Below, one piece after another: positions 1-64,000 of a stretch of 64,000 nucleotides of DNA. Numbering within the stretch: the stretch's first letter is position 1; each line of letters begins with the position of its first letter. The DNA is from Heteronotia binoei (Eukaryota). Under the pieces are notes generated by a model. That model made no database searches. It saw only the letters and a program-made list of their open reading frames with translations, and had not been told where the DNA came from. The translations under genes and the position numbers were made by a program. Location: the NCBI RefSeq assembly GCF_032191835.1, contig NC_083232.1, forward strand, positions 75,144,001-75,208,000, in the 5' to 3' direction.

Positions 1-950
1 TCCAGAAAGAGTATGATGAGGATCATGGGATCTGTATGTACCAAAGCCATGTGGGTTGGGAGGTTGGGTTGGGAGTTGTAGTAGGGAAGGGAATGGGACG
101 TGATTGAGTGAAAAATCTGGCTGGATTCAGTCCTATGATTAACAAATGGGACAGCAGGAATGCTCGATTCCTCCCTCAGATGTAAACAGTGACCAGAAAC
201 ACAGAAAGCCATTAAGAAAAGAGAGAAAAAGAAAAACAGAAAGATGAAAAAATAAGGGGGAAGTGAAGGTGAAAAATCAGAGCAGAGATGAATAAATGTT
301 GCATTAGGTTTAATCAAATTCTAAAACTCCAGCTCAAATACCATTAAATTTCATTCTTGCATCATATCTATTAAATTTTATCCTTTCCTTCACAGCTAAG
401 TCCAATAATTCTTCATTCCAGGTTTCTTTGTCTGGTATGGTTACACCTGTCCAGTATTGAAGGATAAGGCATTTGGCGATAATAGCAACCCTTAAAGCTC
501 AAAGTTTTTCATCTAGTACTTGCAGGATGGTTTCAACATTCATCTAGAGCCAAAGCTTATTGAGTGAAGGTCACAGTTTTGAGCAGGGAATAGACCTTTA
601 TGTTCTGCATAGAAGTAATTCTTTTAGATAGTAATTCCTTTGAGTTAAAAAAGGATAGTTTCTGGAGGTGTTGATGTCCTTAAGTTATTGAGAATCCAAA
701 TTTCATAACAAAGCACCCTTAATTTTAGATATTGACAAAATAGTGAGGAGACAGGTGAAATTCTTCCTGAACACTCCAGCAAGCTTAAAAGCTGTGACTG
801 CTGTTATTATGTAAAACAGAACTGTTTAAATTAGCTTTTAATTACTAATGGGGAAGCGACCACTATACCACAGCATTGATATCTAAACCCATCCCAGTAT
901 AAATAGAGCACCAAACAATATCTGACAACATGACTGTATGCAGCGCTAAA
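1..950 (-). mobile_element. Degraded L1-clade LINE, 3' portion (ORF2 C-terminus and 3' UTR)
   Basis: Minus-strand 495-334 translates LRVAIIAKCLILQYWTGVTIPDKETWNEELLDLAVKERIKFNRYDARMKFNGI*, resembling the C-terminal AK..I...W....P....W.......E.I.......KF..IW signature of non-mammalian vertebrate L1 ORF2. Boundaries approximate. Confidence 0.65.
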
Positions 951-1059
951 TACGAACTAATAATATTGATGCCATCTTGGATTTTAGGATTGAAACTGCA
1001 AATGGATTACATGTGTACAACAAATGTTAACGATTTTACTGTATTTTATTTTAACATTA

Positions 1060-1145
1060 TGTGTTTTAACCCTTGTTAGCTGCCCTGAGCCCAATAGGGG
1101 AGGGCGGGATATAAATATAATAATATAAAATAAAATAAATAAATT
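1060..1145 (+). mobile_element. L2-type 3' end fragment
   Basis: TGTTAGCTGCCCTGAG...GGGCGGGATATAAAT followed by a TAAAA/TAAA tail; same 3' motif as the L2 at 10815-13135. Confidence 0.6.
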
Positions 1146-1494
1146 ATAGGGCTGCTGGACTGAGTTGGGCAATTGGTGGGAGGGCTGGGAACAGGAACAT
1201 GGGTGTGTGTATGTGTGATGTTGCAAACAGCATTACATCATTTTTGGCTATAGCACCTCTGTCTATGGTTTTACCATAGAGCCCCCTTCCTAGAGCTACC
1301 CATTGTTGGTTGTATCCAGAAGTGACATAGTAACATTAGTGACAGGAAGGTTTTTTTCTCTTCAGGATTTTTAAATCCTGGGCTAAGCAGAGAAGCTCAC
1401 TGGTTCAACCAGTTCACACAGCCACTAAGTTTCTGTGCTTCCTGTGATCCTAGACCCAGCTACACCCCCGACTTCAGAGATCCTTGGATAACTT

Positions 1495-1690
1495 AATGAC
1501 TGTACTGACCTTCATTCTGGAAAAATCTGCCATATTGAATCAGACCATTGGTCCTTCAAGGTCAGTATTGTCTACTCAAACTGGCAGAGGCTCTCCATGG
1601 TCTCAGGCAGAGGTCTTTCATATCAACTGCTACTAGATCCTTTAAACTGGAGGTGCTGGAATCAGCTACCCTGGGTTTGGAAAGGACAAC
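1495..1690 (-). mobile_element. tRNA-derived SINE with CR1-like tail (partial)
   Basis: Reverse-complement similarity to the copy at 37155-37370 (GAGAGCC..TGCCAGT..GTAGACAATACTGAC...GGACCAA.GGTCTGATTCA). Confidence 0.65.
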
Positions 1691-1829
1691 TGAGGGGAGC
1701 AAAAAATGGGGAAAATCTGTGATACCTGTGTGCAGCTCACTAAATCCCCCCCAGTCATTGTGCTCTGGCCAATCCACAAATGCCCCATAATGTAAATACA
1801 GGTATTTTATGAACCCATGCAGGATGTGA

Positions 1830-2035
1830 ATGGCATAGTATAGCCTGATCTCATCAGATCTTGGAAGATAAGCAAGGTCAGTACTTAGATGGGAGACCAC
1901 CAAAAAAGACTTTGCAGAGGAAGGCAATGGCAAACCCCCTCTGCTTCTCATTTGCTTTGGAAGTCCTTTGCCAGGATCACCATAAATTGGCTGTAACTTG
2001 ATGGCACTACACACACTATCCCCATACTTAGCAGC
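1830..2035 (+). mobile_element. 5S rRNA-derived SINE with RTE/Bov-B-like tail (5S-Sauria-like)
   Basis: Head GCCTGATCTCATCAGATCTTGGAAGATAAGCAAGGTCAGTACTTAGATGGGAGACCACC resembles the 5S rRNA internal region. Tail GCAGAGGAAGGCAATGGCAAACC resembles RTE/Bov-B 3' ends. Confidence 0.7.
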
Positions 2036-4784
2036 CACCACACTGTTTCTGTATTTGGTTTTCTAAGATATTGTGGTTCCAGCCCTTTTAACTTTCTAGC
2101 TCACCTGGCACATCCCTTGTTTTGATGATGACTTGTCGCTTAGATCTCACCTTAGAATCGAAGGAAGAAGCTGGAGAATTCCAGGTTGCATTAAATGACT
2201 TTTATTCATGACAAGTACTCAACCCTAAGCACAGTTATGCTTTCTAAGCCTATTGATGTCCCTGTTCTGGTTAGGATTGCTCTATAAACTTGTTAAATCT
2301 GAAATATGTGCATAAACAGTCTTTTCTAGGGGTTGAAGAATGAGCCCAATTCTTTCATTGCTGTTTTTGCAAAGCAGTCTTTTTGTGGACATTCATATAA
2401 CTTCTTGACAGTCTTTGTTCATTGGCCTGCTTTAGTAGACTCATCCTTGCACTTCATTAACTTTCCAACCTGAAAATGCACTGGCTTGTTGAAGACACTT
2501 GGAGTTTGGGTGTGATGGCCCGTGGAGAAGTCCAAATTAATATGAGACTGGTACTGCATTTCACAAACTCATCCCCTGCTTGAGAACTCTGCCCACCAGA
2601 GTTGTTGCAAAGGGGGATCTATCAGCCCAGTATGAATCTCCTCCTTGATTTGCATTTACCATCCTTCTCTCTAGAGTGATGTTGAAAGAAGCAAAACCAA
2701 TCTATTTTCTACCGTTCAGCTGTATTTATTTCCCACCATGTGTCTCTCTGCCTGCAGCACCATTAATATCCCCAGAACACCTGAGGTCATTCACTTCCTG
2801 TCTTGCTGCTAAATGAAACAGTGATGTGCCCGTATCCTACAAAGATTTTTGCTCCTAGGGTGAATTTGCGTATGTTCATGTGTTGTAAACATGCAAGGAA
2901 AATAAATAGATCTGGGAGCTCTGTGAGTTAACTACACAGCTAGCCTCCCAGGTCTATGTGTACATTTTCAGGTACAAAAAGCACGTGCTGATATATCATT
3001 AACTATCTGGTCGATATGCACGCAAAATAATGGTCTTTTCCCCATTTGTATTGTTCTCACAGTTCATAAACATCTCTGGAGAAGCAAAGCCAAACCCAAA
3101 GATGGCTTCTCAGATAAATTAGGTAAGTCTATAATGTACCTCTCTTCTTCATCAACTTTTCAAGCATCAGGAGATTTGGAAGGATGCCCAAAGTGGGGAA
3201 GGAGGGGAGAATACATGTCACTTCCATTACTGCAATTGTAAGGGATTGTTCAAGTCTCTCAGCCTTTCTGTTTCTTGGGAATCTTATCTGTACGAACAGA
3301 ACAAATGTATCAGCCAGAGATAACGGAGGAAGTGCTGCTTTTGGTCACTTGTGTGTCAGGTTTCTTTTGGGAAATTTCGACTTGGCACTGATGCAGCCAA
3401 TTATTCCCCAAGAATGATGAATTTGGGGTGTCTAAACCATCGGTAGAGTTGGCAGGGCAAAGACCTCATTCTTTTCTTGGGTGATTAATGGTCTTTGGAT
3501 CAAGCAGAGTTATTTGTTTCCATGAGTGACTGCCTTACAAATACTTGGTCACCCTTCTTCAGATTAGATCATATCATTTGGAACTCCTCTTCACTTTGAT
3601 CTTCTTTAGAGGCCTTATCTGCACGCTTACACGCTTTTAGTAGAGACGGCTATTGCCACATTTGCTTTGAAAGCAAAGAGTACAAAATAGGTAAGACAGC
3701 TTGTGGAAAAGCTTTAAAAATCCTATGTAGAGAAGTGGATTGGCCTTCTCTTCGTTTATGGGGTAACAGAAGTAACAGCTCTAGATTATGGCTTGAAGCC
3801 ACCTAATGATGGCAACTCCACTTTCCTATCAGAATTAGGGATCCCTGGCCAGAGAGAACGTCTGAATTTTGAGAAAGTCGCATTATTTGTTTCTGAGGTT
3901 ATGGGATCTCTCCTTCTGCATCTATAATGTACTGGTATGTGCTTTTCTACTATTGACTCAGAATCAAGCAGTGCTCACTGTGGGAGAGAGAAGCTGACTA
4001 TATCAGATATTGATCCAATATGGCAGACATTTCATGTGCCTTGAAGGCTAGTCTAGAATTGCTTCTACCTTCAGAACATACTGTTCACAGCCACTTGTCT
4101 GCCACAGAATTCTTGCACATTATGAACATCTGGAGGCATGCTCAGCCTTCTCAAGGGTACTAGCTGAGTCTGTTTGACTCAGGCCTGGTGCTTGGGGTTC
4201 TGGTGCAAGGCCAAACCCCTCCCCCCTCTCCCCAAGGAGTCTTCTTGCACACACTTCACACACATGGCACAATGAAAGAAGGAGGTGGCCTCTTCCCGGC
4301 TGCCTCTGAAGCGGGAGACGGCCAGGCAAGGGGTGGCCCAAGCCGCATGTTCTTTCTTCAAGAACCCCTGGTTTGGGCCACCCCTTGCCTGGTCCTCTCC
4401 AGCTTTGCAGGGTCAGCATGAGTGGGGACGGAGAGAGGGCGCCCGCCCTCACCCCTGCAGCAAGGTGGCATCCCAGGCGGCCACCTACCTCACTGACTCA
4501 CATGCATTGGCCCTGGTTTGACTTCACCATGGCCTGGTGTGATCTGAGTGTGCTCTATGGAAAATTTGCAGCCATCTCTCTGTATGTACTCATCAGAATG
4601 GAAGATCAACAGATCTATTTTCAGATACAGTTAGCTGTAAATATACAGTTTTCACTTAGTGAACCCCCTGCTAAGATGTCACAGGCTTTAGGGTTCCTCT
4701 GGATTGTTTTGGGTTTTTTTGCCTTTGTAGCCAATTTACGGCTACCCTTTAGGGTTTTCAAGGTAAGAGAAGTTTAGAGGTGGT

Positions 4785-4905
4785 TTGTGTTGCCTGCTTC
4801 TGTGTCACACCCCTGGTATTCCTTGAAGGTCTCCCATCCAAATACTAATAAGGGCTGACCCAGATTTGCTTTCAAGATCTGACTAGATTGGGCTCCTCTG
4901 GAATA
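4785..4905 (-). mobile_element. 5S-derived SINE fragment
   Basis: GGTCTCCCATCCAAATACTAA...TTTGCTTTCAAGATCTGACTAGATTGGGC is the reverse complement of a decayed 5S-like head. Confidence 0.55.
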
Positions 4906-5429
4906 CAGTTTGAAAACTGCTGTGTTGGGCACCTAACTTTTATCATATGAACAACTCAGTGTTTTCTGAAACAGTTTTTCCTTTCAGTCTGTGTTTCAGT
5001 GGACATCCTTCCAAACCAAGGGCAAAATTCTTGGAATTTGGTTGTTCAGATCTGTCTAAACATGAGAGGCTGGATTCTATGAAACTATTGTGCTAGCAAA
5101 GAAACTTCCCTTTGCAAGAGGAGACTTCCCCTTACACAAGATGTTCTTTGGAGCGTCTTGCATCGGACTACAACTCCTGACAGAGGAAAGTGCTTCTACC
5201 AGTGGAATAGGTCTGCAGGATCCAACCCAAGACTTTTAGGTCTCTTAGTAAAGGTATGATCAATTATCCTACTAACACAACGGCTGGATCAAAAACAGCA
5301 TGGTCTGGCCATTGATCAGACAGAGGCAGGGATATGTGTGGCAGAATTCCAAGCAAGACTGGGCCAATTCCTGTCTTGTAGCCATTTCTGTTTGGTTCTT
5401 TTCCCCATAAGACTTTCCATACCTTTCTC

Positions 5430-6137
5430 AAGGGCCGGTGCTTGGGTTTTTGGTACCGTGGCCAGCTGCCCACTAGCGCCCCCCTCCTGAAATTTAGAAA
5501 ACAGAGAATTGTAGGAGAAATGAACAAACTTGAAACAATTTACATTTTTAATTTACAGTTTTTTATTTTAAATTTTATTATTTTTTTTAAAATTGTGAGA
5601 TTAAGCAATAAAAATCATGAGAATACTACTTGATCCTTTTAACTGGAGGTGCCGGGGACAAAACCTTCACATGACCATTTCTGCTTGATCGTTTTATTTG
5701 GAGGTGCCAGTGACAAGACCTTGTGCATGCAAGAAAGATGCTCTACTACTGAGCTATGGCTCTCATCCCATGGCTCTGTTAAAGCAGAGTAGGAAGAATG
5801 AGTGGCAACACACAACTTCAACAGGAGACAGTTTTTAGAAACTGTAATTGGCTCTTCTTCAGCTTTTACAATTGGTTAATTTATCCCTGCTGGGCTCCAA
5901 GGAGTGTACTGCGCAGGCACCATCCGCTTTTGCATTTCCCAGGCCTGCAACAGACCCAGGGAATGCAAAACCAGGCAGGCAGCATCTGCACTCCATGGAG
6001 CCTGTTTTCCACTGGGGAAGGCAGGCTCCAAGGAGCACACACGCTGCGCATTGGGAGAAGGAGTGCCTGGCAGCGCCCTAGGCCAGGTGGCACCCTAGGA
6101 GGCTGCCTACTTGGCCTACTCCCACGCACCGGCCATG
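5430..6137. mobile_element. Non-autonomous hAT-like DNA transposon with a nested tRNA-SINE fragment (~5630-5770, minus strand)
   Basis: Imperfect terminal inverted repeats AAGGGCCGGTGC / GCACCGGCCATG. No clean TSD seen. Confidence 0.45.
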
Positions 6138-8947
6138 CTCAAGCCTGTCCTGTCCTGTCAGTACACTCTGTCCTAGAAGAACTGTTGGCTTCTTTCAGTT
6201 TCAGCCTGGAAGTCATAACATCTATGCATCTCCATGGTTCCCCCTTGACACAGAGAGTACCACTGATAATATACAGATTGTTATTTGAAGAGACAGGACT
6301 TCTTGCCTTCATAGTATTGTTTTAACTAAGACAAAGTTTATGTCTTACTGTATGATAAGGGTTGGGTTTTGTCAGATACTTCAGAGGCTCATCACAGACC
6401 TGACTGACAGTTACATTAGCTGCTATGGATAGAGAAAGGTATTTAATCTGTGATTTTATTCTTGTTCATTGCTGTTCATGTCAACAACCCATTTCTCTGG
6501 GTCTTGATGAGAGCATTCAAGGATATCCTTTATAAAATGCTGTGCACAATGTTTAAGTATTGAATTTTGAATTAATGCTGGATGCTCCGTTCTAGATCCT
6601 TATATGTTTGGAAGGTTTTTGCATTACGGTTTTAATTTTAATCAATGGTTTTAACTTTGGAACAGCTTTTGCTCTCTCTTTCTGAAACTGCTGGGTCATT
6701 GCCAGTCATTCTTTTCCCCTTACTGAACCCGGTGGGAATGAGAGTCCTATGAAAAGTTCCTAAAATTCCCTAACAATGTGTTCATGCCTCAATTCCATGG
6801 GAATACAGAAGTAGCCCAGGAAGTAGGAGTGGGTTTGTTTTCAGTGAATCATAGTTTTTTTTTTAAAAAAAAATTCTAGTCTTTAAGGCTCTTCATACAT
6901 GCATGAACGTGTGTAGGCAGTACCATTCAAAAGCCATAGAGACAACTGTTTAAAAATTTCAGGTGCTGAGGGGGACAGGGGAGGGTTTGATGAACAAAGA
7001 ATGCATAATAGCAATAACAGGCGTCATGCAAAATTTAGAGAAATTATGTAAATTTACCCAATTTGCATAATCTATATGGGTCACTGACTGCAACTTTTCT
7101 TAGTATAGAGAAGGATAGCCTGGATGCAGAATTTTAATGCTTTTCTTTGGGGGGGGGGTGCTGGGTTGCACACAGCCCTGATAAGAAGTTAGTTGCTTTC
7201 AGCCCAGTGTCTTTGTTTTGATTGCCTTCTCTCAGATCTGGCTTCTGTCACTATTATTAGGGGCTGCATCCAGGTGCTTCTTGTCTCGACAGCTCTAGAA
7301 CTGCTGCAGGTGCTCCTCGAGAGCCACTTATGCCCCCAACAGGTCTTTGTCTGGGAATCAAGCATTGCTTTCTGTACCAGGAAGCATCTGAGATGCCTGT
7401 GATGTTTGCAGGAAATCTTAATGGTTTCTTTGGCTCCTGGCTTGTTCCACAATAGATTATTGAGGCTCTGCTGGGAGGTAAATCAAGTTTTGTTGGCTTC
7501 CAGCTGGTACTTGCTGTGCTCAGGTGAACTAGGAGTTGCCCAGCTGCCAGCTTGGAAAACAGTTTACAAATGGCATTCATAATACAACATTCCCTTCTTG
7601 TAGATATCTTTAGCTGTCTTTACAAAAGTGACTCTTAAAAGATTTAAATAGCTGCAGTCTGATGGGAATTAAATTTTTTTCCTCCTCTGCCCATTAGCAT
7701 TTGCGTTGGGTATGCCGGTATATCTTTGGGTGTATTGCTTAGATCTATAAATTCCCTGATACAGACATTTATTGCTATGTTTAGCTTTTTGATTTTTAAA
7801 AAAGTTTCAGATGTCCTGTATGTATGTAGTGAAGGAGTTTTGTTACTATGGTGATGGATGCTGGGCAAAACCTCTGGGTAGATGAAAGTAATGTTCTCAA
7901 ACAGACAGATTCTTACAAGTTTTTAAAACTCTATCATTGATATCTAGGAATAAGGTTACTTCACACACCACTTTCCCGAACACAGATATTATCCTTTTAA
8001 AGAAAATGTTGGCACACTTCTGGAGGGTGTGTGTGGGAAATGAGTGTTTATTTTGTTGCAAATACATGGTTGGGAAACAATTGATTTAAAATCACACTAA
8101 GACGTTTCTGTAAAACAATATTCTGTGTGGTTTATGTACAAATGATCTGTCAGTTGGAACCCTGATGTAACTATCCTGTACAATTTTATAAGATCTACAA
8201 ATCACCCTACCCTTAAATGTCTTTATGTTTATAACACATAAAGGTAGACAGAAAGCACTGTTCCTGTATTTTACTGGTGAAATAATACACAGGATAAAAC
8301 AACAACATTCCAGTATATACAAGTCCCTTACGAAGTCTTCAAGAGTAAATGAAGGACATGGAGTTGCAACAACAGATTTTCTAGGCATGAATCTTCTAGC
8401 ACTGAAGCTTGTCCATGTCTGCATGGAGGAGGGAATGCGTGAACCAGAAGTACAGACATGTGATTTTCATGATAGTGTTTTTGAGAGCTACCCCAAGCAT
8501 GGCAATATTATGAATCTGGTTATGCAAGTACTGGTATATCACGTACTACCTTTATGCACCCAAGCATACATGAACCTGCAGGGTTGTCAAGAGCTGCTCT
8601 TGGCCCCCAGACAAAGGTTTCCTCTAGGCTGATTGCCGTTTATGACTTTTGTCATGGAAACAGTAATTAAGAAGATTTCCTCTAGGCTTCCTTCACACCA
8701 CCAAGACCCAATTCAAACATTGTGTGACTTCTCTATCTCCAGAGACCCCAGGGTGATCCCAGCCCCTAAAGTTTTTTTCTCCTCGTCTACCTCCCTCTTT
8801 CAGCAGTCCTGTGAACCTTTATGAATGGGAAACTGAGTACCACTATACTGTCTGTGAGCTAGCTTTGATAGGGTCATAGCTAAAATAGTGTCTGTATCCT
8901 CTTGATTAGGGATAATTAGTAATTTAAAATGTAGTATACTGTCTATG

Positions 8948-9206
8948 TTTGGTGTAGTGGTTAAGTGTGCGGACTCTTATCTGGGAGAACTGGGTTTGAT
9001 TCCCCACTCCTCCACTTGCACCTGCTAGCATGGCCTTGGGTCAGCCATAGCTCTGGCAGAGGTTGTGCTTGAAAGGGCAACTGCTGTGAGAGCCCTCTCC
9101 AGCCCCACCCAGCTCACAGGGTGTTTGTTGTGGGGGAGGAAGGTAAAGGAGATTGTGAGCCGCTCTGAGACTCTTCGGAGTGGAGGGTGGGATATAAATC
9201 CAAAAT

Positions 9207-9244
<38 letters not shown>

Positions 9245-9299
9245 CCACCACCACCATCACCATCACCATCACCATCACCATCACCATCATCATCATCAT
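8948..9299 (+). mobile_element. Squam3-like (Ther1/MIR-derived) SINE with expanded (CAT/CAC)n tail
   Basis: tRNA-like head TTTGGTGTAGTGGTTAAG...GGTTTGATTCCCC and L2-type end GTGGAGGGTGGGATATAAATCC; near-identical to 14349-14652. Confidence 0.85.
9208..9299 (+). repeat. Compound (ATC)n(ACC)n/(ATCACC)n microsatellite
   Basis: Directly visible. It produces the poly-D/G and poly-M/V ORFs in the track. Confidence 0.95.
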
Positions 9300-11720
9300 A
9301 TGTTTGGGGTGGATGTGTTGGACCCAAGGAATGAAGAACTAAAAAAGCAGGTAAGTTGAAAAGAGTATCACATGGAGAGTTTTGTGTATATGATAGGTTA
9401 TTTTTTTCAGACTTCACACAGAAAAAAATTCTTGACAGTATATTAGAAAATTCTGATTATCATTATCACCCAAAAAGTAAATGCTATAGAGCAACATTTA
9501 TTTATAACACCTTCTTTGTTGAAAAAACAGTTTTCTAGATGATCAAGGATGCTGAATCTTTTCATTTAGGATGGTCCCTCTTGGGTTGCCACTGGCAATA
9601 TTAAGAAGAGAAGTGGAAGGCTTAAAAGGGAACTGGGACTTATCTGTGGTGGTGCCCTACTTGCTTCACTGACTTTCAGGCACAAGATTCATATGCCCAA
9701 GCTTTTAATTCTGTTTCTGCTTTTGAATTTGGTTTTATGGGAGATTGTTCTTTTGTTGTGATTTTATTGCATTTTATTACACCTATTAGAAGACCTTGTG
9801 GAAATTCTTGCTTAATTCAGAGGAGAATAGTGCAAACCTACACACTTCTATGTACATTGAATTAAATGGGCTTAGAAGGGTGTAAGTCTTCATAGGACCA
9901 AACTATATATGTTTTAAAGAATTAAATACATTTGAACAAAGGCCCAGATAAGCTAAATCAGCAGTTGGTGCCCTATAGTGATGACTTTTAAAAAATGACT
10001 GTTAATGTCTTTTGACTTAAAAAAAAAATCTATTGATGACTTCTAAAAAATCTATTCATTTCTTTGTAGCTGAGTGCCTTATCATGCAAAAGGAATGAAT
10101 ATTTGACTAAAGACATGGCTTGAAATGATTAAAGTCACAATAAAGGAATTATTTTTGTGACCGATTTCTTTCTAGTGTTGCGCTGCCCCTAGGCTTCAGT
10201 TTTCCCCGGCACAAGTGATCGATTTCCCACCAGGTGCTCTGAGGGCACATTTTGTCATGGGGCTCCCTCCAGTTCCTCTCATGGCTTTGTGATGCTGTCG
10301 TTTAAGGACTGAGAAACTGCAAGGGGAACTGGAGGGAGCGTCAAAATGCACCTCTGGAGCAACTAATGGGAAATCTATCACTTAAACCAGGGCAAAACAG
10401 AAGCCTGGGGGTGAAGCAACACTAGTGAGAAATTGGTACTTGACTTATGAGCCAATGGAAACTCACAGCTAATTACTGGTTGCTCAGAGAAGAAGGAAAC
10501 AATGAGAGACAGCCATTGTACTGTGCCACTACTCAATGTTAAGATAGGATTTTCTGGTATTTACTAAGTAGGACAGGTTTCCTATTGTAATTATTTATGC
10601 TGGTCCATTCTGTTCATTATCCAGAATCCATTTTTGTTTTGCTCCTTTGGTTTCTAAAAATCTTAGAAGTCACCTAAGATCTCATATTCTTCCTATCTGC
10701 CACAATAGGAGAAAAATTATGCGGTCTTCCTTCAAAAAATGCTCATTTATCAAAGGACTTTTCTGCATTTGTGTTTACCACAGCTCTTGCCTCCCATCGC
10801 TGTCATTTTAAAAAATGTTATTTATTTATTTATTACCTTTAATTTATACCCCGCCCTCTCTGCAAGCGGACTCAGGGTGGGTAACAGTCCAAATTTTAGA
10901 CAATAAATACAAATTAAACAAACTTCAAGCAATAAACACTACTAAAACATTTTAAAACCATTTTACCGTGCTGTTAAATAACTACCTAGGCGGGGTTGTC
11001 CTTTACTAACAGTTAAACCTGGTAGTAGTTCCAACATCTCAGTAGTGTAGGTGGCAGTCCTTTCCCAGTTTAAGTGTGTGACGGAACCGGCCCAATTCTG
11101 CCTTCAGACCTGGTCCCGTCAACTCCCTATTGAGTCGTCAACTCCTGGAGGGAGCTATTTCTCCTCCGGCCACTTGGGCTTGCTGCCACCACCTGCTCAG
11201 TCTAGGGGTTCAGATTGAGAGGAACAGGACTCCCAATCCCCCTCTCCAGCTATGAGGCCAGGCCTCAAGGTCCTCTGCCACCCTGTTCTTGGGTATCACA
11301 GAGACCACAGCACTTCTTCGGGAAACCCCTGGAGGATTGGCACCTTATCCAACTGCATGCCTTCCCCCTTCCCCGGGGCCCCCTTCATAAAGCAGCGTGG
11401 TCTAAGCAGTTGGGGATCTATGTGGTACAGAGTTTGACTGCCAGCATTCAAAACAGTAAAAATGTTTAATAAGAAGAGAAATAAAAATAAAAACAAAAAC
11501 AGTTACATGTAAAAGTTTAGGACAGCACCTGAACAGCAACAAGCAGGACAAATAAAAGGTGGATTTAAACGCAACCTCTCGTCCCTGGTGTAAACTTGCC
11601 CTACCTTGTGAATGACTGCCTGGGGTCCCACAGGTAGGAGCCCACAGATTGGCAACCTCTCTCCCTGAGCGCCAGCCGAGACCTGCCCTTTTCCCGCCTA
11701 ACTCAAATAAAAAAAACAAA

Positions 11721-11889
11721 AGAACTTCCTGCCCCTCTAGGAGGCTTTCCCCCTAGAGTTGCTGGTTTAACTCCAGAAGGGAGGAGGGAATGAGGGGAAG
11801 GCTAAAGAACTTCCTGCCCCTCTAGGAGGCTTTCCCCCTAGAGCTGATGGTTTAACTCCGGAAGGGAGGGGGGAGTGAAGGGAAGGCTA
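11721..11889. repeat. 85-bp tandem duplication at the L2 ORF end / 3' UTR
   Basis: AGAACTTCCTGCCCCTCTAGGAGGCTTTCCCCCTAGAG occurs at 11721 and 11806. Confidence 0.9.
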
Positions 11890-12014
11890 GGCCACACAGC
11901 CTGCCTAGTAGTTTCATGTTCCCCTCCCACCAAGCACCAACATTAACCAAGATGGCGTTTCTCCACAAAGTGCCAAAAGCCTGTCGGAATAACTCAGTTT
12001 TGCAGGCCCTGTGG

Positions 12015-12850
12015 AATTGAGAGAGGTCCTGCAGGGCCCTTATGGCCTCTGGGAGTGCATTCCATATTTCAGGTGTTGCAACTGAGAAGGCCCTGAATCG
12101 AGTAGAACACAGCCTGGCCTCCCTTGGTCCGAGGATGGACAGTAGATGTTGTGTCCCTGAACTCAGTGCTCTCTGGGAAACATGTGGAGAAAGGCGGTTC
12201 CGAAGATAGATAGGCCCCCGATCATATAGGGTTTTAAAGGTCAATACCAACATCTTGAAACGGACTCGGAACGCAATAGGTAGCCAGTGCAGTTCTTTCA
12301 GCACCGGCTGAATGTGCTCCCATTGAGGGAGCCTCATTAACAGCTGTGCTGCTGCATTCTGCACTAGCTGCAGTTTCTGAGTCAAGGGTAACCCTATGTA
12401 GAGAGCATTCCAGTGATCTATTCTCGAGGTGAAATTGAGAGAGGTCCTGCAGGGCCCTTATGGCCTCTGGGAGTGCATTCCATATTTCAGGTGCTGCCAC
12501 TGAGAAGGCCCTGGATCGTGTAGAACACAGCCTGGCCTCCCTTGGTCCGAGGATGGACAGTAGATGTTGTGTCCCTGAACGCAGTGCTCTCTGGGGAACA
12601 TGTGGAGAAAGGCGGTTCCGAAGATAGATAGGCCCCCGATCATATAGGGTTTTAAAGGTCAATACCAACATCTTGAAACGGACTCGGAACACAATAGGTA
12701 GCCAGTGCAGTTCTTTCAGCACCGGCTGAATGTGCTCCCATTGAGGGTGCCTCATTAACAGCTGTGCTGCTGCATTCTGCACTAGCTGCAGTTTCTGAGT
12801 CAAGGGTAACACCATGTAGAGAGCATTACAGTGATCTATTCTCGAGGTGA
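12015..12850. repeat. 418-bp direct tandem duplication inside the L2
   Basis: Copies 12015-12432 and 12433-12850 both start AATTGAGAGAGGTCC and end TTCTCGAGGTGA; about 11 substitutions by manual comparison. Confidence 0.95.
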
Positions 12851-14348
12851 CCGTGGCATTGATCACCATTGCTAGGTCATCGTGTTCCAGGAAAGGGGCC
12901 AACTGCTGAGTCCGTCGGAGATGGAAAAAGGCGAATTTGGCAGTGGCTGCAACTTGGGCCTCCATTGTCAAAGAGGACTCAAGAAGCACTCCCAAACTCT
13001 TGACCTTAGGGGCCGGTATCAATGGCACCCCATCAAGAGTTGGTAAAGGGATCTTCCTTCCTGGGCCACCCTGACCTAGATAGAGAACCTCCGTCTTGTC
13101 GGATTCAGCTTCAACCAACTCTGCCTGAGCCAAGTGCTTCTGTATTCACTTGTGTACTCACCTCACTCTCCCATCAGATTTTTAAATTCCTTCCAGATTT
13201 TAAATTCTTTTCCCCAAGTGTTCTGCAGTCACTCTACTGTATCTCTGTAGTTTCCGAGGGTGGTTTTTTAGAGGAGTATTTCCCTCTCCTCCTTTTAGTT
13301 GGTTTCAAAGCCTTTAAAAGCATACACATTTCCTCAGACTTTTCCTCCCCCCCCTCCCCTCACAGCCCAGTTGGTGTCTCCTTATTGGTCAGTTTTGTAC
13401 TAGGCATGTCTTTTTGAAATGGGAGTTAAGGAAAGTAATTGCCTTTTGGACTTGTTTGCAGAAATAGCCCACTAGCTTGGTTGATTAAGACACAGTGCTA
13501 TTAACATGAAGGTTGTTGGTTTGATTCCCCATTTTGTTTTTTGTCTTTTTTGGGGAAAAATGTTTTCTTTTAAATTGACTGTGAAGACAAACATTTCAAA
13601 TGCCAGGATAATGCTGTGGAACCTGCTCTAGAACAGCAGCAGCCTGTTTAAAAAAAGTCTGGTCCATCGTAACATCTGGTCTTCCCCTTTTTGTAATCTC
13701 ATTTCCAAATAACAATTGTGTGTGTGGGGGGGATGCAGACGTCCCCACTCCCTCTCTGGCCAAGTGGTTGGCATCTCCTCTCACTAAGCTTTTAAATCAG
13801 TTTAGTGCCATTTTTTCCCCCTTCAATAATCCTGGATTATCATTAAACTTCTTGACTATTGATGGGGGTGGTGGTGGGAGAAGAACACTAATGGCAACCC
13901 CACAGTAAATTCAGCTGGAAGAATCTCCTATTTCAAAAGATACTAACCAATCAGGAGAGACCAATCCCATAACGCTACCTGGGTTTTCTCACTGGTATGT
14001 AGAATATATACTCTGCAATTCCCAATAGAAATTGGAGAGGGGAAAAAAAGATGCAGAGTGCAGGCACAGCATTTGAAGTAAACCCCAACCAACTTGACTT
14101 CAATGAAAATCAGAAGTAACTGTATGCAGAAAGGCCCAAAGTCCAGTTTATGGAGTGTAATCATGCAGAAATCCTGCATTTATTTATTTGAAATGTTTTT
14201 ACTTCACCTGTCTCCTTCAAAGAAGGAAAGACCCAAGGTGACTTGATGCTAAATTAAAACCCCCACAAAGTTATCTTTTAAACCATTTATCATCAAAACA
14301 TTGACCTCATACTAATATACCTGCCACATCCCAAACTCTTAAGCCTTA

Positions 14349-14652
14349 GAGAGCCGGTTTGGTGTGGAGAGCCGGTTTGGTGTAGTGGTTAAGTGTGCGG
14401 ACTCTTATCTGGGAGAACCGGGTTTGATTCCCCACTCCTCCACTTGCACCTGCTAGCATGGCCTTGGGTCAGCCATAGCTCTGGCAGAGGTTGTCCTTGA
14501 AAGGGCAGCTGCTGTGAGAGCCCTCTCCAGCCCCACCCACCTCACAGGGTGACTGTTGTGGGGGAGGAAGGTAAAGGAGATTGTGAACCGCTCTGAGACT
14601 CTTCGGAGTGGAGGGCGGGATATAAATCCAATATCTTCTTCTTCTTCTTCTT
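14349..14652 (+). mobile_element. Squam3-like SINE, full length, with 18-nt duplicated 5' end and (CTT)n tail
   Basis: GAGAGCCGGTTTGGTGT occurs at 14349 and 14367; box A/B-like head; ends GATATAAATCCAATATCTTCTTCTTCTT. Confidence 0.88.
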
Positions 14653-15172
14653 AGAGGGAAATAGCACACTAAAATGCCCTCAAAAGTTCTCTTGAAGGTT
14701 GCCTTCTCCATTATAATAAAGATGCAGCAACATCCAATGTACTTTGCTCAGAAGAATCTCCCTTCTTGACTTCCAAGACCTTTTAAAAGAGGGATAAGTT
14801 ATATTGTCAGTGGGTCATAGGAAAATGAGAAAGTGTTGAATGTGAACTAGAATAATCCCCAGAATTACATTTGACTATGCATCTGTACTGCCCTACTGAT
14901 GATAGTGATAGGACTGTCATAAGCCCCACCCACCATTCCAAATACACCACAGCTTCTCTTGGCTTTGCTCATCCAAATCTACACCGACTCACTCCACCCA
15001 TGAAAACCCCATCCATGATAATTAAATGGAATCGTCAATTCAGAGATGGGATTCCTGAGAACAAATGACAGGAGAAGGTTGTTATCTTCATATCCTGTTT
15101 ATAGGTTTCCCACTTATCTAGTCATTGTTGGAGCAGAGTACTGAACTAAATGTAAATAAGAGAATTGCCTAA

Positions 15173-15355
15173 AATGGCTGCCAACCTCCAGGTAACATCT
15201 GGCACTCTCCCAGAATCACAAGTAATCTTCAGACTACATAGATCACTTTCCTTTGAAAAAAGGCCACTTTGGAGGTTGGGCTGAGGTCCTTCTCCTCCTT
15301 ACACTCCATCCTCCAAAATCTCTAGGAATTTCCCAACCTATAGCTGGCAACCCTA
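15173..15355. mobile_element. hAT-type MITE (TAGGGTTGCCA-terminus family), decayed
   Basis: Right terminus TGGCAACCCTA; left terminus degenerate. Confidence 0.55.
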
Positions 15356-17879
15356 GACTACAAGCTTTGCCCTGACCCACATCTTTGACCCTGTCATTAC
15401 TACCACAATGTAACATCTGTTTAATTGAAAGCAAACTAGGGAGAGACAGGTGACTTGCCTAAGACTACCATCTCAGTAGAAGGTAGGGTTCAGGTCATGA
15501 ACACCCTTCTTAAATAATTTCCCCTTCCTCAGATTACTGTTGGAAACCCATACTGCAATGCCCTGTTCTAAACTTGTTCTCTCTGACCTTACATGACCTC
15601 ACTTGCTCATAGAAACAAAAGAAAAACAAATCCAGACAGCCTTCCAAATGGTCCATCTGTTACTTTCTAGTCATAGACAACAATCCTAAATAGGTCTACT
15701 CAGAATTCCATTCAGGTTTATTCAGTGAAGTTTATTCCCAGGAAAGTGTTCTGGGGATTGCACGGTTAGTTTATGGAATTCGCTACCACAAGGTCTGTTA
15801 AGCATTATTGTATATTTTTGATAGGGGGGAATTGGACATATTCAGTGGCTGTCAGCCATTACAGCTAAAGAGAACCTCCCGTGTTCAGAGGCAGTACTGC
15901 AGAACATCAGACGCTAGGGATGATTAACAGAAAATACCACTTCCTTCATAATCTACTTTACAGTTTACAGAAACGTTTGGCTGGCCCAGAACTCCTCTCA
16001 CCCCAATTAATTTGCCTCCTTATTTCCCCAGATCAACAACCCAGATCTTCCTAATTAATTTTCCTTTGTGTCTCCCTCTTCCCAAAAAAAAAATAAAAAT
16101 AAAAAATCCTGTTCACTACAAGAGGTGTCGTTGCTTTTCCCACCCAGTGCAAAAAATGCTGTCAGAAGGAATAATCCCCTTCAGTTTTCTCCCCTGTTTC
16201 TAATTCCTTGCTTCTCTCGCTGTTCTGCCTTCAGGCAAGAGTAAAAGGTACAGCACTTAAATTGGGCAACTGCTATCCACTCAGCAGCTCTGATAACCAT
16301 CCGCTGTTCTGATAGGTGGCTTGCTTTACCCAATCACCACTCCTCCTCTTAGGCAGAGAGTGCAGATGTCCTTGCTATGCTCCATGTTGGGGTCTAGGAG
16401 CAGGCAGGGAGCTTCTCCCAGCACGAGCTCTCACTGCAAAATTTAAAAAGGAAAATCTAAAAGATGTATTTTTGAGTGTATTAGTGGCACAAATGCACTT
16501 TTATTTTATAGTTTTTAAAAAAACTATTTCCCCACAGTTGGCATACTATGCAGAATAAGAAATCACCCCTTGTTAGTGCTTATCAGTGTTAATTGTCCAG
16601 CAACATAGTTTTGTTCAGCATCCCATGCAAGTCATTGCTTTCATACAAATATGCACACGCACATACCACAAAGCCTTTTATCCTTGTGGCTTATATCCTT
16701 TGTTCTTTCTGAAAGCTCTTGGAAAAATGAGCCGGTCCTTTATTAGTCTTCTAGAGAAAAATATGAAAAAAGGACTCTTTAATTTGGAAGGCATCACTCC
16801 TGAACAGTTTTAAAATAGAAATAAATAGGATGCTGCATACTGGAAAGGAAGAGAGGCACTTTAGAATCAAATGTACGTTGTAATTGCAGTAGAATTTTTG
16901 TTTGCCTGACAGATGCTAGGAATGTGAATGCTGATTTGTCACTTATGACAATGGCCATAGTCTTTCTAGTCTGTCTGTGTTGAGAGAAGGAACTCGTGGC
17001 CAAAGAATATTACATGCCTGCAACTTCTCTAAGAATGGTTGTTTTCAAACTAAGCAATGAACAAGGAAGTATGCTAGATTGGGCCTTGTATGGCTGTAAC
17101 TAGCCACCAGTATGACCTTTTCTTAGGCTTGCCAATCCCCAGATCCCAGCGGAGGTTCTCCAGCTTTCCTAGGCTCCTTCCCACTCCCAGTCAGCTGGCC
17201 GGTGGGGGGAAGCCCTGCCCCCACAGCCACCATGTGTCTTTCCACCTCAGGAGGCTTCAGACTCCACTTGGAAAGGCTTCCTCTTAGGATGGTGTGTCTG
17301 TGTCTTTAAGGCTGAATGGGGGCGGGGGAGCAGTCAGAAGAATATGGCTGCTCTCAGTAGCTGTGAAAGCAGCCCAGACTCTCCATTGGTTGCACAATCT
17401 TTTCAGAGGTGGTTTGCATAGAAAAGGTAGAAGATGGGCTTCCTGCATGTGTGTGGCTCCACCTCCTGTGGTAGCCATTTTGTGGCTGGCTCTACCTCAT
17501 GAAGCAGCTATTTTATGGTTGCAGCCACCCCCTGTATCAGAATTCCAAAAATGCCCACAGGCTGAAAAAGGCCAGGCATCCCCAATGTATGAATATTGCC
17601 TTTTGAACCCTTGCTGGGGCAACATTCTGAGCATTTATGCCTCTTCCTTGTTGGGATTTAGGTCATGTGTGTCATATAATGCATGACAGCTTCATATGAA
17701 ACAGTTCAGTTTGGAAGCAATGTCTTCCTGCTCAACCAGCAGTGACATCTTGGGTCCAAGAGAACATGATGCACCACTATGAAACAACAGCACTGAGTTT
17801 TTAAAAATCATCATGCCTTGATATCCATATAGAGCAAATGGAAAAAAGCTTCAGTGGCCAGGAACAATGGAGCCTCCTT

Positions 17880-18677
17880 GAGCCCACTGCATCGCAGCAT
17901 GGCTAGAGGGGGAATTTTGCCCCCCCTGGAGGGAGAGCGGACTTTTCTGGCGCACTTTTGAGCGTGTCTCTAGAGGGCGGGGCTTCAGCGCTATTGCTGA
18001 AGCCCCGTCTGACGCCGTGCAGTCCTCTCGGCGTTTTCGGCCCACCCACCCACCCTGTTCGTTATGCAGGCAATTGCTGGTCGCTTCTGTTTGGAGGGGC
18101 CGGGTAGGAATTTTTTACTCCCCGGCTATTTGGCACATGACTGGGGGGTGTTTTTTGCCTACCCTGCATAGCATGTCAGTGGATTGAGGAATTGGCTTTG
18201 GGTTGGTGCCTTGGTAGAGTTTGGTCACTTTTTGGGCAGGTTTTACGGGGTTTATGGCACCATGCGGCCTGGGGAGGACCGGTTAGCCTCCCCTTTTGGG
18301 GAGTTAGGGGTCTGGCAGGATCAACCTTTGGTGTGGCCCGAGGTATATGAACGCAGACTGTCCTGGAGACTCGATTGGATGCGTGCCTTTCGCTGAGACT
18401 CGCGTCTGGTGTTTGGGCCCTCTGGTGCGAGCCTCCCTGCTGGGCCTGCCTAACGGGAGCTGTGGCTCACAGCTCCAGCTGGGGGGCCGGGTCTCTCGCC
18501 CGCTGAAAAAGGCAGGGGAGCGGTCTGAGGAGACCCCTGGCCCTGACCTGGCCGCAGTTCGGTTGCCCTTGCTGGTTATTTTAATAAAAGTGGCCCATAG
18601 TTTCACCAATCTAATTGTGTCCGTCTCTTTATTCCGACTTAGGGGGCAATTGTTGCTTTACCCAGTCAGCCTCAACA
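17880..18677 (+). mobile_element. CpG/GC-rich LTR-like (or DIRS/Ngaro-like terminal repeat) remnant
   Basis: Abrupt CpG-rich block; AATAAA at ~18584 and end ...CTCAACA; perfect 12-bp hairpin at 17978-18007. No TSD found. Confidence 0.4.
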
Positions 18678-18803
18678 TATGCATAGCCTTTAAGTGGCAC
18701 TTTCCTTCCTTCATATCCATCTCTGCAGACAGCTTTTATATCAAATCCCAGAGTTTGCTCCTCCCCACTTAAGAAGTCAGGAGATGGCTCAGTCTCTGTT
18801 GGG

Positions 18804-18987
18804 CAGGGTCGGATCTAGGGGGGGCAGGGGTGGGGGTGTGTGCTTGCCCCGGGCGCCAACAGAGAGGGGGCGCCAATTGGGTATGGAGTCCATGTATTCT
18901 ATGGGACCATAAGATAGAATGGCCCAAAAGGGGGCGTCATTTTTTAATTTTGCCCCCCTCCTCAAAAAACATGTAGATCCGGTCCTG
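18804..18987. mobile_element. hAT MITE with exact 8-bp TSD
   Basis: TIRs CAGGGTCGGATCTA / TAGATCCGGTCCTG; TSD CTGTTGGG at 18796-18803 and 18988-18995. Confidence 0.9.
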
Positions 18988-19650
18988 CTGTTGGGTTCTA
19001 TCTTCCTCCTTTTGCCAACTCCCCAGAGGTTGACATTGCTTCCTGATTTGGTAGACAGACATCAGCTCCCCTGTCAGGACTCTTCCAGGGATGGGCCATG
19101 GAAGAGATGGCAGGTAGATTTGAGAACAGTTTCTGATGAAGACCTGGAGCCTTAGGAGAGTCATCAGCAGAGGAATCCACCTCAAGAGGCAACACAACTG
19201 GAGAACCTTCAGATTTTCAGCCCAGTTGTATCTCTTCACCACAGATGGCCAGGCCTCAAGCCACCAGCCCCCAAATCTCCTTCCAAACCAACAAGATAAT
19301 TGAGTGCCACAAGCCTGTGAGGAGCCAGTCCAGTGCAGGAGAAGTGCCTGGCTTGCTTCTTGTGCTCCTTCCACTGAACAGAGATTGCTGCTCCTGCATA
19401 TGTAGCTCCTCACAGGATCATGCCCCAATGTAGTACTTGCAGAAGCAACTCTCAGACCAGGCAGGGCTGCTTCACTGCAAAACTATATAAACCCCAATCT
19501 CAGCAAAGAGTTTAGTGCTTTAAGTGTTTGGCGGGGACCAACTTGTAACTTAATCCACAGCAGTCTTTGGAGCTAGCATTGACCTAGACCACAGTTCTAG
19601 CTTGGGGAGAGGCCCACTGCTGAACCCCAGTAAGCCAGTGGCCCAGACAC

Positions 19651-19873
19651 TTGGGTTGCCAGCCTCCAGCTGGTGGCTGAAGATCACCAGGGTTTACAAC
19701 TAATCTCCAGGCAACAGAAATCAGTTCACCTGATAAAATGGCTGTTTTAGAAGGTGGATTCTATAGCATTATATCCTACCGATGTCCCTCCTCTCCTCTC
19801 CCCAAACCACACCATCCTTGAGCTCCACCCCCAAGATGTCCAGGTATTTCCAAGCTTGGAGCTGGCAACCCTT
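19651..19873. mobile_element. hAT-type MITE (TAGGGTTGCCA family)
   Basis: Termini TTGGGTTGCCA / TGGCAACCCTT; body is similar, in opposite orientation, to 20647-20867. Confidence 0.65.
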
Positions 19874-20646
19874 CCTCCTTGTCCCTATGGAGTCCTTTTG
19901 CAGCTCCAGCATGCTACCATCAAAGGACATAATATTGCCTACCCCAATAATTCAATGAACTTTTCAGTTATTCTATATTTGCTATGTTTGATATTTTGAG
20001 GATGCCTTCTTCTCCCCTCTCCAGAACACTTTTACATTTTATTTGGTTTTTAATATTATCACTTGTGGATTTCAAAGCAAATGAAAGCATTTCTTCCTGA
20101 TTCCTTCTGGCTCTAAATCTCCATAGACCTAGATGATAACAGGGAAATAGCAGCATACCCTGATAGATATTTTATGTGCTTACTCGCCTGCTCTGGAACA
20201 CATTGGCCAACTTAGAGAATGTAAAGTTTAAATCGACTTTTCTGCGCTGACAAACAGTAAGGGGAAAATGGGAAGGAAATATTACATCTTAATTGTCACT
20301 CTCAGCTGGGATCAGCAAATCTGGTTCATCCTCTCGCTACTACTGTTTACTAAGTCTCCCAGCCCCACTGTAATTATTTTCTTAATCCCAGAGTGTATTG
20401 TCTGTGACAAAGAGAAACACATGTAGCAGCCTAGAGAACCTCCCCGCCCTCCTTATATTGACTTCGGCCCATGCAATATCCAACTGGTCCCATAAGCTTA
20501 TTTACTAGGATCTTTCATTTTCCAGTTAGAAAGACTTGGAATTCATATAAGATGCACTCACTGCCAACACTGACGCATCATCAGCTTAATGATCTGATTT
20601 GTAGCTCCCACTTCCACTCAAGAGCCAGTGCAGTCTAGTGGATAGA

Positions 20647-20867
20647 TAGTGCTGCCAGCTTTGGGTTGGAAAATACCTGGAGATTTATTGGGTGGAGCCT
20701 TGGGAAGGCAGTGTGGGGAAGGGAAGGACCTCAGTAGGGTATAATGCTAGAAAGTCCACCCTCCAAAGCAGCCATTTTCTCCAGGGGAACTGATCTTGGT
20801 TGTCTGACTGGAGATCAGTTGCAATAGTGGGAGATTTCCAACTGCCACCTGGAGGTTGGCAACCCTA
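20647..20867. mobile_element. hAT-type MITE (TAGGGTTGCCA family)
   Basis: Right terminus TTGGCAACCCTA; 8-bp TSD TGGATAGA/TGGACAGA (7/8). Confidence 0.75.
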
Positions 20868-20889
20868 TGGACAGAGCAGCAGAGTAGGA

Positions 20890-21070
20890 CCCTGGGGAAC
20901 CCAGGTTTGAAGCTCCACTTCTGCCATAGAAACTTTCTGGGTGACCTTGGGCCTTTCTTAGCCAGGCCTGCCTCACAGGGGGTATTGTTGTGGGGAAATA
21001 GAGGAGGAGAGAATGATGTTCTTTAAAAGAGGCTTTTGAGTCTGAACTGGGGAGAAAAGCTGGATATAAA
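20890..21070 (+). mobile_element. Old MIR/Squam3-like SINE
   Basis: GGGTGACCTTGGGC core, CCTCACAGGG..TTGTTGTGGGG and ending GGATATAAAC. Confidence 0.6.
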
Positions 21071-21991
21071 CAAACAAACACACATGCAGCATTATTCTGC
21101 CAACATGAGCTGAGACCTTGGGTTGCCTCCAAGAGATTGTTCTGTCTTTCCTGAGGTCTTAGCAAACTCTTTCAAGAGAACCTTTTGGTAGTGTGGTAGA
21201 GCTTTAGGCACAGCAGTTTTACACATTGGATCTCAACACAGTTTACAATTCTAGGTATTTCCTACATAGTTGTGACATATATACTTCCAGGTGTTAATAA
21301 AATTCTGGTTTTTCCTCTTCAGATACAAAAATAATCAAGTAGTTAAGGCCAACCTTATTTAAAATTAAATAGAAGCTGAACATGTTCTGTCTTACTTTTA
21401 AATGACATTGGTCTCGACCCATTACCATTGTTATATACTATTGTACCATCTGTCTGCAATTCCAAAATGTAGATTATACTTTGTATGGTTCTAGTGAAAT
21501 TAGATCCCTTTTCTTCTCCTTTTTCTTTCACCGTCCCAACTATCAAGGTCAAAGTAAACCTGATTTTAAAAATAACAATATTCTGAAATTTGTGTAAGTC
21601 TGCATACTTTTCAGAACTAAACAATCTTGCAGTTCCAGTTTTTCTTTCAGAACAATTTGTTAAACAATTACAGACAAAGGAACTATGGCAGATACAGGGA
21701 TAGGAAAATTTGAACTTGGCTAAAATTCCTCTTTCTGTAGTGAAAAGCACAGGAGTCCATTCCTTTATATCTAGCCCCACTTCATTGCTATGAGGGTTAG
21801 CTTACTCCTATCATCACCACCTTAAGAGCCAAAGTTGCCATCCCAGAATTGGGAAATTCCTGGAGATTTGGAGGTGGAGCTTGGGGGAGGGGAGTTCCTC
21901 AGGGGTCTGCTCTTCAAAACAGCCATCCCCCCCCCCGCCCCGCAGCCTGAGAGCAGCTGTAATTCTGAGAGACCTGAAGGTTGGCAATCTT

Positions 21992-22483
21992 TAGGGTTGC
22001 CAAGTCCAATTCAAGAAATATCTGGGGACTTTGGGGGTGGAGCCAGGAGACTTCGGGGGTGGAGCCAGGAACAAGGTTGTGACAAGCATAATTGAACTCC
22101 AAAGGGAGTTTTGGCCATTGCACTTAAAGGGACCGCACACCTTTTAAATGTCTTTCCTCTACTGGAAATAATGAAGGATAGGGACACCTTTTTGGGGGGC
22201 TCATAGAATTGGACCCCTCAGTCCAATCTTTTTGAAACTTGAAGGGTCTTTTGAGGGGAGGCATTCAATGCAAATTTGGTGCCTTTACCTCAAAAAACAG
22301 CCCTTCCAGATACCCGTGGAGCAATTCTCCATTATTCCCAATGGAATGGGTCTCCATAGGGAATGAGTGCCCAGCAGACGTTTCCCTCCCTACCCACCCC
22401 CCCGCTTTCTGATGACCCTGAAGTGGGAGGAGGGACTCCAAACCAGGGGATCCCCTGCCCCCACCTGGGGATTGGCAACCCTA
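21992..22483. mobile_element. 492-bp hAT MITE inserted into the terminus of an older MITE (~21830-21991)
   Basis: TIRs TAGGGTTGCCAA / TTGGCAACCCTA; TSD GCAATCTT/GCAACCTT (7/8); same family as 50322-50824 in opposite orientation. Confidence 0.88.
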
Positions 22484-24269
22484 GCAACCTTAAAGACAGA
22501 TTTATATGTATTAGGCCAGTTTCCTCAAAGCAAAGGTCTGGCCATATGTTCATATTGTGGCACAAACAGATTCTTGCTTCTGGGCAATAAGGACTAGTGA
22601 TGTAGCTTCTCCTGTCACTCTGGAAAAGTATAACATTTCTTGCCAATGTGATTGGGGTATGATGTCATCAAGCAGTGGAAACTGGGCCATTCTACAGAAT
22701 GTATGAACTGGTTCTAATATGTGAAGCTATTCTGGGTAGAGATAATGTGTTCTTCTGCACAGTAACTCCCAACAATAAGGGGCAGTTCTTAGTGTTGAAC
22801 TGGTATCCGGGAATCCTGGGAATCCTTTCACTACCATGTAAGGTCACTAGGTGACCTCGGACCAGTCACAGACATTCAACCTAATTCACCAGGTTGTTGG
22901 GAATATAAAAGCCTGTTTACCCTCTGAACTCCTTTGAGGAAATATTTTTTTGGGGGATGTATTAGAGAATAAATGATGGATTGCATCTACACTGATTTTT
23001 CTACTAATGGAAGGCACTTCAGTCAACAGCATAGAACTTTCCTGCTATCTCCCTCCCACTGTAGCCCATCGTTGACCCTGAAATGCTGCTCCTGTGGGAC
23101 AGGGGACCCTTGGGGGTGGCATGAGGGGCAAATTGGGGGTCTGCTGCAGGAAGGGGGAATTGGCAGAAATGTGCTTTCCCTTCTGTATTAGGAAAATTGT
23201 CTGGATCCCACCCACCCTATCTGAAACAACTTCTGGGTGGAGATAGTCTTCTGTTACCTCTGTTGCATGATGGCCAAAAGTATTTCAAATTCTATGTTGT
23301 ATAGATTACCAGGATCCAGAACACAGGTCCTTTGAGGAGGAGGCTCTAGTTGAAGTATTCCAAAGACAATTTAATTAAAAATAAATGCCACCAAATGGGG
23401 TAAAAACACTAAGTGCATGCAATCCCACAATTAATAGAGACAAAGGGACAGGAGATGGTGATTCTTTAACTGCATGCAGTGAGAAACTCACTTGCAGAAC
23501 ATGTCCCGTCTTAATTTGTGCTGTGCTGTTTGAAATGCTAATGAAGCCAGAATTCTCAAAGGTCATATTTGGAATATATTGGTGCTTTTCTTTTTTTTCC
23601 CCAGTTTCAAAACAATTAAAATGAGGTTTAGTTCCTAATTTGGTTAACAATGTTAGCTCTTCCGTTAATTAGCCGAGGTGTAAGAATGTCTCTTTGCTCT
23701 GGCCATTTGCTGAATGAGAAGGCACTTTATTTTCATTTAAACTATTCCACTGTGCTTTTTTGTTACTTTTTTCCTTCTCAGGGATGTCTTTTCTCTATTG
23801 ATTGTGCAAAATAACTGGGGGGAAATTATTTAAAAAAATATAAAAAGAGAAAGAAAAGTGCACATTTAGCAAATCCCTGCACTGCGTACTTCAAGGAGTC
23901 ATTTATCATCCTTGGAAAGGTTGGATTCTTCACAAATATTAAAGAAAAAGGTTGGTAATTGCTGTGTGCAACTAATTGACAGAACTGTGTTGTTAAAGAG
24001 AGAGAACTTTTAGGCTGCCTTTGATACTGACTCTTGAGGATGTTCTAAAATTTGTGTTTGTGATAAATTTAAAAACGACAACACTACCATCTTGTGTTCT
24101 TGGTGAGCATGCATTTTTGCATCTTATTAAAAGGGTGATAGACTTTCTACTGAATGGATGCTATTATCTTCAAAAGGGTCTGTTACTGCTGCTATTGAGT
24201 GTATGACTTACAGTGCAATACTGAACTGAGCATGATTTCCCCCATTAAGTCAAAGCTGATTTATGGGAT

Positions 24270-24430
24270 GACCCATGGGATTTTCAAGACTAGAGATGTT
24301 CAGAGGTGGTTTGCCATTGCTTGCCTCCACATCATGACCTTGGTATTCGTCAGTGGTCTCCCTTCCAAATATTAGCCAGGGTCAACCCTGCTTAGCTTCT
24401 GAGATCTGATGAGATCAGGCTAGTCTGGGG
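24270..24430 (-). mobile_element. 5S-derived SINE nested in a palindromic TA-flanked MITE (~24205-24490)
   Basis: CCCTGCTTAGCTTCTGAGATCTGATGAGATCAGGCTAG is a reverse 5S-like head. The flanks carry CAGTGCAAT / ATTGCACTG ends. Confidence 0.6.
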
Positions 24431-25960
24431 CTTTCCCAGTCAGGCCTTTAATGGATTTAGAAGGGTGTAATTCAGTTTAGGATTGCACTGTTATGCCATG
24501 GAGTCCGGGTTCATAAACTACCCATTTCATGCAATCCCAGATCCAGGATGCAGTTGGGAGGAGTCACACAGAGGATGACAAGTTGTAGTCGAGGAAATTA
24601 AACTTGAACCAAATCTATAACTTCTATTGGGACAAAGACTTAAGAATAAATAAACAGGAACAGCATTTTCATGATCTTGGGGAGGGATTTTTAATAGAAT
24701 ATTCGAGAAGATTTGGTATGGCGTATGAATAGGTGGATTTAAAGAAGCATTTAGTGTAGAGCAGTCTTCTGCTAAGTTGAAGGTGAGGTCCTCTGAATTG
24801 CTTGCCAAGGACGTCTGTTGTCTTGTTTCACAAGCTAATTTTGGATTTTCATTAGTACGCTGTGCTAATCAGGTTTAATGAATCTGAGCCCAAATTGCAT
24901 TATGGGTTATTGTCGACGGGTAGGTGGAGACACGCCACATTAACGCAGCAGAACAAAAGACACAGACAGCAAATGCTAGAGAAACATACGGCTCTTATTA
25001 GTTATGGATCTATCCTTTTTACACTGTGTTAGACTCAGGGATTTGAAAGTAAACAAATATAAATCATATGGGAGCAGAGCTTTTCCAGAAGTACATTAGA
25101 GGAATGTAGCGCATGAAGCTGTGGTTTCGGTGGGGGATTTAGTCCTAATTTTACCCTTGTCTTCGCTGTGGTGGACACTCAAGTGGGTTACAAAATGCAT
25201 ATAACAATATCTTAAATTATAACAGGCTTTAAAAAAACAGTTCTCTGCAGTAGATTATTTTTATATTGAATTCCCCCGCCCCTTGCATTTGCTCTAGTCA
25301 GGGCAATGCAAAGGATCACTAAATTTAACCTCCTTTCACTATAGCCAAACTGTTCTGAATGGTATTTCTGAGACTCTACCCCACCCTCCCCCAAGCATCT
25401 GAATACACAAAAGACTTCACAAACTCCTTATTCCCATAAATCATTCTTACATTTAGGGACCTTTTTGCTATGTTGTGGTAAACCTAGGGGTTAATCTCCT
25501 GCTCTCCAGGAAGTAAACCAGACTGCTGGGGAAGTGGTTAGTACACTATTAAACCTAACTCCCACCAGAAGGCTCCCAGTAGACATTGTAAACTAAGCCC
25601 AGTTTACAACATGCAACAATGAAACCCATGTGGTTTTTTTTAAAGCTTCAATTCAGATTTAGCATGGCAGATATTTTGAGAAGCACTCTTCTGAAACTGA
25701 ATCTAGCTGTTTCAGTTCAGAGCCACAGTGCACTGCCCTCTGAAACTACCCCCATAGTGCAATGCTTCCTCTAAGCTGTGGAGTCTTGTGAGCAAAAATT
25801 CTACTTTGTGAGCTACTGGCATTAATGTTGTGAGCGGGCCATTTGGTTACTGCATACATTAGTTTGCTCTGGTGCCATCCTTTGTAAGACAAAAAATATG
25901 TGAGCTGGAGGCTAAAAATACTGTGAGCTAGCTCACACTAACTCAGAGGGAACTGTTATG

Positions 25961-26145
25961 TATTGTGTTCTGACTATGGTTGTTGAAGGCTAGAGCTTGA
26001 AGCATGCTTCCATCACTCTCCAGGATCCTGATTTTGATTGGCTAGTTCCAAGAGAATGGTCAATTGAAATGTAGGCATCAGGATCCTGGAGAGTAATGGA
26101 AGCATGCAAGCTCTAGCTTTCAACAACCATATTCAGAACACAATA
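25961..26145. repeat. Long inverted repeat / foldback MITE
   Basis: Arms 25961-26031 and 26078-26145 are near-perfect reverse complements; 46-nt spacer. Confidence 0.9.
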
Positions 26146-26452
26146 GCGTCATCTTGCATTGTTGTGGAATGGATTTGAATACAGAAGTACTGTGGATGTG
26201 AATGGGGCACAGTTCTGCCTTCAATGATGTTAAAGATTAAGTCAGAAAGAAGCTGGGATATTGAGAGGAGAACAAAATTGTGGGGAACTAAGTCATGTGA
26301 TTTGGTTTCATATGATGCTGGGTTAGCTCTAGTGGATGTGAGGAGGTTGACCCAAGAGAACCTTTCAGGGCTATCCTGTGCAGAGTTAAATACTGGAGTA
26401 TCTCATAGATTTCAATGAGCTCAGACTAGAGTAACTCTGTTTGGGGGAGGGG

Positions 26453-26654
26453 GAGGGTTGCCAAATCCAGGTTGGGAAACTCCTGGAGATTTGGGGATGG
26501 AGCCTGGGACAGACAGGGACCTCAGTGGGGTGCAATACTGTAGAGTCCACTTTCCAAGGCATTCATTTTCTCCAGGGGAACTGATTTCTGTAGTCTGTGC
26601 ATGAGCTGTAATTCCAAGAGATCCCAATGTCCTGTCTGGAGGCTGGCTTCCCTA
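26453..26654. mobile_element. hAT-type MITE (TAGGGTTGCCA family), decayed
   Basis: GAGGGTTGCCAA start and GGCTTCCCTA end; body matches the other copies. Confidence 0.6.
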
Positions 26655-27034
26655 GACTGGACATGCAGTTCCAGCTTTCCTGACAGGAAACTGTAACCTG
26701 AAGTAGCATGGATAGGATGTGGAATTAATACCATTCCCACATAGGATCAAACCAGGACAACAGATAAGACTAGATATTGTGGTAGACATGTTTAACTGAT
26801 AAATAGAGGCCGGAATAACCTTAATATGGACTGCCTTGCTTTATGCTCACAAACTAAGGGTGCATTCACACACACAAAAATAACGTGCTTTGCAACTGTA
26901 TTTTTACTGAGTAAGAATGGCAAAATCCACTTGCAAACAGTCACCATATGACAGTACCCTAAGAATGGACTAGAACTATCCTAACACAAGCTTTTCAAGG
27001 TGACTGTATGGATAGAGAAGAGAGGGATATTCAG

Positions 27035-27210
27035 GGAGGGCTGTGGGCCTGTGGCTCAGTGGTAGAACATCTGCTTTGCAAGCAGAAGATCCCAGGTTCA
27101 AGCCCTGACATCCCCTGTTAAAAGAGCCAGGTGGAAGGTAATACAAAAGATCTTGACCCGAGACCCTGGAGGGTCATTACAAGCCAGAGTAGATACTTAC
27201 TGACCTTAGT
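27035..27210 (+). mobile_element. tRNA-derived SINE with CR1-like tail
   Basis: GTGGCTCAGTGGTAGAACATCTGC...CCCAGGTTCAAGCCC; homologous to 37155-37370. Confidence 0.7.
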
Positions 27211-29574
27211 ATGGCCTTTTCAAGGGAAGATATGGAATACAGTATGATTAGGTAGAGGTAAGTTGCTTAAATGTTTGAGAGCAGACACAAGTCTATATGT
27301 TACTCTGTTGCTTCTCATATGTTAGTTTACCTTAAACAAAACTGGATCCTGGATATTGGTCATGCTAACAAGACACAGGGAAAGAGCATTAACTGATTGA
27401 GATGATCACAGAAAACAACTTTGTGGTGTGTTTACACTACACTAGATCCGGATTTTTACTGTGTAAGAATAGTAAAAATCCAGATGTAAAACACATTATT
27501 TAGTGAATGCACCTTTGGTGTCTTATTTTGCTACTTTACAGATGTGCACATCATTATGTATATGTTTCCAATGGATGCTTATGCATATTTTGGTTTAACC
27601 AGGCTGGGGTTATCCATGAAATCATATATTATGAAATATTTTCACCAGTCTATTTTGTTATATAGCCCATTATTACTTAGACTACTGTTCAGCATCTCCT
27701 AAATCTCAGGGGAATTTACCCTTATGCTAAAATTCATGTATCGAGGCCTGTTCTGCAAAGGAAAGCCTTCACCTGCAATTAGTGTGTGTGCAGCATAATA
27801 AGTATTGAGTTCATATGATGTTGGCAATTTACGCACTACGAAGTCACCAAAACTAAGCTTGGCCGGAGTACATCATCAATCTTTTCTCAATAGTTCAACA
27901 AAGGAATCCATTTTCTTTTGATAAAAGCCCCATTGGTCTTGTGATCTATAAATCATCCTTTCAAAAGAAGCCCTTTGAAATATCAATTCAAGGTATTCTT
28001 GCAGACTATCATTTTATAGCTTTTCCTGGTGATGGAAGATAATGCCGGTGCCTATCAAAAAGGAAAATGCTGCCCATTTTTCACTGAATTTTCACAACTT
28101 TAGCAAGAGCTCTCTAGAGTCTCAAATATTGCTATCCCTGCTCTTCTGTAGCTTGTGAATTGAGTTAGAAGGCTTGTGTCAAAAAAGCACATTTTTAATA
28201 CGAGGGAAAGAGTGATGCGATTAAATACAAATCAAATTATAAAGAAGGGAGCTTTTTTCTCTTGTTGCCAGCTTCAGAAATCCAAGTCTCTTTCATATGA
28301 ACCATGAGTCAGTCTGTTTGCTCAAAGAGTAAGTTATCTAATATGACTGAAAGCACTGTGACACTTTAGAGATGAACTGTGCAGTCCTAAATGCAGCTGC
28401 ATCCTTATAAATACGCTGAAGTCAGTAGTCTTAGAAGGGTGTAACTCTGCTCAGGATGGCACTGTAACTGGGTTTTACTGGGCTGCATGAGCTTTTGTAA
28501 GCAGCAGTGTAACTTCATGTACCATATCATGCATGCTATGAGAACAGCCATTCCTGCTGGACCTGTGTTCTGAATTGGCAAAACATGGATTGGATCCTGA
28601 CTCAGTCTTGATGGTGCAAGACAAGCATCCCCATGAGTCTGTAAAGCTCTAAGTAGTATGAAAAACATGACAGAAGTGAAACAATCTACAATGAAGCTGT
28701 TTTACATAACTAATCCTTTCTGCCTCTAAATAACTGCTTATCACCTGCTGGTATATAATTGGTAGTATTTGTCTTGAAATAATGCTTTAACCTTGACTAC
28801 AATATTAAAAGAGGAGATTCAACTGTACTATTTTTTGGGAAATGCACTGAAATATTCTATTTATATTTTAATTGCATTCTGAGATTAAGCTTGCGATTAA
28901 AAGAACTTGTCTGTTTAACTCATTGTCTGATGTTTTGTCTGCTGGATATGTTGGGGTATTTGTGTGGCAAAATGAAATGCATTGGCCACATTTGTATTCT
29001 GCTGCTTGTGCTTTGTCAGATGAGAACTTTGATCTTTTAATTTCCTTTGAGGGCCAAACTCCACATTTGGTGAATGGCTTATAAAAAATAAAGGAGAGCC
29101 AGATGAATACTACCATGGAGGAGGACAGGCCCCCAACTCCCCCCCTAAGTTATTTTCCCACAGAAACAGCACTTGGGGGCAATTATTTCCCCATTTTTGC
29201 AGCTCCACATGCACAGAATACTTCTTATAGAGCAGCAAACCCAGAACCAAGACCAACTAATTAAGGAAACTATCTATGTAGTTAAACCCCAATGACATCA
29301 TCATTGTGATCCTAGTTGTTCTGATCCTACAGACTCATTTAGATCTGTTCCCAATAAGCCATGGAAAGTTTCACAGGTATATCTGCTTAAGAAAGCAATG
29401 CCTTCTCAGTGGCCACGGCAATGGTTGCTAGGCATCCACAACAATATCACCAGCTTTAAAACCCTGGCTGCTGTCAGTAAAAAGCTGTGGGAGGACCCTT
29501 CAAGGGCTTTTTGGCATCCCAGTCCACCCCTGCTACCTTGCCTTCTCCCTTGGAAGGAAGACTCATTGGGGGTG

Positions 29575-29849
29575 TGTTATGACTTGAAACATAAGCGAAT
29601 GTACCGCATGGCGACCGCTACAGAGGCGACCCAGGGAAACCCACGGGTCCCCGGATGTAGCTCGCTAGACGCCCCGCCCATCAAGATCTGCGGCGGGAAG
29701 TATAAATGGCCAGGATTGGACTGGTCAGACTGGGGGCAGTTCCGGGAAATGTATATAAGTGGGACCCAGCCCACGTGTTCCCTCTCTTGTAATGTACCAC
29801 CGAATAAAGCATGTTGCCTTCAACCCATCTTGTAATCCAGTATATTACA
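29575..29849 (+). mobile_element. Solo LTR (275 bp) with 5-bp TSD
   Basis: TGTTAT...ATTACA termini; TSD GGGTG at 29570-29574 and 29850-29854; internal TATATAAG (~29752) and AATAAA (~29803). Confidence 0.9.
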
Positions 29850-30029
29850 GGGTGAATCCAGCAGTAACCAGCAGAATCTTGTCACCAGATGACTGAATGC
29901 CATACAACTTGCAACAGCCACCACACAAATCACTTGAGTGACTTACTACCACACAACTTTTGCAACTTGGGGAATTTTCCCAGGGAGAGGCTGCCAGGGA
30001 GAGGGAAGGAGGGAAAGCAGACAATCATT

Positions 30030-30210
30030 GTAGTATAGTGGAGCGTTTCAGACTAGGAGTCCCAGGTTCAAACCTCATAGACGCTTGCTAAGTAACCTTG
30101 GACCAGTCACTGTCAGCCTAATCTATTCCAGAATGTTGTTGTAAGGATAAAACAGGGGAGGAGAATGGCTTTGGGTTCTCACTGGGAAGAAAGATAGTGT
30201 ATAAATGAAG
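30030..30210 (+). mobile_element. Old MIR/Squam3-like SINE
   Basis: TGTAGTATAGTGG...CCCAGGTTCAAAC...GTAACCTTGGACCAGTCAC...GTATAAAT. Confidence 0.6.
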
Positions 30211-32214
30211 TCTGGGGGTGGGGCAGATAAAAGAAAGGTTAGTTGGTGAGTAGGAAGGTAACAAAGCAGCAAAAGGGGAGAGAAACATGAAATTGTGTGG
30301 GAAAGGGGGATACAGAAGGAAATGAAATGGCTTTTACAGCTCCTGGTAGGGTTCCCTCTCTTGTATGTACATAAAGAGGATTCAATTAGCTTTTTCCTTG
30401 AATTCTCCTCCCTACTCTGTGCCATGTGGATTTTGTGATTTTTTTGGGGTGGTCAAAAGGGGACCCCATCTTTCTTTTTCACTGGCAGAAATGCTGGTTG
30501 GACTCAGCCCATTGGGAAGGAGGGAGACAAGGATAAATGGAGCTTGTTTTTCCAAAAGAGTTTATAAAAAGCATCTTTATTTATCAGGGAGAAATCTGTT
30601 TTAAGATAGCAACCCTATGTGCAATTACTTGGTAGTAAGCAATTGAACTTGGTGACATTTGCTTCTAAGTACAATAAGCAGAAGACTGGGCCATAATATA
30701 TGTAGGTGCCATCTATGTGCTATCATATGTCACAATGTCAGATGATTGCTTTTCCATTTACTGAAAGCATTTAGTCCACTTCATTGAAACAATTTCACAG
30801 CCAGTATAAATTTATCACTTATCCTATGTCAATATCTGCAATGTTCTATTTTCAGTTTAACAGACAGTCCTTGCTGACATTGGTTGCTCTTTATTTGATG
30901 GATATAAGTGTTGGGCTTTCAATAAGACAGGGTTAAGATCCAGCCAAAGTCCCACTGATTTCTGTGGAAGAATTAAGCATTGGTTTTTCTCATTTTTAAA
31001 TCAATGGGATAAAAGTGCATAACTTTAGCTGGATTTGCCCATATTCTTCATTCTGGGCAAAAATCTCCTAAAGTCATTCATCCCATCAATAGATATGGGA
31101 TGTGCACAGTCTGCTTGAAATAATAGCCGTTTCTGATCTACTTGTAGGCAACAACTGTAATAAAATGTGCCATTAGGAACATACTTGGAACGTCATAGCC
31201 TAACATCTCTTCAGTACTTCTCGAATGCTTTAGACGTATATGACCTTGCTTCACATTCTAACAGGCAACTAAGCTTCAGGGGAAAAAATACAAAAGAAAC
31301 TGCTCGATTAAGAAAACCCTTGCAATTTTCAATTATATGGCATTTCATAAACTGTTCTATTTTAGCAGAAGCAATGTCAGTTTTATAAAAGATAATGAAC
31401 TATGCTTCACATACTGTCATATTTTGACATGTTCGTGTCTGGAAAATAAACTCTGTGCTGTTGAAACGGTCAGTCTCCACTAGCAGAAATGGCCAGCTGT
31501 TCTTTTGTTTTTGAGTCAGAAAGGAGTTCTGCTGAGAGGAAGAGTGGTGTTTTTCTGCAAAAAGATCATGGCTGTGATCATTCAGCACACGTGCATTTTT
31601 CCGCTTTGTAGACAGCAGTCAGGTCATTTCTTTTAAAAAATCACAGAGATAAACAAGGAAAACATTTTAATTGTAGGGAAAGTTTGCCACATAATTTGCT
31701 TGGTTTCTGAATCCCAATCCCCCCTCCCCCCCAGAAATTATTTCAGAAACGTTTTCTTAGCAGCTATTTTACTTCTCAATGGGATGAATATGCATAATGC
31801 TCATGTATTATTAGACCTAAAACTGGAGTTGGATTAAATATTATATAAAGTATGATATGGTCAATTATACTAGAGCACTCTACATTGCCGCCTGCTCCTT
31901 GTAAGGTCCCTACTGATGGTGCCTGTTTCCTGTCACAAAAAGCCAGTGTTACTTGCTGTGAGAATTTTAGAACTTATTCCATGCCTGCCATCTCTCCCAA
32001 CCTCTCAATGAACTGTGGAGCTTACCTACAGGAAGTGGAAGATGAACGCAATAGATCTATCTAATTACCTCTTTTGGGGCCAGGTGAACTTCAACCAAGA
32101 ATGGCCACTTACCAATCACATCTCCCGTTTCAGTACGTCACACTGATTTGGAGGAAAAAGCGTAAATATGACAGGTGTGGAGGGTTAGAATGGTAAGTGT
32201 GTAACATATTGTTT

Positions 32215-32430
32215 GTTTGTGTGTCTGTAAAATACCATCAAGTCTCAGCCAATTTATGGCAACTCCAGCAAGGGACTTTCAAGGCAAGTGAGAAGCAGCA
32301 GTGGTTGGCCATTGCCTTCTTCAGCAGAGTCTTCTTTGGTGCTCTCCTTTCCAAGGACACTCTGCTTAGCTTCCAAAGTATGAAGAGATCAGGCTGCCTT
32401 TCCTCCCATGCATACCATATTTGGAAGAAG
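32215..32430 (-). mobile_element. 5S/Sauria-type SINE, decayed
   Basis: Reverse-complement similarity to 1830-2035. Confidence 0.6.
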
Positions 32431-33764
32431 TAAAATCAGGTAAATAAGGGAAAGGCCTCCCAGGGCTGATTCTCTGGCGAAGCCACCCAAGTGACTACTT
32501 GGGATGACATATTGAGGAGGGTGCTGATACATTATGTGGATTCAAATAGCTTCCAGACATCAGCAGCATGAGAGATGGCTGGTGTCACTTCCTGGGTCCA
32601 TGCTGCCATTGGCTGGGTCCACACCACTTTGACTTGAACTTGGATGATGGTAGCTCAGGAGGAGGAGATAAAGGGCAAACCTTGCTTGGGGGCTGCAAAA
32701 TACCTTGAACTGCCCCTGCTTGCTAGCCCTGAACAGCACATGCAGATCTTAGAGGTAGAGAAGGCGGAGACAATTCTTAGAGCCCCAACCAGGTACCCAA
32801 AGGTTTTGTTCAAAATGGAATCCACTCTGTGAGTTCCCCTTTCTTCATCCCTTGAAGCCCCAGATCTATAGGTAGGTAGGGCTGGTAGAATCTTGAATAG
32901 CAGGGCATAGTGAGGTGGTAGGATTAGGAGAAGGAACCAAAACATTGCTTATGGCAAGCCAGGTCAAAACGTTGGCATAAATGAAGCGAGACAAATGTAG
33001 TTTTAACAAACATGATTTTGGTGGAGCTCCATAAAATCTTTGTCCTAAGATTAGATGATAGTTTGAGATTCTCAGTCTACTTTCCTTTCCTTTCCTTCTT
33101 TAAAGATATACTGTACAGAACATTTTGATGTATTTCCTTCCTTTTCTAGAAACCTTTTCATAAGTAACCTTTGGTTGTTTTAGTTATTGATTTATGTTCC
33201 CATAACCAATAATTAAAATCAGTCCAACAGATCCCCATCTATTCTTTAGCATGATTATTTAGCGTAAACAGACAAGTTTATTTTTATACATATTCTAGAA
33301 ACAGAAGGTTGTGTGACAGAGTAGATGTTTCAGTTATTAAATGGTGGGAAAATATCATGAGTGGGACTGAAACCCAGATGCCGTCTTATATGTTATTAGA
33401 AAGGGAAAAGGAAACAGCAGATTATGCTTGGGGAACTCACAGCCTTTCACTTTGGAGAGGTTATCCAAATGTTTCCCCTGCCTCTGATTTGGTGCAGGAA
33501 TAGGCAACTCTTTTTGGCTCAGTGACCTCCAAAGACCCCTTATGTAACATATATCTGTGAAGATGATGGTGTGCCAACAAACTGAGGGTAGGGGAGAGTT
33601 ACTGGCTTGATTCAAGTAAAATCTAGGGGTGTAATGGGGCTTGGAGTGCCAAACTCCATATAATACTGTATTTTGGGTTGCAAAATTCAAAGGATAAATA
33701 TAGTATTTCCTTGCTGGTTTGTCAGATCATTTATATAGAATACCAATATCTGCTCCTGACCTGG

Positions 33765-33930
33765 ATATCGCAGGCTAGCATGATCTTTCAGATCTTGGAA
33801 GCTAAGCAGGGTTTAGTTCTGGTTAGTTTTTGGATGGGAGACCACCAAGGTAGTCCGGGGTTTCTATGCAGAGCCAGGCTATGGCAAACCAACTCTGAAT
33901 GACTCTTGCCTTGTCAACCCTATGACTTGG
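33765..33930 (+). mobile_element. 5S rRNA-derived SINE
   Basis: GATCTTTCAGATCTTGGAAGCTAAGCAGGG...GGTTAGT..TTGGATGGGAGACCACC (5S-like) then CTATGGCAAACC tail. Confidence 0.7.
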
Positions 33931-34670
33931 CCACAAGAAAAAAATGAGGGGAATACAAAGTCTTGTCATCCCCCCCCTACTCCTTGTTGCATGGCTTTCA
34001 ACCCCAATTTAGAAATACAAAGGAAAATCACAGCATTTGAGCTAGAGGCCACAACAAAAACATAGAATTTTTGCTGGGAATTCTGTGCCGGTTCTTCGTG
34101 CCTATACAAACCATTGTGGTTTGAGTACAGCCGCCTGTCTATACTGAGAAACACAGACAGACAAGGAGTCAGGATAAATTGTCTTAATAAACTCTTCTTT
34201 TATTTGAAGAAACAACTATAATAAGCTTGTGAGTTGTGAGTGCTGTAGCAGACAGGTCAATAATCTACTTCCTAATTCACTCAGAATTATATTAGATCAC
34301 TCAAAAGAAAGCAGCTTATTATAGTTAATCTTCAACATTCATCTTTAATCTCTCTCTTTCATTAAAATCAGATGCTGGCCAAGCTCCTGGGTATATAGTG
34401 ATACGCTGTCTCCATCTTGCATAAGAAAACAGCATATTTTTAGATTTACGTTGGATAAATCTAAATCCCCATACTCTCCAGTGAGGAGTACAAGGGATAC
34501 AGAGAGCTCAGTCAGGTCGAATAGAGTCACTTACCAGAATATGATGGGCCAGTTTCCTACTTGTTTTATACTGCATTCAGTGATTTTTATGTAAAACAGA
34601 ATCAGGCTTATCTGTGATGCAGAATGACCTGTACTGGGCGCTTCCTGATGTATTTTTATCCATATGAAAG

Positions 34671-34986
34671 AGTAGTAGCTAGGGGGCCCCTATCATCATC
34701 AAAGTGACAGTTGCCCCGCCCACACATGCATGCCCCACCCACACAAAAACAAGTGTCGTATGTTTCCTTATGGGGGAGTGATGCAACAGTCCCCGAGGGA
34801 GCGGCTAGGGATCCCCCCCCCCAAGGAATGCCAGATGTTTCCTAAGGGGGAAAGGAGGGTTAGCCACTGGTGCAACAGGCTTCATATTGTTTGAGAAAAA
34901 GCACGTTTTGCAACACAGACGTTATTTAGAGAATTGTGGAGATGCAACAGTTCTAAGCGGCCATAGTTTGGAGAGAAGACATACCC
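34671..34986 (+). repeat. Left terminal inverted repeat of the Polinton-like element
   Basis: About 95% identical (roughly 15-16 differences by manual alignment) to the reverse complement of 41510-41827. Confidence 0.95.
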
Positions 34987-36646
34987 ATTTTGTACAGATG
35001 AAACAGCATGCCCTCCCACGACACTCTTCAAACAGGTGCGTAACATCCTTGTAAGAACTGCATTTTGTACACCATGCCCTGGAGGGACATGCTGTTTCGT
35101 CTTGGGCCGCCAGCTCACCATGCCTCTTAAAACAAAAGTCGCTACTACAATATAAGCAGCAGTTGGGACATTTCTTAGGCGTCCCTAGGATCGTTTTACA
35201 TTCTGCGGTGGAACACATTCTACAAAATTGAGTACACTTATGGTAATGGTTTTATAGGGTGTAACAATACCTGCAATAATTCCTAGACCCAAAAAATATC
35301 TTAATGTGAAGAATGCCATAAAAATGAACACTATGTAAAAGCATAAAATGCGTCTCAGGATATTTTGGGGGCTGTGTTTTAAATATACTCCATCCCTTAT
35401 CAGAACACAACACAACATGAATGTTCACTTTTAAATGTTCCTCAACTGTTGATATGTCACAGAGACCCACCTTTTTCTGATCAGACCATCCTAATTCACT
35501 GTGTAATTTTCTAGCTGCCTCTAACAGGATTGCGTCAGAAGGATCCCCCGCTCTTTTCATTACATCCATAAGCCCCACCGCAAAGCATAGGTTGTTGTAG
35601 TAATCAAAAATGCCATTTTTTTCAATTATTGAACTGTAAGGGATAGACAAGCACCACCCCTTGGGGGCTTTGAAACAGTCACAATTAAGCGCAGTGTGTC
35701 GGTGCTGAGTTTTTCTCTATTGCTTTGCAGCATATTTACCACAAACTCCAGAAACTCATCCGCATTGAGATGGTCTTTCTTTTTCTTAAATGAAAATAAT
35801 GGATTTTGTAGACCTTCCCCCTGTAGGCGCATTTGAACAAAATCTCCCTCATCTATGCCACCATTAATCTCATCCAGAACATCCTGGATCCCCCTCGTTA
35901 GCACTTCCAAGGCATGTGCAAAGGAGCGCACGTGTTCTAAATTTACAAAGCGAAATTCCTCGCTGGTTACCAAAGTCCTAAATCTTTCATAGGGCATCTG
36001 CCACCCCCTCACACATTCCACATAGACTTCAGGAGGTTGTGGAGAGGCATTTGGACCCCCCAGCACAGCCTTTACCACCTCCACACCATCAGGGCTGTCG
36101 GAGACTTTAGGAGGTGATGGAGAGGTTGCACATCTCTCTGCTGTGCCCTCCCCAATCCCATTGGTGCTAGCAGAACGTGCTTCCCCATCCTCCTCTCCCC
36201 CCACCTCATCAGCTTGAACAGACATCAGGTCTGGGGAGTCCCTTACACCTTCAGAGACATTGTTGGGCAGAGCCCCCCCATACTGAATAGCGCTATCAAT
36301 ACACGCTGAGTACTTTGCATTATTTTTAATCAATTCGCTCTCATAGTTGTCAAACAGCTTGGAGATCTTGTTGCAAACATCACGAGCCTCCATGGCTTTC
36401 TTAATAAGATTATCTTTCTCTTTCAATTGTTGAGTGAGTTTGAAAAGAGATTCAGTTAATTCCATCCGTTTTTTAGGTTGATCGCTATCGCTTATTACGC
36501 CCCCCCCCCTTCGTTGGTTCTTGCACTGTCAGTTTTTCTCTTTTTAGGCTTAGGCCCCTTCTGGCTGTTGGTAGACACAGAACGTTTCTTTTGAGGTGTA
36601 CCATCACCCTGCAACGGCATTGCAGCTTGTGATGTTCCAGCTACAG
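34922..36646 (-). pseudogene. Disrupted N-terminal part of Polinton protein-primed DNA polymerase B polyprotein (basic/coiled-coil leader, terminal-protein-like region, vOTU-like domain, Cys-rich region); exonuclease and polymerase core missing
   Basis: ORFs 36495-36689, 35626-36465, 35252-35650 and 34922-35218 join via a poly-G frameshift (36500-36509), a frameshift at ~35650 after PRGG, and one in-frame TAA (35252-35254). Motifs MLQSN, PPRGG, NNLCFAVGL, HFYGI, CRYC, HKCTQFCRMC and CSSDFCFKRH match my recollection of vertebrate Maverick/adintovirus PolB N-termini. Confidence 0.82.
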
Positions 36647-36826
36647 CTTCAAGAAAATAAACATACATAGATGTAGACCAAAAAAACACGCTGTGATCAT
36701 GTAAAACTGCGCAATTGTATTGGACAAAAGTACATTAAACTTGTACAGAAAGTTTTAAAAGATGATTATGATGTTTAAAACAAAATTATTTTTGTTAAAT
36801 ATGACTCCACAAAAAACCCTACAAAA

Positions 36827-36828
36827 AT

Positions 36829-36867
<39 letters not shown>

Positions 36868-37115
36868 TTCCGTAACTTATACCCCGCCCTTCCCACAGAG
36901 TGGCTTAGGGCGGCTCACAGCAAACGATAAAACAATAAAACAGGAGCAAAGTTATTACAATTAAAAAATAAGCATTTAAAGACCTAAAAACCTTAAAATT
37001 TCAACATTAAAACTATACTGTATAAATCACAAAAATCTAGTAAGTTACATTTATCCAGTCAGGCGTAGGCTAACCGGAAGAGGGTTGTCTTACAGGCCCT
37101 GCGGAACTGAGTAAG
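36827..37115 (-). mobile_element. L2 3' fragment nested in the Polinton-like element, with (TAAA)n tail
   Basis: Minus strand reads LTQFRRACKTTLFRLAYA*, then a short UTR ending GGGCGGGGTATAAG and (TAAA)n at ~36827-36870. Confidence 0.85.
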
Positions 37116-37154
37116 AATTGTAACCAATTGATAATACATACAGGATATACATAA

Positions 37155-37370
37155 GGGGAGGGATGGTAGCTCAGTGGTAGAGCATCTGCTTGGTAAGCAG
37201 AAGGTCCCAAGTTGAATCCCTAGCATCTCCAACTAAAAAGGGTCCAGACAGGTAGGTGTGAAAAACCTCAGCTTCAGACCCTGGAGAGCCACTGCCAGTC
37301 TGAGTAGACAATACTGACTTTGATGGACCAAGGGTCTGATTCAGTATAAGGCAGCTTCATATGTTCATAT
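37155..37370 (+). mobile_element. tRNA-derived SINE with CR1-like tail, nested in the Polinton-like element
   Basis: GGTAGCTCAGTGGTAGAGCATCTGC...GTCCCAAGTTGAATCCC (box A/B), ending CAGCTTCATATGTTCATAT. Confidence 0.85.
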
Positions 37371-37769
37371 ATGTATGTTGGTTTATGGTAACTAATGCTG
37401 GGATAATTTTGCCAAGCAGTGGAAAAAGTTGGAAGCCTCAACTCTAGAAAATACCTGAAACGGCTGAAATAGACATCACGACAGTGGTTCTAAATGTTGA
37501 ACCTATGCAGGAAGTGTTGGAGAGTTGGGCTCCTTTCTATGAATGGCCCTTTTTCACAGAGTATTAAGGTGTATCAAAATGTTATTCAAAACCCCCCTAA
37601 AATCTGTTGATAAAACCTTCTACAAGTCTCGTGCCAGCATTACAATGTTGTAAAAACTAAGCATCTTTAAGTGTCAAAATCTCTTATACACAAATATTTA
37701 CTGCAACATTCAAATTTTATTAATCCCCTAAAAAAACCTATACAGATCTCATTAGTTTCATATAAAATA

Positions 37770-37862
37770 AGAATATAAGAGAAGCCATGTTGGATATACA
37801 CATATATATACACACTGTGGCTAATAGCCACTGATGGACCTCTGCTCCATATTTTTATGCAA
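37770..37862 (-). mobile_element. Short CR1 3'-end fragment
   Basis: AGAGAAGCCATGTTGGAT...CACACTGTGGCTAATAGCC...CTCTGCTCCATATTTTTAT matches the 3' end of the CR1 at 40423-40565. Confidence 0.8.
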
Positions 37863-37926
37863 AAATGCAAAAGCTGCCACATTTGTGCAGTATTGATTTT
37901 GAATCCCATATGCTGTTAAAAGTGAC

Positions 37927-37943
37927 TCTCTCTCTCTCTCTGA

Positions 37944-37981
<38 letters not shown>

Positions 37982-37982
37982 G
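37927..37982 (+). repeat. (TC)n(AC)n microsatellite
   Basis: Directly visible. Confidence 0.95.
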
Positions 37983-37990
37983 AGTGAGAT

Positions 37991-38457
37991 CTGTTTGGCA
38001 AACAAGGCATTTCCAAAAAACCAACCATTAAAATAACATAGAGCTGATTAATTAATATTCTTACCAGGCTCCTTAAACACAGTGGCTGCCTGGGGGTGCA
38101 TTTGTGCTGCTAGATCTTCCTCATCTGAAATAACCTCTGTCAAAAAACCAGATCAAATTAATTCAGAAAACTTTACATTTACATCTTTACAGCTTGTTTG
38201 TGTCATAAAAAAAGAACTTGTAAAATTTTATTTACCTATGTCATTAATAGTGTATTGATACAATTCAATCATGCTGCTAATAGCTACTGATTCTAACTCC
38301 TGCGATTCCATACACAAATCATCATTGAGGTAATCTGAAACCAGAATTAAGGTACTTGTTAAATGTCTATTTGCTGGTAGTTCTACATCCACACAACCCC
38401 CCCTCCTCATACCAAAATTTCTTATCTTGATAATCATTGAGCTGTGTTGCCATGATG
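37991..38457 (-). pseudogene. Putative spliced gene segment inside the Polinton-like element: exons 38457-38413 (45 nt), 38334-38236 (99 nt), 38136-38065 (72 nt); introns of 78, 99 and 74 nt
   Basis: Canonical sites: acceptors CTTTCAG, GGTTTCAG, TTTTGACAG and CCAAACAG; donors G|GTATGA, AG|GTAAAT and TG|GTAAGA. Exon lengths are multiples of 3 and stay open in phase 1 (...DYLNDDLCMESQELESVAISSMIELYQYTINDI-EVISDEEDLAAQMHPQAATVFKEP...). Product unidentified. Confidence 0.6.
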
Positions 38458-38489
38458 CTGAAAGTTGTATGTTTACAGCTGATCTTAAA

Positions 38490-40290
38490 AGTTTTTGTTG
38501 CATTAAAGATGATCCTTCACATATCCTTAATATAGTTATTTGGGGATGGGAGGGGGAGTCAGAAAATATATGGCAACTTGACTCTGAAAATATATCGTGT
38601 GAGAACCTAATTTCCTGAGTTCTCTCTCTGTTTATCTTGACTGGTCTAAGCACTTGATCTTTTAGGACAGTTTGAGGGGTCAAATACTTTTGTCTCACAA
38701 TTAGCAATATATAAGATTGATCAGATTAGAAGGCTGAGAGAGAGATATTTCTACAGTTCTCACCATAAAATCACTGCCTTTTTAGGACAGTTGACCTTTT
38801 AGGATAGTTTCCCAGACACGGTTCTGTGAGAAATCTTGTTTTGACAGCCAGAGCTAGATTCCCCAGCCTGGAGACTGGCAAGCTCCCTGTGTGGTCGCAG
38901 AGAACAGAGGGAGTTTTCATGATCGTCTGAGAACAGGTTGATGAGGCAGTCTTTATCCCCAACAATGAAGACAGGGGTTGGGTTTTAAGCTATATAGCTG
39001 TGACCAGACACAGTGATTATTTTTCATTTCAAGGGGGGAGAAGCCAGCATTAATACAAAATTAAAAATTGAAGCTGTAATACCATTTATGATATGCAGAT
39101 AGTCACAATAATTTGCAATGTTATAAGCAAATATTACTAAGGTGGTGTTGTGAATGCCTAACTGCTTAATAAGTACTATACATTGTGTAAAAAATAAAAT
39201 TTCTTTTTTGAGTGATTCATATTGTGGCAAGCACTCTCAGACCACAGAACTAATTTTTTTTTTAAAATGTCCATTGCTTTGAAGTGTGAGGGAAACTAAT
39301 TACTTTAAAACATATAACTAACAGACACAGGCAATACAAACTGGGGCTGCCAACAGCGCTTATAAAAACTTTCCCTCCTCATTTTCTCCTCATAACAACC
39401 CTGAAAGGTTAGGCTGAAAGAGAGAGTGATTAGGCCCAGGTTACGCCCTGAGTCCGTTTGTGAAGAGGGTGGGATATAAAGCCAGAGTAAGTTAATAAAT
39501 AAAAAACAAAATTACCACCTAGCGGGGTTTCTTAGCAGAGTGGGGGTTTCAAATTTGGGTCTCCCAGATTCCAGTCTAACACTTTACCGCTATGACACGC
39601 TGACTCTAGAAATTCTGCCAGCGGATTTCTCTGAGCTGGATATATTTGGAGATCCTTAATAAGAATTATACGGCTTTCCTGTTTAGGGCAATGTACAGAA
39701 ATCTTTTTGTAATTTGCCAAGATTCTTTTGGTTGCATTGTTGAGCCTGATCCTAGTTTTGGCTTCTGTTTATATCTGTTTGGGTGGGGGACTCAGAAAAT
39801 ATGTGGCAACTTGACTCTGAAAATATATCGCGTGAGAACCTAATTTCCTCAGTTCTCTCTCTGTTTATCTTGACCGGTCTAAGCACTTGACCTTTTAGGA
39901 CAGTTTGAGGGGTCAAATACTTTTGTCTCACAATTAGCAATATATAAGTTCGATCAGATTAGAAGGCTGAGATATATATTTCTACAGTTCTCACCATAAA
40001 AATAACTGGCCTTGAGCAGTTGACCTTTTAGGACAGTTTGTGGGGTTAAATACTTTTGTCTCACAATTAGCAATATATAAGATCGATCGACTTAGAAGGT
40101 GGGAAACGATACCTTGGAATTCACTTTCCCCAGACACGGTTCTGTGAGAACTCATTTGCAAGGTTTTGTGTTTTGTTTTGACAACCAGAGCTAAATTCTC
40201 CAGCCTAGAGACTGGTAACCTCCCTGTGCTTGCAGAGGACGAGAGACAGTTTTCATGATCGTCTGAGAACAGATTGATGAAGCTGCTAGA
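38490..40290. repeat. Dispersed direct duplication within the element (~38490-38950 vs ~39720-40290), with an extra partial internal repeat at ~40015-40100
   Basis: Shared blocks such as GGCAACTTGACTCTGAAAATATATCG.GTGAGAACCTAATTTCC, CAAATACTTTTGTCTCACAATTAGCAATATATAAG (three copies) and TTTTCATGATCGTCTGAGAACAG. Confidence 0.9.
39350..39600 (-). mobile_element. Old MIR/Squam3-like SINE nested in the Polinton-like element
   Basis: CCTCATAACAACCCTG..AGGTTAGGCTGA...GGCCCAGGTTAC and CCCAGATTCCAGTCTAACACTTTA are reverse MIR-like core and head. Confidence 0.6.
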
Positions 40291-40422
40291 AAGATAGGTT
40301 TTAATGTTAATAAGAAACTGTAGGTGTTTGCAATTAATAATTAACAGGGCAGTGTTATTAGAATGGGTTGCAGAACTAGCCATGAATGTCTTTGCAACAG
40401 TTTCCCCCGTAAAACACACTGA

Positions 40423-41407
40423 GAACATAAGAGCATAAGAGAAGCCATGTTGGATCAGGCCTATGGCCCATCCAATCCAACACTCTGTGTCACACAGTGC
40501 CCAATATAGGTGTGTGTATGTACACACACCCACACTGTGGCTAATAGCCTCTGCTCCATATTTTTATCCAATCCCCTCCTAAAGCAGGCTATGCTTGTAG
40601 CTGCCACCACCTCCTGCAGCGGTGAATTCCACATGTTAATCACCCTTTGGGTGAAGAAGTACTTCCTTTTATTTGTTTTAACCTGACTGATCAGCAATTT
40701 CATTGAATGCCCACGAGTTCTTGTATTGTGAGAAAGGGAGAAAAGTACCTCTTTCTCTGTTTTCTCCACCCCATGCATAATCTTGTAAACTTCAATCGTG
40801 TCACCTCGCAGTCGACGTTTCTCCGAGCTAAAGAGCCCCAAGTGTTTTAACCTTTCTTCATAGGGAAAGTGTTCCAAACCTTTAATCATTCTAGTTGCCC
40901 TTTTCTACACTTTTTTCCAATGCTATAATACCCCTTTTTGAGGTGCGGTGACCAGAACTGTACACAGTATTCCAAATGAGTCCGCACCATCGATTTGTAC
41001 AGGGGGGGCATTATGATACCGGCTGCTTTGTTTTCAATCCCCTTCCTAATAATTCCCAGCGTGGCGATGGCCTTTTTTATCACAATTGCACACTGTCTTG
41101 ACATTTTTTTAGTGAGTTTTCTACCCCCCCCCCCAAGATCTCGCTCTCTCTTGGTCAGTCTCTACCGGTTCACACCCCCATCAACTTGTATTTGTAGCAG
41201 GGATTCTTGGCCCCGATGTGCATTATTTTGCACTTGGCCACGTTGAACCTTATCTGCCACGTTGTCGCCCCACTCACCCAGCCTTTGGAGTGCCTCGCAA
41301 TCCTCTCTGGTTTTCACCACCCTGAACAATTTAGTGTCATCTGCAAACTTGGCCACTTTGCTGCTTACTCCCGACTCAGGTTCATTAATGAACAAGTTAA
41401 AGAGCAC
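40423..41407 (-). mobile_element. 5'-truncated CR1 LINE (RT C-terminus plus 3' UTR) nested in the Polinton-like element
   Basis: Frames read LFNLFIN...KFADDTKLF, LYKSMVRTHLEYCVQFWSP and RRLRGD.IEVYKI...TRGHSMKL; tail (TCTTATG)n-like at 40423-40440; frameshifted. Confidence 0.92.
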
Positions 41408-41509
41408 GAGTTGTATCGACACGCAATCTGATGCAACGTGATGTTAAAGGGACGTGTTACACCTATAAGATTAGCTGTGTTCAGTTTTAAAGCCATCATT
41501 TTATCTGTT

Positions 41510-41827
41510 GGGTATGTCTCCTCTCCAAACTATGGCTGCTTAGAACTGTTGCATCTCCACAATTCTCTAAATAACGTCTGTGTTGCAAAACATGCTTTTC
41601 CTCAAACAATATGAAGCCTGCTGCACCAGTAGCTGACCCTCCTTCCCCCCTTAGGAAACATCTGGCATTCCTTGGGGGGGGGTGGATCCCTAGCCGCCCC
41701 CTCGGGGACTGTTGCATCACTCCCTCATAAGGAAACATATGACGCTCGTTTTTGTGTGGGTGGGGCATGCATGTGTGGGCAGGGCAACTGTCACTTTGAT
41801 GATGATAGGGGCCCCCTAGCTACTACT
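41510..41827 (-). repeat. Right terminal inverted repeat of the Polinton-like element
   Basis: Ends ...GCCCCCTAGCTACTACT immediately followed by TSD TGAAAG. Confidence 0.95.
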
Positions 41828-42539
41828 TGAAAGGTAATCAGATTAAATCTGGTGCATGGGATATGCGTGCAAAGAGGATGTACTATGATAATGCCACACT
41901 GGCCTCCATAAAATTGCCTCTGTTTAGGGTTGCCAGCACTGCCTTGGCAACTGCTGAGAATTTTTTGAAGACAATGCTTGAAGAGGGTGGAATTTGGGGA
42001 GGATGTGACATCATTTCCAGATGGATTTCTCTTAATCTTTCTGGTAAAGGCCAAAAAGAAATGGGAAATGGGAAAATTCCTAGAATATCACTAGGGAGGC
42101 TATTTTCCAGACATTTCTCTCTTGCTTCAATTTCTTATGGTTGGTAGGGAGGGCTGGGGCCATGGGTAGGGGTTTATGCATTGCAGGTAGGCAGATGGCC
42201 AACCTCTGGCTGAGTTCCTGCCAATTTGATTTAACTTTAGGTAAACTTACTCAGACACGTTCCACTGAGTTCGGTGGACTTTATACTATGGTTTATTTAT
42301 TTATTGCACTTGTATCCCGCTCTCCCCAAATGGGCTCAGGGCGGCTAACTACAGTCACAATTCGATGACAGATTCACATTATAACAATAAAACATTATTA
42401 AAACATTAAAATATTAAAAATGTTTAAATACAGTTCAGATGGCGTTCTGTCCACGGAAAAGGCTCTTGCCCTTGTAGTGGTCAAACAGGCATCCTTTAGA
42501 CCAGGGATGTTTAACAGATTTATCGAGCTTATTGCACAG

Positions 42540-42750
42540 TGTAGTGTTGTAGTGGTTAGTGTCAGATTAGGAGGCCCAGGTTCAAATCCTCATCCAGCCA
42601 TGAACCTCACTAGCTTTTATTCTCAGCCTAAGCCCACCTCGGAGAGTTGTTATGTGGATAGAATAGAGGAGGGGACAACCATGTATACAATCCTGAGTTC
42701 TTTGGAGGGAGGGCAGGATAAAAAGGCATTGAAATTAATAAAAATAAAAT
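42540..42750 (+). mobile_element. Old MIR/Squam3-like SINE
   Basis: GTGTTGTAGTGGTTAGTGTCAGA...CCCAGGTTCAAATCC...GGCAGGATAAAAA. Confidence 0.65.
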
Positions 42751-45700
42751 AATATCTTCATATGTTGATTTTCTTTTATTGATATGGTAAAGGAGCAACA
42801 AGTGAGTAGAATATTCTCCTTTACTGATTTTGGCTTGATGCTTAACATGTACTTATTTTATGCGCCTTCCTCACAGTTCAAACATCGAAGTTGATTCCTA
42901 TCCAGAAAAGTTTTATTAACATATTTGGGTTTGATTTCCTCATTACTGAAATGAAGGGCTGCAGTTAGAAAGGCTGGTCCCCCTCCTCCTTTTCATTGCT
43001 TGCTGATCTGTTGAAGGCCAGTAGGAGGATTTTTTTTAAAAAAATGCCACACCTGTGCTTTGTTGTCACTTCTGGCAAATACCCAGAATCGACATCACCT
43101 TGCGGACACAACAATGAGGTGATGCTATAGGATTTGGGCAAAATTCTATGGTTTTACCATAGAATAGTTTTGGTGTTCACCAGAAGGGATGCCACTCCGC
43201 TAGCATGGTGTCATTTCCTGATGTTGCCCCCCCCCCACCAAAGCATGATGCCATTCCCCTTGCTCCTGTGTTCCCCCATCCTCTGATTGCCCACCATTGG
43301 CTTGAAACCCTAGCTGCGGTTGTGAAGACATCTGCACTATCTTTAGTCTTACCGTGATGCAGGCTTTCACTGTTGTCTAGGAGAACTTTTTGTAGGAGGT
43401 AATCACGCCCCAGTGAATGGTGCAGAATGCTTGAAGGACATTGCCATTTTGATCTTCTGTTTGCCCCTTTTCAGGGTGTTATGCTTGTGTGAGGGGAAAT
43501 GCTAAAATTAGCTTAAAATTATTCAAACTCACTAAGTCATGGTGAACCAGTGTGTGGTGACATGCTAAATGTAATTAAACCAAGCTTGGCTGCTCTCATG
43601 TCTAGCCACTGTTGTCTTCCATGGAAGTTTTATACTGCTGTTGTTCTGAACTTTTTTTTTCTATTGAAGAAGTTCTTGTTGAGGAATAACTGTAATATCT
43701 AGGGTCTTAGCTCTACCAGCTCACTAATATTATCCAGTAAGTACCAAAACTACAAGGTCAGGGTCCAAATCAAATCACCACCTAGGGAGGCAGATGTTGA
43801 CATATCATTATTAAAACCCCACTCCAAATAAGCCATTTTAGCTTTTAGCTATGAGTCAGCAAGCAGCCAGCTGACAGCTTACACTTCTAGAACTTTCCAG
43901 AACTGATTTATGACAGCTATGAAAAGAAACATGCTCTGCTCTTATTGGTGTCCAGGAAAGATATAAAGTGTTACTTTCAGCTGCTAAAACATGGATTAAT
44001 TTTTGAAATAAAGGTTGATTTCAAAACTTCAGGTGTATCGACAGAGGATGTTGTTGCTGAAAGTCTTCTCATAGCCCCACTGTCACTTTTTAGCTGATTG
44101 TTACTGAACTTTCTATTAAATTAACAGACCAGCATTTTTTGAACTTATTCCTTTCAGGGAACTGTTTCAATCTTGGGTCTTCCAAGAAATTCTGACATAT
44201 CTGGTTGTGTCTTGAGGATGATTCTTGAGACAAGAATCTTTTAGGGTGTAGTGGCAAAGAGTAAATCAAGCTGTTTGGCCTGCCCTGTTTGAACAGAGAA
44301 CACTTCCAACATTCCTTTGTGGTTGTGCATTGCATAGGAAGATCAGTATCAGTAGAGAATTTGTCTTTCAAGCAACTTGTTCTCTATTATTGATCTTCCT
44401 GGAGAGCAATTGTTAAGTATTTGATGAATCCAAGTAAAAAACACTGCCAGGACTGGGGCCAGAAGCTGCATAGGAGATTTTGGTCTCAATTTGGTCCTGA
44501 ATGCCATGTCTCATCAAAACTCTGTAGCCACTCAGTCTACATGTTGTAAAGCTGGCAGAAATGCACATGCACTTTAGAGCAGATCTTCATTCCAGTCAGG
44601 GCTTGGATTCAGCAGGAGCTCAAAGGAGCGCAGCTCCTGAACCTCCAGCCAGGGTCTACATGCAGCGAGGAGTTCTCTCCCTGCTGCACACAGATCCCAG
44701 GGCATATGCAAATGAGATATGCTACTGAGCTGCTGCACCTTTTCCCCCTACAAAATGACCCCTGATTCCAGCTATAAGACAACTAGCAGCATTCCAAAAC
44801 AATATATATATTTTTTTCAAGTCAGGAAGGACCTTAGGTGAGTCTCCTGTTGTCAGGGGAAGAAGGAGTGGCCAGGGAGTCCTGGGAACATTTCTAAATG
44901 AATAAAAGATGGGAGGTTTCCAGGTGAGGAGTGAAGTTTGGAGGCAGTCCTGGCCTGATCAGTGAACTGGGGCTTTATAACAGTAGGGTTGCTAAATGGT
45001 TTCACCCAAAATACCAGGCACACCAGATAACAAATTTGTTAACCTCTCCCCATAGAGTCACAGAATTGGAAGGGGCCATACAGGAGCCCACAATTAGGGT
45101 TTTCAGCCTCCTGCTCATGGCGGGGTTTAGTGTTTGGGCCCCCAACCCACTGGCACAAAGCTAGCTGGTGGGGGGATCCCTACCCCCAAAGAGCTCCACT
45201 GTGCCCGATGTGCCCATCATGATGATGTCACCCAGAAATGATGTCATCATGCTGAGCATGTTATGCAGGGGATGCTCTAGCAATTTGGATAGAAACTCTA
45301 TGGCACTATAAAAACTTCCCCCCACTTCTCAGTTTATTTACTGGACAGAAAGGAAAAGAACTGTCCAATTCAAAACTGGACACTTGGCAACCCTATTTGT
45401 CTGGCAGTACTGGGATATCTAGCCCAAGACTAGGATTGCCAGGTTTCTCCTGGCAGCTGACAAACTATGTGGAGTGGGCTTACTGGGAGCTGGGAGTTTC
45501 ATCCAACATTTCAGCAACATACTCACGTGACTTTCAACATGACCTGGAAGTGATGCAGGTATGTTGGGGAAACGCTCTACTTTTGGGGCAAAAACTCTAT
45601 GGTAGTATTAGCTATCATTGAGTTTTTGCCCCAAACCCAGAGCATCACCTTGACATCCCTGATGTGCCTATGTCACTTCCGGGTCATGTTGACATCACAT

Positions 45701-46885
45701 AGGCACAATTAACTAATTAAAATCTTACAGTAAAACAATTAAAACATTTTAAAAACAGTTTGGTGCTAATAATAATAATAATAATTCTTCCTGAGGTATC
45801 TATTCTAATCCAGTTAATTTGATAGAATTAGGTGTGTCCTTCTTCCTGGGTGCCTTTTGTGCTGGCGATGGCCAGAGACCATTTTTTAGCCTGACACAAA
45901 GACAGAGTTGCCTTGTGATGGTGAAGGCTTCTTTGCAACATACCATATTTTTTGCACCATAAGACTCACTTCCCCCCCCCCAAAAAAAGTGGAGGAAAAA
46001 GTGTGTGCGTCTTAAGGAGCGAATACTGCAAAAAATTCACACAAATGCCTCTAAATTCACACAAACAGCTCTAAAAACTAGGTGCGTCTTATGCACACAA
46101 TCAAATGAACACTTAATGTTTCCGTCATCATCCAGCAAGTTTCAGGCATGCATAAAGCAGCTCCAAAAAACTGTGTTAAAATTATTTTATAATTGCCAAT
46201 AAGACAGCTTCATTTGAGTTATGATATTCACTCATCCATCACAGCCTTTTACCTTTTAATTTCCCAAATACTCATTTTTTTCTTTGTTAAAAAGCTCACT
46301 TTCCTTCTACAGTTACAATTATGTTTATTAGGCCACTGTTTCTTGTGTTTCTTCTCTGCCCTGCAGTGCCATAACCATAATCAATGTATCCTAAAAACTT
46401 GCTCCGTCTAGGGCCACGAATGCTAACAGGCAGTAATTATAACTGTACAGTTTATCTATGGGGGTCATTGGAGGGCTGAGTTAATACTCTTGTTTAGGTA
46501 CATTAGCGACGCTTTTCTGTACTTCAAGACATTTAGCTTTTGGAAAATTGTGATGATGACTCCCAATTTTCTTGTTTTGTAAAGCTTGTGTTAGAGATAA
46601 TTAAAACATCCTTATAATGATTTTTACCTTCAAGTTGCTAATATGTACTCAACCTTACACTTTGGCTCAGCAGAGGTGTTTTTCCCCCTCTCTAGCAATG
46701 TGGAAAAGATAGGGTACACACAGACACTTTAAATGTGGAAGAATGGATATACAGAGATATTTTTAAACCATCTTCAGACGTTTGAAAGGAAGTTCATCTT
46801 TGGAGGTGCAGTGTAGGATGATAGCAGCAGATCCCCATCTGTGTTCATTCATAATATCTCTGTATGCAGCCAACAGAGATACATA

Positions 46886-47067
46886 CAAGGCTTTTTTTGT
46901 AGCAGGAACTCCTTTGCATATTAGGCCACACACTCTCAATGTAGCCAATCCTCCTGAAGCTTACAGTAGATCCTGTACTAAGAGCCCTGTAAGCTTTTGA
47001 AGCATTGGCTACATCAGGGGTGTGTGGCCTAATATGCAAAGGAGTTCCTGCTACAAAAAAAGCCCTG
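46886..47067. mobile_element. Palindromic hAT-like MITE
   Basis: Arms (CAA/CAG)GGCTTTTTTTGTAGCAGGAACTCCTTTGCATATTAGGCCACAC mirrored at both ends; related copies at ~54759-54877 and ~61483-61667. Confidence 0.8.
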
Positions 47068-47166
47068 ACATACATGTGTGTACGGCTCTCTGCACAGTCA
47101 GGAACCCTGCAGTTTCAGCATACCTGTTCACCAAGAAAGCTTTATGCCTATATATTTGTGTCTGTA

Positions 47167-47743
47167 TAAGGATGTCAAACTCATTTGTTATGAGCGCCGA
47201 ATCTGGCATAAATGAGACCTTGTTGGGCCGGGCCATATTGGGCCATGTCGGACTGGGCCATCTGTGTACCTATTTAAGATTAGGTAGCAGAGACATAAAT
47301 TTAATAAAGGACACAGACACACATAATTTAAGGGTTTTTAAAAAACAAAACATGCTTAAAACGTTAGCACTCATTGGTCTTAAAGTGCTTTCTTTGCGTC
47401 TTTCCCATGGTATCCAGGGAACTGGGCAAAAGAAGTTCTGACTCTTTCCTTCCTTCCCCAGGGAACCAGGAGGGGGATGAGCCTCAGCCAATTGAAGGAA
47501 GAGAGGCTTGGCTCAGTAGCTCTGCGGTGCAATTGGGAGAGCCTGGCAAAGCAAGCTATCCCTCCCTCCCCTTCCTCCCCAAAGGAGGAGCCCCAGTCAC
47601 TGGAGAAAATAGAAGTTTTGCTCTGTAGTTCCTGTGCGATTGAGCAAGACTTGAAAAGCAAGCTGATATGCAGAAGGAAGCAGATGACAGCCAGTTGCTC
47701 GGGGGCCTGATTTGGCCTCCGGGCTGCATGTTTGACACCCCTG
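47167..47743. mobile_element. Non-autonomous hAT (Charlie-like) element
   Basis: Right TIR GTTTGACACCCCTG followed by CTCTAGAT; left TIR degenerate (TAAGGATGTCAAAC). Confidence 0.65.
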
Positions 47744-48465
47744 CTCTAGATTGTAGGTAGGTAGAGCTTGCCACCATGACCCCATTCTCCTCATGCTTTT
47801 ATTAACCTCTTTTCCCACAGGTCTAAAGAGGGTTCCACCTGTCTGGATACCTGTCTGAATTTATCCCTACTGAAGCAAGAATGGCAGAAATAACACATTT
47901 TTAGGCGAGAATGCTTTAAAGGACACAGCAGTAGGCACAATCCTCTCAGTGGTAAGATCTGTGGACTGGTAAACATCCTTTTCCTCCTCCTCCCCTTCAC
48001 CACCTTTTGACCTCCTAGCTAGACATTCAAGTGCTAGAATAACCTTTAGGTTGGTAGCATTATTTTCTCAATTTATGCTGGTTACAGTAACTTCATTAAT
48101 GTAAAGGAATTATGTTGATTACACGTTCCTAGACAACAGCAGCTATATCTTCTTTGTTAATACCATGAAATGACTGATAATGAGGTGTGTGTAGAGTAAA
48201 GAAAGGATGCTGTTACCCTGATGGTGATTCAATGCTTGCCTCAGTCACTATTCCTGAAATTATTTATTCCATAGCCTAAATGTACATCCAATGTGACTTC
48301 ATTTAGAATCCACATGAAATAACTATATAACATCCAGTAGCTTTTCCACATGTACCATTGACGGATAGTATATTTGGATGACAGAGACTTGTGACATGTT
48401 AAGCCCACCAATTTTATTTTGGCATACAGTTTTGTGAGCCAGTACTCACTACATCAGGCGCATGA

Positions 48466-48606
48466 NNNNNNNNNNNNNNNNNNNNNNNNNNNNNNNNNNN
48501 NNNNNNNNNNNNNNNNNNNNNNNNNNNNNNNNNNNNNNNNNNNNNNNNNNNNNNNNNNNNNNNNNNNNNNNNNNNNNNNNNNNNNNNNNNNNNNNNNNNN
48601 NNNNNN
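48466..48606. other. Assembly gap (141 N)
   Basis: Run of N; a Penelope-like end motif lies on the left and a hAT-MITE half (48607-48724) on the right. Confidence 1.
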
Positions 48607-50321
48607 GGCTCTCCAGGTGTTTTTGCCTACAACCCCCATAAGCCCCAGCCATTGGCCATGCTGGCTGGAGCTGATGGGAGTTGTAGGCAAAAAAACACCT
48701 GGAGAGCTACCGTTGGCCACCCCTGATATATATAAAGTAGAGCGGCTCCAAACAAACAGAGGGACTTTGCTTGCTTCTCTTCCTTTTACACACTTACCAG
48801 AATGACCCAGGAGCCCTCAGCCAATTGGGGGAAGGCTTACTGTGGTTGTTTCCTTCCTCCTCCTCCCCTCAGCCAAGTGACAGAGGCTTTCTTTCTCTCC
48901 TCTGCAAAGGATTACCTCAGTCCTCAGCCAATGGAACACAACAGAAGTTGAGTGCTGGTTGATGGTCCAAAGGTTGATGCAGTGGATACCACAGCCAATG
49001 GGAGATCTGGAAAGTGTCAATGCCATAGGGCTCTTATATATAGAAGGATAATGAACTCAAGTGCAATAGAGTCAAACCTGCATATTAATTCTAAATCAGC
49101 AGCTTCATGAAGCCTCCCTTTGAATTTTTTTCTTTGCTAAAGCAGGCCAGCTTTAAGTTCCATAACTTGATAGGTAGAAATCATACCTCCCCACACCAAT
49201 TTTGTGAGTGCGTCTGTGACTGATGTCTGATTTATATCCATTTTATTCTCTTTCATAGAGATAGCCTTGTTTAGGTAATGAATGAATTTCCAAAATGGCT
49301 TGCTTACAGTAATGAGAAGCATTTTGGTCTCTACTCCGGGGGTAGCACAGTGATAAGGCAGATTTTGGGGGAAATTTAAGAGAAAATGATGATAGAGCAA
49401 GTTTAACTGGGGAGATGGTACTGATGGATTCAAGCTTCACTGCAGACAAAGTGACAGACCTAAGTAACAGATACTTTAATAGAGACTGTGCACAAATTTG
49501 GCTGCAGAAGCACATGATTTGGATTAGAAATGAGCTGGCCCCAGACCAGACTACAGTCTCAAGGCCACAGTGTGCCTCCGTTAAAAATGAACAACTACAA
49601 AATCTATGAGTAAAGTGGTCCAATCAGACAGGCATCCTTTATCCAAGACGGTATCATGATAGGCCCTAGTGAAGACTGTCTGAAAGGTTCTTGTTAGTTA
49701 ATATTCAGTGAAGAGATGCTTGTATATCTGGAGATTAATTTTTTTCCTCTGTCCCCACCTTTGATTTGTGTTAATTATACACTTTCATACAGCATACACT
49801 CAGGATTTCATTTCATCTGTAGAATAAACATTGTATGCAAGGTGGAATCTTCTACTGTCAGCCAAGAAAAGCACTACATTCATTAGACAGAGCTCTGCTT
49901 TTGTGCTGAAGGCCAAACACCACAGAATGTTTCTTATTTTTTTGAAACACCACATTCCACCTGAAACATAATATTTTACACTGGAACCATTCAGACATTA
50001 ATCTGAGAAGATACCGAGTGTCATGTATGAAAATTAGCTGTGAAGCTGATCATGGAATTAGACACAGACAAACAGGTCTGAGGCAAACTTAGCTGTAACA
50101 AGGAGACTGGGAGTGTGTTGTGAGCTTCATGCTCCCTTCCCCTTCCCTCTCTCATGTATGTTCTCTCTGACTTACCCTAGGGTCAGAGATGGCATCATCT
50201 TACCCTGAGGTAGGTAGCTGCCAGTGCCTAGGGTTCCAGGCGGGGCCCACTGCTGCTGACCCCACCTACGCACCTCCCCTGTTACCTGTCTGTATGTCCT
50301 TCCCCCTCTGTTTGCTTGAAG

Positions 50322-50824
50322 TAGGGTTGCCAATCCCCAGGTGGGGGCAGGATATCCACTGGTTTGGAGGCCCTCCCCCACATCAGGGTCATCAGAAAGT
50401 GGTAGAGGAGAGGGAAATGCCTGCTGGGCACTCCATTATTCTCTATGAAGACCGATTCCCTTAGGCGGGTATAATGGAGAATTGATCCACAGGTATCTGG
50501 AGCTCTAGGGGGCTCGTTTTTGAGGTAGAGGCACCAAATTTGTAGTATAGCACCTGATGCCTCTCCTCAAAACACCCTCCAATTTTCATAAGTATTGGAC
50601 TAGGGGGTCCAATTCTATGAGCCCCCAAAGAAGGTGCCCCTATCCATTATTTCCAATGGAGGCAGGTGTTTAAAAGACATGCTGTCCCTTTAAATGTGAT
50701 GGCCAGAACTCTCTTTGGAATTCAATTATGCTTGTCACAACTTTGCTCTTGGCTCCACCCCAAAGTCTCCTGGCTCCACCCCAAAAGTCCCCAGATATTT
50801 CTTGAATTGGACCTGGCAGCCCTA
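50322..50824. mobile_element. 503-bp hAT MITE with exact 8-bp TSD
   Basis: TAGGGTTGCCA / TGGCAGCCCTA termini; TSD GCTTGAAG at 50314-50321 and 50825-50832. Confidence 0.92.
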
Positions 50825-51329
50825 GCTTGAAGCGCTCTGTTATCTATACTCTCAGTTGCTCAATGTCATTGAGGAAAAGCTTGGAGTGCACAGTGGTGAT
50901 GCTGCTGGTGGCTGTGGCAATAGCACTCGCAGTGGCTTGCACTGGCCAGTGCTGTTGGGGAAAGGGTATTCAGGTGGTTTAGAAAACTAAGCATAGGTAG
51001 TAGGGAGGGCTTGCATGTAGGAGAAGATAGGGGCCCAAGGCTGGGGGGGATGGAAAGGTATGAGAGGGCCCCTCAAAATCTGGAATAGGCCCTGTCTGGG
51101 GTGACCATAACTTCAACCAGTACACTCTGACTTGGGGGTGGCAGAGGGCTCAAAGCAGAAGATGGTAAGTCCAATTTGGCCACTTTTTTGGTGGTACTTG
51201 TCATAAATCTCCAGTCGAAGGGGCTGCAGAACACAAAATTACAAAAACCTGCCAATGTGAACCTTCACCCATCAGTGTGGTAAACTGCCACTAGTCCCTT
51301 TTACTATCCCAACAGTTAGAAGGCAAGAA

Positions 51330-53680
51330 GCAAGCCATACCATACCAAACCTTTAATGGCATAATAGATTCAGATAAAAATACACAGAATATAAAAATTT
51401 AATCATTGGAGATAAAATCAAGATAAAACCGAGCTTACAGATGCATTCAAACATGGTCAGAATTAAATTTAAGGATGTCAGCCAGAAATTTTGCCACAGC
51501 CTCACTAACCACCCCCTCAGTATCACTCAATAAATAATAACAGGGTGGCAGAATAGACAAATCTGGAGAAAAAGAAAGCTTGCCAAATAAATCTTTACGG
51601 AGGTTATGGTATAAAGAACAATCAAGCAATATATGCTGGATTGAGTCAGGGGTATTTGCTCCACAAGAGCAAAGTCTGTCGGCTAGAGGGACTCGCTGAT
51701 ATCTCCCTTGTAAAACTTTGGAGGGAAACGCGTTTAGTCTAGCCAACATAAATGCCCTGCGATGACTTGGAGTGGTTAGGTCTGATAGATAATTGGGCAT
51801 TTTGCCACAAAAAGCATAAAGACCTAAGGAAGCTGGAGAGCAAATATAAGGGTCAGTTGGCCGTAATTTCGTATCCTCCGATTCCCATAGTCTCAGTTTA
51901 ATACATCTGAAGATATATGACTCATCAGCGGTAGAAAAATCATCTACCTCTAACCCCAATTGATTGAGTTTAGACAGAAGCACTGCTGTCCAGGATGAAA
52001 TATATGGGTCTCTTTTCATACAATCAAGAAGGCTGTTGGGATCTGTTCTAAAATGAATTTTGAGCCAGAATTTAAACACTGCAATCCAGGCTTTTGTCTC
52101 CACCAAAGACTGACCCACTTCAGAGCAGAGAGCAAAGTAGGACACACATTTTGGCAAACCAAGAATTTGTCTAAAGAATGAGGCTTGAATGCCCTCCACT
52201 TTCCTGGTAAAAGCTGAGATCCAAATAGGGATACCATAGAGGATTTGGGCAAGCGTTTTGGCTTTGAACACTTTAATAGCTGCTGGAACTAATTGGTTGC
52301 CCCTTGCAAAGAAAAACTGTTTAATTTGAGCAGCTGAACATTTAGCCAAGTTGACGGTGTTGTTACGATGTGAAACCCAGCTTAACTTGTGGTTAAAAGT
52401 GATCCCCAAGTATTTAAAATTTTTTGTTTGCTCGATTGTTGAATTGCCAATAAACCATCTCTGTGGGCGCCAGCAGTTTGAAAAGACAACTACTTTAGAT
52501 TTGATGTAATTGATAGTAAGTGAATTACAATTACAGTAGTCATAAAAGGCATTCAAATACCTTTGCAGGCCCACTCTTGTACAAGAGAGGATGGTAGTGT
52601 CATCGGCATAAAGTAATAAGGGGACCGCTCGGCCTGCAAGTTTAGGCGGATGACCGTTGACAGGGTTCAAAAATTGTGCCAGGTCAGTTAAAAATAGATT
52701 AAAAAGATGCGGGGCCAGCACGCAACCTTGTTTAACCCCCTTTAACACTGGGATTTTACTAGTCAAGTCACCGCTAGAAGAAAATTTCACTTGGCAAAAG
52801 GTATTAGAATGAAGTTTCCTCAAGAGAAACAGCAGACGAGGGTCCATTCCCAGGTGACCTAGCTTGAGCCATAGTTGGGCTCTATCTATTGAATCAAAAG
52901 CACCCTTCAAATCGATGAAGGCAGCGTATAATTTTTTTGACCCGGTATGCATATATTTTTCAGCAAGGAAGGCCAGAGTGCAGCAGTGATCCATAGCAGA
53001 TTTGCCTTTGGAGAAACCAATCTGTTCAGGACCTATGATGTAGCCTAGGTGCATCCAGTCAGTTAATCGGAGTTCCAAATGTTTTGCATACAGTTTGCCC
53101 ACTATAGATAATAAACTAATGGGGCGGAAATTTTCTGGTAACTCCAACCCCCCCTTTTTGTATATTGGAATAATTATAGAGTCAAGCCAAGAGTCAGGGA
53201 TGGAGCCATGCAGATCGATAAAAGAGAACAATTTTGCAAGGGGCAAGAGCCACCAATCGGCAAACTTTGTGAATACCTCAGCGGGAAGGCCATCAGGGCC
53301 AGGTGCTTTACCCGCTTTTAAATCCTTCAGTAACTCACTGATTTCCTCTAGAGTTACTGGAGGCCAGACCGGCATATCAGTAACTGAGAGGTTTGCTAAG
53401 ATAGGAGGGGATACGCATGGAGCAGCAAAAATGTTAGAGAAGTAATCAACCCATGTTTGCTCAGAGATATTTGGGTCAGTAACAGAATTGTTTTTTAGAT
53501 TACCTGAAATGATTCTCCAGAAAGCCTTATTATCGTTAGATTTTATCGAGTGGTAAAGTTGGTCCCATTTATTCTGAAAGAAAACTTTCTTTTTGGATGT
53601 AGTAAGCTCCAGGTAGGCTGTCTTGTAAGCAATGTAGGCCTTAATTTTTGATTGGTCTTTGGATTAACGTGATATATGGG
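51330..53680 (-). mobile_element. 5'-truncated RTE-X-like non-LTR retrotransposon
   Basis: Carries the RT ORF below; short 3' UTR ending ATTAAAGG plus (TGGTA)n tail at ~51333-51355. Confidence 0.85.
51447..53664 (-). CDS. Reverse transcriptase with C-terminal C-x-C...H...C motif of an RTE-X-like LINE (endonuclease domain absent)
   Basis: 642-aa ORF with KAPGPDG, NFRPISLL, FIDLKGAFD, GVKQGCVLAP, YADD, FKYLG and RLCSCG...HILLDC. By manual translation the frame stays open upstream of the listed Met to a TAA at ~53665-53667 (~739 codons). Confidence 0.9.
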
Positions 53681-55292
53681 CACATACGAACCACTGTTCA
53701 CAATTTGAAAACCCAAGAGCTATTGCAAATTTATTGCCTAATCTTCTTTGGAGGGATAAATGCATATATTATTGCCTTGAGACGCTTTGGAGGGGGCAAA
53801 GTGGTATATAAATATTTTAATAAATAAAAATCAGACTCTTGTTATTTTTAGCTGCTAGCAAAGCTGCATGTGGGCACCTTCCCTGCCCCCCACCAGCCCC
53901 TTCTTCATGAAGTGTACATCATGAAGGACCCATACAGAGTGTACAGAAACGATTCATTTATTAACCAAATACTGTGACTAATAAAATAATAGTTGTGAAA
54001 ATGGACAAGAATTATCTGTGGTATGCTATAAACACTCAGGGACCCAGATTCATGACAGAAATATCCAGTCTTTGTATGTGATTACAACTGGACTATCTAC
54101 CCTTCCTGAGACTAAACAAGAAAGTCAGTCCTGCTTGCAGAAAGGAGTTTCCACAAAACAGTTAACCTGGTAGGGGAGTATTTGGCCTAGGAACTGGAAT
54201 TAGAATTGAAGCCACTTGAACACAAAAGACCAAAATACGATTAAAAATAGCGTATTTCAAAAAAGAACAAACAGTGAGGAATCAAGACAATAAAGCTGAT
54301 TATGAGACTAAGCACACAGTAAGACATTTGTTCAAAATAAGAATACAGGTTGCAAGATGTTTACCATTTTAAAGTTGCTCAGCAAACAAAGTCCAGCTCT
54401 CTCTAGAGTTTGCATGGGCAATGTCTGATCCATGTCAAGCAGGTTTCAAAGAATGCATCCAGAATCAAGGAACAAGAGGCTACTCATGCCTCGCCAGTTG
54501 CTAAACGGTAATTGAAAAGGCTAATACTTAAGACCAAAGGATCCAATGTGATTTGGGTCCATAAACCAATCAAAACCTTGGCTCATGATGTAAGTGCTAG
54601 TATGACCTGTTACTAGGGTTGTCAAGTCCAACATGAAATATCTGGGGACTTTGGGGGTGGAACTGGGAGACTTTCCCATTCCAAATAAACACATAAAAAT
54701 ACATCAGGAACTCATTTGAATATTAGGCAACACCCCCTGATGTCATCTTTATTTCACACAAGACTTTTTTGTAGAAAAAGCCCAGCAGGAACTCATTTAC
54801 ATATTAGGCCACACACCCTGATGCCAAGCCAGCCAGAATTGCATCCTGTGTGTTCCTGCTAAAAAAAAAAAGCCCTGGAACACACACACACACACACACA
54901 CAGCAGTCAAAATAAACAGTTTGCATGTTCACATTTTTGTGATCTCCCTGGGGCAATGGTATAGATAGCTTTACTTACTGGAGTTGCTGAATGTAACAAT
55001 CTGCTATATTTCAACCAACTTAAGGGGAGAGAGGTCCAGGGGGTGGACTTTTCCTTTATCCCATAATCAGGTTCTAGTTATCCTTTTACTATCTCTTTCA
55101 CTATTCAAACAGCTTCTGAAAGGAATGCAAAATGAACAGAGGGACTGTGCTCTTCCTCTCTCACATATATGACTCTGCCTGCTTACCCCATTTCCACAAG
55201 CTTCAGTCTCACTGAGATTTAAAGGCACACACCTCCCAAAACACAAGCAGTTTGCGAGCTTCTAAACCTGCCTGATATCTAAGGGCATATTG

Positions 55293-55328
55293 GTGCTCGC
55301 TTCGGCAGCGCATATACTAAAATTGGAA
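55293..55328 (+). pseudogene. RNU6: 3'-truncated U6 snRNA retrocopy (36 nt) with 9-bp TSD
   Basis: GTGCTCGCTTCGGCAGCGCATATACTAAAATTGGAA equals U6 nt 1-36 with one mismatch; GGCATATTG at 55284-55292 and 55329-55337. Confidence 0.92.
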
Positions 55329-55528
55329 GGCATATTGTGGCTGTTGGAGGCAGGGCTTTCCCCCAGTAGCCAGCTGGCTGGTGGTAGGGAGGAGCCTGCA
55401 AAACTGGGGGATCCTCCACCCAAACCTGGGGATTGGTAACCCTACCTGTTACTAAGCATGTGACCTAAGGATGAAATGGGGGGAGCTATCTGCAGGCCAG
55501 TCTGACCATTTTCTCCAGGTGCAAATAA

Positions 55529-55940
55529 TAGGGTTGCCAAGTCCTCTTCATCCCCTGGCAGGGGACATTCGTGTGAGCAACGTGCGATGAAATGACATCA
55601 CCCGGAAGGGATGTCATCAAAATGGTGGCGCCCATGCAGGGCCGTTCAAGGTGTTTCTGGGAAAACTCTTATTTGGGAGGTTAAAACTATATGGTACCTA
55701 TTGTACCATAGAGTTTTACCTCCCAAATGGCTAGAGCATCTGGGAAAACCATAGTTTTTCTGGAAACGTCTAGAGCGGCCCCACATGGGGCACCACCATT
55801 TTGATGACGTCCCTTCCGGGTGACATCATCGTGCCAGCGATGCAGGGAGAGGTTCCCCCCACCGGCCCAATGTGGGCCGGCAGGTTGGGAACCTCCTGGG
55901 TGGGAGATTCCCCACCCAGACTGGGGGCTTGGCAGCCCTA
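55529..55940. mobile_element. 412-bp hAT MITE
   Basis: TAGGGTTGCCAAG / CTTGGCAGCCCTA termini; TSD GCAAATAA/GCAAATCA (7/8). Confidence 0.88.
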
Positions 55941-56904
55941 GCAAATCATGATGTCTAATTGAATGGAATATAGCTAATTGGTTACCATGCTGTCATGGTT
56001 TCATCCTCGGAATGGAGTTAGAGATAGCTTCCCTCCCTTCACCTGGCTGTTATCTAGTCATGAGGTCAGCTTCCCAGTAAGTTATTTCCTCACTTAAACT
56101 TTCCAATTCAGTTTGTGGCCTAGAGTCAGAACCAAGCCTGAACCAATGTTTGAAATAACAAGGAACTAGGCAAGAGTCTCAGTTCCTTGACAATACTTTG
56201 TATTTACAAAAACATTGGATGTATGTATGGGGAAGTGAGCTCATACATATATTCTGCATGCTGGAGAGTGGAGGATAGAGCGAGGAGGAGGGGAATATGT
56301 GCACTTGAGGTGTGCTCTCCATCTCCTAAATATGGGTTTTGCATACAAGTTCCATATACCTCCTCTTTTTGGTGCTACCCATGGTGCACTGGGCTTGCTG
56401 AGAGAGCTCAGGCAGGGAGAGAATGGCAGTCATTTATGATAACAAAACACAGATTGGCCCAGCAGTGACATTTCTTTTCTTTTTAAATGGCCATATTTTT
56501 GTTGGATCTATTTCAAGGCTACCTCTCTATCCAAAACACATTCATCTTTTAGTTTTGTCGCTCCCACTTCAGAATCAGTGTGTTTGGCACTGTATACTTC
56601 ATTTTGCAGATGAAAAATGCAACTATTTGTTCTTGTCTGGAAAGTGTTATTTATATAATATTACCCCTCTGACAGGAAAATTCTAATTAGCTGTACAAGG
56701 AGCACCGTAAAACTAGCACTTCTTATCCTGTGTTGCTAAAATTGAGCCTTCTTATATGCAAAATTGCAGAAGGTCATTCTCAAAAGTTTCAATACTTACT
56801 TGGATGTCGTTATATTTATATTTGGATGGCAAGAGCATCCAAATTGCTCATTTCTGATTGGCAGAAAAAATAAAGGAATTATTTTCCAAGTTCATTCTTT
56901 GATA

Positions 56905-57310
56905 AGGTTGCCAGCTCCCCTGCTGGAGACAAGGGACCCCCCAGCCACCAGGCCCCACCAGTCATTCGCTGGCCAGTGGGAGGAGTTACCAGGACCAGAA
57001 GAGAGCCCCAGGCTATATTGTTGGCAACTTGGTGATGCCATTTCCGGCATGTACAGGAAATGACATTATCATGCTGGTGACATTACAGCAGTGCTCTGGT
57101 ATTTGGGCAAAAACTCTGTTATAAAAGTCATTTTTAGCATTGAGTTTTTGCCAAAGTACCAGAGCATCATCACAATCTTGCATGATGAGGTTACTTCCAG
57201 TGCATATCAGAAGGAACATTGCTGCATTGCTGATAACATAGCTGATAACATAGCCTGGGCCTCCTTTCCATTCATGTAAAATGCCGCCCCCATCTTCTGC
57301 CAGTTGCCAG
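56905..57310. mobile_element. Decayed hAT MITE (TAGGGTTGCCA family)
   Basis: Starts AAGGTTGCCAG; body with GATGACATCA-like and AAAACTCT motifs shared with 55529-55940 and ~45410-45700. Confidence 0.55.
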
Positions 57311-58721
57311 GAAGGATCTGATAACTCATTCTTTGAGTTTACATGGACTGCTAATTCTAATCACATTTACCTAGGCTAAAATACTCTCAGGACCAACAAA
57401 TTTAAACATATAGATAAATATCAATCAGCTTTTTAGTATTTCGCTTAGCTCTGGGTAATACAGTTTTATCCATGCCTTTGTTTTGGTTTTTTTTGGCACC
57501 CTGGAAAAATTATATATCTAAAAATGTCAGGTAAGTGTGCATCGGTTAGTAACACTTTACTTCTCATGCAGTGTATTCTCCTGTTCTGTAAGGGGAACTG
57601 CACACAGGAAAGTTTAACTTGACAGGGATCCCAAAAGAGTGAGGGAAGGGAAGTCAAAGGGAAGGAGAAAACAGAGAAGAAAAGAAAGGACAACAGGGGA
57701 GATTAGACCTACTAGAACTTCAAACCAGACTTTATTATTATTCTCCCCCCTCCGATTAGTTTCTAAGGTGCAAGAGGACTCTTTGCTGATTAGTTTTGCA
57801 TCATGTGAGCAGTTTACAGAATCTTTTATTGACCCCTTAAGTTTCATAAAGTTATCTGTGGCAAGAGAAGTCTTTTGAGCTACTCTGAATCAAAGGTAGA
57901 GGGGCTCATGGAAGGTAGAACAGCTGTAAAAACTTTCCTTCACTCACACATTTCTGCAGCTTCCCTCCTTCCACTCTGGCGACCGTCAGCAATTTCTGAA
58001 CCGCTTTTCAATAAGAAACATTTTTAAGCGACACCTTCCCAGATGGCAATTAAAATCATTGAGTCGGCAGCCAGGGAAAGGACGGAGGCCTCGCTGTCTC
58101 TCCTCTAGACCTTGGCGCTTGAGAACAGCTGTGGGTTTGTGTGATTAAGCAACAGGAACTTTCAAAAGCCAAATGTGATTTTACTGAAGAAGGTTACATC
58201 CTCACTGATTAAGGATGATGGGATGACATCAGGAAGAGTGGAGACCTTGAGAAATAATTGCCCAAACAAGAAACGGTGTGCACACAAAAACCTCGAGTGT
58301 AAGGGGAATTGCAAAAGTTGAAGCATTCATGTATGGCTCTGGAAATAACAAGGGTGGTGGTGGAGGTAATTAAAGCCCTGGTATCAACACTGGAAAAGCT
58401 TGTTCTGCATTTTTAGATTAATGTGAAGATCAACAGTGGGGAACATGGGCATTCTAGCCTAAACACCTGCCATGAAATCCCAGACTATCATGCCTGACCC
58501 TGCCATGGGCCAAACTGATAAACACCATATTGGTACTGCCACAATTGGAATGCCAGTTGCCATCTACTGCTTTATCGTTCTGAAGTTAGCTGGTAAAGGA
58601 CTCATGGGCAGGCAGAGGGTATTATAAAAATCCCAGGTACTGAACAAAAAGAAGACGAAAGAAGAAATCTGCATGGCCTTGAAAGGTTACAAGTAGAATA
58701 TCTGTAAACATAGCTATTAAA

Positions 58722-59005
58722 TAGTGGGTTCGATACATGAAGAGGCTAGGTTGCAGTGATCAAAGCTCTTTATTCAGGTTACAACATGGTAACTGTTAGA
58801 CTAAGACTACTGTGCTGGGCCAACGGAGCCAACTATATATGCTCCCAGGTTCCCATACTAGGCTGTCATTGGGTCAATTGAACCAGCAGGGGGCTGGTGA
58901 TTGGTCCGGCGAAGCAGAGATTTGGATCCTGCTTCCCTTTGTTCCCATGTCCCCAAGCTCCATCCTAAAGGCTCCAATGAGCCAGGCAGGAACTAACACC
59001 CAACA
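58722..59005 (-). mobile_element. Solo LTR (284 bp) with 5-bp TSD
   Basis: Termini TAGTGGG (decayed TGTTGGG) / CCCAACA; TSD TTAAA at 58717-58721 and 59006-59010; minus-strand TATATAT and AATAAA in the expected order. Confidence 0.8.
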
Positions 59006-60217
59006 TTAAACACAGAGTCCACATACAGAACAATAGCAAAAAAATTAAATCAATCAAAAAATGCAAACTGCTTGCACTGAGTGGAGCCAGATTTTGAAGC
59101 CAGGCAGGGCACAAAACTTAACTGACTTAACTGACTTCAAAATTGGAGTTGGCGTTATGTTTCTTGGCAGCAAAAGGATCAGCAAGAACCAGGAGGTCAT
59201 GCTGTACTTGGCTCTTTTCTGGACCTCTGAATCTCCAGAGCTCCTCCCTTTGGATGACATGAAAGGCTTTTTGTCCAGCAAGACAAGTGATCAAAGAACA
59301 AAAGCTGGAAACAGAAGCCACAGAGTGCCTGTTATTAGGACCATCTAAAATAACACAGAAGCGTACAAGCCTGTAACTTCTACAGAGAGACGGGCCCAAG
59401 GCTGCCCAATGAGCTTTCAAAGCAGACTGGTGATTCAAACCTGGGTCTTTAAGGTCCAAGACTGACAACACCATGCTGGCTTCTCTCAAGTCAAACAGGT
59501 GTGTTAGGTGTGAGAATGTGCAAACAGTCTTGGAAGTCAGGTGGGAATGAATTTAATTTGTAACTGTTTATGCAAAGTTGAGCTGCTGTGGGTAATTTCA
59601 CACTTGTTTTTAATCCATTTCCCTATGTGTAAACATTTATAGTCTGGGAAGGTGAAAGTCCAGCTCTCTCCCTTCATCCACAGCAGGTAGCTTTGGGATA
59701 GTAGGGTGGGTGTGTTATTTATTATGCATTTTTATTATTTTAGCCAGCCTTTTTTATATTTATTCATGGGAACTTGTTTTGTCTTGACCTTTCCAGATTC
59801 TAGGCCATATTGTAAGCTCCAGTTTCTCATTTGCAGATAGTTGAGGGCCTATGAACCACCATCCACTGTTTCCTTCCAGTGGTTCTTCCACACACCACTC
59901 CATCCATCCCTGTCCTCTCCCAAGTGCTTGACCCTGAAGAAAGGGAGGCAATACTGGGTTGACAGATAGAAAGGGTATGTGGCCCACCTGTTAGAAGGCA
60001 CACATTCAATATGCAGGGCCAACGACCACCTGGGCAGGGAGAGGGATGAAAAAGAGCTCATTAATTCCTAAAAGGATCCTTCTTCTGCATGCAGCTGCAC
60101 CCTGGTATGATGGAATGTGTCCTATATTTTAATGAGAGGGAGCCAACCTTTTCTTTAATGAGGGCTGCTTCTGAATAATGAAAAATATCCTGAAATACTC
60201 TCCCCACCCCTGCCGTG

Positions 60218-60584
60218 GACTATGAACAGCACCAGAAATGAAGTTAAGAAGAAGGCAGAAAAATCCTATTCTGGGCAGATCTTTTCCTGCTTCATTCAGG
60301 GGCTTCCTGAGCTTCTCTGCAGCAGCTGCCTGTTGGAGACTGCTAGTTTAAGTATTCAAAAGTATTACATAGTTAAGATTATTTTAATAACACCCATAGA
60401 CTATGAACAGCACCAGAAATGAAGCTAAGAAGAAGGCAGAAAAATCCTATTCTGGGCAGATCTTTTCATGATCTTTTCCTGCTTCATTCAGGGGCTACCT
60501 GAGCTTCTCCGCAGCAATGACCTGTTGGAGACTGCTAGTTTAAGTATTCAAAAGTATTGCATAGTTAAGATTATTCGAATAACA
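60218..60584. repeat. 181-bp-period tandem duplication of unique-looking sequence
   Basis: GACTATGAACAGCACCAGAAATGAAG at 60218 and 60399; the second copy has an extra ~10-bp GATCTTTTC duplication. Confidence 0.93.
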
Positions 60585-61664
60585 GTAAATCCAGTTTATT
60601 ACCTTGGGTGCCCTGTTAGCATATCTGCCCAGATTGTAGCTGGAGAAATAGTCCTTTTCACTTCACTCTAGATGTGGTCCTGTTTATGAAACGATAGCTC
60701 CATCTCAGTGAAGCAATGATCTCTTCTGCTGAGACATTAGTGTAAAGCTGTGCAGTTTGTTCAATTTGTGCAAGATTAGCGGGTTTATCACTCCACAACT
60801 TTGGTGCAAGACGTGGCATTTGTTACAGGCATTAGCCTAAAGATTCATGTAATGAAATTTACGTATAAGTGACAAGCATGTTAGAAATATCTGATGGTGA
60901 CAATATTTCCAGAATCAAAGGTAGGGAGATAATTAGGACTCTGGTTAATCATTCTTCATCCCCCCCCTCCTCAATGAAATGAAATTCACACAGATTAATT
61001 ACTACCTGCTATAAATAAACTCTGAGAATGGCAATCTACATTGCAGAGGCAGAGGGTAACTGTCATTTAATATATCACAGCTTTTCATGCACCTGTTCTC
61101 TCTATGCTGTTACCATGGAAACCCTACTTTTATAAGAGAAGCCCAAGATAATTAGCATGGATCGAGGTCTATATCAATCAGAATAATTTGGAAGAATGCA
61201 AGGAACCCAAAGGAGCAGGCAAAAATGACTTTGTCTCAGTAAGGCGAGATCAGATCTCTGCTGAGTACTAAATGGTGAGGAAGTTACTCCTGTGGAATAG
61301 TACAAAATAGCAGGTATGGCACTAACAGGTTTATGCTAAAACAGCATTTTCCCCCTTAGTAGGAAACAAAACATTTTTTTCTCCCATTTCTTCCTTAGAA
61401 AAAAAAAGAAGGGGGAAAATAATAATCTTGGAGAAAATGTTGCAAACCACCAACAAGGAAAGCTTAAGTATATAGGCTCTTCCAGGGCTTTTTTTGTAGA
61501 AAAAGCCCGGCAGGAACTCATTTACATATTAGGCCACACCCCTTGACATCACCATTGTTTCATACAGGACTTTTTAAAAAGAAAAAGCCTGGCAGGAACT
61601 AAATTACATATTAGCCCCCCTCCCAACACCATGCCAGCTGGAACTACGTTCCTGTGCATTCTTG

Positions 61665-61735
61665 CTAATTGTTAGCCACCCTGAGTCTGCTTGCGGAGAG
61701 GGCGGGATAAAAATCTAAGGTAATAATAAACAAAC
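61665..61735 (+). mobile_element. L2 3'-end fragment
   Basis: TGTTAGCCACCCTGAGTCTGCTTGCGGAGAGGGCGGGATAAAAAT; same terminus as the L2 at 10815. Confidence 0.7.
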
Positions 61736-63645
61736 AAATGCCTGTACTTTTCTATCAAAAAGTGGTAGGTTACAGTCCTGCAACTCTACTGGGGGAACCT
61801 TGGGGGAAAGACCTATTTCTTGGTACTGTTTGAGAAGTGAATTCCGGAATGGAGTGTTTGCACCACCACTTGTATCCTATTGAGGTCTATTGCAGCCAAA
61901 TTCTTTGCTTCTCTAGAATAACCTTTGGGTTTGGTCTGTACACACACATGCATTCTCTCCCAGAATTGAATTTTGTGCCCTAGCCTCTCTATCTCTCTAA
62001 CTCTCTTGCAGTCTTCTTCCTTCTGTACTCTGAGGCAAGAGACTGTTCATAGTCCTTCACTTCCAACAAAGTCAACAGGCTTGCCTTCCAGCAACAAGGG
62101 TATCATGGCAACATTGGGAGCAAGAGAACAATTATTTAGAGAAAGAACTCCATTCCTTTGGCAAGAGATATTACTTGGAATGGTACAGATGAAGGCTAAG
62201 TTACTTCTCTTTTGGTAGGGACTGCTTATTGGTATTCTGTGTTAGAGTTTTTAAAATTCTAAATCTATGTGCTTTCTTACATTTGCTTATACCAATAAAC
62301 TGGCTTAAAATTTATGAAAGTAAAAACAATAAAATCAAATTCAATAATTAAGAATACCAACAAAAGGAAATAAATAAAACATTACCAATAAAAGCACTTA
62401 GGTAAATTTCATCCTGGTGAGAAATATAGTCTGAGTCTTAGCATTTATTTTAGTTATTTAGGTATTTATATTTTGCTTTTGCAGACTCAAAACAGCTTAC
62501 AACATCATTCTCTCCTCCACCATTTTATCTCTTCACTTCAAATGAAGTAAATTAAGCTGAGAGAAAATTAGTTTGGCCCCAAGTTACCCAGTGAGCTACC
62601 ATAGTAGAGTGGGGATTCATAGAGTTTGGGGAGGAACCTCATTAGGGTATAGTGCAGTAGAATTTGCCATTCAAAGCAGCCATTTCCCCTGTTGTCTGGG
62701 GATCAGTTAGAATTCCAGGTGATCTTTAGGCACCACCTGGAGGTTGGCAACCCTACTCCTAGATCGCAGTCTCTTACACTGAGTGCTGGCACAACACTGA
62801 AGCTTGCACAAGGAAGCATGGATGTGCGTCAGTTCTTCCAAAGTCACCAACCTTCTGCTTCTATTTGTAGCATTCTATGATGCCCAAATTAAAAGGGAAT
62901 GGTGGCAGTAAAGGGGGTTGGTCTGTGGATTCAAGAGGGAGAGGGAAGAACACACAAGCAATGCTGAAGCTTCAGAATTATATCATTTAAGGATTATTAC
63001 CTGGACCACCTTTGCTTATTTTATATACACCAAGGAATGTGTTTAACTGAACCTGAACGACATCTCACAACTCAACTCAACAGCGGTGTCAAAAACTGCC
63101 ACTGTTTTCTGCCAAATATTCTCTCTGATGATGCCTTTGATGTTGGTGTGTATTGTCAATATAGCAGTGCACACCTGCTCACAGTTAGACACTTCTCTGA
63201 GTCTGAACCATAGTAATTACACCCCATGTGAACTTGCTTATAATGTTCACATTTTCCCCGTCCTTTCAAGGTAGTTAGCAAAAAGTTCATGATCTCAGAT
63301 CTTAAAAACTCCATTTAAGAATTAACACTTTAGCATAACTTTAGCAGAATACCATAGTGACTTAAAAGGGGAAACAACCCTGAACATAAGATGACCCCCT
63401 TGCAATATTATATTCAAATACATATATACAAAAGTTTTTTGTATTGGATATAACCGTAACTTCTATGTGAATTTAAGATAATCTCTTTTTTTTACTTTTT
63501 GGTGGCATATCTGGATAAAAACTGAGTCTTGCATTTAAGCAAATATTGAAGCTGAAGGTGGTAAAAGTTCTCTGGAAAGCCCAGAATCTGGGCATAAAAG
63601 ACACAAATACCCTTTCTATACTGCGGCTCCCAGTAAAACTGGTGG

Positions 63646-64000
63646 TGTCACGTTCTCAGGGTGCAGGCAGGCAGGAATCCAAAGCCAGCCCAAGGTCAAA
63701 GTCCAGGAAGTCAAGCAGGAGCCAACTCACCAATGCAGAATCACAAACTGGAATCAGAAGTCAATGTCCAAAAGCCGAAAGGTCAGGGTGTCAAGAAAAT
63801 CAAGCAGGTCAGGATCAGGAATCAGGAAGCAACATGGATGCAAGCCAGAGAATAGACTTGTTGCTTCCACAAGGTTACCAGGTCCTAGGTGGGAGCTATA
63901 TGGGAGTCTCAATCAGCCTGTTCCCTGGGTGGCAGTGACTTTGCTAGAAGTCAGGGCTGAGAGATCTGAACCATCGGCGTGCCTCATGTCTTTGCTCTGA
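63646..64000. mobile_element. Probable Gypsy-type LTR, running off the window edge
   Basis: Starts TGTCACG, followed by purine-rich CAGG/GTCA short repeats typical of the reverse strand of vertebrate Gypsy LTRs; other end not in window. Confidence 0.55.

Follow-up and report, generated by a model that had tools for sequence, protein, structure and literature searches.

Non-autonomous Polintons, reportedly described by Kapitonov and Jurka in 2006 and represented by the N families of Repbase, are said to be helper-dependent, gene-less elements that are shorter and have Polinton ends. Vertebrate Mavericks (Polintons) were surveyed by Barreat and Katzourakis (2021, PMC8097293), who located the elements via their core genes. 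[quoted passage not shown] Its main text makes no mention of geckos, lizards or non-autonomous elements. In work on nematode Mavericks (Widen et al., 10.1101/2022.07.12.499685; PMC10680173), host-derived genes are carried as cargo by autonomous elements and sometimes keep their introns. A search of the openly accessible literature retrieved neither a Maverick satellite with Bcl-2 nor a palindromic one, and the sole Bcl-2 passage found for Mavericks, Polintons and Bcl-2 concerns an LTR element.

We analysed a Maverick in a 64,000-nt stretch (the window) of contig NC_083232.1 of Heteronotia binoei. It is probable that this locus is the isolated relic of an old autonomous element, its loss of sequence likely post-dating insertion, and that its TIR also served a palindromic, core-gene-less family bearing BCL2L10 (the satellite), likely replicated and integrated by helpers.

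Ends and content of the window element

The end features of Mavericks/Polintons, i.e. an (AGT)2 or (AG)3 end motif, TIRs and a 6-bp target site duplication (TSD), are all present (Table 1); the (AGT)2 motif and TSD length are shared with vertebrate Mavericks, as given in PMC8097293. The tips are AGTAGTAG at 34671 and CTACTACT at 41827, and the hexamer TGAAAG was read on both sides, as the original prediction had stated (the chance of a 6-bp match is ~2.4e-4). Between the halves of the inverted repeat (34671-34987/41509-41827) there are 14 substitutions and one 2-bp indel. The family TIR is ~420 bp long (423-424 bp in two long copies), so the left TIR (317 bp) is without its inner ~100 bp and the element cannot be called complete-ended. 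An early reading of the family TIR as >1.4 kb was discarded, as autonomous copies show ~420 bp.

Table 1. Features of the window element and its flanks (positions in the window)
Feature	Position	Strand	Remarks
Left TSD, TGAAAG	34665..34670		identical hexamer at 41828-41833
Left TIR, truncated, 317 of ~420 bp; (AGT)2 end motif	34671..34987	+	end motif as in PMC8097293
Deletion junction with templated filler	34988..35009		unique in genome; ~9.5 kb of family sequence gone here
PolB 5' part, protein-primed, three broken frames, without polymerase core	35007..36731	-	tblastn, 75-85% identity
Private LINE-like insertion ("L2", label of the original prediction)	36829..37113		borders in 0/5 long copies; flanks contiguous in reference copy
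tRNA-derived SINE, inherited from subfamily source element	37152..37370	+	tRNA head 37159-37231; both borders in 4/5 long copies
Private 94-bp CR1-like 3'-end insertion	37768..37862		borders in 0/5 long copies
Right arm, non-coding, internal duplications	38252..40426		sequence comparison
CR1-like LINE 3' fragment, fixed in family arm	40427..41410	-	both borders in 4/5 long copies
Right TIR, complete, ~420 bp	41408..41827	-	copy comparison
Right TSD, TGAAAG	41828..41833		matches left hexamer

A full-size relative supplied nine natural ORFs as tblastn queries. Of these only PolB was found in the window element, and only in part (residues 2-559 of a 1425-aa frame that matches PF03175 in Pfam); integrase, capsid, protease and ATPase gave no match, in agreement with the earlier statement that no core-gene ORF is visible. 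None of nine window ORFs gave a Pfam match above the cut-off. Among the core genes of the relatives, rve and PolB exceed the Pfam cut-offs, a DJR-like product was recognised with the atlas, and the protease and ATPase matches are weak and below cut-off. The two-module gene order of the long gecko copies is that of vertebrate Mavericks, as presented in PMC8097293. The window element is 90-94% identical in DNA sequence to the long copies; this and the PolB match show its descent from a PolB-bearing element.

The nested L2, SINE and CR1 sequences had been counted as insertions of 1.8-1.9 kb, leaving an element of ~5.3 kb. Their borders were compared with those of five long same-tip copies: the SINE (missing in some other copies) and the large CR1-like piece are inherited, and only ~0.38 kb is private, so that the inherited length is revised to ~6.8 kb. 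The CR1 label of the large piece is based on the resemblance of its translation and on the original prediction; Pfam gave no match.

Origin of the deletion

The junction filler consists of a direct copy of 35061-35071 followed by an inverted copy of 35089-35103, both templates lying within 100 bp of the junction, with microhomologies of 2-4 bp. A 23-mer from the junction has one exact match in the 2.63-Gb genome, at its own locus (two matches with two mismatches lie outside Mavericks). Another 39 loci were scored, and the junction is spanned in none. The element had been proposed as a candidate member of a non-autonomous family, to be recognised by the same PolB/TIR junction at loci with different TSDs; no such locus was found. 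The terminal 30-mer does have 302 genome matches, and there are many short two-ended copies, as would suit a homogeneous family with the structure of the window element. The junctions of these short copies differ, and among 82 of them 11 contain satellite sequence and 49 are arm-only. Such a family is extremely improbable, and the unique junction refutes it for this assembly. Of the two earlier options, deletion of a full element is thus a better fit than integration of a helper-dependent family member; the non-autonomous idea fails for the window locus and holds for the satellite, a family of different anatomy whose older wave used the same TIR and whose younger wave is abundant.

Short copies with two right arms were also considered as copy-back defective genomes. 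Erosion of satellites accounts for them better, because the satellite is two-armed by design and, in 7 old copies, differences between the inner arms (148/3,308) are close to those between the TIRs (152/2,907).

It is likely that the window element is an autonomous-lineage copy that lost ~9.5 kb after insertion, since old copies are eroded and no such deletion occurs in 39 young elements (38 of helper or satellite types and one fold-back). A full element would have integrated with formation of the 6-bp TSD; a later break would have been closed by end joining, in the course of which the template was briefly switched twice, and the left TIR would thereby have become fused to the 5' region of PolB. 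Old termini indicate that post-insertion rearrangement is common: of the 59, 30 lack any partner within 20 kb, 2 are partnered but without TSD agreement, 4 make up two inverted pairs, and 23 possess both partner and TSD. In three elements one end is inverted together with its flank. At least 9 kb of the gene block is retained in only 5 of 21 autonomous-lineage stretches, each junction being seen just once.

Alternatively, the deletion could have preceded integration, with PolB template switching producing a defective-interfering genome that was inserted once by helper integrase. The element has kept its two tips and its TSD, and where the source of the filler in the window carries a private change the filler keeps the family base (12 matches versus 2, both of the 2 being the window locus). 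The filler is older than this substitution; the deletion is therefore an old event that may have preceded insertion. A young 6.4-kb fold-back, composed of two left arms (99.9% identical) and accompanied by a TSD, demonstrates that defective forms can exist from the start, and the satellite shows that core-less DNA with such tips gets integrated. We nevertheless judge this order of events unlikely: simple internal deletion is found in 0/39 young elements, half of the old termini (30/59) are one-ended and three elements have inverted ends, and the element, at 6.8 kb, is much shorter than the mobile forms (15.2-17.5 kb). The latter range holds 36 of the 38 young helper and satellite elements (paired or end-resolved); one other measures 24.4 kb, and for one only a single tip was found.

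Gap repair following excision of Ac/Ds and P elements leaves the ends together with filler DNA. Excision by helper integrase and incomplete repair from the sister chromatid would likewise retain both ends, the TSD and templated filler, and old copies contain stubs of 13-335 bp. Such an origin is highly improbable, as it leaves losses crossing a terminus unexplained and the 39 young elements, whose helpers are recent, include no such products. Retrotransposition through the CR1 tail was rejected in view of the exact ends and 6-bp TSDs.

A palindromic core-gene-less family

The second family, located outside the window in the same genome, consists of elements of 15.2-15.6 kb with inverted arms of 5.4-5.6 kb and distinct 6-bp TSDs. 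It is built from one arm that has been mirrored, so that inverted arms of 5.5 kb, which include LINE pieces as padding, surround a 4.2-kb centre. The centre contains an accessory gene of Mavericks and host BCL2L10 in intronless form. The CR1-like piece of the window element (40427-41410) recurs in the old wave of satellites, as part of their long arms. Searches for INT, MCP, PRO, ATPase and PolB were negative in 8/8 young satellites, and core genes are absent from 7/7 old satellite regions; for the remaining copies their absence is deduced from size. All 8 fully examined satellites have distinct perfect TSDs; arm identity is 99.3-99.98% in seven of them and 95-98% in one. The cores are 97.5-98.4% identical to one copy. 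The accessory ORF gave nothing useful against Pfam and the atlas, and its test for selection was not significant (p = 0.23).

Tips define 32 satellite copies. Of 30 tip pairs that flank a Bcl-2 match, 28 lie 15,222-15,638 bp apart; helper Mavericks span 16.3-17.5 kb. In three of the four tip types the satellite tips (terminal 30-mers) are common to co-resident full-size Mavericks: (i) type A, the window TIR, was used by the older satellite wave, (ii) type B occurs in 2 helpers and 8 satellites, and (iii) type C in 4 helpers and 20 satellites. Type D has no helper among its 4 pairs. It is likely, as judged from these sequences, that helper Mavericks replicate and integrate the satellite. Helper PolB and integrase would act in trans on its tips, its near-helper length may be due to encapsidation by the helper, and survival of the producing or receiving germ cell might be secured by the Bcl-2 protein. 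We infer from tips, TSDs and length that helper proteins mobilise or package it.

With non-autonomous Polintons the satellite shares Polinton ends and a presumed helper-dependent mode; it differs from them in its near-helper size, helper-matching tip variants and selected cargo gene. Compared with the Mavericks of PMC8097293, it has arms of 5.4-5.6 kb, no core genes and a host gene, and core-gene-based surveys would overlook it. The combination of near-helper length, lack of core genes, helper-matched tips and arms identical up to 99.98% argues directly, at the genomic level, for recent mobilisation in trans; the same features point to packaging and make the satellite a living system in which to hunt for particles.

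There is about an even chance that gecko Mavericks have a long-lived satellite virus, i.e. a capsid-sized palindrome which swaps its tips with each new helper, outnumbers the helper ~5:1 and carries its own host-derived anti-apoptotic gene. In this picture the window element would be debris of the old helper lineage. A less probable alternative is that the satellite is copied in the nucleus without particles, its length not being set by a capsid and Bcl-2 being kept for a host or cell benefit unrelated to spread. The arms contain fixed LINE and SINE pieces of the host, which indicate passage through integrated copies, and Bcl-2 expression was unseen in raw reads. The lengths of 28/30 pairs, however, fall within 416 bp and near helper size, ~11 kb of the element is mirror-image filler that should be lost in the absence of packaging, and PMC8097293 argues for a size constraint on vertebrate Mavericks.

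The captured BCL2L10 gene

The satellite gene is an intronless copy of host BCL2L10/NR13, with 53 young full-length matches. Its 178-aa ORF scores 79 bits against PF00452 (cut-off 31.4) and contains NWGR and GGW motifs and a hydrophobic tail; the product is putatively anti-apoptotic. The two exons of host BCL2L10 are ~10.8 kb apart, whereas the element copy runs uninterrupted over the splice site and still shows homology in the UTRs. The Bcl-2 domain, gecko host origin, intron loss and UTR homology were all found. A clade test uniting the element with the same-genome host gene gave p-AU 0.149, which neither rejects nor establishes that grouping. In contrast to the nematode cargo described by Widen et al., this is an intronless retrocopy in a core-less element.

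Viral Bcl-2 homologues include adenovirus E1B-19K and the vBcl-2 proteins of herpesviruses and poxviruses. The gecko case is similar in that a DNA virus-like element retains a captured Bcl-2 gene, and differs in that the carrier is a satellite and the donor gene, still 72% identical, resides in the same genome.

The gene is under purifying selection (p = 5e-4): 9 tip-selected young copies contain 9 synonymous and 3 replacement variants (0.065 versus 0.0076 per site), compared with 0.038-0.051 in non-coding core DNA. An earlier count (12 synonymous, 3 replacement; 30 loci) was dropped, as the loci had been ranked by protein score. The young-versus-old ratio (0.48) is no different from the 0.47 of old copies in decay, and this branch therefore gives no sign of selection.

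In two raw-read RNA runs from unspecified tissues (6% of the reads) the accessory ORF is covered and the Bcl-2 ORF almost readless; in two contig sets the latter has a coverage of no more than 2-5x, and DNA may be the source of this signal. For Gekko, records exist of accessory-gene homologues in multiple copies and of Bcl-2 copies that fall with the element clade; a related satellite form may exist there, with KAL8219097.1 and KAL8177665.1 as candidate loci. In the annotation the satellite Bcl-2 copies appear as dozens of "NR13-like" genes of the host, a false gene-family expansion.

Structure of the window element and its deletion junction

Comparison of the two inverted ends of the Maverick remnant in the window over 317 bp shows 14 transitions and one indel. 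Since the family TIR spans 423-424 bp in two long copies, the left end is truncated inside the TIR; of the original prediction that both TIRs and an exact 6-bp TSD survive, the TGAAAG pair stands and an intact left TIR does not. In an alignment to a natural long copy, the element consists of positions 1-319, a filler, and then 9844 onward. The missing segment (~9.5 kb) contains the integrase, capsids, protease, ATPase and PolB core, all of which had correctly been noted as absent. Two small insertions have their borders in none of the five long same-tip copies and are indeed nested, whereas the SINE and a 1-kb CR1 piece, which had also been taken for nested insertions, have both borders present in 4/5.

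The best 40 of 752 first-look candidates scored for the TIR in the H. binoei assembly (G000) showed 89-95% identity, and the terminal 30-mer gave 302 matches. In the assembly, the junction 23-mer is matched exactly only at its own locus; two 2-mismatch matches fall outside Mavericks. With a junction-spanning query, the window locus alone among the best 40 of 696 candidates scored spans the junction. It is thus extremely improbable that the element belongs to a non-autonomous family of its own, as had been proposed, and a search of the assembly for a second locus with this junction found none. The first part of the filler duplicates 35061-35071 in direct orientation, and the second part duplicates 35089-35103 in inverted orientation. 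Templated filler of this type resembles polymerase-theta end joining. It retains the family base at a site where its source has since changed, which indicates that the deletion is old.

The window also contains ordinary repeats, namely a LINE reverse transcriptase frame (738 aa, PF00078; 51450-53663, minus strand) and LINE-like frames (11855-13145, minus strand).

Coordinates of the elements described (G000, H. binoei assembly; C, contigs; L, extracted loci)
Feature	Position	Remarks
Window	G000:C10:75144001-75208000	
Window element	34671-41827 of the window	TGAAAG on both sides
Young full-size Mavericks (n=6)	C6:96.49M, C14:43.85M, C1:178.18M, C9:23.97M, C14:18.44M, C21:179.28M	16.3-17.5 kb
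Young fold-back of helper (L168)	G000:C3:70481258-70487702	6.4 kb, perfect TSD
Enlarged satellite	G000:C11:9960218-9984575	24.4 kb; duplicated core, two Bcl-2 copies
Cys/His accessory ORF of satellite	L169:3666-4094 (minus strand)	

Old and young copies

We examined 98 of the 100 terminal 30-mer matches listed (of 302), and the counts of old termini and stretches below are among these. Among these, 23 of 59 anchored old termini had a partner and TSD (≤1 mismatch), two had a partner without matching TSD, four made up two inverted pairs, and for the other 30 no partner lay within 20 kb. Of 82 classed old stretches among the matches listed, 21 contained autonomous genes (gene block of at least 9 kb in five), 11 contained satellite sequence, 49 were right-arm only and one left-arm only. 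The long identical arms of the satellite described below would be fragile after integration, and such fragility is consistent with the many arm-only remnants. Inspection of the 21 autonomous-gene stretches revealed no recurrent deletion junction among them.

In three old elements (L079/L080, L082/L083, L073) one end is inverted together with its flank, and the two TSDs therefore read as reverse complements. In the old copies L123 and L126 the second terminus is reduced to a 13- or 18-bp stub adjoining a perfect TSD. L177 and L183, which have a common junction and flank over 1.5 kb, are probably a segmental duplication. Polinton TIRs have been linked with inversions and deletions (PMC11414722).

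Three younger tip sequences (21, 47 and 8 matches in G000) defined 39 elements, of which six enclose a PolB match, 32 enclose or adjoin a Bcl-2 match, and one is a fold-back whose two left arms (2,961 bp, 99.9% identical) make it look like a copy-back genome. A single tip was found in one young satellite. Five of the six full-size Mavericks have an open PolB frame of 1425 aa, the full gene set being checked in some copies only; the PMC8097293 survey records only five intact elements in tetrapods.

None of the 39 young elements has a simple internal deletion, unlike the old copies, so erosion increases with age; this points to loss after insertion. The window element thus probably lost its ~9.5 kb after insertion, and the locus most likely represents ordinary decay. 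Deletion before insertion, in which a viral polymerase switch could have left the same filler mark, is rather unlikely given this absence from the young elements, and shortening through gap repair is quite improbable.

A palindromic satellite with a retrocopied Bcl-2 gene under recent purifying selection

A segment common to many short copies (241 candidates) led to the common core of a satellite family, whose anatomy is based on eight young copies read whole. Seven are 15.3-15.6 kb long and one is the enlarged copy; the arms (5.4-5.6 kb) are 99.3-99.98% identical in seven and 95-98% in one, and the TSDs are perfect and all different. The only tblastn matches in these eight copies were the Bcl-2 ORF, the Cys/His ORF and part of helper orf2. 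Thirty tip pairs enclose a Bcl-2 match, and 28 of them span 15,222-15,638 bp. Helpers (full-size Mavericks) and satellites have two tips in common, tip B in 2 helpers and 8 satellites and tip C in 4 and 20; tip D was found in 4 satellites and no helper. Core genes are absent from seven old regions with satellite core or arm, several of which end in the window's TIR, and the C2:70.55M copy is an old satellite with that TIR. Young arms carry CR1-like and L1-like pieces, the latter related (~81%) to a 3′ fragment fixed in one old subfamily (L077, L087, L122). Because SINE, CR1 and L1 pieces were inherited, the source elements went through integrated stages.

The helper PolB and integrase would replicate and integrate the satellite, whose length suggests that it may be packaged; the Bcl-2 cargo may act in cell survival. 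Non-autonomous Polintons were reportedly described by Kapitonov and Jurka in 2006. Literature searches, which covered parts of PMC8097293 (whose supplements could list gecko elements), PMC6431247, PMC11414722, PMC10680173 and 10.1101/2022.07.12.499685, turned up no description of this satellite.

The 178-aa cargo ORF matches Pfam Bcl-2, with BCL2-like 10 as its best solved relative. Scoring of all 103 candidates in G000 gave 96 matches, 53 of them full-length (96-100%) and 52 of these without a stop. The host gene lies on C19 and is split into two exons. In the element copy the sequence continues uninterrupted over the splice site, and at least ~270 bp of 3′ UTR is shared with the host gene. 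The element and host proteins are 72% identical, and database proteins identical to the element ORF are labelled NR13-like of H. binoei. A tree of 25 proteins unites the element copies in a single clade (100/100) within geckos (98/89) on a long stem; a Gekko kuhli protein attaches to this clade by a long, unsure branch. The dN/dS against the host is 0.24-0.35, and among nine tip-selected young copies synonymous variants outnumber replacement variants by 9 to 3 (p = 5e-4). Against this stand the young-versus-old ratio (0.48), which is no lower than that of decaying copies (0.47), the lack of significant selection on the Cys/His ORF, and two raw RNA runs that left the Bcl-2 ORF almost without reads while covering the Cys/His ORF.

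The Cys/His ORF has weak homologues (25-36%) near PolB matches in other Mavericks. A 12-member Gekko kuhli cluster is the one relative in the database, and the match of its N-terminus to an upstream satellite ORF suggests that the accessory gene may be spliced. The ORF was covered in all four RNA runs.

Follow-up and report, generated by a model that had tools for sequence, protein, structure and literature searches.

The micro-exons upstream of a gecko Maverick/Polinton pPolB gene are very probably its spliced 5' end

The 64,000-nt stretch of Heteronotia binoei DNA analysed here (NC_083232.1, positions 75,144,001 to 75,208,000; the window) contains a series of micro-exons upstream of a pPolB remnant. 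We consider it very probable that the pPolB gene of a Maverick/Polinton element normally begins in these micro-exons, spliced to it in frame, and that they do not form a separate gene. A reading of the window from its sequence only (hereafter the sequence-only reading) had suggested that pPolB carries a spliced acidic leader missed by ORF calling, and this is now supported by RNA joints, by purifying selection in frame and by gecko RefSeq isoforms.

The window element is a 7.2-kb non-autonomous Maverick/Polinton with TIRs, a 6-bp TSD and a truncated pPolB (Table 1). The two TIRs (~317 bp) start with AGTAGT and match at 303/317 aligned positions. The pPolB remnant corresponds to residues ~2-559 of a sister protein (75-85% identity) and includes a basic patch, a long helix, a terminal-protein-like domain, an OTU-like domain and a Cys/His region; the catalytic domain is missing because the remnant stops near residue 559 of 1425. 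The Pfam search on the remnant gave no match above the cut-off, no integrase ORF was seen in this copy, and it lacks the full gene set and intact pPolB of an autonomous element. Moreover, it has lost two splice sites, the exon 1 donor (38426/38425) and the first AG of the tandem pPolB acceptor (36651-50). Through internal deletion, the window copy has become a dead derivative. The repeat inserted within it, recognised from its matches to unrelated loci, is presumably a CR1.

Table 1. Coordinates of the features of the element within the window
Feature	Position	Strand	Remarks
TSD, left copy	34665..34670	+	6-mer identical to the right copy
TIR, other end	34671..34987
pPolB remnant	35006..36649	-	two frameshifts
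Tandem NAGNAG acceptor, pPolB exon start	36647..36651	-
Intron 3	36650..38064	-	1415 nt in the window, with SINE-like and other inserts
Candidate cassette exon	37455..37502	-	48 nt, phase 1; window subfamily and some older copies only
Leader exon 3	38065..38136	-	72 nt, phase 1 to phase 1
Intron 2	38137..38235	-	99 nt in the window; 81-106 nt in 53 copies
Leader exon 2	38236..38334	-	99 nt, acidic, phase 1 to phase 1
Intron 1	38335..38425	-	91 nt in the window; 80-108 nt in 53 copies
Leader exon 1, coding part	38426..38453	-	28 nt, ATG at 38453, phase 1 at end
Interspersed-repeat insertion	40413..41406		limits approximate
TIR, 5' end of element (pPolB-strand reading)	41509..41827		AGTAGT end motif
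TSD, right copy	41828-41833		6-mer identical to the left copy

Intact relatives that retain the exons and their GT/AG sites were found: six sister copies have uninterrupted pPolB frames of 1409-1425 codons (hereafter long-ORF copies), and in 6/6 of them the leader junction is in frame with an unbroken pPolB exon of 1394-1397 codons. The leader was followed in 53 copies, which stem from a small number of masters and do not count as independent of each other. Among these, the ATG is kept in 50, the three donors in 51, 52 and 52, and the two acceptors in 53 and 50. The lengths of exons 2 and 3 are divisible by 3 in 49/53 and 48/53 copies, those of introns 1 and 2 in only 15/53 and 20/53. Exon lengths also vary in frame, with 93/99 nt for exon 2 (93 nt in one sister subfamily) and 72/78/81 nt for exon 3. 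Intron 3 measures ~750-1050 nt in most sister remnants and 1618-2948 nt in the long-ORF copies.

The sequence-only reading had proposed minus-strand exons of 45, 99 and 72 nt separated by introns of 78 and 99 nt, and the coordinates, lengths, GT/AG ends and phase-1 openness that it gave are all present in the window. Conservation across copies and use in RNA bear out the 99- and 72-nt exons together with their four splice sites, and also the donor at 38064. The 45-nt exon (38413..38457, minus strand) does not hold: its acceptor AG occurs in 15/43 mapped copies, the segment is unmapped in 6/6 long-ORF copies, and its donor at 38412 is absent from all six, the real donor lying 13 nt upstream at 38426/38425 (51/53 copies). 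The strong Kozak ATG at 38453 was correctly recognised, with an A at -3 in 51/53 copies. Since this ATG is in frame with the donor at 38426/38425, the one-base frameshift claimed after exon 1 was a product of the wrong donor. The 5' untranslated part of exon 1 continues further upstream of the ATG. The methionines of the long ORF close to the pPolB acceptor are either intronic or in weak context, and methionines 5' of the acceptor occur in 6/6 long-ORF copies.

RNA evidence comes from assembled contigs of a single run (X1) of a single study; in runs X2 and X3 the gene was not covered, which is uninformative. On the long-ORF copy L026, contig joints skip 93, 85 and 1618 nt, all three reading CT..AC on the plus strand, that is, GT..AG on the gene strand. 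They coincide with the boundaries of introns 1-3, including the junction into pPolB, which had been mapped from DNA independently of the RNA joints. On the shorter side of the joint that falls at the exact acceptor there are 29 letters, below the 31-letter bar of the tool (likeness set to 85). The three joints share a depth of 42.9 and the 759-nt record decomposes into 559+99+72+29, so that a single contig probably spans all of them. A further contig, of depth 29.1 and with 72 letters on the shorter side, connects exon 3 with a pPolB start variant seen in another copy, L088. The junction predicted by the sequence-only reading between exons 2 and 3 is joined in RNA, and exon 3 is joined there to pPolB through the first AG of the tandem acceptor. 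Introns are likewise covered by contigs in run X1, which could represent DNA or pre-mRNA.

At the nucleotide level, exons do not exceed introns in identity among close subfamilies (e.g., 0.83 vs 0.87), an outcome that the sequence-only reading had taken, at face value, as grounds for refutation. At the codon level, the low exon identity is explained by many synonymous changes. The dN/dS of the leader is 0.06-0.29 in 30 pairs, below 1 as had been anticipated; pN/pS is 0.33 in the joined pPolB frame, the other sense frames giving 1.07 and 1.41, and stop-containing codon pairs number 5 in the joined frame versus 56-144 in the others. As judged from these codon comparisons, purifying selection acts in the joined pPolB frame only. 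Together with the splicing of exon 3 to the pPolB exon in RNA, this argues against the captured or compacted cargo gene considered as an alternative in the sequence-only reading. One could also suppose that splice-like motifs arose by chance and were inherited by many copies of one element, which are after all related by descent and show the flat nucleotide identity just described; this is already contradicted by three RNA joints lying exactly on the predicted sites, as well as by the frame-specific selection and the in-frame length variants, and its probability is negligible.

As regards the pPolB acceptor, the proposed splice into pPolB is supported, and one of the two AGs suggested for it, 36648-47, corresponds to the second member of a tandem AG pair, present in 39/40 copies; the first (36651-50), the one used in RNA, is present in 38/40. 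The other suggested AG, at 36642-41, is in the window sequence and was discarded as an acceptor, being found in only 7/40 copies and 0/6 long-ORF copies. The near acceptor at 37991, present in the window as reported, has its AG in 51/54 mapped copies, five long-ORF copies included. No RNA joint was found there in the run X1 contigs, which disagrees with its proposed role as a spliced route; it could still serve as a minor splice site. The microsatellite after 37991, read earlier as later damage to an exon, is also found in long-ORF copies, and thus there was no later hit on an exon at that place. The 48-nt segment at 37502-37455 is present as well: among 44 mapped copies, AG is found in 42, GT in 42 and a length divisible by 3 in 43. 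It is absent from 6/6 long-ORF copies and from the RNA reference. Its in-frame codon ratio of 1.39 is uninformative, since true exon 3 gives 1.57 in the same decayed copies.

A second family, whose pPolB is ~49% identical, has four leader exons of 31/60/102/96 nt in phase 1. Their sequence is unrelated to that of the window family, with the same layout, and in-frame stop pairs are 0 versus 104 and 181 in the other frames. A tblastn match resembling exon 3 in this family fell in a non-coding repeated stretch 5' of a promoter-like region and was dropped; a weak match in copy L038 corresponded to no exon there.

These results bear on the idea that the joined contigs derive from an intron-less retrocopy in DNA, the exon-like pattern being left over from a host gene fragment once captured. 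The RNA library may contain DNA, the joints were called from RNA runs only, and nematode Mavericks carry intron-containing cargo genes according to 10.1101/2022.07.12.499685. Of the 71 exon-3 motif matches, inspection covered the 50 that are partnered with a pPolB start, the other 21 having none; all 50 lie at least 759 nt from that start, so no intron-less copy was found among them. A retrocopy would in any case itself prove earlier splicing, and neither selection in the pPolB-joined frame nor the same layout in a family with unrelated leader sequence agrees with this explanation, which we regard as very improbable.

Automated gene models offer a further view of the leader. RefSeq pPolB models of squamates and fish (P. 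picta XP_077198779/XP_077198782/XP_077205236, Hemicordylus LOC128331625, Brachyhypopomus LOC143485425) also have N-terminal extensions, with isoforms differing in frame by 1, 2, 19 or 24 residues; their annotation reads "uncharacterized protein" or borrows the name of a host gene, without recognising them as part of a Maverick. In layout, the leader of P. picta, another gecko, is similar to that of H. binoei, and a single residue at the corresponding junction separates its isoforms X1 and X2, showing the same tandem acceptor. In one RefSeq model (P0002), EPHB1 exons are fused with the final exon of the leader. The start Met of P0003, a homolog obtained by ORF calling, falls two residues ahead of the acceptor-equivalent position, and homolog models of turtle and frog (RefSeq, GenBank) open with a basic stretch and have no acidic leader.

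The splicing could be real and yet mainly yield a short product (leader, basic patch and helix) or come from truncated copies, full pPolB starting at an internal Met. In run X1 no contig connects the leader to the catalytic domain, the spliced contigs stopping shortly inside the pPolB exon; short Hemicordylus RefSeq isoforms of 144-237 aa share the same N-terminus, and an in-frame Met lies 10 codons downstream of the acceptor. Against this, the junction is in frame with the long unbroken exon in all six long-ORF copies, P. picta RefSeq models of 1463-1492 aa place the leader on the full polymerase, and contig depth is unable to rank parts of the gene. We consider a mainly short product unlikely, and retain the leader as the start of full-length pPolB.

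The parent element is better seen in the sister copies. One long-ORF copy is ~16.5 kb in size with ~490-bp TIRs starting AGAAGA, and the long-ORF copy on C6 is flanked by identical 6-mers (6-bp TSD). L026 matches PF03175, the protein-primed family B polymerase (E 3.9e-45), and a sister element encodes an integrase (rve, E 1.5e-14, plus chromodomain). Its further ORFs suit ATPase, protease and capsid genes by size and position; Pfam matches are sub-threshold only for the ATPase (Pox_A32, IVa2) and protease (Peptidase_C5), and none were found for the capsid candidates. The pPolB N-terminus has a confident predicted model with invariant Cys337/His424. Foldseek with this model returned OTU-domain matches (prob 0.97-0.99) and Y-family polymerases at E~0.01-0.02 only, with none at E<=0.001 and unrelated Csy subunits as the top matches. 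The (AGT)2 or AG-type TIR ends, the 6-bp TSD, the PF03175 polymerase and the integrase identify these elements as Maverick/Polinton; the intronless core ORFs of the usual description are missing, three GT-AG introns being removed in RNA.

In the parent element, transcription by host Pol II would begin within the left arm, and the spliceosome removes two introns of ~85-95 nt and one of 0.75-3 kb, as the RNA contigs show. The strong-context ATG and ~65 acidic leader codons are then joined to the ~1400-codon pPolB exon, in a frame that is seen and with a translation that is probable. The leader lies ahead of the basic NLS-like patch, the long helix and the terminal-protein-like and OTU-like domains; should OTU cleavage occur after the terminal protein, as PMC11161782 proposes, the leader may stay on the terminal protein. 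By composition it is a putative flexible or disordered tail, and most likely the exons just supply a start codon and a fast-evolving flexible tail. Their symmetric phase-1 layout may allow exon gain, loss or skipping without breaking the frame. The resemblance to a SUMO-interacting motif noticed earlier is not a general feature, the pattern occurring in 23/79 N-terminal regions versus 29.0 expected from local shuffles. Gecko elements retain a SIM-like pattern where exon 2 meets exon 3, and SUMO binding there is putative.

Vertebrate Maverick/Polinton genes have been stated to have no introns (Barreat and Katzourakis 2021, PMC8097293), a descriptive and not a diagnostic trait. Our elements share with those Mavericks, and with Alpha adintovirus-type PolB with OTU and PF03175 (PMC8502044), the TIRs, the AGTAGT/AG-type ends and the 6-bp TSD, and in the ~16.5-kb copy a pPolB-ATPase-PZ module opposite an integrase-capsid-protease module, the ATPase, capsid and protease genes being putative. 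The difference lies in the pPolB coding sequence, which is interrupted by three spliceosomal introns, or by four in the second family. Spliceosomal introns in transposon genes are known from Ginger1 DNA transposons (PMC2836005). In nematode Mavericks, Widen et al. (10.1101/2022.07.12.499685) place introns in captured cargo and call the core genes intronless, whereas here they are in a core replication gene. Judging by titles and the opening of abstracts, none of the papers retrieved describes a spliced Maverick pPolB; Repbase and Pritham 2007 might mention a spliced POLB.

A further comparable case is adenovirus E2B: HAdV-37 pTP has an annotated 9-nt upstream exon spliced to the main ORF ~3.3 kb away (PMC2397415), and PMC11161782 proposes homology between pTP and the terminal-protein domain of the polinton pPolB N-terminus. 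The adenovirus exon amounts to three codons, whereas the three or four exons of our elements encode about 65-95 residues; in adenovirus, pTP is a protein distinct from the polymerase, and shared descent of the intron is conjectural. On a wider reading, the phase-1 leader would be old and widespread in vertebrate Maverick pPolB, of common origin with the pTP spliced start, and would serve, attached to the terminal protein, as a regulatory module under alternative splicing, tying replication to host splicing programs (e.g., germline or embryo) and possibly to SUMO/PML-body defence; we give this speculative reading a low, if appreciable, probability.

Structural work on pPolB has left splicing out of consideration. 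If the leader is the normal start of pPolB, the published N-termini of these lizard elements, placed at intronic or internal Mets, would be wrong. An "intact" element would have to cover the splice sites and a seemingly empty left arm of 2-3 kb. Exons of this kind already occur, under no name, in automated RefSeq models; any special function of the leader is putative, and the EPHB1 chimera suggests that leader acceptors can capture host exons. The element would depend on nuclear Pol II and the host spliceosome, like adenovirus E2B, and whether adenovirus-style splicing was already in polinton ancestors becomes a testable question.

The window holds a Maverick/Polinton element with pPolB on the minus strand; its two TIRs of ~317 bp are alike at 303 of 317 positions, begin with AGTAGT at the ends and are flanked on both sides by a 6-bp duplication. 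Downstream of the leader, the pPolB (protein-primed family B polymerase) remnant aligns, with 75-85% identity, to residues ~2-559 of a sister frame of 1425 codons; it carries two frameshifts, and the catalytic domain is missing. The window copy is a dead, non-autonomous derivative. The exons, introns and acceptors proposed by the sequence-only reading lie where it had placed them, with phase 1 open, and the leader region has at least 41 matches in the genome (best 40 of 114 candidates scored). The TIR of this subfamily barely resembles that of the long-ORF copies (AGAAGA; termini of L043 and L044), yet pPolB DNA is 85-90% identical, so the termini have been replaced or diverge fast. The window also contains repeats and open frames (see the table); the 738-codon frame resembles a LINE reverse transcriptase, and the two shorter ones are LINE-like.

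Coordinates of the features described (window positions unless a contig or locus is named)
Feature	Location	Size	Remarks
Maverick/Polinton element	34671-41827	7.2 kb	TIRs and 6-bp duplication
TIR of the window subfamily	34671-34987
Exon 1 ATG	38453		located from the long-frame copies
Exon 1 donor	38426/38425		located from the long-frame copies; gone from the window copy
Left-arm internal direct repeats	38536-38746 and 39769-40099		211 bp at 92%; 85 bp in three copies
Open frame	51447-53663 (-)	738 codons
Two shorter frames	11852-13145 (-)		300-bp tandem duplication
Long-frame copies L021-L026	G000 C15, C1, C9, C14, C21, C6
Third family, L029	G000 C1:79993700-80003699
Second family, promoter-like stretch	L031 6400-6560; L060 3330-3490; L035 6660-6740

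A protein search of the genome returned 150 matches, among which six close copies (L021-L026) have uninterrupted pPolB frames of 1409-1425 codons. In the one viewed whole, the TIRs are ~490 bp, the TSD is 6 bp, and Pfam recognises the polymerase (PF03175, E 3.9e-45) and an integrase (rve+chromo); the ATPase and protease ORFs match Pfam below cut-off only, and the capsid candidates had no Pfam match. Four of the six have very similar leader regions, and in L022-L025 a ~580-bp unit is triplicated within intron 3, which reaches ~2.9 kb and leaves the exons unaffected. As excerpts of PMC8097293 count no more than five intact elements across the tetrapods, six long-frame copies in one squamate genome, four with near-alike leaders, suggest recent activity.

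In all six, the leader lies 1.6-2.9 kb upstream of pPolB, and exon 1 runs from the ATG for 28 nt to a donor. Splicing from this donor puts the ATG and the 99- and 72-nt exons in one frame, and the one-base shift previously ascribed to the ATG disappears. The 45-nt exon of the sequence-only reading (38413-38457) has to be abandoned: it was mapped in none of the six, which also lack its donor at 38412, and in RNA exon 1 extends ~540 nt upstream of the ATG, unbroken at the proposed acceptor.

The RNA run X1, in which 0.28 of the sampled words occurred, provided contigs aligned to the long-frame copy L026 at 85% likeness. These contigs skip 93, 85 and 1618 nt, with CT..AC ends on the plus strand each time, exactly coinciding with the three introns mapped from DNA; three GT-AG introns are therefore removed and the leader is joined in frame to pPolB, as had been proposed. 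The three joint rows have an equal depth of 42.9 and a 759-nt record splits as 559+99+72+29, so that all three junctions very likely sit on one contig; its exon 2 has 99 nt, as in the window. In a second contig (depth 29.1), exon 3 is joined to a pPolB start variant known in 1 of 40 copies (L088). This support consists of contigs from one study with no DNA-run control, and the exact pPolB joint has 29 letters on its short side. As a partial control, 50 of the 71 exon-3 motif hits have a pPolB-start partner (the other 21 are unpaired), each at least 759 nt away, hence there is no intron-less copy among them. The introns are also covered by unspliced X1 contigs, no X1 contig ties the leader to the catalytic domain, and the runs X2 and X3 showed nothing on the gene.

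Among 59 loci examined, all leader boundaries were mapped in 53 and the pPolB start in 40. Of the 53 copies, 50 keep the ATG; donors 1, 2 and 3 are present in 51, 52 and 52 copies and acceptors 2 and 3 in 53 and 50, although these counts are not independent because the copies descend from few masters. The Kozak context noted earlier was borne out (A at -3 in 51/53), and coding exon 1 has 28 nt in every mapped copy. The length is a multiple of three for exon 2 in 49 copies and for exon 3 in 48, but for intron 1 in only 15 and for intron 2 in only 20. At the tandem acceptor (NAGNAG), the first AG is present in 38 of 40 copies, being lost in the window, and the second in 39; the far AG at 36642-41, offered as an alternative, occurs in only 7. 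In intron 3 of L083, L084 and L088, the 48-nt candidate exon (37455-37502) has the same length and donor, but the pyrimidine-rich acceptor before it is another one and resembles a retroelement tail.

Selection acts on the encoded leader peptide. In a set of twelve copies (two with a one-base loss in exon 3), dN/dS of the three leader exons between subfamilies is 0.06-0.29 (30 pairs), below 1 as anticipated and similar to the pPolB body (0.09-0.21). Across six gap-free copies, the coding frame gives a pN/pS of 0.33, the two remaining sense frames 1.07 and 1.41, and the antisense frames 0.54-2.02; codon pairs containing a stop number 5 in frame versus 56-144 in other frames. Nucleotide identity, expected to be higher in exons than in introns, is often no higher (0.83 vs 0.87, L021/L022). 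Between L021 and L022/L026, synonymous divergence is 3-5x higher in the leader (0.44-0.66) than in the pPolB body (0.13-0.14), for which leader exchange between subfamilies is one possible cause. The short introns are 87% identical in the same comparison.

A second family, with pPolB 49% identical over 880 residues, has an unrelated putative four-exon leader of the same phase-1 design: a 31-nt ATG exon followed by 60-, 102/99- and 96/105-nt phase-1 exons, with introns mostly of 90-160 nt (range 89-296). The exons were mapped in 9, 9, 10 and 8 of 15 loci, with AG/GT lost in one or none per site; stop pairs number 0 in frame versus 104 and 181, and pN/pS is 0.58 versus 0.85 and 0.98. Upstream, a promoter-like stretch with CCAAT-like boxes precedes a conserved strong donor, which suggests at least one non-coding exon ahead of the ATG exon. 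Among intermediate copies, judged by reading, exon 3 of L037 measures 93 nt and comes with a 286-nt intron, L036 has further phase-1 exons, and L038 has a phase-1 acceptor where pPolB starts. L029 represents a third, more distant family: its pPolB frame (52% identical) is uninterrupted over 1520 codons, a candidate phase-1 acceptor lies close to the pPolB start, and an insertion interrupts the upstream region.

Among named proteins, RefSeq models of Paroedura picta, another gecko, come closest, with 74% identity in the core. Isoforms in RefSeq generally have transcript support. In a comparison of 17 isoform pairs, P. picta X1 and X2 are set apart by a single residue at the corresponding junction, which is what a tandem acceptor predicts, and the isoforms of Hemicordylus and Brachyhypopomus show in-frame length differences of 2, 19 and 24 residues near the N-terminus; the turtle and frog models have no acidic leader. 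In one P. picta model (P0002/P0007), EPHB1 exons run in frame into the last leader exon, followed by the entire pPolB; leader acceptors may thus trap host transcripts.

Taken together, a spliced 5' end of Maverick pPolB is very probably real, conserved and RNA-supported, here in a dead copy. The vertebrate Mavericks described in excerpts of PMC8097293 have intronless ORFs, with no introns observed, whereas three GT-AG introns are removed from this pPolB in RNA; in the part of the Widen preprint consulted, core genes are intronless and introns occur only in cargo. The word stem "splic" is absent from PMC8502044 and PMC11161782, term searches of PMC10748475, PMC12220804, PMC9683012, PMC6431247, PMC9004415 and PMC9341512 gave nothing relevant, and no account of a spliced Maverick pPolB was found in the literature listings searched. 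In adenovirus, according to excerpts, an upstream exon of 9 nt holds the start of pTP (PMC2397415, Table 1), and E2B encodes pTP and polymerase from rare mRNAs (PMC7851563).

The leader product is acidic, as proposed: it has 13 Asp/Glu and 1 Lys/Arg in a length of 62-64 residues, not counting the codons at the junctions. Its SIM-like motif, at the exon 2/3 junction, is kept in gecko elements but shows no enrichment across homologs (23/79 vs 29.0 expected; 100 candidates, core found in 83, some redundant). A model of pPolB-exon residues 1-566 comprises a low-confidence basic start, a helix (56-110), a beta/alpha domain (182-299) and a domain carrying invariant Cys337/His424. Foldseek gave hints of OTU folds and of folds of Y-family polymerases, with E values no better than ~0.01, which is compatible with the terminal-protein and OTU assignment of pPolB in excerpts of PMC11161782. 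The leader would give the protein its start codon and equip the terminal-protein part with a flexible acidic tail; its symmetric phase-1 exons would permit modular change.
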